64,000 nt of DNA from Cetorhinus maximus (Eukaryota), in the NCBI RefSeq assembly GCF_964194155.1, contig NC_135891.1, forward strand, positions 110,856,001 to 110,920,000. The letters are read 5' to 3'. Below, one piece after another: positions 1-64,000 of this stretch. The first letter of the stretch is position 1, and every line of letters starts with the position of its first letter. A program made the position numbers and the translations under genes. Below the pieces are notes generated by a model, which was not told the origin of the DNA, searched no databases, and was given only the letters and a program-made list of their open reading frames with translations.

Positions 1-489
1 GGAGCTGCAAAGGCTGCCATGGAGACCTGGATCCAGGACATAGGTCCTGAACTGCTGCACGGGTTGAACTCCATTGCTGACACCATAGTTAGCCTCCAAC
101 AGGGTCAAAGCAAGAGGGGTGCGGGGCAGCTCGACCTCACTCCAGCTTCTCCTTCTTCTCAAGGAGTCAGCCAGGGGCCCTCGGGCACCCATAGAGAGGG
201 GGATCAGTAGGTGCACAATCTGGGGCCATCCGCCTAGGTGACTCCAGGGGTGTCCAGCCCATCCGAATCCCCTCTTCCTGTGACCCCAGCAACACCAGCT
301 CTACAGGCCGAGGAGGATGCCACTGCCACACAGCAGGATCCCAAAAGCAGGCTGGGGACCTCCAGAGGACACCCGCCAAGGTCATCGCAGACAGGGAATA
401 GCAGTCAGCAGGCTACCTCCACCTCCGCTGTGAATGTCTGGGGAGCACCAAGCTGTAGCAGCAGGGTTAGGAAGGTTGAGAAGATGTAA
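1..489 (+). mobile_element. Probable C-terminal part of the second (Myb/SANT-like DNA-binding) ORF of a Harbinger/PIF transposon, degenerate
   Basis: Low-complexity S/P/Q/T-rich ORF pieces (19-210, 238-489) converge on the Harbinger transposase, an arrangement typical of two-ORF Harbinger elements. No Myb domain is visible inside the window. Confidence 0.35.
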
Positions 490-1210
490 TTGCACAGCCT
501 GGGCAAGGGTGTTAATCACTTTACTTAATGCCCACTATTGTAAATAAACACCCAAAAATGTCTCCTTGTCTATGGCTCCTTGTTATGATAAGCAGTGTTC
601 GTGTCACTCAGAAGTGAAACCTTGGCTCCTGCATAAGATAAAGGCAGGTGTCTCAGTCCAGGGCCTCTTCCCTGTGCAGTGTGTAACATTCAGACCAAAG
701 TGATGGTCCAGCTTCACACTCACTGGAAACATTACTGATACCTGCACCTCGGTGGTGCCGGTCATTGCTGCCAGGATGTCCTGGGCAGGCGTCACAGAGT
801 TCCGTCATTCTCTCTGTGTGCTCTCAGCGCCTTTGAGGTGGGGCTGCCCCCCCATCTCGTGAACATCTGCGATCAGTGACGTGTATTCCTGAAGGGGTCA
901 GGCGTTGAAGGCTGACTAAGGATCTGGCGCAGTTAAAGTTTCACGGCTGAGTGTCCACGATTTGACCCTGATTACAGAGCACAAGTGAGCTGCCCTCAGC
1001 CAGACAGGAGTCAGACATTCACAGAGGCTACGTGAAGATCTATGGAGTGTCCTCACTGCAAGTCATCATCATCCTCCTGCAATCCAGCGACTATTAGGGC
1101 CTTCACTGCATCTCCATGACATGAGCCTGAGCACTGAGGGTATATGCGCTGCCATCAGCCACACAGGAGTCAAACGTTCGCAGATGCAAGGTGAGGATGT
1201 CAGGACTTCC

Positions 1211-2508
1211 TCACTGCATCTCATCATCATCCTCCAAGAACGTTGCTGCTATGAGGGCCTCCCGAACGGGCCTGCCTTGTCTGGCCAGCGTGATGGCCTC
1301 ATCGCCATCATCCACGCCTTCGAGGACCTCATCATCATCATCCCCTTCAACATCCCCCTCATCAGAGGATACGTGTAGCTCCTCCATCTCCTCATCGGCC
1401 AGGTCCACAACCCTTTGCAGCGCCAGGTTGTGGAGTGTGCAGCAAGTGACAATGATGCACGACACCCTCTGGGGACTGTATTGCAGTGCTTCACTGGACC
1501 TGTCAAGGCACTGGAACCTCATTTTCAAGATGCCTATCGTTTGCTCCACCAAAGTCCGGATCGCAGCATGAGCCTCGTTATACCATCGCTCTGCTGCAGT
1601 CTGAGGCCACCGCATGGGCATCATCAGCCACGTCCTCTGTGGGTAGCCCTTATCCCTGAGGAGCCAACCCTTCAGCCTCTCTGAACCCTGGAAGATGTCA
1701 GGGATCTGAGACTTGCTAAGTTTGTAGGAGTTGTGGACACTCCCTGGGAATTGTGTGCAGACCTGCAGGATATGTCTGTGGTGGTCCCACACCAGCTGAA
1801 CATTCAGCAAGTGGCCCATGCGGTTGATGTAGTTGACTGCTTGTTGCCATGGAGATCTAAGCGCCATGTGAGTGCAGTTGATGGCGCCCTGCACCTCTGG
1901 AAAACCAGAGGTCTGCGCAAATCCCAGTGCCCTTGCTGCCTGGCTTCCCTGATGCAGGTTGAAATGCACAAAAATTCTGTGCTTCACGAAGATGGCATCC
2001 GTGACCTCCTGGATACACTTGTGAGTGGAGGCTTACAAGATCCCGGACAGGTTACATGTGGAGCCCTTGAAGGAGCAACTGGTACAAAAATTGAGCACTA
2101 TGGTCACTTTCACAACCACTGGCAGTGGATGCCCTCCATGTCCCCGTGGTGCCAAATTTTGCAGCAGGTGGCAATGTGACCGACCAGTTCCCTAGACATG
2201 CGCAGTCTTCAGCGACAATGGTTCTCGGTCATCTGCAGGAATGTCTGTCTGTAGACCCTGGGTTTAGAGAGGTGCCCACGAGTGACAGCTCGCTGTGCAT
2301 TTTCAGCTGCATGAGCAGAAGGCCCTGCCACCCCTTCATCATGAGGGAGGTGCTCCTCCCTTTGCCGAGCCAGGTCCGTCCACAGCACCCTATTTCTTCT
2401 TCTTCTCTGCGCTCTGTAAGCCACGAGGCATACCACTAAATCAACAGGCCCTATGATCCTGACGTTCCCCTCCTGCAGGATCAAAGAGAGAGACGTATGG
2501 GTTAGCAT
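1211..2508 (-). mobile_element. Harbinger/PIF DDE transposase (HARBI1-like), frameshifted and decayed
   Basis: ORF 1211-1987 has HARBI1-family motifs: GFPEVQGAINCTH, LNVQLVWD, FPGSVHNS, LLRDKGYP, YNEAHAAIRTLVEQTIGILKMRFQCLD, IIVTCCTLHN and an acidic tail. The upstream part is broken over several frames (2209-2508). Confidence 0.85.
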
Positions 2509-3004
2509 GGGTGTACTAAGAATACCACTTGGTTAAGTCTGAAGACCCCTTCATGCATGCAGGAGCTGGCCCCCATTTGGATGGCCAATGTCATTGACTA
2601 ATTTGAAGCCCCAACCACCTCCGCCCCACTCCACTTGACCAATTGGAGGCAGCTTCAGCCATTGAACTGCATGCTGTGCTCTCAGCTCAGGCATTCTCCT
2701 AACCCATACTCCAAGGCTGCACTCTTAGCTTGAACCATATTGGATATTGCTCCAAACCTTAATAAAGACATTGCAAGGAGCTGTGAGCACCTCCACCAGT
2801 GACTGCGCCATGGCCACCTCTTGTGAGGGAATTGTACAACTTGCCTAGTCGGCTATTTGTTCTGCTGCCCCCTAAAACGCACATTAATTTGCTGTCTGCA
2901 TCCGAGAGGCGAGAAGTTTTGGAGCATTTGGTTGAACTTCCATGCTTTTGCATTGCTTGAATGGGCAGCAAAGTTTCGGAGGCCCGACTCCAAGCATGTC
3001 AATG

Positions 3005-3795
3005 GATAAAAGCAAAACTAAAAGCAAAATACTGCGGACGCTGGAAATCTGAAACAAAAACAGAAAATGCTGGAAAAGCTCAGCAGGTCTGACAGCATCT
3101 GTGGAAAGAGAAACAGAGTTAACGTTTCAAGGGCGTATGACTCCTTTTCAGAGCTAAAGAGTGGAAATGTGATGAAATTTATACTGTTTAAGGGGGATGG
3201 AGCAGGTGAAGCTGGATAGAAGGCCAGTGATAGGTCGGGACAAAGGAGGGATTGGCAAAGATGTCAATGGGAGCATTAATGGTAAAGATAAGAGCTAAAA
3301 AAGGTGCTGATAGTGGTGAAAAGGTAAGAAAGCAGAATGTGATAATAGCAGAACAAGGGTAGCATTATGTGAAAAAACAACATGGAACAAGTAACAGATG
3401 GCCCTTTTGGGGATGGGGTGGGGAGAAAAGGATAGAAAATGGGATGGGGGGGGGCATAAAACCATGAATAAATGAATAAAAATAAATAAAAATAAAAATA
3501 AGTGGATAAAAAATAAAAATGAATGTAGAAAAAAGGGATTAAAAAAAGGGGTGAAGATAAAGGAGGGAGTTTATGGTCTGAAGTTGTTGAACTCAATGTT
3601 AAGTCTGGAAGGCTGTAAAGTGACTAATTGGAAGATGAGGTGCTGTTTCTCTGGTTTGCGTTGGGCTTCACTGGAATATTTTAGCAGGCCAAGGATGGAC
3701 ATGTGGGCATGAGAGCAGGGTGGTGTGTTGAAATGGCAAGCGACAGGAAGGTCTGGGTCATGCTTGCGGACAGACCGGAGGTGTTCCGCAAAGCG
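3005..3795 (-). mobile_element. Penelope-like element fragment (GIY-YIG end plus terminal repeat)
   Basis: Reverse complement of the same sequence seen at 20120-20900 and 41440-42377, including the EHLRSVRKHDPDLPVACHFN-like stretch and the GCTGGAAATCT/CTCAGCAGGTCTGACAGCATCTG terminal block. Confidence 0.75.
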
Positions 3796-5116
3796 GTGCG
3801 GTGGAGAGGCTGCTGGACCTCAGCTGAGGAAGGATGCTCATTTTTGACAAGCTTTTCCAATTGCGTGGCCGCTTCCCTCACCACCACCCCCTCACCCTAC
3901 CCCCTGGCATGTGCTTGAGTATTTCCTTCAGGCCGTCTGCGGCGCTTTGGCAGGGGAACAGGGCTGAATCTGTTCCCAGGTCCTGCACACACCCCGGGGC
4001 TGAAACAGTCACTAATAGGGATTTTGGCTGGGGCGCCCCTTCAGTGCCATGGAAATGGGTTCCCCTGTCTGATTAAGGGCAGCGGGCAGGCTCTCAAAGC
4101 TGGCATGCCAATCAGAGCCCTTTCAGCTTCAGAGGAGCACTCGGCTGCAATGAGCGGAAAGTAACTGAAAGGGTGCATCTACGTGGAAGTACACTCTCAG
4201 CCACCTGAGAAAGTAACCAGGCCACCACTGTTGGCAGGAGGGGTAGTGGAGATGGAGGTGGGGTGGGGGGGGGGGGGGGGGGGGGGGGTTGGTGAAGAGT
4301 GGTGTTGGCAGGGAACCCTTTACAAGGCAGCCTTTGGCTGCACCCCAACCCGAGCAGGCACCCTCTAGACCTGCCTGGGACACTGATCTCACAGCCAGTC
4401 TCCTTTAGGCAATTGATCTGCCCCTCCACGCATCGGGAAACTGGAGGCCAAATGGGAAATCCCAGTTGGCCTTCTGAACTAACTCTTAACAAAGTTCTAA
4501 ACGAGCCTGATTGGCCCCCTCCAAGGATTTGGGAGACCAGCATGCCGGTCAGTTCCAGTATTTGCAGGCCCTGTCTGCCTCCTCAGAGGGACCCGGAAAT
4601 CCTGCCGCGGGTCAGATTACATTACTACTTCTATGCTGAGATGGTCATGATGCAGTATTTTGGTTTAATGAGAAAGTCAGGTCCCCATCCAACCAAGCAA
4701 GACTTGTTTAGATGCCATTTCCTGTTACTTGTGGGGTTTGGCACCACATGGAGTGTAACTCCAGTCAGGTGTAGAGCTAGGTTTCAAAAGGCTGGTCCTC
4801 TTGGCTACTTCGTAACTTTGTCAGCTTCCTTTTGTTGAGGAAGCAGATGTTCAAAAATTTACATGCTGGGATTGAAACTATGTGCATGCAACCATATATA
4901 TATGCTGAACTCTTCCCAATAGGCAGAGTATTATTCACAGCCCCGGGCTGATCATAATACTGTGTAGCTATCAGATTCGAGATTAATAGGCACTTGCATA
5001 TTTGGCACAGCTCCAAGTGAGATTAGGGAGAAGTGTCATAGGTGCCATTTCCCTTAGTGTTTATGCTATTAAAACCAGGATGGTGGGTTTTCCCAGGTTG
5101 ATCCAATACCATGGCC

Positions 5117-5360
5117 ATTAGGATAGGGTGACCATAAGCTCATGACCATTTAGAGATTGATAGATTCCTAGAACATTGATACTTGTACGAAGGTAATGCC
5201 ATCTGACAGCTTGGTCACATCACTAAACCCATCACAATCATCAAACTGGGTATGAATCAAATTACCCTGAAAACCCTCAGAGAAAAACACCAATAGTTTT
5301 CTCTTAAATGTAGCCACTGTTATCATGTAGGAACCAAACTCATGGTCACCCTATCCTAAT
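5117..5360. mobile_element. Small non-autonomous DNA transposon (MITE) with 19-bp terminal inverted repeats, hAT-like
   Basis: ATTAGGATAGGGTGACCAT at 5117-5135 is the exact reverse complement of ATGGTCACCCTATCCTAAT at 5342-5360. The TAGGGTGACCA core resembles hAT-type TIRs. Confidence 0.6.
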
Positions 5361-7596
5361 ATCTCTTTATGTGGCCTGGTGTCAACTTTTGCCTCTTGAT
5401 GTTCCTGTGAAGCAGCTTTGGACTGTATCACTTACAGTAAATGTGTTGCATAAACGCAAGTTGTTGTTGTAGCTGCACCTCCAAGGGCTTTTCTGTAACA
5501 CATCATTCTTACCACTGAGCCCAAATAACCCCCTTCATATAAAAATCAGAAAATGCTGGAAAAACTCAGCAGGTCTGGCAGCCTCTGTGGCGAGAGAAAC
5601 AGAGTTAACGTTTCGAGTCCGTGTGACTCTTAACCGGCAACCATTTAAAATTGACATGTTTGGATATGACCCTCTGTTTATTGGTGCGATTACAGTTTCA
5701 TTTTACGGGAATGTCGATGGAGATTATTTGAAATACAACCGTGTGTGACAAACAACCTATTACACACATTTGGTACCTTGAATATCAATGGTACAAAGGT
5801 AATCTTTTGTAATAAGCGTAATAACTTTCGTAAAAGTTTTATTTTATTGAACTGAAACCCCTTTCCCACTGCACTTGCTGGCGCATACAATAAAGTATCT
5901 GCAGTAACTTTATTATGTGGTTTCATTTTAACGTCTTTAACCTCACGATATATCAGCAGCCGGTGATTTCTCGGCAGTAGTTTACTTCTAACCCATTCCG
6001 GGAAGTCAATAATTCAGCTCCTCCTCCAATTCATCCTGAACTTGTCACCTGAGGTTTTAAAACAAAAACAGAACTACCTGAAAAAACTCAGCAGGTCTGG
6101 CAGCATCGGTTGACGTTTCGAGTCCTCATGACCCCCTTCAACAGATCTCAGTGGTTTTAAGGTTTTTTTTTTGGTTTAAGATTGCAATAGGTAAGCATCT
6201 TGGCTGCCTCGACACATTTACTGTTAAACAAAGCGTGTGACTGGTGAGATAAGGGATGAGTAAGGACATTTTAAACCGCAATTTCTTCAAACGGGATCAA
6301 AAGGTACTTGGAAACGTCTGAGGCTTGGATTTGGAAAGATTGTATCCCGGGACCGAATATTGCAACAGGCCGTTTTTAACTCCAGGTAACAGAATTAAAT
6401 CAAAAACATTTCGGGGTCAATTCTCTTCCAGGAATACCCGCCTTGAACAAAAACAGAAAGTGCTGGAAAAACTCAGCAAGTCTTGAGTTTTTTTCCCCCA
6501 GCACTTTTTGTTTTTGTTTCAGAATCCCAGCCTCCGCTGTATTTTGCCTTTATATACCCACCTTGAAGATATTCGGCTTTTGATGGAAGATCATCTACCT
6601 GAAACATGAGCTCCTTCCACCGAGGCTGCTTGATATGCTGAATATTAGATTTTAAACTGCTGCCGAATTTCGCTTTTTTTATTTAAAGTTCATGTTTGAG
6701 TGTTTCTTTTTCTGAAGGTCACCGACTTGCTGCATATTTCCAGTATTTTCTCTTTCCATTAACTTCTTGTTTTCAAGTCCAAACCCACTGTGTTTTTCCA
6801 CAATTATTTATTTATAATTCAGTATGGCTTTTCTTCCCCACACCCGCACTGTTGCCCCTGGAGTTCCCCCAAGGATCTATTCTCGACTACCCTCCCAGTT
6901 CTCAGCTACTTGCTGTCCCAGGGCAACTTCATCCCCACCCCACCCCACCCCACCCCCCAAAAAAAAGCGTCAGGTTCAGCAGACCTGCTGACTGCACCCA
7001 GCTCTACCTCAAACATCCCTTAACCTTTCCATTGCATCCGACCTGTCACGCTGCTTTTCCCACGTCCAGTTTTGGATGAGTAGACATTGGCTCCAAATCA
7101 TCATATTGTGAAGACCTAAGCTGTTGTGCTCTGCCTGTGCTACAAACCCCATTCTCCAGCCACCAATTCCATCCCTCTCCCTTGCCACTTCCTGAGGCTG
7201 AGCCCCGACAGTTGGCAACCACAGCTTTCTATTTGGCCTTGAGCTGATGAAACTTGGTGCTACCTGTACCCAAACCCATGCCAAGGTCTGCTCCGCCATC
7301 ACTGAACAGCGTGCCTTAATCTTAAGATTCTCATGCTTGCAATCAAATCCCTCCGTGATGGTGTCTCTCCCAATCGCTGCAGCCTCTCTCAGAACTCTGG
7401 TTCATCGACCTGAAACGTTAACTCTTGTTTCTCTCTCTCCTCAGCTACTGCCTCACCTGCTGAGTGTTTCCAATATGTTGTTTTTATTTCAGTTTTCGAG
7501 CATCTGGCTTTTGTGTCAACAGAAACAAGTGTTTATTTCTGAGACGAGATGGATAGGACAAACTGACTTGAGCTTAATTATGTAGATAAATGTTGA

Positions 7597-8140
7597 ATTC
7601 AAAGACTTATGTTGCTCCAGTTGTACAGGGCTTTGGTGAGACTACATCTGGAGTACTGTGTGCAGTTCTGGTCTCCACATTTAAGATATAGTTGCATTGG
7701 AGACAGTAGTGAAAGGTTCACTAAATTGGTACCTAGGATAATGGGGTTGTCCCACAATGTGGTGCTGAGTAAATTGGATTTATATTCTCTGGAGTTTAGG
7801 ATGAGAGGCAATCTCATTGAAACCTACAAGGTTCCGAAGGGGGCTTAATAGGGTGGGCACTGAGAGATTGTTTCCATTGGTCAGGGAATCTAAAACACAG
7901 GGGCACAGTGACAGGATGAGGGGCCAATTGTGTAGGACTGATGAGGAAAAATTACTTCAAAGGGTTGTGAATCTTCAGAATTCTCTACCAAGGGTTCTGG
8001 ATGCTCCATCCCGAAATACATTTAAGGCTGAGACAGATTTTCAGTCTCTCAGGAAAAAAAGGGCAGGCAGGAAAATGGAGTCAAAGCCCAAGATCAGCCA
8101 TGATTGTATGAAATGGCAAAGCAGATTTGATGAGCTGTGT
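7597..8140 (+). mobile_element. CR1-like LINE 3' fragment
   Basis: LYRALVRLHLEYCVQFWSP...MRGNLIETYK matches the C-terminus of the LINE at 53700-54300. A second short piece lies at ~9050-9255. Confidence 0.8.
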
Positions 8141-8277
8141 GGTCTACTCCTGCTCTTATTTTTTACTTTCTTGTTATGTGGGGAAGTATCAGCACAGTAG
8201 AAGATGCCATTGTTAATCCACCTGTGTTTTCTTTCCCTGATCACTCTCTACAAATGGAACTATAGGTGGGTTTGATC

Positions 8278-8871
8278 ATGGAGGTGACCTTGACATTTCT
8301 GAGCGGCACTGGATCCCATATCTCCTCTGGCACCAGAACCTGGCTGGCTTTACTCTTTGCCATTCGCCTCTTCGCAGTTATCACCGGTGCAAGAACTATT
8401 TGGGAAGACGACCTGCAAGATCTTACTTGTAATTCCACCCAGGTGGGCTGTCACCAACAATGTTACACTGAGCTTTCACCTATGTCACCCTTCACCTTGT
8501 TCACACTCCAAATCGTGTTCATTTTCACCCTCTCGTTGACAAACTCCTTGTACAACAGACGCAACCTCAGACAGTTGAAGTGCAAATTCGTTCAACCAGT
8601 TGACGTCCATTGGAAAATTGACTTTCTCATTACTCTTGCCAAATTACTGACTGAAGGAATCTTCCTTTTTTTCCATTATATGCTCTACCCAAGTTTACTA
8701 AGGCAACATGTGTTTAAATGTGATATAACTCCCTGTGAGAAGACAGTGGTCTGCACTATGCTGAAAAGCCAGCAGAAAGATGCCTTTGTGATTTTCATGT
8801 ACACCTGTTCACTTGCTTCTGTGTTGATAGGGATAATAAAGACCTACTATTTAGTGGGGAAAGTTGTATAA
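8278..8871 (+). CDS. Connexin (gap junction protein), divergent, 197 aa, single coding exon, essentially no C-terminal tail
   Basis: Uninterrupted ATG(8278) to TAA(8869-8871) ORF with four hydrophobic segments. E1 has C-x6-C-x3-C (CNSTQVGCHQQC) preceded by WEDDLQD. E2 has C-x4-C-x5-C (CDITPCEKTVVC). A pyrimidine tract and AG acceptor (8264-8265) lie just upstream of the ATG, as in typical connexin 5'-UTR introns. Confidence 0.88.
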   Translation: MEVTLTFLSGTGSHISSGTRTWLALLFAIRLFAVITGARTIWEDDLQDLTCNSTQVGCHQQCYTELSPMSPFTLFTLQIVFIFTLSLTNSLYNRRNLRQLKCKFVQPVDVHWKIDFLITLAKLLTEGIFLFFHYMLYPSLLRQHVFKCDITPCEKTVVCTMLKSQQKDAFVIFMYTCSLASVLIGIIKTYYLVGKVV

Positions 8872-9849
8872 GAAATATATTATTTTAAGTGTATTTTATA
8901 TAATTTGCTGCATAGATTTTATATTTGTGAGCAAGGCTGTCTACTTTATACTAGTAAAACATCAGCCAGCAGACTGACTAGCTAATATCGGGGCATTGTG
9001 TTCAGGTGGAGGTTAACGAGAAATGGGTTGATGCTGGGGTATGTCATGGTGTTATATTCTCTGGAGTTTAGAAGAATGAGAGGCAATCTCATTGAAACCT
9101 ACAAGGTTCTGAAGGGGCATGATAGGGTGGGCACAGATTGTTTCCATTGGTCAAGGAACCTAAAACACTGGGGCACATCACAGGATGAGGGGCCAATTGT
9201 TTAGGACTGAGATGAGGAGAAATTAATTCATAGTTGTGAATCTTTAGAATTCTCGAGGTATGTATCGAGAAGGAGATTGGGTAGAGTACTAGGGTGAAAT
9301 GTTATACTTGAAAAGATGAAAGTGCATGATTGCAAATATTGTTGGTGACAAAAGGAAGAGATTGGTGTAATGATCAGCCAATAGGATAGAAGTTAGGACA
9401 TTAAAAGCTGAGGAAAAGATACAAAAAATGACAGAGCTCCATTCATAGAAATTATGCAAGATTTCCCTGTCTCTTCACCATATTTTATATTGTTCCTTTC
9501 AATACTATCCAGTCTCCTTTTAAAGAACTTTCCCAATTTCCACTTTTGATAAATTTGAGTACATATGTAATATTCTTTAGCATAGTAAAATGTCCCCACA
9601 TGCTTCACAAGAGCATTAACAAAACTTGGCACCAAACCACAAAGGAAATATTAGGGCAGCTGACTAAAAGCTTGGTCAAAGAGGTAGGTTTTAAGGAGCT
9701 TCTTAAAAGTAAAGAGAGCATGAGAGGTAGAGAGCTTTAGGGAGAGAACTGACAGCTTTGGGCCTTGGCAGCTTGAAAGGCGCAGTCACCAATGATGAAA
9801 CCATTAAAATCAGGGATGAGATGCTCAGACAGCTGAGGGCTGTTGGGAA

Positions 9850-10495
9850 AGTGGTGGGAGTTACCATTGACCAGAAACTGAACTGGACTAGCCATATAAA
9901 TACTGTGGCTACAAGAGGTCAGAGGCTAGGAATCCTGCGGTAACTCACCTCCTGACTCCCCAAAATCTGTCCACCATCTACAAGGCACAAGTCAGGAGTG
10001 TGCTGGAATACTCTCCACTTGCCTGGATGAGTGCAGCTCCAACAACACTGAAGAAGCTTGACACCAGCCAGGACAAAGCAGCCTGCTTGATCGGCACCCC
10101 ATCCACAAACATTCACTCCCTTCACCACCGACAAATGGTGGCAGCAATGCGTACTATCTACAAGATGCACTCAAGGCTCCTTAGGCAGCACCTTCCAAGC
10201 CCATGCCCACTACCACCTAGAAGGACAAGGGCAGCAGATAGATTGGCACACCACCACCTGGAAGTTTCCCTCCAAGCCACTCACCATCCTGACTTGGAAA
10301 TATATCATGGTTCCTTCAGTCGTTGGGTCAAAATCCTGGAACTCCATCCCTAACAGCATTGTAGGTGTACCTAACCACAGTGACTGCAGCAGTTCAAGAA
10401 GGCAACTCTCCACCACTTTCTCAAGTGCAATTAGGGATGGGCAATAAATGCTGGCCTAGCCAGCAATGCCTACATCCCGTAAATGAATAAAAAAG
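9850..10495 (+). mobile_element. LINE 3' end (RT C-terminus plus tail), HER1-like elasmobranch LINE
   Basis: GVTIDQKLNWTSHIN...YKAQVRSVLEYSPLAW RT C-terminal motifs. The tail GGGCAATAAATGCTGGCCTAGCCAGCAATGCC is shared with the SINE at 37147-37475. Confidence 0.7.
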
Positions 10496-11949
10496 AGGCA
10501 ATGGTGAAATCTGAAAAATATGCAAATTTTAAATTTGAGGCATTCCTTAACAGGAAGCCAGTATAGGTCAGCAAGCACAGGGGCATAAAGAAAAATCATC
10601 TCTTCACTTTGACAACAATGCCACTCACGTTACAATAAACAAACAGAGCAGGTAACCAAAAAAAGAGGAACTCATGAATGGTGGGAATTATTACGTCTGG
10701 ACGTATACCCATGGGTTAAATCATTTTAGGTGGGATTGATAAGAGCACAAATGATAGTACTAGTAATGCTGATCACTGCACAACACTGTGAGGGAGTCAA
10801 TAAGGGATATAGAAAATATAAGGAAAGGTGTAATCTCACCTACAGGAAGCCATAATTATTAATGTAAAGAAGGGTGTAAAACACTAAGACATAACCTACC
10901 GAGGGAAAAAAAGTTAGGTATATTGATACATAAACTGGAAAGAGAAAGCGTGAAAGATTATCCCAGCAATAAAATAATGAAGTTAATCTGTTCAATAGTG
11001 TGTTGCAGATGAGCTGCTGTTATATGACGAATAGATAGATAAGCAGGAATTACCATATATGTCAGTATGCAGCAAAGGGACCAATAACAAAAAAACACTT
11101 CCTTAGCAAGTGAGAATTTTAATTATTTTCTTCTTGTAAATTGCTCTGTATGCTGATGGCATTATAGTATTGTAACTTGAAGCACTGACTGGCTTTGTTG
11201 CTACTCAAAATAAAAACATAAGATTGTTTGAAATAACTATTCCTAATTCAGAAAACACTGGAGAAGGGTTTGAACAGAGAAGGGGCCAATATATGTTTCT
11301 GTTTTTTTGTCAGAACTTAATCCATTAAAAGCACGGCAGGAAATGTATCATCCTTTCTAAATTCTCACCTAAAGCACAAAAATAGCAACATGAGGAATGG
11401 GAACATTTACCCCACCTCCCTCCCACCCCCAAGAAAAAAATCACAATCCACCCTCGGGAATGTCATCAACCTTTGGGGTATCTAAGATAATGTCCCCTCT
11501 GGAAAGGAGATCAAATCGACTAGTATCTACATTAGTTGAAGCTTAGCAAGGACTTTTAAGGTTGGAAAAAGAAAATACCATTTAGCACATACTTCACCCA
11601 ACTATTTAGGCCCATGTTCAACCTACTGCTGTCTCATTTAATCCTTCCATGGTGCAGAACCCTATAGTACTTGCTTCTTTCCAACTGTTCTCAAATTTTC
11701 CCCCCTCAAGACAAATGCCCATACCCAGCAATTTTTGCTTATTAAAAATTTTTACAAAATCACCAAACTAGTGCAGACCTCCCTGTGTCAGGACAAAACA
11801 TGAGTTCTCGCACCAATATCAGCACATCCACCCAATTGCATCAAATCTAACCCCAAATGATGTGGTCCAAAAAGCTGGACAGAATTGGATTACTGCTCAA
11901 GTCCCAACTCACCTGCTGTGAAGGACAAAGCTCAAGTAAGGAAACTGAA

Positions 11950-12505
11950 TACTGTGTATAGTTTTTCGATGTGGTCTCACCAACATGGTATACAACTGCA
12001 ACAAAAACATCCCTACTTTTATATTCCATTCCTCTCACAATAAATGACAATATTCTATTTGCCTTCCTAATCACTTGCTGTGCCTGCATACTAACTTTTT
12101 ATGATTCATGTACCAGGACACCAAGATCCCTCTGCACCTCAATTCAGCAATCTCTCAATTTAAACAATATGCTGCTTTTCTAATCTTCTTGCCAAAGTGG
12201 ACAAGTTCACATTGCCCACATTATATTCCATCTGCCAAATTTTTGCCTACTCAGTTAACCTATCTATTTCCCTTTGCAGATTCCTTACAACCTCTTCACC
12301 ACTTACTTTGCGACCCGTCATCAGCAAATTTAGCAACCGTGGATGATGGGACCAAATGTGTGGTTGCTAACTTTGCTGATGACACAAGAGAGCTAGGGAG
12401 GTAAATGGTGAAGAAGACGTAAGGAGTCTGCAAAGGGATATAGATAGGTTAAGTGAGTGGGAAAACATTTGGCAGATGGAGCATAACATGGTAAAATGTG
12501 AACTT
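11950..12505. mobile_element. CR1-like LINE RT fragments in inverted arrangement
   Basis: Minus-strand fragment (KANRILSFIVRGMEYKSRD) abuts a plus-strand fragment (VANFADDT...QMEHN) at ~12340. Confidence 0.65.
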
Positions 12506-12597
12506 GAAAGATGTTTCAGAACAACTCAAATATTGCAACAAAAACAAAAATAGCTGGAAAAACTCAGCAGGTCTGACAGCATCTGCAGAGAGGAATA

Positions 12598-12638
12598 CAG
12601 TTAACGTTTCGAATCCGTATAACTCTTCATCAGAACTA
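12598..12638 (-). ncRNA. Minimal type-I hammerhead ribozyme motif within a Penelope-derived short repeat
   Basis: Minus strand reads UAGUU-CUGAUGA-A-GAGUU-AUACG-GAUUC-GAAA-CG-UU-AACUG: helix I AGUU/AACU, intact core boxes, helix II, and palindromic ACGU in place of helix III. Confidence 0.6.
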
Positions 12639-12880
12639 ATATTGCAAGTTGCCCTGAAGTTCTCAAATAAGAATCTAAAAGGATCAAGGCAAAATATACA
12701 TATTATTTGAATTATTGCAACAAATCTATGTAAGGAAAAACTGACAATGCATGATAAACATATTCACACAAAATATCTTTAGGTTCCAGCCTGTTGCAAA
12801 GTTTTGCAAGAGAAGTGAGAAAGCTACTAAGTTCAATGTATCTGAAAAATAAGCACTAAGTCAAGTGGTACTGAATTAAT

Positions 12881-12886
12881 TTTATT
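12881..12886 (-). terminator. Polyadenylation signal AATAAA of RPS15
   Basis: TTTATT on the plus strand, 23 nt beyond the RPS15 stop codon. Confidence 0.7.
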
Positions 12887-12909
12887 TACACATTTCCATC
12901 GTAAATTGT

Positions 12910-13089
<180 letters not shown>

Positions 13090-16000
13090 TCAAAACAGGG
13101 AGTTCAAGACGCAGCTGGACTGGGCTAACATCTAATGTTCTTTCTGTTTAGCAAAAAGGGATCCATCAGGTTAAGAGGGAAACTGTTTCAATATCAAGAT
13201 ATTTATGTATTATGCATAGTTGCGATTTGCAAACATTCCTTTACCTTGCCAATGGCCAACAAAACGAAACAAAATTAAATTGTTGCTCAATCTCTCCCAC
13301 TTTTCTAAGGAGGACCTATATGCCACCAGTCTTTAAAGCAGCTATAACATTGACTTCAGAAATAAGACAACACTATGAACCGGACACAAGGGAAATGCAG
13401 AGGCAGCAGAAATGTAAAAGCCAGTAATTATGTTAGTCATATGTGACAAATATAAAATCCCACAAATTAGGTTAAAAAATTGTGCAGTCATAATTGGGCA
13501 GTGTTTAGTTAGGTAAATGAAATAACTTCTGGATTAATGAAGGTGGAAAGTGGTTTACTGCCCATCTGCTCTGCCTGACATTTTACAGGTTGTGAAAACG
13601 TCATTGCAGAGGTAAGTGAAAAAAATGCTTTTTCTTTTAACTAGCAGCTTAGGTGAGGGAGAAATTGCTTTCAACACAGGGTACATACTACACTAGAATA
13701 CAAATATCTCCTTTGCCAATAAAGGAATGAGGTATTTTGTTCAGCATCCAAGGTGCTGGCCCACTCAGTACAGATCAACTGAACTTGATCAACGCTCCCT
13801 ACTGACTGCAGGGATCAAATTGAGCTGTCAGGAACAAGCTTTAAATGTCAAACGGTAGGACTGGAAATTTAAACGAAACGATGGAGGTCATAACACCCCT
13901 TTATTTACCTTCATTTTAAATAAATACAATGTGGGCCTCATCCCCATTTCATAAATCCGCTGCACAACTGAGTTGTGTGGAGGTTTATATATTAGTGACA
14001 ATAAAACGGTCTTGTTTTCAGTTACTGTCACCCGTATTGTGAAATACGTCACAAACCGTCAAACTGGATTCGAATCAAATTACCCTGAAAACCTTCAGAA
14101 AAATACCAATGGCCTTCCAGTTTGAGAAAGAGTTTGGTGAGCCTCCCATGCAATTCAGATCACAGGGTACAAGTTTAAGGATTATATTGTACTGAAAACA
14201 TACAAACCTCGAAATTCCTGGATTCGGAAAGAGGTGCCTGCCTTTTTGTGGCACTTTTCTTAACCTCAGGTTGTTTTTACAAGAATAAACTAAATCGCTA
14301 CTCAGCAGCCTGTTTGCCATCTAAATAAGTCATGAGGAAAGAGATTTTATACTGTAATGCACATCTATGGTGTCAAAACTCACTTGTCAGTGCTCCAAAC
14401 TAATTGCAACTGGTAAAGATCAAGAGGGATTCAATTCCAATTTTTTGTAGGCAAGGTATAACTCCTTCACACTGCACTACCCAGTGGCAGATTAGAGAAT
14501 AACACCAGCAACAGCTCCACACAGTGGTAACCTTGCCCATGCTGTAGTTCTGCAAAAACGGCCAGTTTCACCTAGGCAGCTCTCCTCATCACAGCAACAG
14601 AATACTACATCACAGATTGGGGCAGCCATCCCACCAAACCTGTAGCTATCATTTTTATTCCATATGCCACCGAGACATTCTCCATACCTTATTACCACCA
14701 ACTATTTTTTATTTCTTTTAAAGTACATGCTGGATTATAATAAAGGTTTGCAACAGAATTCCACAATGGTCAGATTTCAGTCTACCCATTATCAGATTTC
14801 TAAATTAGTGTCATTTCTGCTGGCGTATACCAATAAAAACAAAGCTTTTACTGCAATGATCTGCCACTTTCTTTTGGTTAGCTGCACTGTCATAGCTTTG
14901 CAGAAATCTCCACAGGTAGTCAGCTTCCAGTGGGCCTTAATCGTTGCATGTACCACATGGAAATTTTAAAAACTATTGGTGTAGTTTGACCAATGCCTTG
15001 GGCAAAGTCAAGCATGATGTCCATAAAAACAATAAATTGTTAAACAGACTTTAAAAATGGGCATTTTTGGAACGTAAGCATCGCTAGCGAGGTCAGCATT
15101 TATTGCCCATTCTAAATTATCCATGAGAAAGTGATGATGAGCATTCATCTTGAATTGCAGCAGATTAAAGATTCTCCCACAGTGCTATTACTTAGGAGTT
15201 CCAGGATTTTGACCCAGTGACGACCAAGGAACAGCAATAAAAGGTCCACAATGTGACCAGCAGAGAAAACTGAAGGCAATGGTGTTCCCATGTGTCTGGG
15301 AAGATGTGCCCTTGTCCTTCTGGATGGCAAAGGTCACATCTTTGGGAGGTGCTACCAAAGAAGCCTTGGTGAGCTGCTGTAGTGTTTTTCGGGGGGGGTG
15401 GGTTTAATCTAGGCAGTTACAAGATTTTTTTTGCTGTGGGTATATTCCAGCTTCTGGTGCCAGTAATTAGGGATGTGCAACGGTAACATTAGATTTCAGT
15501 CTTTAGACCTTTGCTGACATCAGGAGACCAGTTCACATCAAAGCAGCAAAACATTTACTCTTTTAAAATTCTTTAATGGAATGTGGGCATCACTGCGAAG
15601 GCCAGCACTTGTTGCACATCCCTAATTGCTACAACTGAATGGCTTGCTAGGCCATTTCAGAGGGCAATTAAGAGTCAACCACATTGCTATCGGTATGGAG
15701 TCACATGTAGGCCAGACCAGGTAAGAACAGATGTCCTTCCCTAAAGAACATGAGTGACCCAAATGGATTTTTACAACAATTGATAGTACAGAAACATATT
15801 CTGTTCTCTTTTTTTAAGCAAGGCTGCTCACCCTTTCTTTTTATAACTAACCAGTAGGGTATATTTAATTGTCTCAGGTGGACTCTGGCTCTGATTAATG
15901 CTTCTTTTGTGTGTCTGCTGAGTTAGTTCATCTCACCTAAAGCAGCATCATAGTAGGCATCACCATTTGGAGAAATACTAGAAATGAAGAAAAAATTATG

Positions 16001-16255
16001 GGAAAAGAGCAGAGGCATATGATTAATTGGGTAACCCTCCCAAAGAACCAGAAAAGGCACAATGGGCCAAACAGCCTCAATGGCACAGGCACCAAAGGCC
16101 AAACATCCTCATTGTCTGCTGTGCCATTTTATGATTACAGCATCCTCCCCAGTGGCAATGCCTAAGGTTACAAATGCACATCCCCAATCACTGGTACCAG
16201 AAGCTGAAATATACCTACAGCATAAAAAACTCTATAACATTGCTGAAGAGAGGCA

Positions 16256-16418
16256 TGTTGTCAAAGCTTTTTGTCTTGCACTTATCAGGACAAACGCAAG
16301 AATGACATGTCAATCAATCAGCGCCCTTTTCTCCTGTGGTGTAAATTGTTGTGAGCGTTTGAAATTTGGCATTCTTGCATTTGTCCTCACGAGCGCAAGA
16401 CAAAAAACTTTGACAGCA
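16256..16418. repeat. ~49-bp imperfect inverted repeat (MITE-like) in RPS15 intron 3
   Basis: TGTTGTCAAAGCTTTTTGTCTTGCACTTATCAGGACAAACGCAAGAATG (16256-16304) versus its reverse complement at 16370-16418. A paralogous copy is at ~38579-38738. Confidence 0.7.
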
Positions 16419-16594
16419 TTTCAGCAATTTAAAAAAATCTTACGCTGAGACCTCTGAATGGATGTTTCTGTCTACCAATACAATGTCAATTAATGCAGCA
16501 CAGGATCATATGAATAGCCTTTGATATTGTATTCTGCATATGCAAAATATAAAACAATGTTACTAATGATTAAAGAAAGTATTAGGCAAATTCA

Positions 16595-16855
<261 letters not shown>

Positions 16856-17618
16856 TCAGACTGTTGGAATTCCAGACTATACGCTCACTAAAACAGAACT
16901 GATGTTTAGTGTAGTTTACAATTGGATTAGGCACTTTCTAATTTCCTACCCATTTTAAAAGTCACAGAAACCAGACTATACAACACCTTAGCATTAAATA
17001 TATGCTCTGCTTCGAAGTGAGAGACAGGATCAGGTGGTAGCCTGATCAGGTGGGAGACAAAAAATTGTGGGTTCAAGCCCTGATTCAGAATTTGATCTTA
17101 ACATTTCAGTGCAGTACTAAGGGACTGCTTTGACAGATCAGTCATCTTTCAGGTGTTAGCTATTTGCAGGACCTTGTGTGCAACCTGTTGCATTTTCATC
17201 AACCTTTTTTTCTATTGTTCCCCCAGTCTTTGAGAGGAAAATAAAGACACATGTTGCAATATGAAGTCACATAAAAAGGGCGCACAACCTTGATTTTGCA
17301 CATGCCTTCTAGCTTTCCCTCTCCCTAGTGAAAAGGAAAATTGCACATATATGTGCATCACTTCAATTCTGCTACAGACTTTTTTTTCTGGCCTTGAGCA
17401 GGCTGATCAGTGCAATTACAAAAATGTGACCAACAGGATCTCTGAGCAATCAGCACTCCCAGCACCCACCACCCCTGTACACTCCCCCAGCAAAGCCAGA
17501 CCCATGATTACCAAATATCCATTCCTCCGATATCAGATTGCTCTATCTGTTGACCTGTATAACTTAAATTCTCTCTCTGTATACACGCACATTAGTAAAG
17601 CATTCTTATTGTGTCACC

Positions 17619-18020
17619 CATGGCTCAGTTGGTAGACTTTGGCCTGACTCACATGGCTCTGGGTTTAAGCCCCAATCCAGCACAAAATTCAAGATCGACA
17701 TTCTGAAAGAGTGCTGCACTGTCAGAGGTGCTGTCTTTCAGATGAGACTTTAAACTGAGTCTCAGGTGGATGTAAAAGATCCCACAGTGCTATCTCAAGG
17801 AGGAGCAAGGGAGTTTTCCCCAGTGTCCTGGCCAATATTTTTCTCTCAATCAACATCACAAAATCTGGTCATTATCATATTGCTGATCCTGAGAGCTTGC
17901 AGTGCACAAATTTATTGCCACTTTTCCAATTTACTACAGAAGGTTAGACTTACAAAAGTAATTGATTGTGTAAAGTGCTTTGAGACAGTGGTCGTGAAAA
18001 GAGCTAAATCAATGCAAGTC
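17619..18020 (+). mobile_element. tRNA-headed SINE with Deu-like central domain (SacSINE1/DeuSINE-like)
   Basis: TGGCTCAGTTGG and GGGTTTAAGCCC A/B-box-like head; GGTGCTGTCTTTCAGATGAGAC..GGATGTAAAAGATCCCAC..GTGTCCTGGCCAATATT core; GTAAAGTGCTTTGAG tail. A paralogous copy is at ~40232-40615. Confidence 0.6.
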
Positions 18021-18270
18021 GTCTTTTCTGATGAAGTAGTGCCAATTTCTTCTCGTAAGAGTGACAATGCTTCCCAAGATAGGACAAGAGGGGCTGCAGT
18101 AAACAGATGCTGCGCACCCCTCAACCCCAAAGTTTCAAACCAGCAAAGTTGAAACACACCAACTAATCACACTGCACCCTGAACATCAAAAACAGAGAAC
18201 ATTGCATAGCCTTCCTCCATATATACGCCGGGCACAACCGAAATTACTTATTTAGCACAATGCAACTTAC

Positions 18271-18359
18271 TAGGACATGTCGAGGAGCTGATCCAGGTCA
18301 ACACCTCTGTAGGTAAATTTCCTGAAAGTTCTTTTCTTCTTCTGTTCTACTTGGTCAGC
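18271..18359 (-). CDS. RPS15: 40S ribosomal protein S15, exon 2 (intact copy)
   Basis: TAG acceptor, 89 nt encoding ADQVEQKKKRTFRKFTYRGVDLDQLLDMS(Y), GTAAGT donor. Confidence 0.96.
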
Positions 18360-19139
18360 CTAGGTTCAAAAACAATATCTAGGAAATTACAACCTAAGAG
18401 CAACCACTACTATAGAAACATAAGGAACCCTCACCCTGGTCTCAGGCACATTAGAGAGAATGTGCTGTTGGTCAGTGGGGACAATCTACTTTTCCAGAGG
18501 GAAACAATGAATGGTGCGGTGTAAAGTACATCGAAAAACACCATCAACTTTCACATTTTTCTCTGTTTAAAAATGTTTGATGCTTCCCCAACAACAGGTC
18601 CTGGTTTAAAAGGTCTCGCCATCAGTTCTCATTTCTCTCTCTCAACAGTTCGTTGATGTTGACAACTCGGTTGTATATTTTTTTTTAGATGTTACACAAG
18701 GTCCCAGAATCAGGACAGTGCAGCCTTGTCGATGTTGCCTTTGGGGAAACTCCAGGCATCAGGGGCTGGATTCCAGCGCTAAACTCAACTGACGATTTCA
18801 AAGCCGGCCGGTTCTGACATTAAAGTCACTGCGGCACCAACTCTTAACCTTTCCACCTCCCCAAGTATGAAGGCAACCGGGCCAATTTTTTTTAAAAAAC
18901 TGTCCTTTCCCAAACTTAAGGAGTAACCGCCGCTGCCGCATATTACACGTTCATTTGGGTCAGCCTGCGGCCCACAGAGACCTGCACCCGGTTCGATTAA
19001 CATTAAACCGAATTTCTCCAGACAATAACCGGTGAATCTTATAGCTTAGACTCCGCGCTACAACATCTTTGCCGATACGGCAGCTCTGGCGTTAATCTGA
19101 GAGCGGATTAACAAGGATTGCGTTGGACTCTCTCAGCAC

Positions 19140-19290
19140 CGCCATCTACAAACACCCACCATTTTCACCCGGTCTCGCTGGAAAGGACAAATCTCGTTTC
19201 CGCTGCGGCAAATATCGCGGGATTTGGGCCTGGATTGGCTGGGTGGGGAAACAATTGGTTCACCGCGCATGCGCACTCCTACTGACTCAG
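19140..19290 (-). promoter_or_regulatory. RPS15 CpG-rich promoter with 5'TOP tract
   Basis: TCCTTTCC (19187-19180), ETS/GABP-like GCGGAAA (~19197-19203), ATTGG/CCAAT boxes (~19234, ~19254), NRF1-type GCGCATGCGC (19265-19274) and YY1-like CGCCATCT at the start of intron 1 (~19140). Confidence 0.7.
19160..19162 (-). CDS. RPS15: RPS15 exon 1 (ATG only); spliced CDS 3+89+235+114 = 441 nt, 146 aa
   Basis: aaaATG|GTGGGT donor lies 17 nt downstream of a TCCTTTCC TOP-like tract. The phase-0 junction fits exon 2. Confidence 0.75.
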
Positions 19291-19295
19291 TGATC

Positions 19296-20900
19296 AAGTG
19301 GACCTGCCCAACTTCTCCCTTTTTTCTCCCTCTCGTCTGGACCTGGAAAAATTTATTAATTTTGCTTCCAATTTCCACCCCTCCATCATTTTCACATGGT
19401 CCATCTCTGACACTTCCCTTCCCTTCCTTGACCTCTCTGTCTCAATTTCTGCTGATAGACTGTTCACCAATATCCATTACAAGCCTACCGACTCCCACAG
19501 CTACCTCGACTACAGCTCCTCACACCCTGCTTCCTGTAAGGACTCCATCCCATTCTCTCAGTTCCTTTGCCTCCGTCGCATCTGTTCTGATGATGCCACT
19601 TTCAAAAACAGTTCCTCTGACATGTCCTCCTTCCTTAACCGAGGTTTTCCACCTTTTCCAACCGAGGTGGTTGACAGGGCCCTCAACCGTGTCTGGCCCA
19701 TCTCCTGTGCATCCGCCCACACACCTTCTTCTCCCTCCCAGAAACATGATAGGGTCCCCCTTGTCCTCACTTATCACCCCACCAGCCTCCGCATTCAAAG
19801 GATCATCCTCCGCCATTTCCGCCAACTCCAGCATGATACCACCACCAAACACATCTTCCCTTCACCCCACCGGCGGTATTCCGCAGGGATTGTTCCCTCC
19901 GGGATACCCTGGTCCACTCCTCCATCACCCCCTACACCTCAACCCCCTCCCATGGCACCTTCCCATGCAACTGCACAAGGTGCAACACCTGCCCCTTCAC
20001 TCCCCCTCTCCTCACCGTCCAAGGGCCCAAACACTCCTTTCAAGTGAAGCAGCATTTCACTTGCACTTCCCTCAACTTAGTCTACTGCATTCATTGCTCC
20101 CAATGCGGTTTCATCTACATTGGAGAGACCAAACGCAGACTGGGTGACCACTTTGCAGAACACCTTCAGTCTGTCCACAAGAATTACCCAGACCTCCCTG
20201 TCACTTGCCATTTCAACATTCCACCCTGCTCTCATGCCGACATGTCCGTCCTTGGCTTGCTGCATTGTTCCAGTGAAGCTCAACGCAAACTGGAGGAACA
20301 GCACCTCATCTTCCGACTAGGCACTTTACAGCCTTCCGGACTGAATATTGAGTTCAACAATTTTAGACCATGAGCTCTCTCCTCCATCCCCACCCCCTTT
20401 CCGATTTTCCCCCCTCCTTTTTGTTCTTTCCAATAATTTATATAGATTTTTCTTTTCCCACCTACTTCCATTATTTTTAAGTGTATTTCCATCCATTGTT
20501 TTATCTCTACCTTTTAGCCTATTTCAATCCCTTCCCCCCACCCCACCCCCACTAGGGCTATCTGTACCTTGCTCGTCCTGCTTTCTACCCTTAATTAGCA
20601 CATTCCTTTAGATAATATCACCACCTTCAACACCTCTTTGTCCTTTTGTCTGTGACATCTTTTGGTTATCTCCACCTATCACTGGCCCTCTATCCAGCTC
20701 TTCTTGTCACACCACAGTCCCCCTTAAACCAGCTTATATTTCACCTCTCTTCTATTTTTACTTAGTTCTGTTGAAGGGTCATTTGGACTCGAAACATTAA
20801 CTGTGTTCCTCTCCGCAGATGCTGCCAGACCTGCTGAGTTTTTCCAGGTATTTTTGTTTTTGTTTTGGATTTCCAGCATCCGCAGTTTTTTGCTTTTATC
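19296..20900 (+). mobile_element. Penelope-like retroelement, 5'-truncated (RT C-terminus, GIY-YIG endonuclease, terminal repeat)
   Basis: LPFLDLSV..IHYKPTDSHSYLDYSSSHP..SIPFSQFLCLRRICS, then NLVYCIHCSQCGFIYIGETKRRLGDHFAEH..LGTLQPSGLNIEF. It is absent at the paralogous position (~43250-43285). Confidence 0.9.
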
Positions 20901-20930
20901 TCCCTTTTTTCAAATGGATTAGGAATCATT

Positions 20931-21280
20931 CGGGCTGCCAACTGTAATTAAATGTATTCCTGGAGGTTTCATCACATGACTTGCTTTTGCCATTAGTTGG
21001 CCAACACATCTATCCTCGTGACGTGCTACCTTCCTTCGCCAATTGGAAAGCAAGGAGACTCATTCCCCAACTGGATGATGCTCGACTGTTAGCCAGACAG
21101 CCTTTTTGCCCCCATTTTCAATATTCTTATATCTGGCAAAGAGAAATGTTCAAAGAAAATGACAAATAAATCTTTTAATGTCCCTATGATTTTTCTCCAA
21201 TGTTGTGCAAAGCTGTGTCTTGGAGATTAATCTTCAATTACTAGAGACTCCACATCAATCCTGGAGGATTGGCAACCCTA
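20931..21280. mobile_element. hAT-like MITE
   Basis: GGGCTGCCAA and TTGGCAACCCTA termini. The paralogous copy (54325-54698) is interrupted at its left TIR by the 11-kb retroelement cluster. Confidence 0.5.
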
Positions 21281-22104
21281 ATCAAGCATCCCCCCCCACA
21301 ACACCCCGACCAAAAAATACATTTACTAACTAATACTAATAACACCTGAGTAAAAGTACTTTGGCACACTTTCTTTGAGTTTCAGTACCTCAATGTTTAA
21401 AAAAAAACTCCCCTCTCTTGAAAAAGGCTGAACTCGCCTGTCACCCACCGCCAGCCTCAGTGACAACTGCAGGTCTACCTGCCACTCTCAGTGCTCCTTT
21501 ATGTGCGAGGTGAGACAGCCAGCCCACTCTGCACTACGCTTGTGGTAGTCACAGTCCGCTTCCCATCCTGGGTCACACCAAACCACCTCCGGCCATCACT
21601 CGTTTGCACACTGCTTGACTACTTTGCAGACCCCCCGGAAAGTCTCTGTCGACCCCAGTTTGAGACAAACTGAAATACAGGCAGAGGACAGGCCCTAATC
21701 TCTAGAATTCCATCGCTAGACGTCTCTGCCTCTTACCTCTCTTTCTGTCTTTAAGGTGCTTCTCAAAACATCTTTGACCAAGATTTCAGCCATCTGGTCT
21801 AATATCGTCTAATGTAGCTCAGTGTCAAATTTTGCTATATGTTGCTCCTGCAAAATGCCGAGTTGTTTTATTACATTAAAGGCACTATATAAATTCAAGT
21901 TGTTGTTGAGGCATCTTCTTGAAAAAAATGTAATCAAAGAAAGTACAGCTATCCATAAAACATGATTTTTAAAAAATAAGACAAAAAATACTGAAAATAC
22001 ACAAATTTCATTTTATATTCATGGGAAGTGGGCTTCGTTAGCTGGGCCAGCATTTATTGCCCATCCCTAGTAGCGTAATTAAGTGGCCTAAAAGTAGAGC
22101 AACA

Positions 22105-23040
22105 TAAAGATAAAAGCGAAATACTGCGGATGCTGGAAATCTAGAACAAAAACAAAAATACCTGGAAAAACTCAGCAGGTCTGACAGCATCTGCGGAAAG
22201 GGATACAGTTGACGTTTCGAGTTCGTATGACCCTTCATCAGAACTAAGACATATAGAAATGAGACGAAATATAAGCTGGTAGAAGGGGGTGGGACAGGAG
22301 AGCTCGATAGAGGGCCAGTGGTAGGTGGAGGCCAAGAAGAGACTGCCAAAGATGTCATAGACAAAATGTCAAAGGGGTGTTGACGGTGGTGATATTATCT
22401 AAAGGATGTGCTAATGGGGACATTAAGGGAACCTTAAGGGACATGCCCACATGTCCATCCTTGGCCTGCTGCAATGTTCCAGTGAAGCTCAACACAAACT
22501 GGAGGAACAGCACCTCATCTTCCAACTAGGCACTTTACAGCCTTCCGGACTTAATATTGAGTTCAATAATTTCAGATCATAATTCTCTCCTCTATCCCCA
22601 CTCCCTTTCCGATCCCCACTTTTCCAATAAGTTATCCTTTTTTTACAACTATATTTTTTTCTTTTCCCTCTATTGTTTCATCTCCACCTTTTAGCCCATT
22701 TCGATCCCTTCCCCCCCACCCCACCCGCACTAGGGCCATCTGCCACTAGCTTGCTTCCCTTAATATCCCCATTAGCACATCCCTTAGATAATATCACCAC
22801 CATCAACACCCCTTTGTACTTTTGTCTATGACATCTTTGGCAGTCTCTTCTTGGCCTCCACCTATCACTGGCTCCCTGTCGAGCTCTCCTGTCCCACCCC
22901 CTTCTACCAGCTTATGTTTCATCTCATTTCTATATGTCTTAGTTCTGATGGTCATACGGACTTGAAGCATCAACTGTATCCCTCTCTGCAGATGCTGTCA
23001 GACCTGCTGAGTTTTTCCAGGTATTTTTGTTTTTGTTCTT
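22105..23040. mobile_element. Penelope-like insertion with inverted terminal-repeat arms
   Basis: ~22107-22430 is the reverse complement of ~22760-23038. A GIY-YIG C-terminal fragment lies between them (22440-22580). Confidence 0.8.
22206..22246 (-). ncRNA. Minimal hammerhead ribozyme motif (Penelope-associated)
   Basis: Minus strand reads UAGUU-CUGAUGA-A-GGGUCAUACGAACUC-GAAA-CG-UC-AACUG, with intact core and a GUC cleavage triplet. Confidence 0.6.
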
Positions 23041-24902
23041 GTATTTGGGAAACATAATTAGGTTCAGTATATGAGCAGAAAATTTGAGCTGGGTACTTGA
23101 CTCAGGGTGGGGGTGTTGGGGGGCTGATAAAACGTGACCTTGCCCACATTAAATGGAAATAAAAAAGTGTCAGACAGAACTATAGAAGAGCAATGGGAAA
23201 TGCAGGATTTGGATAAGTCTCAAATCACCAGTAAGGGGTATAGTGAAATTTGGGGTTCTATATGTTTGTTTGAATAAACAATTTGATTAAAGTTTAAACA
23301 TAATACCAAAGTATATAATTCTTAAAGGGTAGAGTTAAGAAAAGGAACTTAACATTGCAGTGTCCCCTGCAATGACCAAGTTCCAAGTACAGCAGTTACT
23401 TTGAGAGTCTGATGTCAGGCGCATGAATGACATGTCCTGCCCAACAGAGCTGGTTTTGTGTGATTAGTGCCTTGATACTGGGCATATTGGCTTGCAAGAG
23501 GACACTGCTGTTGGACCACCTTTCTTGCTACTGGATTTGGAGGATCTTTCAAAGCCACTGCCAGTGGTACTTCTCCAGGGCTTTGAGGGCCTGCTATAGA
23601 TTGTCCAAATCTTTGAAGCATACAGGAGCACAGAGAACATTCCTGCCTCATAAACCAGGAACTTAGTTAAGATACAGACAGCATAGCCACCAAGTGATGA
23701 AGAAAAACTGGCATTTCTAAAGCGTGTTTCACAACATCCAAATACAATTTACAGCCAATAAATGCACATTTGTAACGTAGGGAAACACAGCAGCCGATTC
23801 AGCAAAGTCCCAGAAACAGCAAAGTCCAGATTATGCTATAGCAATGTCAGCCAAGGGATGAATGTGGACTAGAAAATCAGGAAGAATTCCCATATTCTTC
23901 TCCATAACATGCCATAGGATCTTATAAATCCCTAAGGAGGCAGCAGGATCTTAGTTACATCTCATCCAAACAGCACACCCCAACACTGTAGCACTCTCAA
24001 CAGTGAGATATCTGGTCATTGTCACATTGCCATTTGGGGACATTGGCTGCGTGCAAATTGGCTGTCAAGTTTCCCTACATTACCAACATAGACTACTCTT
24101 CAAAAATAGTTATGTCTACAACATGCTTTGGATATCCTGAGGTTGTGAGAAGTGCCATATAAAACCAAATATTCTTTCTTTCACCAGGCAGGATAACCCT
24201 GGCACTCCACATTGGATGAGTCATTTTTAATATTGCAGTTCAGGCGCAGATGCTGAAAAATCCTACATTTTCTCTCTTCTTTATTCTGGCAAGGCCAGCA
24301 GTTGCCCATGCTTGATTGTCCTTGAACTAAGGGCAGTAAAGTGCCAACCATATTGCTGTGGGTCTGGAGTCATATGTAGGCCAAACTAGCTAAGGATGGC
24401 ACATTTTCTTCCCTCAAGGGACATTAGTGAACTGGATGGATTTTTACAACAATCAATGAAAGCTGTCATGGTCACCAGCACAGAGACTAGCTTCTAGATT
24501 TATTTGAATTTAAATTCCACCTGGTGCCACACTGGGATTTGAACCATGTCCCCAGAGCATTGGGCTGGGTCTCTGAGATTACTAGTTTAGTGACATTACC
24601 ACTACTCCACCATCTCCTATCTCCCCACTGCCTATTATTCCCACAATAATGATGGTGACCCTTTATTGGGAAGAAAAATCACTCGCGAAGTACACTGATG
24701 GCGATGAATGCCAGTTTGAGTCAAGCTCTTCCACACAAGCTTAAGTCAGCAGGTTGTTCTCACTGCAAGTTTTTATTGGTACCATTTCTCTACACAATGG
24801 CACTGGTTCTGCTCATTCTATCATTGCCATGGTCGGTGAGCTCATACAAAGAGCCAGCAGGCTTTCTCAGCTAACAATGTTGATATAGCTTGAGGTTTAA
24901 CT

Positions 24903-25498
24903 GGGCTGGACTTTACATTCGCAAATGGGGCACATTGCTACACGCCCCCCGCCCCCCAAAGCTGACACAAAATTTGGCCTGATGATATATTGTATATTGT
25001 TGGCAATACGTCATTACACCAGTCTCCAAATTACAAAGGCAACCTGCCCACCAGTTGGCAATTAACAAGCTATTAAGCTTTATTACAACCCAATCATCTG
25101 CAATGTTTCATTCCCCACATTTTTCAGATATCAAACAAGAAAAAGTTTGGGAATCTTTTAGGGCGCAGGGGTGGCCATTGGGACCATGGTTGAATGAACC
25201 AGCAGATTCTGCTACAGAAGGTGGCAGCATCTGTATGTTTTAATGACGTATTTAAAAGATCTTTTTTCAGCTTTGATTACAAAATAAAGTCCCTGTACAA
25301 TTCTGCCATGACTGGCTTTCTGTTCACGGTGGTACCGGCCTACAGTGATTAGGTAGAGCCCCTTTGGCACCAATCATTGGCTTCCTTCTTGCCAAACAGC
25401 GACTAATTGGCCGTCGACACTTGATTGAACATGCTGATAGTGGGGGCAATTTTCCATTCTACCTCCCTCACGCGGCCATGATATGGAAAATTCAGTCC
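24903..25498. mobile_element. Harbinger-type MITE with 3-bp TSD
   Basis: GGGCTGGACTTTAC and GGAAAATTCAGTCC termini, flanked by ACT on both sides. The paralogous copy 56606-57177 has cleaner TIRs (GGGCTGGATTTT/AAAATTCAGCCC) and the same ACT TSD. Confidence 0.7.
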
Positions 25499-25681
25499 AC
25501 TGTGTCCTATATCACTTTTGCTAACCACACCGTTTTAATTTGGGCTGTTCCACCTTGCTGCACTGAATCCTTTGTGGCATTCTTAAATTTTCCATTTAGA
25601 CATAGAGATAAACCACTAGCTGGAGAGCCAAGGACTAGAGAGCATAATTTAAAAATTAGAACCAGACCTTTCAGTAGTGAA

Positions 25682-25956
25682 ATAAAAGCAAAAAACGGCA
25701 GATGCTGGAAATCCAAAACAAAAACAAAAACACCTGGAGAAACTCAGCAGGTCTGACAGCATCTGCAGAGAGAAACAGAGTTAACATTTTGAGTCTGTAT
25801 GACTCTTCAACAGAACTAAGGAAAAATAGAAAAGAGGTGAAATATAAGCTGGTTTAGCTTATATTTCACCTCTTTTCTATTTTTCCTTAGTTCTGTTGAA
25901 GAGTCATACGGACTCGAAACGTTAACTGTGTTCCTCTCCGCAGATGCTGTCAGACC
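25682..25956. mobile_element. Fold-back Penelope terminal-repeat insertion with target-site duplication
   Basis: ~100-bp inverted arms (25750-25850 / 25856-25956). TTTCAGTAGTGAA is duplicated at 25669-25681 and 25957-25969. The empty site is visible in the paralog at ~57340-57356. Confidence 0.85.
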
Positions 25957-27664
25957 TTTCAGTAGTGAAGTTAGAAAACACTTAGGTACACAAAAGGTGG
26001 TAGAAGTTTAGAACTCTCTTCTGCAAAAGGTATTGGATCAATTGTTCATTTCATATCTGAGATTGATAGATTTTTGTTAATCAAAGGAAAAAGGGATGTG
26101 GAAGAGGTATGTGGTGTTAGATAGTAGTTACGTAATGTTCTCAGCAAATGGCTGAATAGGCTCGAGAGGCTAAATAGATAACTCGTGATCCTATTTAGAT
26201 GGTATATCCTAAGTCATATCTGTCTGGCCTCAATGCTCATCGTTTTCATAGACGTCAGGATCTCACACTTCAGTGCAACACTGAGGACAGTGTTGCACTG
26301 GTCAGTGGTCCCGTCCCATCTTTCAGACGATATCTGCCTGTACTTTGAGAAAGTCAATTATGTTGGCAGTAGCATTGCAGATTGTATAGAGTAACATCTT
26401 TCATTTGCTCAAGGTCTTATTTTGTGTTTGTTCTATTCACAACTCACGATATGTCAAATAGATTGACACACATGGCTGGAATGTCATGTACCAATTGGCC
26501 CAGCATTTTGTTGTGCATAACTCAATTTCTATAACTTAGCAATAAGGCTAAGCTATGAAAAGCAAGTTATACACATATTTATAAGTTGGATGCTTAAAAA
26601 CGTTATTCTCAAAAAAGTCCCGTAAGTGCAAGTTTTCCCTTTCTTCACTCAAGCTATGTTTAATTTAATTTTTCTAAGACACTAGAGGTTCCATCTGGTA
26701 CCTGTGCATGTCAGAAATTCTGGGGATACAATTGTCAGCATTTGGATTATACAACAACGCCAGGTGGAGTAGCACACCTGAGGACAGGACAACACCGTGC
26801 TACCTGCCAACAACTTAGTCAAGGCCAATACAGAAATAGCTACTTTGGGAAAGAACCAACATCCACAAAGTCATTCCCAACCTGAAGTTAATACATTTGG
26901 GTGAAAAAGCCAGTGATTCGCACCAACTTTAGCAATGCTTCAGAATAAAACTAAAAAATGTTTCAGAAAACTGACAGGAATGAGCCAGGAACAGTTGCAT
27001 TTCTCAGACTCGGGTGGGCTCTGTTCACTATCATGTCCTTATTTCTGTTGTGATTTAAATATCGTAAAACCAACCAATTCTGAACTAGCTACAGATGCAT
27101 ATCTTAAATAGAGTCCTTAATGAAATACACAAAAATCAGTCAGAGGTCAGATCATTTAAACGAAATGTGCTCTCTTTATTTAAACCAGGGGTCATCTGTC
27201 TTTATTTTGCAGTTTATTCTACAGCCATTCTTAAGGGAAATCTACATCTTAAATTAAAAAATAAGTCAGATGTAAATAGTACAAAATTTCTCCTAAAAAT
27301 TGCAACGTCTGTGTTCAAATGTTTCAATTTTAAACATAAAAGTATACTAGGGTAAAACAAAGGCTTAAAGTAACAAATCAAAAAAAAATGAAATCAGGAG
27401 TTATATGGTACAGCAGAATATTTCTCCTAAACCTTGCAACACTCAGAGCACAAAGAGGTCATTTGTGCTGTTGGGAAGAGGAGAATAAATTTTTTCAAAA
27501 ATGCAGTCCAAAGCCCACAGCGTATCCTTCAAACTCCTTTTAAATTTTTTTTGTTGTTTTTGTAATATAATCAAGTGATTGTCACAAAAGAGTCACAAAA
27601 TTAAGGAATTCCTGGTCAAGTTTACACCAGAATATACTCCTTTATTTTTTTCCCTGCCATGGTT

Positions 27665-30020
27665 TTAACGCCTGTAAGGATGGAACCCCTGAGCATTGTG
27701 GTTCTGACCGCGGGCAAATCCACCCGGTGCAGATGGTGGAGCCCCTGGAGGCGCTGGTGCCGAGGGTCCTCCATATGAGGGAGCTGGCTGATTTGGATCC
27801 GAGAAACCTGGGGCCTGGCCAAAACCACTCATATCTTGCCCATAACCTATTAAACAAATAGAACAGAAAAGTTATGACTGTTTAGAGGAAAGATGCAAAC
27901 TAAAGTCAGCATTAACTATACAGAAAGCAACTTGTGAAAAATCAAACTTAATTTTGCATAGTTAGATCATCCTTGTACCAGCACAACAAATATTCAACTG
28001 ATTTAGCATTACTCTCCCATTTAAAAGAAAACTGAGCAAGGACTACATCCTACTTAAACTACTCATCTTTGAAGCAAGGCAATTCAAAGTCTATGCAACA
28101 CCTACCTGCTGCACTATATCCCTGCTCAGCCTGACCGTAAGTCTGAGAAGGATGCGTGGGTCTGTAGCCTGAAGGATCCTGAGGATAGTTACCCATGCCT
28201 ATTAGGGAGATGAGGAAACCAGGATGACTACCTCAGTAAGCCTGAGCCTGCTTCAATTCACGGCATAGATGCATCAGGTCACCAGCGGTATAGGGATGCA
28301 CAGAAATGCCAATGAAATAGAAATGCATTTAAGCAGACGTTTGGTCAATCTGATATTCCACATAGGAAAATTGTGGCAACGAACTATATCAATATATAAA
28401 ATTAAAACAAACTGTGCCTAAGTTAGCAATAGGGATTGCGCCCCATGGACAAGAACCTTTAGTGAATGTAGTACAGCCTGTAGAAAAGGTACTGAGCTGC
28501 ACAGTGTATTTGGATACAGGGAGAGAACAAACCAAAATAGCGATTAAATGAGCAGAGGTTATTTTAGTGAATTACATGCTTTGGTTCAGCTACATCCAAA
28601 TGAGTAAATAAATTTAAAAATCTGAATGCATTGCCAGATAAAGCAAATATCACAGCACCTTTCTTCAAGGGCTCTGTTATATTAGTTTTAAAATACAAAC
28701 TTTTAAAACTAACCATTACTAACAAAATAATCAGAAGTTGACACCTGAATATTGTCATTTGCAATTGCCAATTTAACATGGAGTCTTTTTCATAGGTTGA
28801 AGCCCTTGATAAATCACTATTTTCTTTTTTAAATGGCCCCGTTCCAATTTATTCAGATCCTGGAAATCTTACAGCAATTTTCCACCTCAAAAAATATAAT
28901 CTGGCTGAAGCAGAAACTCTGCTTACTCAAGAGACGGGAAGTCAGGTTTTACATCTAGAACAAAAAGCAAGGAGCTGCATTTAGCCAGGTAAGAGAGGAA
29001 GCAGACGGACCCAGGTTAAGATTCAGATCAAGAACAGTAGAGAGACCAACAGCTGGGTTAGAAACTCTGACATTCAAAGATACAACATTTTTTTTGACGG
29101 GGTGGTAAAGGGAGGAACAGACAAAAGTAGAAATCAGGAGACATGGAATTGAAAACTACAACACTGCATTGATGTAAAAAAATGTGAACGACTACTTATC
29201 ATGTAAGCTTATGTTTTTTGCTAGTAATTTTCCCCTTGTAGGTTATGTCTCTGCTCTGTCCCTAACAGGAGATCTCACATCCATGAACAGTTATGAAATG
29301 CTAGAAAGGGATGATCTAATTCAACCCACCATTCTTTACCTCCTTGTCTTCTTACTTCAAAAATATGCATTGAAGGGGGTTGTGTTCTTTTCTAATCCTA
29401 CAGCACCTCAAAATCCTACACTACTTGTTACCTACCATACTGGTTGTACCCAGGGAATTCGGGCTATCCAACAGGTGGTTTGCTCATGTCCTGAGGTGTC
29501 TGTGTTGCTGGTGGACAGCCCACCTGTCCTGCTCCTGGTGTGGCAGGGAGTGCTGGTATTCCAAGTAAACACATGTATTGATATATGAATTTCATCAAAA
29601 ACATTGCTTTGACCAGACACCCCAATATTTTTGATATGTTTGCAATGTGACAGGCAACCTTTTTCCTCCATACTTCCAACTCAAAATCCTACAACATATA
29701 GCCTAAAACTTGCTTATTTTTCCTTGTTCTGCAGAAATGAAAGATTAAAAACATACCATATTGTGGAGGTGCACCAAAACCCTGAGGTGGTGCAAATCCT
29801 CCTGGAGGCGGCTGTGGAACTACATAGGGATTAAAGTGAGGAGGCTGCGGAGGGGCTCCTGGAGGCAGCAGCAGCCCATACCCCTCTGAAAAACACAAAT
29901 AAACAGCCAAAGATGTAAAGAGAGTGTGTTTTCCCCTCAAGCGTGATACCAAGCATTATTCATATTAGCTTTAAAAAAAATGAAACTTACCCATTGATGG
30001 ACCAGGTGACATCCACATAC
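27665..30020 (-). pseudogene. DAZAP1: DAZAP1 3' fragment, unit 1 (5'-truncated duplicate)
   Basis: Exons: 29991-30020 (GMWMSPGPSMG); 29757-29885 (21 nt shorter, in frame, than the unit-2 copy); 29436-29563 (acceptor and 5' part deleted); 28106-28198; and an intact last exon 27665-27846 ending GQNHNAQGFHPYRR-stop. No RRM exons lie upstream within the unit. Confidence 0.85.
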
Positions 30021-31095
30021 CTGAAAAACATACAATACTTAAAACCAAGCCAGCGTTCATTTACTATAATTATTCCTCAAAGGTCTGAAGGGACGTTGTT
30101 ATAACTGGCACTAAATATAAAATAATCTACATTCAAACCAGTTTAATAGTTTGTGCTAATTCATAAACACCTATTTAGACAATCCAATCTGCAGAAATTC
30201 TAAAGTAACAGTGTTTCAGCTGAATCACAATATCCTGAAGCACAACAGCAACAGGATGCTTGGAACAGCTCAAGTTATTTTATGCCTTTTTTGACGCCTC
30301 ACTCATCTGTATTAAAGGATTAAGTGGGCAACACAAAAGGCAACACTCTTTCCATCTGCTATGCCACACCACATAAACAATGGTAGCTTTGTCAAAATTA
30401 TGATTGTTCACATTTAATGTTAAAAGTACCACACAGCCATCTAATTTCTACTGATTAAAAAAAATGCAACATTTTTTCTATATTGGTTAACACACAGCCA
30501 CTGAGCAACTTGGATGACAGAGACAAGAGAAAAAGCAGTAGAAAGAAGAGACCTGATAACTTTGCATTTCTCACTTCCTAAATCATTTAATTTAACAGGA
30601 ATTGCCACACCATTAAAAATAATTTAACAACCCAACCGCTCCAATGTTGTTCACAGAGGCAAACAGCCTCTTTCAGGAGAAGTTCAACCACCACATGCAA
30701 AAAGGAATTTCTTGCATCCCTTGCTAAATGACACCCAGGTTAGTATGCAAGAATCAGAGCATCATTCACATGATGTTCCATTACTTTGTGCACACAGGGA
30801 GTCGTTCAGAGCAAACCTGCAATTCTTTGCCCCAAGGCAGTGTTGAGGACCCAAGCAAGGCCACTGTAACATACAATAAGGGGATCTGAGCCAAAGATCA
30901 AAGGAGGGAAGGAGGGGCTTCAGCAATGCAGTAGATTATGCATGATAAATATATTCATACAAAAAATCTTTAGGTTCCAGCCTACTGCAATGGGAAGTGA
31001 GAAAGATACCAAGTTCCAGATCTGAAAAATAATCACTTTAAGTCAAGCAATACTGGAATTTATTTTATTTGCACAACGTTTCCATCGTATACTAT

Positions 31096-31195
31096 TTACT
31101 TCAGAGGAGTGAGCGGCTCAGATACCAGGTCTGCCGTGCTTCACAGGCTTGTAGGTGATAGAGAACTCTCCGAGATAACTGCCAATAATTTCAGG
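31096..31195 (-). pseudogene. RPS15: Orphan RPS15 exon 4 (unit 2), with in-frame TGA and a 14-nt deletion
   Basis: [25 protein letters not shown]-stop; 100 nt versus 114 nt. Flanking intron-3 sequence extends to ~32990; exons 1-3 are absent. Confidence 0.9.
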
Positions 31196-33325
31196 CTGAA
31201 AAAGAAAAAAAGTCATAAAATTAACCAAAGAATTCCATACATTGTAAATTAATCTCCGCAATTACATCAGGGAGTTCAAGACATAGCTGAACTGGGCTAA
31301 CATCCAATGTTATTTCCATTAAAAAAAAGATCAGGTTAGGAGGAAAACTGTTTTAATATAAAAATATTAATGTACTAAACACTAATGTAAGTGTTTAGTT
31401 AGGTAAATGAAATAACTTATCCTGGACTAATGAAGATGGAAAGTGCTTTACCACCCATCTGCTCTGCTTAACATGACATTTTACAGTTTGTGAAACTTTC
31501 ATTGCAAAGGTAAGTGAAAACAAACTTTTTCTTTTAACTAGCAGCTTAAGTGCGGGAGAAATTGCTTTCAACACAGGGTACATTCAACACTAGAATACAA
31601 ATATCTCATTTGCCAATAAAGGACTGGAAATTTAAACGAAACGATGAAGAGGTCCTGCCGCCCCTTTATTTACCTTCATTTTAAATAAATACGTGGGCCT
31701 CATTCCCATTTCATAAACCCGCTGCACAACTCAGTTGTGTGGAAGTTTGTATATTAGTGACAATGAAACGGTCTTGTTTTGTTACTGTCACTGGCATTGT
31801 GAAATACACACATTGCTTTTACACAAGAGTAAACTAAATCGCTACCCAGCGGCCTGTTTTGCCATCTAAATAAGTCATTGAGGAAAGAGGTTTTACACTG
31901 GAATGAATGTCTGGTGTCAAAAGCCACTTATCAGTGCTCCACAATAAAAGCAACTGGCAAAGATCAAGAGGGATTCAATTCCAATTTTTTGTAGGCAAGA
32001 TATAACTCCTTCACATTGCACTACCCAGTGGCAGATTAGAGAATAACACCAGCAACAGCTCCACACAGTGGTAACCTTGCCCATGCTGTAGTTCTGCAAA
32101 AACGGCCAGAGTTTCACCTAGGCAGCTCTCTTCATCACAGCAACAGAATACTACATCACAGATTGGGGCAGCCATCCCATCAAACCTGTAGCTATAATTT
32201 TTTTCCATATGCCACCAAGACATTCTCCATACCTTATTACCACCAACTATTTTTTATTTCCTTTTAAAGTACATGCTGGATTTTAATAATTGTTTGCAGC
32301 ATAGAATTCCACAATGGTCAGATTTCAGTCTATCCATTATCAGATTTCTAAATTAGTGTCATTTCTGCTGGCGTATACCAATAAAAACAAAGCTTTTACT
32401 GCAATGATCTGCCACTTTCTTTTGGTTAGCTGCACTGTCATAGCTTTGCAGAAATCTCCATAGGTAGTCAGCTTCCAGTGGGCCTTAATCGTTGCATGTA
32501 CCACATGGAAATTTTAAAAACCACTGGTGTAGATTGACCAATGCCTTGGGCAAAGTCAAGCATGATGTCCATAAAAACAATAAATTGTTAAACAGACTTT
32601 AAAAATGGGCATTTTTGGAACGTAAGCATCGCTAGCAAGGTCAGCATTTATTGCCCAATCCAAATTATCCACGAGAAAGTGATGATGAGCATTCACCTTG
32701 AATTGCAGCAGATTAAAAGATTCTCCCACAGCGCTATTACTTAAGAGTTCCAGGATTTTGACCCAGCGACAATCAATGAACAGCAATAAAGGTCTACAAT
32801 GTGACCAGCAGAGAAAACTGGAGGCAATGGTGTTCCCATGTGTCTGCAGTCCTCCCTATGTCCTTCTGGATGGCAGAATTCACATCTTTGCGAGGTGCTG
32901 CCAAAGAAGCTTTGGTGAGCTGTTGTAGTGCATGCTGTAGATGGTGTACACAGTAGCCACGGTCCACCAGTGTTGATGGGAATGACTGTTTAGATAAATT
33001 GGCATATTAGAAATGTCTAACTTGATTGTGTAGCATTATGACGACTTGAGAAGCCAGACAGATCCTCTGATGTTGATGTTAGTATGCAAGTTAAGAGACA
33101 GAAAGGGTCCAAGGCATGATCCTTGCAAAACTTCAGCATCACCATACAACTCTAAACCCACATACATTTTCCAGGTGTCAAAATCAGCTTGTCCAAATTT
33201 TTCCCCATTCAAGTCGTGGCAATGTTTCATGGGAACAAGGCTGTAATTATGGATGTAATTACAGTGAATAAGGACAATGAATAGGAGGTTCAACTGTCCT
33301 ATAAAAGATTGAGAAGGAGAGCTTT

Positions 33326-34276
33326 TGTGTGGGTCCGTAGCCTGAAGGATCCTGGGGATAGTTACCCATGCTTATTAGGGAGATAAGGAAACCAGGATGA
33401 CTTCCCCAGTAAGCGTGAGCCTGTTTCACTCCGCGGCATAAATGCATTAGGTCACCGGTAGTATATGGATGCACAGAAATGCCAGTGAAATAGAAATACA
33501 TTTAAGCAGATGTTTGGTCAATTTGTTATTCTATATAGGTAAATTGTGGCAACAAGCTATCAATATATAAAATTAAAGCAAACTGTGTCTAAGTTAGCAA
33601 TAGGGATTGCCCCATGGACAAGAATCTTTAGCGAATGTAGTACAGCCTATAGAAAAAGGTACTGAGCTGCTGTGTATTTGAATATAGGGAGATAACAAAC
33701 GTGCACCCTATAACTGATTAAACGAGCAGAGATTGTTTTAGTGAATTACATGCTTGGGTTCAGCTACTTCCAAATGAGTAAGTAAATAAATAAATAAATA
33801 ATCTGAATACATTGCCATATGAAGCAAATATCAGGCATCTTTCTTCAAGGGCTCCGTTGTATTAGTTTTAAAATACAATTTTTTAAAAAACTGAACATTA
33901 CTACCAACATAATCATGAGTTGACAACTGAATATTGTCATTTCTATTTGATGATGTAACATGGAGTCTTTTTCATAGATTGAAGCCCTTACCATATTGTG
34001 GAGGTGCACCAAAACCCTGTCCAAATCCCTGAGGTGGGGCAAATCCTCCTGGAGGCGGCTGTGGAACTACATAGGGATTAAAGTGGGGAGGCTGAGAAGG
34101 GGCACCCCTCCCTCCTGGAGGCGGCAACAGCCCATACCCCCCTGAAAAACACAAATAAACAGCCAAAGATGTAAAGAGAGAGTTTGTTTTCCCTTCAAGC
34201 GTGATACCAAGCATTATTCATATTAGCTTTTTAAAAAAAAACTTACCCATTCATTGACCAGGTGACATCCACATAC
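33326..34276 (-). pseudogene. DAZAP1: DAZAP1 3' fragment, unit 2 (collapsed)
   Basis: Micro-exon 34247-34276 has an in-frame TGA. Exon 33992-34141 (GYGLLPPPGGRGAPSQPPHFNPYVVPQPPPGGFAPPQGFGQGFGAPPQYG) is present. The next exon is deleted, the cassette exon is truncated at ~33326 and the last exon is missing. Confidence 0.85.
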
Positions 34277-35356
34277 CTGAAAAACATACAATACTTAAAA
34301 CCAAGCCAGCGTTCATTTACTATAATTATTCCTCAAAGGTCTGAAGGGACGTTGTTATAACTGGCACTAAATATAAAATAATCTACATTCAAACCAGTTT
34401 AATAGTTTGTGCTAATTCATAAACACCTATTTAGACAATCCAATCTGCAGAAATTCTAAAGTAACAGTGTTTCAGCTGAATCACAATATCCTGAAGCACA
34501 ACAGCAACAGGATGCTTGGAACAGCTCAAGTTATTTTATGCCTTTTTTGACGCCTCACTCATCTGTATTAAAGGATTAAGTGGGCAACACAAAAGGCAAC
34601 ACTCTTTCCATCTGCTATGCAACACCACATAAACAATGGTAGCTTTGTCAAAATTATGATTGTTTGCATTTAATACTCAAAGTACCTCACAGCCAGCTAA
34701 TTTCTGCTGAGTAAACAAATGCAGCATTTTTTCTATATTGGTTAACACACAGACACTGAACATCTTGGATGACAGTGACAAGAGTAAAAGCAGTAGAATC
34801 AAGGAATCCGATAAATTTTCTATTTCTCACTTCCTAATCATTTCATTTCTTAAGAGCGATTGTCACACGATTAAAAATAATTTAACAACTCAACCGCTCT
34901 AATGTTGCTCACAGAGGCAATCAGCCTCTTTCAGTTGAAGTTCAACCTCCACACGCAAAAAGGAATTTCTTGCACCCACTTGGTAAATGACACCCAGATT
35001 AGTCTCCAAGAAACCAAGCAGCATTCACATGGTGTGCCATTACTTTTTGCACACGGAGTTGTTGTGAGCAAACATGCAATTTTTTGCCCCAAGGCAGTGT
35101 TGAGAACCTAAGCAAGGCCACTGTAACAAAAAGGGAAAGGGCTTCTGAGCCAAAGATCAAAGGAGGGAAGGAGGAGCTTCAGCAATGCAGTAGATTATGC
35201 ATGATACATATATTCATACAAAATATCTTTAGGTTCCAGCCTATTGCAAAAAGGAGTGAGAAAGCTACTTAGTTCCGGATCTGGAAAAAATAAGCACCAA
35301 GTCAATTGGTACTGGAATTAATTTTATTACACAATATTTCCAACGTATAATGTTTA

Positions 35357-35458
<102 letters not shown>

Positions 35459-37146
35459 TCATTTCAGACTGAAAAAGGAAAAAAAAAAGACAAAAATCAA
35501 CCAACGAGTTCCATACATTATAAATTAATCTTCACAATTATAGACACAGCTGGACTGGGCCAACATCCAATGTTCTTTCTGTTAAAAAAAAGGGATCCAT
35601 CAGGTTAAGAGGAAAACTGTTTCAATATCAAGATATTAATGTACTAAACATAGTTGTGATTTGCAAACATTCTTTCACCTTGCCAATGTGCAACAAAACG
35701 AAACAAAATTAAATTGCTGCTCAATCTCTCCCTCTTTTCTAAGGAGGACCCATATGCCACCAGTGTTTAAAGCAGCTATAACATTGGCTTCAGAAATGAG
35801 ACGGCACTATGAACTGGACACGAGGGAAATGCAGAGGCAGCAGAAATGTAAAAGCCAGTAATTATGTTAGTCATATGTGACAAATATAAAATCCCACAAA
35901 TTAGGTTAAAAAATTATGCAGTCATAATTGGGTATTGTTTAGTTAGGTGAATGAAATAACTTCTCCTGGACTAATGAAGGTAGAAAGTGCTTTACTACCC
36001 ATCTGCTCTGCTTGACATGACATTTTACAGTTTGTGAAACTTTCATTCCAGAGGTAAGTGAAAAAAAATGTTTTTTCTTTTAAATAGCAGCTTAGGTGAG
36101 GGAGAAATTGCTTTCAACACAGGGTACATCTACACTAGAATACAAATATCTCCTTTGCCAATAAAGGAATGAGGTATTTTGTTCAGCATCCAAGGTGCTG
36201 GCCCACTCAGTACAGATCAACTGAAGTTGATCAACGCTCCCTACTGACTGTAGGGATCAAAATGAGCTGTCAGGTACAAGCTTTAAACGTCAAACGGGAG
36301 GACTGGAAATTTAAACGAAATGATGGAGAGGTCAAAACACCCCTTTATTTACCTTCATTTTAAACAAATACAATGTGGGCCTCATCCCCATTTCATAAAC
36401 CCGCTGCACAACTCAGTTTTGTGTGGTTTATATATTAGTGAGGATAAAACGGTCTTGTTTTCAGTTACTGTCACCCGCATTGTTGAAATACGCACATTGC
36501 TTTTACGCAAGCATAAACTAAGTCGCTACCCAGCAGCCTGTTTTGCCATCTAAATAAGTCATGAGGAAAGAGGTTTTATACTGTAATGCACGTCTCTGGT
36601 GTTAAAAGCCACTTATCAGTGCTCCACACTAAAAGCAACTAGCAAAGATCAATTTTTTGTAGGCAAGATATAACTCCTTCACATTGCACTACCCAGTGGC
36701 AATTTAGAGGATAACACCAGCAACAGCTCCACACAGTGGTAACCTTGCCCATGCTGTAGGTCTGCAAAAAAAGTCCCAAGAGTTTCATCTAGGCAGCTCT
36801 CCCCATCACAGCAACAGAATGCTACATCACAGATTGGGGCAGCCATCCCATCAAACCTGTACCTATAATTTTTTTTCCATATGCCACCAAGACATGCTCT
36901 GTACCTTATTACCACCAACTTTTTTTATTTTGGAGGTGCTGCCAAAGAAGCTTTGGTGAGCTGTTGGTAGTGCATGCTGTAGATGGTGTACACAGCAGCC
37001 ACGGTCCACCAGTGGTGAATGGAATGATTGTTTAGACACATTTTGACATATTATAAACCTCCAATTTGATCTGCATCAATTTGCAAGGCAGCCTTTTCAG
37101 GTTGGGGAGGGTTTTGGCCAGATACACAATATCTGAGCCGAATAAG

Positions 37147-37475
37147 GGGAGGCGGTGGCATAGTGCTATTCTCACTAGCCTAGTATTTCAGAGACCCAGG
37201 TTCGAAGCCCACCACGGCAGATGGTGGAATTTAAGTCCAATAAATATCTGGAATTAAAAGTCTAATGACAAACATGAATCCATTGTTGAATGTTTTAAAA
37301 ACCCATCTGGTTCACTAATGTCCTTTAGGGAAGGAAATCTGCCATCCTTACCTGGTCTGGCCTACATGTGACTCCAGATCCACGGCTATGTGGTTGACGC
37401 TTAAATGCAATTAGGGATAGGCAATAATTGCTGGCCTAGCCAGTGATGCCCATATGCCATGAACAAATTTTTAAA
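37147..37475 (+). mobile_element. tRNA-derived SINE (HE1-like) sharing its 3' tail with the LINE at 9850-10495
   Basis: Box A-like TGGCATAGTG, box B GGTTCGAAGCC, and tail GCAATTAGGGATAGGCAATAATTGCTGGCCTAGCCAGTGATGCC. Further partial copies occur, e.g. ~15570-15785, ~37640-38035, ~24290-24610 and ~55975-56330. Confidence 0.7.
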
Positions 37476-40400
37476 AATGGATGGCAGGCTCAGAGGCAGC
37501 AAGTTGATTGATCACTAAAAAATTTTTTTTATCTATAAAAGGTCCATCACTGGAAAATGGAAACGTCCATTCAGAAATCTCAGCACAAGATTTATTTTGC
37601 TGTGGGTGTATTTCAGCTTCTGGTGCCAGTAATTAGGGTCAGAATGTGGACATCACTGCGAAGGCCAGCACTTGTTGCACATCCCTAATTGCTACAACTG
37701 AACGGTTTGCTAGGCCATTTCAGAGGGCAATTAAGAGTCAACCACATTGCTATGGGTCTGGAGTCACATGTAGACTAGACCAGGTCAGGGCAGATTTCCT
37801 ACCCTAAAGAACATTAGTGACTCAAATGGGTTTTTATAACAATTGATGATAACTTTGTGGTCACCAATGCTGAAACTAGCTTTCAATTCCAGATCTTTAT
37901 TAACTAATCACACTTATTAATTCCTTGAATTTAAATTACACCAGCTATCATGGTGGGAATCAGACCCGTATCCCCAAAGCATAATCCTTGGCCTCTGGAT
38001 TACTAGCCCAGTGACATTACTGTTACACTACCATCATCTATTTGCCATCTCAAGTCACCATCATAAGGGTCTGTGCATCAATGCCACATCATTTATATGG
38101 CAAGTAACTACAGAAACATATTCAGTTTTCTTTTTTTTTTAAGCAAGGCTGCTCACCCTTTCTTTTTATAACTAACCAGTAGGGTATATTTAATTGTCTC
38201 AGGTGGACTCTGGCTCTGATTAATGCTTCTTTTGTGTGTCTGCTGAGTTAGTTCATCTCACCTAAAACAACATCATAGTAGGCATCACCATTTGGAGAAA
38301 TACTAGAAGTGAAGAAAAAATTGTGGGAAAAGGGCAGAGGCATATGATTAATTGGGTAACCCTCCCAAAGAACCGGAAAAGGCACAATGGGCCAAACGGC
38401 CTCAATGGCACAGGCACCAAAGGCCAAACAGCCTTTGTGTGCTATACCATTCTATGTTTACAGCATCCTCCCCAGTGGCATTGCTTAAGGTTACAATTAC
38501 ATATCCCCAATTACTGGTACCAGAAGCTGAAATATACACACAGCAGAAAAAAATCTTTAACATTGCTGAAGAGAGGCATGTTATCAAAGCTTTTTGTCTT
38601 GCACTCATCAGGACAAACGCAAGAATGACATGTCAACCAATCATCACCCTTTTCTCCTGTGGTGTAAATTGTTGTGAGCGTTTGAAATTTGGCATCTTTG
38701 CATTTGTCCTGATGAGTGCAAGACAGAAAATTTTGACATTTCTCTTTTCAGCAATGATAAAAAATCTTATGCTGAGACTTCTGAATGGATGTTTCTGTCT
38801 ACCAATACAATGTCAATTAATGCAGCACAGGATCATATGAATAGCCTTTGGTATTGTATTCTGCATATGCAAAATATTTTTAAAATTACTTAATAAATAA
38901 ATGACTAAATAAAGCCATAAGCAAATTTACCTCACCTTGATTTCAACCTGGTTAAAGGTTTAACCATTGTACACACCAACCACGCTGCCGACCATCTCTG
39001 GGAGGATAACCGTATCCCAAGATGAGTCTTGACAACCTCTGGTTTCTCCATCGGAGGGGCTTCCTTTTTCGCCTTGTGCAGCTTTTTCAGGAGGGACTGC
39101 TGTTTGCGGCGAAGGCCTCTGTTCACACGCCTACACTAACAGGCACAGTACAACTGCATCAGCTGTTCACTGAAAACAAGGACAAAAACTCAGACTGTCG
39201 GAATTCCAGACTATACGCTCACTAAAACAGAACTGAGGTTTAGTGTAGTTTGCAATCGGATTAGGCACTTCTGGTTCCTTAACCATTTCAAAATTCACGC
39301 AAACCAGACTATATAACACCTTAGCATTAAATATATGCTGTGCTTCCAAGTGAGACACAGGTTCAGATGGTAGCATTAATTGGAGACAAAAAATTGTGGG
39401 TTCAAGCCTTGGTTCAGAATTTGAGAATGTGATCTTAACGTTTCAGTGCAGTACTGAGGGACTGCTTTGACAGAACAGTCATCTTTCAAGTGTTTGCTAT
39501 TTGCAGGACCTTGTGTGCAGTTTGTTGCAATTTCATCAAGCTTTCTTTCAATTATTCCCCCAATCTGAGGGGAAAATAAAGACACATATTGCAATATGAA
39601 GTCAAAAAAAGGGCGCACAACCCTGATTTTGCACACGCCATCTAGCTTTCCCTCTCCCTGGTGAAAAGGAAAACTGCACATATACGGACCTGGTGCATCA
39701 CTTCAATTCTGCCAAACATTTTTTTCTGGCCTTGAGCAGGCTGATCAGTTTTCAGTCTGCTGCCAAACCTTTCCCAGTGTCTATCCAGGAAAGTCTGCAA
39801 TTGGAAAAATGTGACCAACAGGATCTCTGAGCAATTGTACAAGCAGCTATTCTTTTTTAAAAAAATATAAAATGCTGTATAGCTTCAAAACTCGAAACTG
39901 AATTCACTACACTGCATATAACTTGGGCAGATACAGGCATGCTATAATCAACACATTACAGCTGGGAAAATAACATGCGTTGCACATTTCTCAAACATCT
40001 CACTATTTCACATGACTTCAAAAAAGTGCACAAGATTTCACAGGCAGCAATGAATATCAGCACATAAATTTCATTTTCCAACTGGCACCAACACTCCCAG
40101 CACCTACCAACCCCCTGCCCCTGCAAACCCAGATTCCATGATTACCAAATATCCATTCATCTGTTGACCTGTACAACTTAGCTTCTCTCTCTGCATATAC
40201 ACATTAGTAAGGTGTTCTTATTGTGTCCCCCATGGCTCAGTTGGCAGCACTTTGGCCTGACTCACATGGCTCCAGGTTTAAGTCCTACCCCAGCGCAAAA
40301 TTCAAGTTGACATTCTGAAAAGGTGCTGTCTTTCGGATGAGATTTTCAACTGAATTTCAGGTGGATGTAAAAAGTCCCACAGTGCAATCTCAAAGAGGGG

Positions 40401-40999
40401 CAGGGGAGTTTTCCCCAGTGTCCTGGCCAATATTTTTCTCTCAGTCAACATCACAAAAACTGATCATCTGGTCATTATCATACTGCTGATCCTGACAGCT
40501 TGCTATGCACAAATTTGTTGCCACTTTACGACAGAGGGTTAGACTGACGAAAGTAATTGATTGTGTAAAGTGCTTTGAGACAGTGGTTGTAAGAAGTTAA
40601 TTCAATGCAAGTCTCCTTTTCTGATAAAATTGTACCAATTTATTTTGGTAAAAGTCAGTGTTTCCCAAGATAGGACAAGGGGGGCAGCAATAACCAGATG
40701 TTGCGCACCCCTCAACCCCAAAGTTTCAAACCAGCAAAGTTGAAACTTGCCAAAAACATGTTCTATTGCATGGCCAGACAGCCTTCCTCCATGTATATAC
40801 CGGGCATAACTGAAATTACTTATTTAGCACAATGCAACTTACTAGGGCATGTTGAGGAGCTGATCCAGGTCAACACCTCTGTAGGTAAATTTCCTGAAAG
40901 TTCTTTTCTTCCTCTGTTCTACTTGGTCAGCCTATGTTCAAAAACAATATATAGGAAATTACAACATAGAACAACCGCTACTATGGAAACATAAGGAAC

Positions 41000-42377
41000 T
41001 CCGGCCCATCTCCCGCGCATCCGCCCTCACGCCTTCTCCTCCCTCCCAGAAACATGACAGGGTCCCCCTTGTCCTCACTTATCACCCCACCAGCCTCCGC
41101 ATTCAAAGGATCATCCTCCGCCATTTACACCAACTCCAGCATGATGCCACCACCAAACACATCTTCCCTTCAACCCCCCGGCAGCATTCCGTAGGGATCG
41201 TTCCCTCCGTGACACCCTGGTCCACTCCTCCATCACCCCCTACTCCTCAACCCCCTCCTACGGCACCTCCCCATGCAAATGCAGAATATGCAACACCTGC
41301 CCCTTCACTTCCTCTCTCTCACCGTCCAAGGGCCCAAACACTCCTTTCAAGTGAAGCAGCATTTCACTTGCACTTCCCTCAACTTAGTCTGCTGCAGTCG
41401 TTGCTCCCAATGCTGTTTTTTCTACATTGGAGAGACCAAACGCAGACTGGGTGACCGCTTTGCAGAACACCTTTGGTCTGTCCGCAAGCATTACCCAGAC
41501 CTCCCTGTCGCTTGCCATTTTAACACTCCACCCTGCTCTCTTGCCCACGTGTCTGTCCTTGGCTTGCTGCATTGTTCCAGTGAAGCCCAATGCAAACTGG
41601 AGGAACAGCACCTCATCTTCCGACCAGGCACTTTACAGCCTTCCGGACTGAATATTGGGTTCAACAATTTTAGATCTTGAACACCCTCCCCCATCCCCAC
41701 CCCCATTTCCGTTTCTTCCCCCCCCCTTTTTGTTTTTTCCAATAATTTATATAGATTTTTCTTTTCCCACCTATTTCCATTATTTTTAAATGTATTTCCA
41801 CCCATCGTTTATCTATACCTTTTATGACCTTTTAGTCTTATTTCACCCCACCCCCACTAGAGCTATCTGTACCTTCTCCAGAAACTCCAGACATCAGGGG
41901 CTGGATTCCAGCGCTAAACTCAACTGACAATTTCAAAGCCAGCTGGTTCTGACATCAGAGATAAAAATAGAGCTATCTTCTCCGCCGATGCTGCCAGACC
42001 TGCTGAGTTTTTCCAGGTATTTCTGTTTTTGTTTTGGATTTCCAGCATCCGCAGTTTTTTGTTTTTATAGCTATCTGTACCTTGCTCGTCCTGCTCTCCA
42101 CTCTTAATTAGCACATTCCTTTAGATAATACTACCACCTTTAACACTTCTTTGTTCTTTTGTCTGTGACATCTTTTGGTTATCTCCTCCTATCACTGGCT
42201 GCTTGTCCCAACAACCCCCCCCCCCCCCCCACCCTCCCCAAACCAGCTTATATTTCACCCCTTTCCTATTTTTACTTAGTTCTATTTAAGGGTCATGAGG
42301 ACTCGAAACGTCAACTGTGCTCTTCTCCGCCAATGCTGCCTGACCTGCTGAGTTTTTCCAGGTATTTCTGTTTTTGT
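41000..42377 (+). mobile_element. Penelope-like element in intron 1 of the RPS15 pseudogene, 8-bp TSD
   Basis: GIY-YIG fragment (YIGETKRRLGDRFAEH) and partially tandem terminal repeats. TAAGGAAC is duplicated at 40992-40999 and 42378-42385. The empty site is at 18421-18428. Confidence 0.9.
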
Positions 42378-43355
42378 TAAGGAACCCTCACTCTGGTCTC
42401 AGGCACATTAGAGAGAATGTGCTGTTGGTCAGTGGGGACAATCTACTTTTCCAGAGGGAAACAATGAATGGTGCGGTGTAAAGTACATCGAAAAACACCA
42501 TCAACTTTCACATTTTTCTCTGTTTAAAAATGTTTGATGCTTCCCCAACAACAGGTCCTGGTTTAAAAGGTCTCGCCATCAGTTCTCATTTCTCTCTCTC
42601 AACAGTTCGTTGATGTTGATAACTCGGTTGTATATTTTTTTTTAGATGTTACACAAGGTCCCAGAATCAGGACAGTGCAGCCTTGTCGATGTTGCCTTTG
42701 GGGAAACTCCAGGCATCAGGGGCTGGATTCCAGCGCTAAACTCAACTGACGATTTCAAAGCCGGCCGGTTCTGACATTAAAGTCACTGCGGCACCAACTC
42801 TTAACCTTTCCACCTCCCCAAGTATGAAGGCAACCGGGCCAATTTTTTAAAAAACTGTCCTTTCCCAAACTTAAGGAGTAACCGCCGCTGCCGCATATTA
42901 CACGTTCATTTGGGTCAGCCTGCGGCCCACAGAGACCTGCACCCGGTTCGATTAACATTAAACCGAATTTCTCCAGACAATAACCGGTGAATCTTATAGC
43001 TTAGACTCCGCTCTACAACATCTTTGCCGATACGGCAGCTCTGGCGTTAATCTGAGAGCGGATTAACAAGGATTGTGTTGGACTCTCTGAGCACCGCCAT
43101 CTGCAAACACCCACCATTTTCACCCGGTCTCGCTGGAAAGGACAAACCTCGTTTCCGCTGCGGCAAATATCGCGGGATTTGGGCCTGGATTGGGAGGGGA
43201 GGAGCCATTGGCCCACCGCGCGTGCGCACACCCACCTGACTCTCTGATCCAGCGCAGAGGCTTGGACTTGTTCTGGTTGAAGAGCCCCTTTTTTCAAATG
43301 GATCAGTAATCATTAGGGGGAAGAGTGTCCTGCAGTCAGATCTTATTGAAAATAA

Positions 43356-43710
43356 CAGGTCTGGCCGATGGGGAAAGGTCACTGTCTAAGACCTTTCTGC
43401 CATAGCACAGGAGCGCAGTCTCAATCAATGTGTGGGAATCAGATAGCTTCCCTATTAAACCTGGAGTCAGGCAGGGCTGCCCTCTCTCCCCTGTCCTGTT
43501 TGTGTGTTGCATAGAACCTTTTGCTGTGTCCATCAGGAAGGATCCGGTCATCAGGTGTGAGGCACTCTCACTGTTGCTGTATGTGGTGCAGGTCTGGCCC
43601 ATTCCACACTCCTGCGCTGTGGCGATCACTCGAGCCATCTTTCGCTTTATCTGGAGGTCGAAAATGGATCGTGTCCGCAGGGACGCGATGTACAAGCCTT
43701 TAGATAAAGG
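43356..43710 (+). mobile_element. Scrambled Tx1-like (L1 clade) LINE fragments
   Basis: Non-collinear pieces matching the Tx1-like copy at 48076-50147: the ORF2 end (ATGGGGAAAGGTC..), RT GVRQGCPLSPVLF, then a jump to VIRCEALSLLLY..MYKPLDKG. Confidence 0.8.
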
Positions 43711-46704
43711 CTTTAGATAAAAGCAAACTTCAAAGCAACTCAGTTGGCGTACAAAACAGACAGGAGAAAGATAGCACGGCAAATCATGGGTGCACCATCC
43801 ACTCTACAATGTCCACTTAGCAAAGCTGAACTCGAAGAGAGCTTTACAGATAACATCTCAAAACCAAATAATAAAGCAAACCTCCAAAAGTTTGCATTAT
43901 ATAAGGGAAGGAGAGATTACGACTCTTTGAAAGAACCCATACAGAAGGAAGAGGTCGAGGAGGCAATTAAAGACATTGATAAGAACACGGCAGCGGGACT
44001 TGATGGGATGAAGTTGGAAGATATCACGGACATCCAGGCAGAGTATGAAGACAGGCTCCCAAATCTCTTCTCCCTCTGACTCAAGTCAAGTTCTATCCCA
44101 AGGGTCTTGAAAAAGAGTTGCACGGTTCTCATTCCTAAGACAGACGACAGCGAGAAACTGAGAAGCATAGACAACTGGCAACCAATAACGATCGGCCCGA
44201 TTTTATTACGGCTCTTCACTAAGATCATCGCCAAACGCTTAAGTGAAGCAGTCCAAATCAACCCCAGACAGAAAGGTTTCTGGTGGCGACTCCTGTAATG
44301 AGAACATCACAGTTCTGAGTAACATCATGAAAGGGGCCAAACGCAAGAGGAAAGAGCTGGCCATTGTCTTTGTGGATCTGGCTAAGGCATTCGATTCCGT
44401 AGGGCATAAAATGCTCATCAAAGCACTTCAAAGAGTGGGGCTGCCAAGAAGATTCATAACAATGATCACAGATCTGTATTCGGAAACTAGCACATGTATG
44501 GAATGTAAAGACGGTCAAACGGAACCTATCAATATCACGAGAGGGGTCAAGCAAGGTGACCCATTATCACCAATCCTGTTCAACAATGCGATGGACCCTC
44601 TGATCTGTTCCCTACAGGAGGCACAGTTGGGCGTCCACTTGCCCTTCCGGGGAATGCAGATTAGTTGCTCAGCTCTGGCATTCGCTGATGACATTGCTTT
44701 ACTCAGTGACTCCCATGCCGGCATGACCAAGAGCTTAGCCATCGTACAGGACTTCTGCCAGAATATGGGGTTGGAGATGAATGCCGGGAAGACCAAGGGC
44801 TTCCACTTCATCCACAAGAGGAAGACGTTTCTGTACCAACAGTATGGTGAACTGGCAGTTGAGAGGAGGTCCAATCTCTTACGTAACACCAGGAGAGACA
44901 GAGAAATATCTGGGAGCCAGAATCGACCCCTGGGCAGGGGTGACTGAGGAGCAATGGGGATCCAAAATCGATGGATGGATAGCGAATTTGAAGAGGGCAG
45001 CACTTCGAACTATCCAAAGGATCGAAATCCTTAAAACCCACAAGATTCCGTGAACCTACTTTCATTTAATCCTCGCAGAGGTATCGCAAAACACGTTGGT
45101 AAAACTTGATCAATCCATTAAAAACGCAACTTAAGAAACCCTCCACCTTCCACCGCACATAATGGATGGAGTATTCTACAGCAGCAACCACAATGGTGGT
45201 CTAGCCATGCCGTGACTTGAAGTCCAAATTCCTTCGGCCATTATTCGGAAATTAGAGGCATTGGAGAGCTCACCAGATGGGGTGATACAGGCCTCGTTTG
45301 AATTCAGTGGCATCAAGAACAAAGAGACAATCGACTCCCTGAGGAATCTTAAAGTGCTCAGGGAAATTGAAAAATCCCTCAAGGAGAAGGGTGGTCCAAG
45401 AGGGACGCATGAAGGAAATGGCACTGATGAAGTCATCAATTTGGGGTGGATGGATATTACCCAAACGTCCAGACCGAAACCTGTTAACAGATACGCGGCT
45501 TGGAGGGACGTTGAATATTTAAAGTGGACCGCACTCCAATGCCAAGGAACGGGCATCAAATACTACGGCAATGACTATGCTTCAAATTCCTGGCTCAGAA
45601 CTTGTTTTAACCTCAAACAATCCAGACTCATGAACAGTATTTTATTATAGTGTAATCTCTATCCAACGAGATCCACCTAAACAGGGGAAGACACCACACA
45701 AACAAGCCTTGCAGATGATATGAGGCCCCTTTCGAATCACTGGCTCACATCTCCGGTATCTGGTCGTTCATTAAAAACGCCCGGATCAAAAGACATAATA
45801 AAATCCTGGACCACTTGCAACAGTTTATCTCCAAGTACAGCTGGACATCTCGCTTGGAACCGAGACTCTTCAGAAAGGACAGGACCCTCTGGAAGCCAGA
45901 CCTGGTACTCGTCAAGGATGGAGTAGTAGCGTTTGATGATGTCACAGTGCAGTTTGAGGACAATAACAAATTGTTGGAGAAAGCTTGGGCAGAGAAAGAG
46001 CGAAAGTATCAACACCTGAAGGACGAAATAAGAGAGCTGACTGGGGGTACGTCCATAAATTTCTTCGGATCTGTCATGGGAACAAGAGGAATGTGGCTCG
46101 ACTTGAACAACAGCCTCGTGCAATTCCTGAAGATCCAAAAATACAAGTCCTTCGCCCAACCTATCTCGAGACTGACGATCTCTCTGACCTTGGAACTTTT
46201 GCAAATATTTGGAGACCAGTAATCAGAGAATCGTTCAGCAGAGCTCACCTGGTTCGGTATCGCAAGACCCAAGATGAAGGATTGGAAGGTGCTACGAGAA
46301 GGGTATTGTATATCCCCAGATTGAGAAGTCCAACTCCTGATCCCCGGTGGGCAGGTAAGGTGGATAATTTGTTTATATATGTTTGGTGATCATGTTTAGT
46401 CTAGCATAACGATTTTGGCAATTACCTTGATCATTATTTTGGGTGGTGGGTGCATGATATTAATTATAAATGCATTAACTGCAACGGCATTTCCTTTGTT
46501 AATGTAAGTAATTAATAAAGAGGGCATCACAATCAGATGATGTAATTCAGGGTACGTCTGCGGGCCGCTAACTATGTGATTGGCTACCTAGTATCATCAG
46601 TACCTATGTGACGAACATTCACGCTTGGTTGACATCGAGGATCATGGTCAGTTATTCCTGAGTCCAATCAGGATTGGGTGCTGCATTAATTGTGCGTATT
46701 AAAT
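43711..46704 (+). mobile_element. R2 non-LTR retrotransposon, 5'-truncated and decayed (RT, restriction-like endonuclease, ~480-nt 3' UTR)
   Basis: RT motifs NWQPITIGPILLRLF, INPRQKGF, FVDLAKAFDSVGH, GVKQGDPLSPILFN, LAFADD, KYLG. Degenerate CCHC/RHN region, then KPDLVL..DDVTV..KERKY endonuclease; stop at 46220-46222. The 3' end abuts TAGCCAAATGCCTCGTCA, the canonical R2 28S target junction. Confidence 0.92.
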
Positions 46705-47038
46705 TAGCCAAATGCCTCGTCATTTGATTAGTGATGCTCATGAATGGATGAACGAGATTCCCACTGTCCCTACCTACTATCTAGTGAAACCACAGCCAAG
46801 GGAACGGGCTTGGCAGAATCAGCGGGGAAAGAAGATCCTGTTGAGCTTGACTCTAGTCTGGCACTGTGATGAGACATGAGAGGTGTAAAATAAGTGGGAG
46901 GCCTTGGCCGCTGGTGAAATGTCAGTACTCTTATTGTTTTTTCACTTACTCGGTGAGGCGGGGAGGCAAGCCCCAAGGGGCTCTCGCTTCTGGTCGGAAG
47001 CGCCCGGGCGGCCAGGCGTGACCCACTCTGGGGACAGT
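46705..47038 (+). rRNA. 28S rRNA gene fragment (pseudogene, ~334 bp) starting exactly at the R2 insertion site
   Basis: TAGCCAAATGCCTCGTCA..ATGAATGGATGAACGAGATTCCCACTGTCCCTACCTACTAT..GAAACCACAGCCAAGGGAACGGGCTTGG..CTGTTGAGCTTGACTCTAGT..GGGGACAGT is conserved LSU rRNA sequence, here with CpG-type substitutions. Confidence 0.95.
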
Positions 47039-47039
47039 A

Positions 47040-48018
47040 TAGCAGAGAAACACCCTTGACCAAGTCCATCAGGCAGTGGTCGGCACGTAATGTCTTAGAG
47101 GCCCTGCAGGAAAAGGAGATGGTGGATCCTGTCGGATGGTTCCCCGAGCAGACTGTCAAAGTCATTTGGTAGAATGCCTCATCGCCAGAACTTTCCAACA
47201 AGCACCAAGATGTAGCTTGGCTGGTGGTGAGAAAGACCCTCCCCGTCAGATCCTTCCAACACGCCAGGAGTCTCACCCCCTCTGCACGTTGTCCTCGAGG
47301 TGGCTGTGGTGGGGATGAGACCGTTGTTCACCTCCTTGCGGATTGTGCCTTTGCAAAGAAGGTCTGGAGAGAGATGCAGTGGTTTCTGTCGAGGTTCATC
47401 CCGGGCAGTTCTGTGACACAGGACTCTGTGCTCTACGGGCTGTTCCCAGGGACATACACCGAGACAAACGTCAACTGCAGCTGGAGAATCATCAACTCGG
47501 TGAAAGACGCTCTTGGTCTGCCCGAAACCTGTTGGTCTTCCAGTGCAAAGAGTTGCCCCCGACCGAGTGTTGCAGACTGGCACGTTCCAAGGTCCAGGAC
47601 TACGTGCTGAGGGACGCACTAAAGCTTGGGGCAGCCGCTGCAAAGGCGCAATGGGGAAAGGTCGCTGTCTAAGACCTTTCTGCCATAGTGCACTGAGGGG
47701 CTGGGGAAAGGTATAGACCCCTCGGGCTGTACAGCTCACAATGAATGTATGCATTGAATACTAATTGTATTATAATTGTATTGGAGCACCCCAGAGTGCA
47801 ACATGATGTATGATTGATAACTCCAATACCATTGCACTGCCTGACTGTCTGTAATGACCATATTGAAATGACTGTAATATTCATTGATTGTACTGAAGCA
47901 CCTCGTGATCCATGTGTAAAAGTTCAATCTGATTGCACTTTTTGTGATGGTGATTTAGAAATGTTTTGTAATGTTCTTTCAGATATTTTATGAATAAAGT
48001 ATATTTTTCAAAAAAAAA
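47040..48018 (+). mobile_element. Tx1-like LINE 3' end with poly(A) tail
   Basis: Zinc knuckle [19 protein letters not shown], 3' UTR, AATAAA and A-run at 48010-48018. Closely similar to 49180-50147. Confidence 0.85.
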
Positions 48019-50147
48019 ACAGGTCTGGCCCATTCCTCACTCCCGCGCTGTGGCGATCACCCGAGCCATCTGGAGTTGGTGATCCACCCTGACCAGATCT
48101 GCGCTGTGCCGGGCAGGAAGATCTCTGACAGCCTTGCGCTGCTCAGGGATACGATTGCCTGTGTGCAGGACAGGGTTGTGGACACCTGCCTCATCAGCCT
48201 GGATCAGGAGAAGGCCTTTGACAGAATATCACACACCTACATGGTGGACGTGCTCTCCAAAATGGGGTTTGGGGAGGGAATTCGCAACTGGATCCAACTG
48301 CTCTACACTAACATCAGTAGTGCAGTCTCAATCAATGGGTGGGAATCAAAAATCTTTCCAATTAAATCTGGAGTCAGGGCTGCCCTCTCTCCCCTGTCCT
48401 GTTTGTGTGTTGCATAGAACCCTTTGCTGAGTCCACCCGGAAGGATCTGGGCATAAGAGGAGTGACGATCCCAGGCAGTGGAAGCACTCAGGTCAAAGTC
48501 TCCCTGTACAAGGACGATGTCGCCGTCTTCTGCTCGGATCCGCTGTTGGTGCGCAGACTGATCCACATCTGCGACCAGTTCGAACTGGCCTCGGGAGCCA
48601 AGGCAAATCATGGCAAGAGCGAGGCCATGTTCTTTGGGAACTGGGCTGGCCGATCCTTTGTCCCCTTCACCGTTAGGTCAGATGGCCTGAAGGTGCTGGG
48701 GATATGGTTCGGAGGGACCGGGGCATACGTTAGAAATTGGAAGGAGCGAGTGTCTATGGTGGAAAGAAAACTGGGCCTGTGGGAACGACGCACTTTCTCC
48801 ATTGCGGGTAAGAACCTGGTCATCAGGTGTGAGGCACTCTCGCTGTTGCTGTACATGGCGCAGGTCTGGCCTATTCCCCATTCGTGCGCGATGGCGATCA
48901 CCTGAGGCGTCTTTCACTTTATCTGGAGGTCGAAAATGGATCGTGTCCACAGGGACGCGATGTACAAGCCTCTAGATAAAGGGAAAAAAAATGTGCCCAA
49001 CATCGCCCTCATCCTGATGGCCACCTTTGTGTGCGGCTGCAACAAGCTGTGCGTAGACCCTCGGTACGCAAACACCAAGTGTCACTACGTGCTGAGGTTC
49101 TACTTGTCCCCCGTGTTGTGAAGGATGGGTCTGGCCACACTGCCGTGCTGCACCACCTGTCCCTCGTGGAAAAATTTATGCAGAGAAACAGCTTTGACCA
49201 CAAGTTCGTCAGGCAGTGGTCGGCATGTAACATCCTAGAGGCTCTGTGCGAAGAGTTGGTGGATCCTGTGGGATGGTTCCCTGAGCAGACTGTCAAAATC
49301 ATTTGGCATAATGCCTCATTGCCAGAACTTTCCAACAAGCACCAAGATGTAGCTTGGCTGGTGGTGAGAAAGACCCTCCCCATCAGATCCTTCCTACACA
49401 CCAGGAGTCTCACCCCCTCGGCACATTGCCCTCGAGGTGGCTGTGGTGGGGAAGAGACCGTTGTTCACCTGCTTGTGGAATGTGCCTTTGCAAAGGTCTG
49501 GAGAAAGATGCAGTGGTTTTTGTTGAGGCTCATCTTGAGCAGTTCTGTGACACAGGACTCTGTGCTCTACGGGCTGTTCCCAGGGACACACACTGAGACA
49601 AACATCAACTGCAGCTGGAGGATCATCAACTCAGTGAAAGACACTTTGGTCTGCCCGAAACTTGTTGGTCTTCCAGTGCAAAGAGTTGCCCCCGACCGAG
49701 TGTTGCAGACTGGCACATTCCAAGGTCCAGGACTATGTGCTGAGGGACGCACTAAAGCTTTGGGCAGCCGCTGCAAAGGTGCAATGGGGAAAGGTCGCTG
49801 TCTAAGACCTTTCTGCCATAGTGCACCGAGGGGCTGGGGAAAGGTGTAGACCTCTCGGGCTGTACGACTCACAGTAAATGTATGTAGTGAACAGTAAATG
49901 TATTAAATTGTATTGAAGCACCTCAGAGTGCAACATGATGTATGTCGATAACTCCAACCCCATTGCACTGTCTGACTGTCTGTAATAATCATATTGAAAT
50001 GACTGTAATATTCATTGATTGTATTGAAGCATCTTCTGATCCATGTGGAAAAATTGAATATGATTGCACTTTTTGTGATGGCCATTTAGAAGTGTTTTGT
50101 AATGTTCTTTCAGATATTTTATGAATAAAGTATATTTTTCCAAAAAA
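48019..50147 (+). mobile_element. Tx1-like LINE, 5'-truncated, decayed ORF2
   Basis: [66 protein letters not shown], followed by AATAAA and an A tail. Confidence 0.88.
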
Positions 50148-50149
50148 CA

Positions 50150-53100
50150 AGAGTGACATCACAAGACAACGCGAGAGAGCGGCGGAAAGATCAGAACCAG
50201 TGTGAGTGCGGGGTAGCTTCAAAAAGTGACGTCAGCACAAAGGGGAGAGCTGATTGGTGAGCAGTGGGTAAGTGTTTTTCTCCAGTTTAAAATAGATTAA
50301 GCTAAGGAAAGGTAAGGGTTCCAGATTTTATTTAAAGTACATAAATAATTTAACTTTTTTTTACTGTATTTAACTTAAAGTAAGGGTTTTTTTCAACCAG
50401 AGGCATGGTAGGGCAGCTCAGTCCCGTGTTATGTACCGCCTGCAACACGTGGGAAGTCCTAGACGCTCCTTGTGCTCTGACCGACCACGTGTGCAGGAAG
50501 TGCCACCAATAGCAGCTACTTGAGCTCCGAGTTTGGAGCTTGAGCGGCAGCTGGAGGCACTGAGGTGCATCCGCGAGGCTGAGAGTTTCGTGGATAGCAC
50601 ATTTTTAGACGTGGTCACCCCACAGCTTACGGAAGTACAGACGGAGAGGGAATGGGTGATCATCAGTCAGAAGAAAGGTGTCAGGCAGGTAGTCACGAAA
50701 TCCCCAGGGTGCATCTCACTCGAGAACCATTTTTCTGTGTTGGAAAACGGTGAGAGTGACGGTTCCTCTGGGGAGTGCAGCCACGCTCATGGCACTGTGA
50801 GTGGCTCAGCTGCACCGCGGGGAGGAGAAAGAGGGGAAGAGCAATAGTGATAGGAGACTCGATAGTAAGGGGAACAGACAGGTGTTTCTGCGGCCATTGA
50901 TGTAACTCCAGGATGCTATGTTGCCTCCCAGATGCCAGGGTCAAGCATGTCACTGAACGGCTGCAGGGCATTCCAAAGGGGGAGGGCAAACAGACAGAGA
51001 TCGTGGTACATATTGGTACCAACGACATAGGTAGAAAGAAGGATGAGGTCCTGCAAGCAGAATTTAGGGAGCTAGGAAACATTAAAAAAACAGGATCTCA
51101 AAGGTAGTAATCTCTGGATTACTTCCGGTGCCACATGCTGGTGAGTGTAGAGATAGGAGGTTAGCCCAGATAAATGCGTGGCAGGAGAGATGGAGCAGGA
51201 GGGAGGGCTTTAGATTTCTGAGACATTGGGACCATTTCTGGGGGCGGTGGGACCTGTACAAGGCAGACGGGTTGCACCTGAAATGGAATGGGACTGACAT
51301 CCTTGCTAGTGCTGTTGAGGAGGCTTTAAACTAACTTGGCAGGGGGATGGGATCCTGATAGGAGGTTCAGCAGGGAGAGATGCACAGCCAAAATTAGAAG
51401 AGAGAGCAAGTGAGTCTGGAAGGCATAGAAATTATAGGCCAGTTAAGGCACAAGAGAGCTTGGCAAGGTTGGATGGTATTTATTTTAATGCAAGGAGTCT
51501 GACGAATAAGTTGAGGGCACAAATTAACACATGGAAGTATGATGTTATTGCTGTCACAGAGACATGGTTGAGAGGGAAAGGGTTGGCAGCTCAATATTCC
51601 AGGATATAGGGTCTTCAGGCAAGACAGGGAAGAGGAGGGGGTATCGCAATATTGATCAAGGAATCAATTACAGCAGTAAGGAGGAATGACATCTTAGAAG
51701 GCTCCTTAAATGAAGCCACATGGGTAGAACTTAAAAACAAAAAAGGAGCAATCACATTGTTGGGAGTGCGCAACAGGCCCCCAAACAGTCAGTGAGAAAT
51801 AGAAGAGCAGATATGTAGACAAATTTCAGAGAAGTGTAAAAATAATAGGGTAGTAATAGTGGGGGATTTCAACTTCCCCAACATTAACTGGGTTAGTCAT
51901 AGTGTGATTGGTTTAGAGGGAGCAGAATTCTTAAAATGCATCCAGGAGAGCTTTTTAAGCCAGTACTTAGAAAGTCCTACAAGAGAGGGGGCGGTCCTGG
52001 ACTTAATTTTAGGGAATGAAGCTAGGCAAGTGTTGAGGTATCAGTGGGGGAGCATTTTGCAGATAGTGATCATAACTCCGTTAGATTCAAGGTTGTCATG
52101 GAAAAGGGCAAGGATGGGCCAGAAATCAGAGTTATAAATTGGGGGAAGGCCGATTTTAGTAAGATCAGATATAATTTGACCAGAGTGGACTGGGAGCAGC
52201 TACTTTTAGGTAAATCTGCGTCAGAGCAGTGGGACTTGTTCAAGACAGAAATAGGGAGAGTACAGGGCCAACATATTCCAGTAAAGACAAAGGGTGGGAC
52301 CAACAAATCCAGGGAATCCTGGATGTCGAGGGATATACAGGATTGGATAAAGAGAAAAAGGGAGGCTTATAGAAGATACCGAGGGCTCAAAACAACAGAA
52401 GCCCTAGAGGAGAATAGAATGTGCAGGGGGGAACTTAAAAAGGAAATTAGGAGAGCAAAAAGGGGGCATGAATAAACATTGGCAGGTAAAATAAAGGAAA
52501 ATCCAAAGTTATTTTACAAGTACATTAAGAATAAGAGGATAACTAGGGAAAGAGTAGGGCCCATTAAGGACCATAGTGGTAATTTATGTGTGGAGCCGGA
52601 AGGTGTAGGTAGGGTTCTAAATGAATACTTTGTGTCAGTGTGCACAAGTGAGAGGGACAACGTGGGTATGGAAATCAGGCAGAAGGACTGTGATATAATT
52701 AAAGAAATTAGCATAGAAAGGAGGTTCTAAGTGATCTGGCAGGTTTAAAAGTAGATAAATCTCCAGGCCCAGATGAAAAGCATCCTAGGCTGTTGAGTGA
52801 AGCGAGGGAGGAGATAGCAGGGGCGCTGGCAATAATTTTCAATACCTCTCTGGCCATATGAGAAGTGTCAGAGCACTGGAGGACAGCCAATGTGGTACCA
52901 TTATTCAAGAAGGGAGGAAGGGATAAACCAGGGAACTACAGGCCAGTCAGTCTAACCTCAGTGGTGGAGAAACTATTGGAAGCAATTCTGAGGGACAGAA
53001 TTAATCTACACTTGGAGAAGCAGGGATTAATCAAGGACAGTCAGCATGGTTTTGTTAAGGGGAGGTCATGTCTGACCAATTTGATTGAATTTTTCGAATA

Positions 53101-54324
53101 GGTGACCAGGTGTGTAGATGAGGGCAATGCATTTGACGTGGTCTACTTGGACTTCAGCAAGGTTTTTGATAAGGTCCCACATGGGAAACTGATAACGAAG
53201 GTAAGAGCCCATGGGATCTAAGGCAATTTGCCAAATTGGATCCAGAATTGGCTGAGTGGCAGGAAGCAGAGGGTGACGATTGAGGGGTGTTTTTGTGACT
53301 GGATGCCTGTGTCCAGTGGGGTTCCACAGGGATCGGTGTTGGGTCCCTTGCTGTTTGTGGTATATATAAACGATTTAGACTTGAATGTAGGAGGGTTGAT
53401 CAGTAAGTTCGCGGATGACACGAAAATTGGTAGGGTGGTAAATAGTGAGGAGGATAGCCTTAAATTACAGGAGTATATAAATGGGCTGGTCAGATGGGCT
53501 GATCAGTGGCAAATGGAATTTAATCCGGATAAGTGTGAGGTGATGCACTTGGGCAGGACAAACAAGGCACGGGAATACACAATGAATGGTAGGACCCTGG
53601 GAAGTACCGAGGATCAGAGGGACCTTAGTGTGCATGTCCACCGGTCCCTTAAGGTAGTGGTACAGGTAGATAAGGTGGTTAAGAATGCATATGGGATACT
53701 TGCCTTTATTAGCCGAGTCATAGAGTATAAGTGCAGGGAGGTTATGCTGGAACTGTATAAAATGCTGGTTAGGCCACAGCTAGATTATTACGTGCAGTTC
53801 TGGAATCCGCATTATAAAAAGGATGTGATTGTATCAGAGTGCAGAGGAGATTTACCAGGATGTTGCCTGGGCTGGAGAGTTTTAGTTATTAGGAGAGATT
53901 GAATAGACTAGGGTTATTTTCCCTGGAGCAGAAGAGATTGACAGGGGACATGATGGAGGTGTATAAAATTATGAGGGGCATTGATAGGGTGGACAGGAAG
54001 GAACTTTTCCCCTTGGTTGAGGGCTCAATAACCACAGGCCATAGATTTAAGGTAAGGGGCAGGAGGTTTAGAGGGGATGTGAGGAACAATTTTTTCACCC
54101 AGAGGATGGTGGGAATCTGGAACTCACTGCCTAAAAGGGTGGTAGAGGCTGATACCCTCATAACATTTAAGAAGTATTTGGATGCGCACTTGCGATGCCA
54201 TGGAATACAAGGCTATGGGCCTCGTGCTGGAAATGGGATTAGAATAGTTAGGTACTTGTTTGACCGGCGCAGACTCGATGGGCCAAAGGGCCTTTTTTTG
54301 TGCTGTAGACCTCTATGACTCTAT
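50150..54324 (+). mobile_element. Near full-length CR1-like LINE (ORF1 zinc finger + SGNH esterase; ORF2 APE + RT), decayed
   Basis: ORF1 has CxxC..CRKC, GDSIVRG, IVVHIGTNDIG and DGLHL. ORF2 has GDFNFPNINW, SDHN, NYRPVSLTS, QHGFVKGRSCLTNL, GVPQGSVLGPLLF and KFADD. The 3' tail is (CTCTATGA)n. Multiple stops and frameshifts. Confidence 0.92.
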
Positions 54325-54904
54325 GGCTGCCAATTTTGATTAAATGTATCCCTGGAAGTTTCATCACATGACTTGTGACCATGCTCTTGCCATTAAGTTG
54401 GCCAACACATCCATCCTTGTGATGTGCTGCCTTCCTTCGCCAATTGGAAAGCAAGGAGACTCATTCCCCAACTGGATGATGCTCGACTGTTAGCCAGCAG
54501 CCTTCCCACCACCACACCACCCCCCACCCCGGCCATTTTCAATATTGTTATATCTGTCAAAGAGAAATGTTCAGAGAAAATGACAAATAAATCTTTTAAT
54601 GTCCCTCTGATTTTTCTCCAACATTGCAGAGCTGTGTCCTGGAGATTAATCTTCAATTACTAGAGACTCCACACCAATCCTGGAGGATTTGCAATGCTAA
54701 ACTGATCATGCGGCCCCCCCACAACCAAAATATAAATTTACTACCTACTACTCGTAACACCTGGGTAAAAGTACTTTGGCACACTTTCTTTGAGTTTAAG
54801 TACCTCAATGTTTAAAAAAAATTCACCTCTCTTGAAAGAGGCTGAACTCACCTAGCGCCCACCGCCAGCCTGCAGACCTACCTGCCACTCTCAGTGCTCC
54901 TTCA

Positions 54905-55070
54905 ATGCCTCAATTTAACATCTTCATGTTGCCGACGAAGTGTCTCAATGTGTTTACTGCCTTCTTGAATCAACCTTCTCCAATTTGGTTGGTCACAAGC
55001 CTCAGGAGAGATGTTTGGCCATTTCAAGGATGTTTTGAGGACATCCCTAAAGCATTTCCATTCTTCTTCT
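54905..55070 (-). mobile_element. RTE-like LINE 3' fragment
   Basis: KCFRDVLKTSLK..DQPNWRRLIQEG resembles RTE-clade ORF C-termini. Confidence 0.45.
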
Positions 55071-56605
55071 AGTGTCCCCTGCAATGACCGAGTTCCAAGT
55101 ACAGCAGTTACTTTGGGAGTCTGATGTCAGGCACATGAATGACATGTCCTGCCCAACAGAAGCTGGTTTTGTGCGATTAGTGCCTTGATACTGGGCATAT
55201 TGGCTTGCAAGAGGACACTGCTGTTGGACCACCTTTCTTGCTACTGGATTTGGAGGATCTTTCAAAGCCACTGCCAGTGGTACTTCTCCAGGGCTTTGAG
55301 GGCCTGCTATAGATTGTCCAAGTCCCCGAAGCACAGAGAACATTCCTGCCTCGTAAACCATGAACTTAGTTAAGATACAGCATAACCACCAGGTGAAGAA
55401 GAAAAACCAGCATTTCTAAAGCATGTTTCACAACATCCAAAAATAATTTACAGCCAATATTTACATATTTGTAATGTAGTGAAACACAGCAGCCAATTCA
55501 GCAAAATTCCAGAAACAGCAAAGTCCAGATTATCGCAATGTCGGTCAAGGGATGACTGTGGACTAGAAAATCAGAAAGAATTCCCATATCTTCTTCATAA
55601 CATGCCATAGGATCTTATAAATCCCTCAGGAGGGAGCAGGATCACAGTTGCATCTCATCCAAACAGCACACCCCGACACTGTAGCACTCTCAACAGTGAG
55701 ATATCTGGTCATTGTCACATTGCCATTTGGGGACGTTGGCTGCGTGCAAATTGGCTGTCACATTTCCCTACATTACAACATAGACTACTCCTCAAAAGTA
55801 GTTATGTCTACAAAATGCTTTGGATATCCTGAGGTTGTGAGAAGTGCCATATAAAACCAAATCTTCTTTCTTTCACTTGGCAAGTTAACCCTGGTCCTCC
55901 ATATTGGATAAGTACTTTCTAATGTTGCAGTTTAGACACAGATGCTGATAAATCCTCTATTTTCTTTCTTTTTTTCATGAGATGTGGGCATCACTGGCAA
56001 GGCCAGCATTTGTTGGGCATTCCTGATTGCCCTTGAACTAAGGGCAGTTAAGTACCAACCACATTGCTGTGGGTCTGGAGTCATATGTAGGCCAAACTAG
56101 CTAAGGATGGCACATTTCCTTCCCTCAAGGGACATTAGTGAACTGGATGGATTTTTACAAAAATCAATGATAGCTGTCATGGTCACTAGCACTGAGACTA
56201 GCTTTATATTCCAGATTTATTTGAACTTAAATTCCGCCAGATGCCACAGTGGGATTTTAAACATGTCCTCAGGGCATTTTGGACTGGCTCTCTCGATTAC
56301 TAGTTTAGTGACATTACCACTACTCCACCATCTCCTATCTCCCCACTGCCTATTATTCCCACAGTAATGATGGTAACCCTTTATTGGAAAGAAAAATCAC
56401 ACACAAAGTACACGGATGACAGTTTGAGTGTCAAGCTCTTGAGTCAGCAGGTTGCTCTAACTGCAAGCTTTCATTGGTAAAATTTCCCTACACAATGGCG
56501 CTTGTTCTGCTGACTCTATCTTTGTCATGGTTGGTGAGCTCATGTGAAGAGCCATCAGATTTTCTCAGCTGTCGATGTTAATATGGCTTGAGGTTGTGTT
56601 TAACT

Positions 56606-57177
56606 GGGCTGGATTTTACATTCCTGAATGGGGCACGTTGCCCCCCAAATGTTGAGCTGATGACATAGTCAGCAATACATCACACCAGTTTCCAAATTAC
56701 AAAGGCAACCTGCCCACCAGTTGGCAATTAACAAGCTTGTTAAGTTTTTTAACAACAGAATCACCTGCAATTTTCTATTCCCCACTACATTTTTCAGATA
56801 TCAGACAAGAAAAGGCTTGGGAGCCTTTTAGGGCACAAGGGAGGCCATTGGGACCATGGTTGAATGTACCAGCAGATTCTGCTGCAGAAGCTGGCAGCAG
56901 CTGTATGTTTTTTAATGACATATTAAAATATATATTTTTTCAGCCTCGATTACAAAATAAAGCCCCTGTACAATTCTGCCATGACTGGCTTTCTGTTCAC
57001 GATGGTACCAGCCTACAGTGCTGATTAGAGCCCCTTTGGCACCAATCCTGCCTTGGCTTCCTTCCTGCCAAACAGCGACTAATTGGCCATCCGACAATTG
57101 ATTGAACATGCTGAGATAGTGGGGGCAGGTTTCTGTTCTACTTCCCTCACCCTGCCGTGATATGGAAAATTCAGCCC
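56606..57177. mobile_element. Harbinger-type MITE (paralog of 24903-25498)
   Basis: TIRs GGGCTGGATTTT and AAAATTCAGCCC, with ACT TSD at 56603-56605 and 57178-57180. Confidence 0.7.
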
Positions 57178-60100
57178 ACTGTTTCCTATATCGCTTTTAC
57201 TAACCACCCTTTTATTTGGGCTGTTCCACCTTGCTGTACTGAATCCTTTGAGGCATTCTTAAATTTTACATTTAGACAGAGATAAACCATTAGCTGGAGA
57301 ATCTAGGACTAGAGGGCATAATCTAAAAATTAGAACCAGACCTTTCAATAGTGAAGTTAGAAGACAACTTTGGCACACAAAAGGTGGTAGAAGTTTGGAA
57401 CTCTTCTGCAAAAGGTATTGGATCAATTGTAAATTTCATATCTGAGATTGATGAGTTTTGTTAATCAAAGAATAAAGGGATGTGGATTTAGATAGCAGTT
57501 CCGTAATGTTCTCAGCGAATGGCTGAATAGGTTCAAGAGGCTGAATAATCTTGTCCTGGTCCTATTTAGATGGTATATCCCAAGTCATATCTGTCTGGCC
57601 TCAATACTCATTGCATTCGTGGTCTTCAGGATCTCACACTTCAGTGCAACACTGTTCTGTCAGTGGTCCTGTCTTTCAGATGAGATCTGCCTATACTTTG
57701 AGAAAGTCAACTGCGTTAGCAGTAGCATTGCAGATTGTATAGAGTAACATCTTTGATTCGCCCCAGGCCTTATTTTGGGTTAGTTCTTTTCATGATGCAC
57801 AATTCGCGATATGGCTAATAGGCTGACACACATGGCTGGAATGTCATGTACCAATTGTTTTGTGCATAGCTCAATTTCTCTCCAATACATGCGATAATGC
57901 TAAGCTACAGGAAGAAAGTTTTACACACAAGTTAAATGCTAAAAAAAATTCTCAAAAAAGACTAAACACTTCCTAACTGGCCTGACCAATGGATGGTCGG
58001 GAACTCATTGATAAGAGTTACAATACAGGACAAAATCATAAATGACATCCTATGTGATTGTGACAAAAAACGATCATTCCTTGTCCTTTTCAAATTAACC
58101 ATAGCCTGTAACAACCAAGGTTAATCCTAATATCCTCCTCCACGATCAACCAGCTCGGTGGGCTGCAGTCAGCTGGTTCCATTTGTATCTAATTGTAGAT
58201 GAAGAATCCCCTGCAATAGCTATTCTTCCTGCTCATGCACAATGACCTCTGGTATCCCCAAAGAATCTATCTTGGATCACTACTATTTTGAAACTATGTG
58301 CTGATCCTCAGCATCATCCAAACACACGCCAGTTTCTACAAGTGCCCTGATGACAGGTATTTTCGTATTAACACAACCATCACAAATCCTGTTGCAACTC
58401 ACTGTCAAGTGCAGCATATATTTCCTACTCCCTCCAGTTACACTCGAGCACTGTGACCAAAACAGTGCATGTATATTGACTCAGTTCGTGTTCTTGGTGT
58501 TGACATTTAAATAACATGCAGAGCCCAAACTCATTAAGGTCTCATCAAACAGGGAGACATGTTGATGCAAGTGGGCACCTTCCATGCTGAGGGTAGTCCC
58601 ATCTGAACCAATGACAGTACATTTTTTAAAAATCCAGACGTTTCCACTATCTCTTGGCTTATGCCAGAGTCCAATTTCAGTCACACTCCTACAATCTGCA
58701 ACAAAGTGGAGGCATTTTGGGGGGGGGGGGAATTTGCAAAATTTGGGGTCTATATGACTGAAGGGATGGCCACCAATGGTAGGGAGAACTGAGTCAAGCA
58801 TGCACAAGAGGCCAGAGCTACAGACACAGGATTTTATGGAAGAAGGTTACTGATGAGTCGGTAGCCATGGAAAGGATTGAATGATACAATGAGAATTGAC
58901 AACTCAAAGCATTGTTAGGCCAGGAGACACCGTCAATTATCACACTCCACAGAGTTGGGTGAACAGGACTCAAGTCTGGAGCACATGTGAAGGTTTCAGC
59001 AGAAGATAACCTGAGACAGGGGCAAAGGCAGGCAATGGTACAGAGGTCAAACAGAAAGCAGAGGCTGCAAATAGCTTGACAATGGCCAGGGAGGGTGCTG
59101 GCACCAATATCTTTGGTCCCCTACTATTTGAGCAGGCGAAATGCAACTAACCCAGGATTGGATGTCAGACAAGCAGTCTGAAAACAGGAAACAGTCTTAA
59201 AGGTGATGGGAAGAAAGGAAAGAAGGCAGATTTCATCAACCTCAAGACAAAGTACTTCACAGCCATTGAAGTATGTGACTTTTTTGAAATATTGTAATGT
59301 AGGAGACATAACAGTCACACAGCTAGCTCCCATAAACAATGTGATAATAACCAGATAGTCTGTTTTAATGTTGATTGAGTGACACCAGGCAGCACACTCC
59401 TGTTCTTCATAGTGGTATGGAATCTTTGTGTTGACTTGAGAAGTCAGACAGAACCTCTGATGTTGATATTAGTATGCAAATTAAGAGACAGAAAGGGTCC
59501 AAGGCATGATCCTTGCGAAACTTCAGCATTAAGAGCGGAAATCTAATTCTAAACCCACAGGCATTTTCCAGTAGCTATTAAAATCAGCCTGTCCAAATTT
59601 TTCCCCATTCCAGCCCTGGGCATTAAACATTCAAGTTGTGGTAATGTTTCATGGGAACAAGGCTATAATTATAGATGAAATTACAGTGAATGGGAGGTTC
59701 AACTGTCCCATAAAAGATTGAGGAGAGCTTTTGTGTCATGCTATTTATTCCTCAAGCACCACCACCTAAAACAGGTAAGATAAATAACAAGTTCATATTT
59801 CTGAAATTGTGATTTGCTGCACAATTAAATGACATGCTTAATGCATAACATTCAAAATTAATGAACTGACCATGAAGAATGATGGGAAAGGTGTCCCATA
59901 AGTGCAAGTTTTCCCTTTCTTCACTCAAGTTATGTTTAATTTAATTTTTCTAAGACACTAGAGGTTCCATCTGGTACCTGTGCATGTCAGAAATTCTGGG
60001 GATACAATTGTCAGCATCTGGATTATACAATAACGCCAGGTGGAGTAGCACACCTAAGGATAGGACAAGACCATGCTACCTGCCAACAACTTAGTCAAGG

Positions 60101-60947
60101 CCAATACAGAAATAGCTACTTTGGGAAAGAACCAACATCCACAAAGTCATTCCCAACCTGAAGTTAATACATTTGGGTGAAAAAGCCAGTGATTCGCACC
60201 AACTTTAGCAATGCTTCAGAATAAAACTAAAAAATGTTTCAGAAAACTGACAGGAATGAGCCAGGAACAGTTGCATTTCTCAGACTCGGGTGGGCTCTGT
60301 TCACTATCATGTCCTTATTTCTGTTGTGATTTAAATATCGTAAAACCAACCAATTCTGAACTAGCTACAGATGCATATCTTAAATAGAGTCCTTAATGAA
60401 ATACACAAAAATCAGTCAGAGGTCAGATCATTTAAACGAAATGTGCTCTCTTTATTTAAACCAGGGGTCATCTGTCTTTATTTTGCAGTTTATTCTACAG
60501 CCATTCTTAAGGGAAATCTACATCTTAAATTAAAAAATAAGTCAGATGTAAATAGTACAAAATTTCTCCTAAAAATTGCAACGTCTGTGTTCAAATGTTT
60601 CAATTTTAAACATAAAAGTATACTAGGGTAAAACAAAGGCTCAGAGTAAGGAACAAATCAAAAAAAAAAATGAAATCAAGAGTTATATGGTACAGCAGAA
60701 TATTTCTCCTAAACCTTGCAACACTCAGAGCACAAAGAGGTCATTTGTGCTGTTGGGAAGAGAGGAGAATAAATTCAAAAGAAATGCAGTCCAAAGCCCA
60801 CAGCGTATCCTTCAAACTCCTTTTAAATTTTTTTTGTTGTTTTTGTTATTTAATCAAGTGATTGTCACAAAAGAGTCACAAAATTAAGGAATTCCTGGTC
60901 AAGTTTACACCAGAATATACTCCTTTATTTTTTTCCCTGCCATGGTT

Positions 60948-61129
60948 TTAACGCCTGTAAGGATGGAACCCCTGAGCATTGTGGTTCTGACCGCGGGCAA
61001 ATCCACCCGGTGCAGATGGTGGAGCCCCTGGAGGCGCTGGTGCCGAGGGTCCTCCATATGAGGGAGCTGGCTGATTTGGATCCGAGAAACCTGGGGCCTG
61101 GCCAAAACCACTCATATCTTGCCCATAAC
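60948..61129 (-). CDS. DAZAP1: DAZ-associated protein 1, last coding exon (unit 3, probable functional gene)
   Basis: TAG acceptor; GYGQDMSGFGQAPGFSDPNQPAPSYGGPSAPAPPGAPPSAPGGFARGQNHNAQGFHPYRR-stop matches the DAZAP1 C-terminus. DAZAP1-RPS15 adjacency is known vertebrate synteny. Confidence 0.93.
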
Positions 61130-61394
61130 CTATTAAACAAATAGAACAGAAAAGTTATGACTGTTTAGAGGAAATATGCAAACTAAAGTCACCATTTAAC
61201 TATACAGAAAACAACTGGTGAAAAATCAAACTTAATTTTTGTATAATTAGATCATCCTTGTACCAGCACAACAAATGCTCAACTGATTTAGCACTATTCT
61301 CCCATTTAAAAGAAAACTAAGTGAGCAAGGACTACATCCTACTTAAGCTACTCATCTTTGAAGCAAGGCAGTTCAAAGTCTATGCAACACCTAC

Positions 61395-61487
61395 CTGCTG
61401 CACTATATCCCTGCTCAGCCTGACCGTAAGTCTGAGAAGGACGCGTGGGTCCGTAGCCTGAAGGATCCTGAGGATAGTTACCCATGC
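61395..61487 (-). CDS. DAZAP1: DAZAP1 93-nt in-frame exon (possibly a cassette exon)
   Basis: AG..GT-bounded, phase 1-1, encoding GMGNYPQDPSGYGPTRPSQTYGQAEQGYSAA. Confidence 0.7.
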
Positions 61488-62776
61488 CTATTAGGGAGAT
61501 GAGGAAACCAGGATGACTACCCCAGTAAGCCTGAGCCTGCTTCAATCCACGGCATAGATGCATCAGGTCACCAGTGGTATAGGGATGCACAGAAATGCCA
61601 GTGAAATAGAAATACATTTAAGCAGATGTTTGGTCAATTTGTTATTCTATATAGGAAAATTGTGGCAACAAACTATCAATATTTAAAATTAAAACAAACT
61701 GTGTCTAAGTTAGCAATAGGGATTGCGCCCCATGGACAAGAACCTTTAGTGAATGTAGTACAGCCTGTAGAAAAGGTACTGAGCTGCACAGTGTATTTGG
61801 ATGTAAGGAGATAACAAACATGCACCCCATAACAGTGATTAAATGAGCAGAGATTATTTTAGTGAATTACATGCTTTGGTTCAGCTACTTCCAAATGAGT
61901 AAATAAAAAAAAATCTGAATGCATTGCCAGATAAAGCAAATATCACAGCACCTTTCTTCAAGGGCTCCGTTATATTAGTTTTTAAAATATAAACTTTTAA
62001 AACTGAACATTACTACCAACATAATCAGAAGTTGACAACTGAATATTGTCACTTAGAATTGCCAATTTAACAAGGAGTCTTTTTCATAGATTGAAGCCCT
62101 TGATAAATCACCATTTTCTTTTTTAAATGGCCCCATTTCAATTTATTCAGATCCTGGTAATCTTACAATTTTCCACCTCAAAAATGTAATCTGGCTGAAG
62201 CAGTCACTCTGCTTACTCAGAGACGGGAAGTCAGGTTTTACATCTAGAACAAAAAGCAAGGAGCTGCATTTAGCCAGGTAAGAGAGGAAGCAGATGGACC
62301 CAGGTTAAGATTCAGATCAAGAACAGTAGAGAGACCAACAGCTGGGTTAGAAACTCTGACATTCAAAGATACAACATTTTTTTTGACGGGGTGGTAAAGG
62401 GAGGAACAGACAAAAGTAGAAATCAGGAGACATGGAATTGAAAACTACAACACTGCATTGATGTAAAAAAATGTGAACGACTACTTATCATGTAAGCTTA
62501 TGTTTTTTGCTAGTAATTTTCCCCTTGTAGGCTATGTCTCCTGCTCTGTCCCTAACAGTAGATCTCACATCCATGAACAGTTATAAAATGCTAGAAAAGG
62601 ATGATCTAATTCAACCCACCATTCTTTACCTCCTTGTCTTCTGGTATTCACGTAAACCTGCTGGAAATACAAGCAGGTAGAGGGGCTTCTGACTTCAAAA
62701 GTCAAATGCATTGAAGGGGGTTGTGTTCTTTTCTAATCCTACAGCACCTCAAAATCCTACACTACTTGTTACCTAC

Positions 62777-62950
62777 CATACTGGTTGTACCCAGGGAATT
62801 CGGGCTGTCCAGCAGGTGGCTTGCTCATGTCCTGAGGTGTCTGTGTTGCTGGTGGATAGCCCATCTGTCCTGCTCCTGGTGTGGCAGGGGGTGCTGGTAT
62901 TCCAGGTGGGCCAAACTGGTCAGCTGGAGGTGCGCCAAATCCTCCATAGC
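62777..62950 (-). CDS. DAZAP1: DAZAP1 proline-rich exon (unit 3); upstream exons lie beyond the window
   Basis: CAG acceptor and GTAGGT donor; 174 nt encoding GYGGFGAPPADQFGPPGIPAPPATPGAGQMGYPPATQTPQDMSKPPAGQPEFPGYNQY. Confidence 0.92.
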
Positions 62951-64000
62951 CTGAATAGCAACAAGAATGAGCTCAGGTCAGACAGGTGATAGATGTTTTA
63001 ATTTAAAAAAATATAGGGGTGGGTGGGGGTGATCACATCGTTTAAATATTTGTCACAATGGGACAAGAACATTAACGATTATGAAAAATAAAAACACCAG
63101 GCATGGCCAGGAACAAAAACTTTTTGGGCATCTGCCATACTGAGGTGTACAAATGTGTGTGTATAATGAATGCATGGATTCCACTGTACTACACTGGACC
63201 CAGCTGTTTTACTCTTGACTGATTGTAAATTGACTAGCAGGAAAGTAGTCAGCCACAACAAATTCAGCACTGTGCTGTTCATTCTGCTCTCTCTGCTTAA
63301 AACAAAAGGAATGTTTAGAGCCATATGGGATCAGGATAGAGGTTACTTACTTTGATGAACAAAACAGACTGCAACATTCACATGGTGAAATAAAATAGGT
63401 CATCAGTTAAAAGCAACCAGGGACAACTATAGGTTCAAGCTCAGCATAGGACAGCTCAGCTGGTATACTGCAAAAACAAAGAGCAACCCAGCTTGGTTCT
63501 CAATGGACCCTTTTAAAAGTCAGCAAGAGCAGCAATGCAGAAACCACGCAAGACATTTTGACAGAAGGTACTTAACTTTTCAGAAGAGATTATTTTTAAA
63601 ATGTACATTTTGAAGACATGAAAGCAAGGCTTCTACAGGCTGCACTGTTAGGTCACAAAAAGCCATGACTATAAAGCAATTGAGTAACAAATTCAGAACT
63701 GTGAAACAATTTCACATCTACATATAATACCTACCTGAAAATTTCTTAATGGTTTACCACAGATGAAAAGGAAGTTGGTAGAGGTGGTCATCACGTTCTA
63801 ATCAGTTATTCTGAACATGGTGTCACTTAACTAGTGTAATATAATTTCCCTCTTTGCACACTACAAAACACTTCCCAGACTCGCTGTCAGATTGCTTTAT
63901 CATGGTTAAAAACTGATCACTTCATCGCTGTGTCAACACATTATCTTTCATACTAAAAATATCTGTGCGGATATTCCACACCCAGTAACAAGTACTCTCA

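Follow-up and report, generated by a model that had tools for sequence, protein, structure and literature searches.

Introduction

Elements that reside in the rDNA are also found outside of it. In Drosophila, non-rDNA copies of R2 and R1 are described, often within other repeats (Stage and Eickbush 2009, PMC2718515), and, in the portions of that study available to us, the 5′ junctions of truncated R2 copies carry target deletions, duplicated target bases and microhomologies of 1–5 nt, in which they resemble the locus examined here. Some of the R1 strays described there carry downstream 28S sequence, although at most 14 nt, whereas our locus has 334 nt and its sister loci have 54–694 nt; unlike the Drosophila strays, its host is a Tx1 copy flanked by a target site duplication (TSD). 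R2 machinery also acts at non-rDNA sites in the R2NS families, which the available text presents as having lost their specificity (PMC5035012), whereas an rDNA-resident R2 with an open frame persists in the present genome. Likewise, the avian R2 proteins used in PRINT insert outside the rDNA, at sites that hardly resemble the target, but, by the accessible part of that report, at 0.1–1% of events and from a designed template (PMC11371274).

A second group of related systems consists of chimeric retrogenes made by template switching. In human 28S rRNA/LINE-1 chimeras, as here, the 28S sequence lies directly 5′ of the LINE 3′ part, mostly in sense and within one TSD (PMC13174262); however, the available text of that report defines the 28S as a 5′ addition, describes no R2 and does not have the LINE resuming upstream. 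The WEIRD/Mg-SINE/MGL and B2/U6/L1 retrogenes (Gogvadze 2007, PMC2104539) also unite several parts copied from RNA, all oriented alike and enclosed by a single TSD, but, as far as that source describes them, they place three different RNAs in a row with no return to the same LINE, so that a later insertion is no alternative there. Our locus shares with template-switch chimeric retrogenes the single TSD, the common orientation and the LINE 3′ end with poly(A); the foreign RNA, however, is not at the 5′ end, and Tx1 is collinear upstream. A literature search, mostly outside subscription papers, found no report of an R2–28S block in a Tx1 copy.

Results and Discussion

Structure of the chimeric Tx1 copy

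The window is a 64,000-nt stretch of Cetorhinus maximus contig NC_135891.1 (positions 110,856,001–110,920,000). Between 43320 and 54324 it holds a chimera whose pieces all lie on the + strand, as a sequence-only reading had proposed (Table 1). The outer unit is a Tx1 copy, called A (43354–48030), with a poly(A) and a 13-bp target duplication, and inside it a dead, 5′-truncated R2 and 334 nt of 28S replace 222 nt of Tx1. The matches of the pieces are far from chance, with E-values from about 1e-10 to 0. A tandem repeat scan of the region found nothing.

Table 1. Features of the chimeric locus (window coordinates; Tx1 positions refer to the natural full-length copy L079)
Feature	Position	Strand	Evidence or remark
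CR1 head, part of a 41-bp 5′ repeat unit	43320–43357	+	left flank of both Tx1 insertions
Target duplication of Tx1 A, left copy, AACAGGTCTGGCC	43354–43366	+	identical to 48018–48030
Tx1 snippet, out of order (5024–5061)	43368–43405	+	E 8e-10
Tx1 A, 5′-truncated start (3517–3656)	43408–43547	+	sequence match
Tx1 A, collinear continuation (4026–4188)	43548–43710	+	after a 369-nt deletion
Filler copied from Tx1 13 nt upstream	43711–43718	+	sequence match
R2, 5′-truncated, dead	43719–46704	+	Pfam RVT_1 E 8e-30; tblastn
28S rRNA, 334 nt, beginning exactly at the R2 site	46705–47038	+	Rfam LSU match
ATA at the 28S/Tx1 junction	47039–47041	+	non-templated, or Tx1 AT plus one extra A
Tx1 A, 3′ part with poly(A) (4411–5386)	47042–48019	+	zf-RVT E 1.5e-8
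Target duplication of Tx1 A, right copy	48018–48030	+	identical to 43354–43366
Tx1 snippet, out of order (4067–4118), 5′ end of copy B	48020–48071	+	
Tx1 copy B (3271–5386)	48069–50149	+	inserted first, at the same CR1-head point as A
Remainder of the CR1 hosting both Tx1 copies	50151–54324	+	RVT_1

The poly(A) of Tx1 A ends at 48017–48019, in agreement with the Tx1 end placed before at 48018. The proposed layout of the Tx1 3′ end, the 28S and the R2 also holds, except that the R2 start moves from 43711 to 43719, because the 8 nt in between are duplicated Tx1 sequence. Tx1 had been said to resume about 200 nt further 5′, and does so after 222 nt (4188 vs 4411), or 197 nt relative to the neighbouring copy. 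Two extra non-collinear Tx1 pieces had been described. The first, 43368–43405, is the only out-of-order 5′ piece of Tx1 A, its sequence being present a second time in the 3′ part, while 43408–43547 turned out to be collinear with 43548–43710 across a 369-nt deletion between similar sequences.

The R2 spans residues 454–1287 of the rDNA-resident R2 ORF at 72–82% protein identity (tblastn), with three frame changes and six stops, and about 84 nt of its 3′ UTR are replaced by 9 nt at 46663–46671. The N-terminal zinc finger/Myb region and the 5′ ribozyme are absent from this 5′-truncated copy; weak C2H2 and Myb matches are found in the rDNA copy L037, and the genome retains an R2 in the rDNA whose 1287-aa frame is open. 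At the nucleotide level, the R2 is 88–92% identical to dispersed copies vs 76–78% to rDNA copies, and the 28S segment is 93–94% identical to the rDNA. The R2 3′ end joins the 28S exactly at the R2 site, as in the rDNA R2 copies L036–L038, which bears out the suggested source, a sequence of the R2–28S co-transcript type. No upstream 28S lies beside the R2, whose flanks are Tx1 inside CR1 rather than an rDNA unit.

At the R2/Tx1 junction, the 11-bp direct repeat CTTTAGATAAA (43698–43708 and 43711–43721), noticed earlier, consists of the 8-nt filler and an A-run common to Tx1 and R2. Both of its copies hold a T that is found in 0/39 and 2/91 other Tx1 copies. A later tandem duplication is an unlikely source of this repeat, because it needs one or two extra changes and the first repeat copy ends as Tx1 does. 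Beyond a TAGC formed by the extra A, the Tx1 site does not clearly resemble the 28S target. The junctions are read from the assembly; contigs of four public runs over 43000–44500 bridge none of them, which is neutral for either reading of the origin discussed below, and 0/24 listed public runs contain half of the query words.

Order and age of the insertions

Tx1 A and the neighbouring Tx1 B (48020–50149) have one common insertion point in the CR1 head, which is interrupted after 43320–43357, the CR1 resuming at 50151. The head segment matches the sequence 5′ of AAGAGTGACATC in 11/11 other CR1 copies. The insertion of the CR1 is shown by an empty site in a duplicated segment at about 20933, and the duplications show that Tx1 A came after Tx1 B at the same point. 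The order of arrivals was CR1, then Tx1 B into the CR1 head, then Tx1 A. As an outer target duplication, AAGAGTG was rejected, as it belongs to the CR1 head repeat. Nesting is also more parsimonious than a single continuous cDNA of A and B, because the 13-bp duplication has the length usual for the family (11–20 bp) and extends into B. The 5′ snippet of Tx1 B (48020–48071) is 94% identical to the left piece of A and 81% to B's own copy, and has two adjacent variants in common with A and not with B, which suggests that a true template switch from one Tx1 RNA to another took place here.

The whole of Tx1 A, together with the R2–28S block, lies within a single Tx1-type 13-bp duplication, and there is no target duplication around the block itself. 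Since R2 duplicates its target little or not at all, this comparison cannot separate the models. Non-CpG divergence is 10/284 (3.5%) for the 28S, 3.1–3.4% for R2 and 2.6–4.7% for Tx1, with Tx1 A at 2.6% (private changes) or 4.4% (all changes); CpG differences of the 28S amount to 12/50. The age difference between the 28S and Tx1 A gives p 0.42 (private changes) and 0.62 (all changes). A similar age of the R2, 28S and Tx1 parts, about 3%, is thus supported, as had been anticipated, and in a two-step reading the second step must have come soon after Tx1 A. The left and right pieces of Tx1 A, which are short, have no linked haplotype in common in the subfamily comparison, and there is no clear split by subfamily or age.

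R2 and 28S sequences elsewhere in the genome

Each R2 probe gave 149–161 candidate matches, the best 40 of each lying outside the rDNA contigs identified here. The closest R2 copies are dispersed, in both orientations, in CR1, Penelope and satellite hosts. In six of the 19 R2 copies examined, the R2 interrupts a single host repeat, and the gap in the host measures −3 to +10 nt. Host-splitting copies are in sense in L028, L034 and L118 and antisense in L030 and L119, and an antisense R2 in a host repeat cannot derive from a template switch on the host RNA. L118 has the same layout as the window locus, R2 and 215 nt of 28S inside CR1 in sense with a 1-nt gap, without Tx1. As R2 and R2–28S pieces lie at many non-rDNA sites without Tx1, the earlier idea that R2 escapes the rDNA by hitch-hiking on another LINE is not supported.

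With two probes taken from the 28S 3′ of the R2 site, 16 loci were identified on chromosome-scale contigs, 12 with R2 directly upstream, one with an unidentified insert and three beginning downstream of the site. In the rDNA itself, at most 25/271 units (about 9%) lack the exact empty site (2/18 among units read directly). A random capture of rRNA by a LINE would be expected to give mostly R2-free 28S, vs the 12/16 R2-joined loci observed, and this enrichment points to R2's own protein as the agent. At the other 10 R2–28S loci the 28S tails measure 54–694 nt, a range that includes the 334 nt of the window.

An amplified chimeric family was rejected as far as tested: of the 40 matches scored among 2773 candidates for a query across the junctions, the window alone covered both sides; the R2/28S junction pattern occurs at four loci, of which only the window has Tx1; and the 94 other Tx1 loci included no second copy. 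With no second chimera found and the window R2 dead, no active element escaped.

Origin of the R2–28S block

We favour the reading, at a probability of about 0.6, that an R2–28S read-through cDNA was inserted ectopically into the existing Tx1 A by R2's own protein. Arriving last, after CR1, Tx1 B and Tx1 A, the block would have been copied by the R2 protein from a read-through RNA, with a nick or break in Tx1 A as the point of entry. Off-target reverse transcription would have started at the free RNA 3′ end in the 28S, with the addition of a few non-templated bases, and the truncated R2 5′ end would have been joined to the upstream Tx1 via a 3–4 nt A-run and an 8-nt copy of target DNA, while the 222 nt of Tx1 may have been lost at the insertion or deleted afterwards. 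A filler copied from genomic DNA that was already mutated would account for the rare T of the two repeat copies; the weight of this point is small, about 2:1 by estimate, and the source element may itself have carried the T as a variant.

Several observations count against this second-step insertion. At 222 nt, the loss greatly exceeds what is measured at the six other sites (−3 to +10 nt), the ages do not differ, and the Tx1 site appears unlike the 28S target beyond TAGC. Because the Tx1 family makes up only roughly 0.2% of the genome, a Tx1 hit among 11 tailed copies has, by our estimate, a chance of a few percent, and this hit also lies in sense. Moreover, the Tx1 family does build mosaics, as the 5′ snippet of B suggests, and R2 may once have occupied more of the rDNA than its 9% of today.

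It is therefore worth weighing whether the block and Tx1 A arrived in a single event, by an out-and-back switch or by a hand-off to R2's RT, which we regard as doubtful, though well short of negligible. In the first form, proposed by the sequence-only reading and in our view unlikely, the Tx1 RT would have copied 976 nt of Tx1 RNA, a 3.3-kb R2–28S co-transcript and then Tx1 again 222 nt further 5′. The single 13-bp duplication, the sense orientation of all parts and their equal age are consistent with this, as are the mosaics common in the family, with internal deletions in 14/94 other Tx1 loci and stacked copies in 13/94. According to the accessible parts of the reports, human L1 makes 28S chimeras (18 loci, 83% sense; PMC13174262), and double template switches are known (PMC2104539). 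That a LINE machinery in this genome does handle rRNA is shown by L248, a 28S fragment that ends in poly(A) and has a target duplication, and by L244, in which 28S and a SINE form one unit inside a 16-bp duplication. However, 28S or R2 lies inside 0/94 other Tx1 loci examined, Tx1 right after 28S occurs only at the window among 19 dispersed 28S loci in all (0/18 others), and the RNA taken up has the R2-joined form, which is rare. Capture by the Tx1 RT is not supported by these findings. In addition, the published chimeras, as these sources present them, have the foreign RNA at the 5′ end and a LINE that does not resume collinearly (PMC13174262, PMC2104539), and the filler, with the rare T in both copies and the Tx1-end G kept, would fit left-to-right DNA synthesis better.

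In the second form, which we hold to be highly improbable, an R2 protein with its own R2–28S RNA would have extended a stalled Tx1 cDNA, or two concurrent cDNA intermediates would have been joined by repair. This would cover the R2 enrichment, the equal age, the sense orientation and the gap together, and, in the available texts, R2 proteins jump between templates (PMC3414825, PMC11371274) and L1 intermediates recombine with each other (PMC13526784). However, the locus bears no direct sign of it, the left part needs a further Tx1 priming, and L1 recombination is described as favoured by long homology (PMC13526784), which is absent here.

A capture at the DNA level, in which the repair of a double-strand break in Tx1 A took up a fragment of R2-inserted rDNA without any reverse transcription, is also very unlikely. 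Orphan rDNA units with inserts do lie on chromosomes (L237, L238 and L252), and the templated filler, the 222-nt loss and the fold-back scar at 46663–46671 in the R2 3′ UTR look like end-joining; yet about 91% of rDNA units are R2-free today while 12/16 probe-found loci are R2-joined, and the short tails and truncated 5′ ends are as in cDNAs.

Alone, the window locus is a dead fossil left by processes that are already known. The dispersed 28S sequences downstream of the R2 site are mostly R2-headed, and with their 54–694 nt of 28S they form a natural archive of the places where R2 misfires and of the distance that its template RNA extends into the 28S, which bears on R2 3′-end formation and on off-target R2-based gene insertion. 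If the one-event reading were true, the locus would document a template switch from one retrotransposon RNA to another and back again in vivo, in an insertion written from two unrelated retrotransposon RNAs and rRNA; with its 10 sister fossils, it would preserve the 3′ ends that R2 template RNA has naturally, without processing, in the germ line of a vertebrate.

Affiliation of the host element

The full-length copy L079 has an ORF1 with zinc knuckles, an APE endonuclease, an RT and a poly(A) (Pfam), and by this domain content, and following the name given before, the host family is labelled as Tx1 clade. Full-length copies (L078, L079, L080, L087, L090 and L109) begin with a U2 snRNA head (Rfam U2 1–36, E 1.4e-6, a match that stays under the gathering score); six long Tx1 loci gave no U2 match reaching that score, and the 3′ flanks inspected are varied. 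Keno and the Tx1 clade, in the available descriptions (PMC4494074, PMC4640811), share with this family the ORF1 zinc knuckles, APE, RT, poly(A) and U2 snRNA 5′ head, but Keno inserts in U2 genes, whereas copies of the host family are dispersed and without U2 sequence 3′. The family thus appears to resemble Keno in its 5′ head and not in U2-specific insertion. It covers roughly 0.2% of the genome, as estimated from 3950 candidates.

Order of Insertion and Structure of the Tx1 Copies

The interval 43320-54324 is wholly inserted material, since an empty site lies in the window's duplicated segment, where 20902-20933 joins directly to sequence matching 54325 onward. AACA is present at 43354, 48018 and 50146, and AACAGGTCTGGCC stands on either side of copy A, which implies that copy B entered a CR1 head first and that A followed at the identical point. 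The same stacking recurs at 13 of 94 further Tx1 loci in this 4.0 Gb genome, whose repeats seem to be of cartilaginous-fish type.

Features of the nested insertion; Tx1 pieces mapped on the natural full-length copy L079 (about 5.35 kb)
Feature	Window position	L079 position	Remark
CR1 head	43320-43357		11/11 other CR1 copies; CR1 continues from 50151
Tx1 piece, copy A	43368-43405	5024-5061	
Tx1 piece, copy A	43408-43547	3517-3656	
Tx1 piece, copy A	43548-43710	4026-4188	
Block	between 43710 and 47042		8 nt copied from Tx1, R2 43719-46704, 334 nt 28S, ATA
Tx1 3′ part of A	47042-48019	4411-5386	with poly(A)
Tx1 snippet, 5′ end of B	48020-48071	4067-4118	
Tx1 copy B	48069-50149	3271-5386	with poly(A)

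Copy A is best read as an ordinary 5′-truncated Tx1 (3517-5386) with a 5′ snippet, a 369-nt deletion and a 222-nt segment swapped for R2-28S. The sequence-only reading had Tx1 resuming about 200 nt further 5′, followed by two non-collinear pieces; the upstream resumption stands, and the pieces reduce to that snippet and that deletion. Comparable internal deletions were found at 14/94 loci, three sharing one deletion.

The Tx1 family encodes zinc knuckles in ORF1 as well as an APE endonuclease and an RT, makes target duplications of 11-20 bp, and carries a U2 5′ head although its copies are dispersed; about 36 nt of U2 snRNA open the full-length copies L079, L109, L090, L078, L080 and L087. This U2 start is shared with Keno, but the family's full-length copies, unlike Keno, sit outside U2 genes.

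Tx1 copies at one shared target were seen at L086, L094, L104, L150, L190, L191 and in the window (43354/48018/50146). Inner duplications of stacked copies often stop exactly at the start of the earlier copy, and L191 holds three stacked copies with a 7-9 nt target piece repeated; such duplications could reflect RT reloading in a single event. In the hosting CR1 family the 5′ head contains a 41-bp unit repeated in tandem (loci L126-L136).

Junctions and Age of the Block

At the left junction, the Tx1 end ...CCTTTAGATAAAGG is followed by CTTTAGAT and then by an A-run common to R2 (microhomology of 3-4 nt), while the right junction runs from 28S through ATA into Tx1 with no clear homology. Junctions of these kinds are known for R2 (PMC2718515). 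Both copies of the 11-bp direct repeat have T where the Tx1 family has C (T in 0/39, later 2/91 copies), so the filler's template already carried the T. This speaks for a genomic DNA template at a time when A was no longer new, or for a subsequent deletion that would have taken out 222 nt of Tx1 together with the R2 5′ part; possibly, the rare T was a variant of the source element.

Non-CpG divergence was 10/284 (3.5%) for 28S, 3.1-3.4% for R2 against the majority of dispersed copies, for the right part of A 23/900 counting private changes and 42/900 counting all, for its left part 7/272 and 10/272 on the same two counts, and for B 74/1890 counting private changes. The parts are thus of similar age, as the sequence-only reading expected (28S versus A, p = 0.42 and 0.62; CpG changes 12/50 versus 12/93, p = 0.10). 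By divergence the block is no younger than A; a single event fits this, and two closely spaced events are also permitted.

This shared age speaks for a single Tx1 insertion whose RT switched onto an R2-28S co-transcript and back, as do the sense orientation, a gap that far exceeds those at other sites, the small odds of R2 hitting this Tx1 family, and B's snippet, whose source RNA was apparently a relative of A, not of B. Published 28S/L1 chimeras (PMC13174262) and tripartite chimeras (PMC2104539) add to this.

Dispersed 28S Pieces

Two 28S probes, placed downstream of the R2 site and blind to upstream sequence (one with exact matches only), found 16 loci on chromosome-scale contigs. R2 lies directly upstream in 12, two being whole orphan units and two others called R2 from short or distant matches; one more has an insert not assigned to R2, and three begin downstream of the R2 site. 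One locus from an R2-junction pattern and two from an exact empty-site pattern bring the total to 19. The exact empty site was present in 246/271 matches on rDNA contigs. Without orphan units, R2-joined and empty loci number 11 versus 2 when dispersed and 25 versus 246 in rDNA (p = 2e-9, with 1/11 from the R2-directed pattern and with today's rDNA occupancy, from which the past may differ).

The 28S tails measure 54, 90, 126, 152, 172, 197, 215, 236, 334 (window), 353 and 694 nt, with CR1, Penelope ends, a satellite and DNA without repeat assignment among the hosts. At L118 the window layout recurs in CR1 with a 1-nt gap. Among the 19 loci, Tx1 follows 28S in the window only, and the search for further Tx1 copies with such inserts, proposed from sequence alone, gave 28S or R2 in 0/94 other loci (247 kb of Tx1). 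A preference of R2 for its own RNA would predict this R2-joined pattern, which appears contrary to random rRNA capture by Tx1 and thereby counts against the out-and-back switch. In that model's favour, two loci without R2 are LINE-type rRNA retrocopies: L248 (123-nt 28S fragment, poly(A), 13-15 bp duplication) and L244 (28S fragment plus the 5′ part of a SINE, bounded by a 16-bp duplication).

We therefore favour an R2-driven insertion into an existing Tx1 copy (probability roughly 0.6). The out-and-back switch is an unlikely though serious competitor; DNA capture seems improbable, and a hand-off slightly more so. The weights are spread in this way because the numbers roughly expected under either model are low and overlap.

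At L245, an R2 3′ part with 694 nt of 28S sits in the middle of an inverted Penelope-end repeat.

R2 Outside the rDNA

Three R2 probes gave 154, 149 and 161 candidates (40 of each scored), many in amplified segments and hence representing fewer independent insertions. One host repeat is split by R2 in 6/19 examined dispersed copies, the gaps measuring -3 to +10 nt, in sense (L028, L034, L118) or antisense (L030, L119); L028 is a full-length R2 at a CR1 site resembling the R2 target. Since these copies split other host repeats in both orientations, R2 exits rDNA without Tx1. The window R2 itself is dead (6 stops and 3 frame changes over residues 454-1287), with 88-92% identity to dispersed copies and 76-78% to R2 now in rDNA. 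The proposal that hitch-hiking lets R2 escape rDNA is therefore weak under every model: R2 escapes unaided, the window copy is truncated and dead, and no second copy of the chimera was found. The window structure is real, a new example of known processes.

Co-existing R2 lineages are known in cartilaginous fish. Here, an rDNA-resident R2 (L037:2947-7656) has an open 1287-aa frame, and resident R2 is present in no more than about 9% of assembled 28S units. A dispersed R2 of full length that carries a 1-kb insert (L033, L034, L035, L039) has been amplified many times within a larger repeated segment (contigs C144, C227, C410, C459, C499 and C26 near 41 Mb), and a second cluster has at least 8 copies on C3 (7.9-9.4 Mb). 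L027 and L239 are dispersed R2 copies between direct repeats of target DNA of about 60 bp and about 250 bp. In the window R2, a fold-back repair scar (46663-46671) replaces about 84 nt of the 3′ UTR with 9 nt partly made up of neighbouring sequence copied in inverted orientation.

Two SNORA13 matches (30209-30342 and 34465-34598, minus strand) sit in a patchwork segmental duplication (about 12747-33989 versus 35197-62907), and an Rfam U1 match (L111:8095-8256, minus strand) lies at the very point at which a long Tx1 copy ends abruptly.
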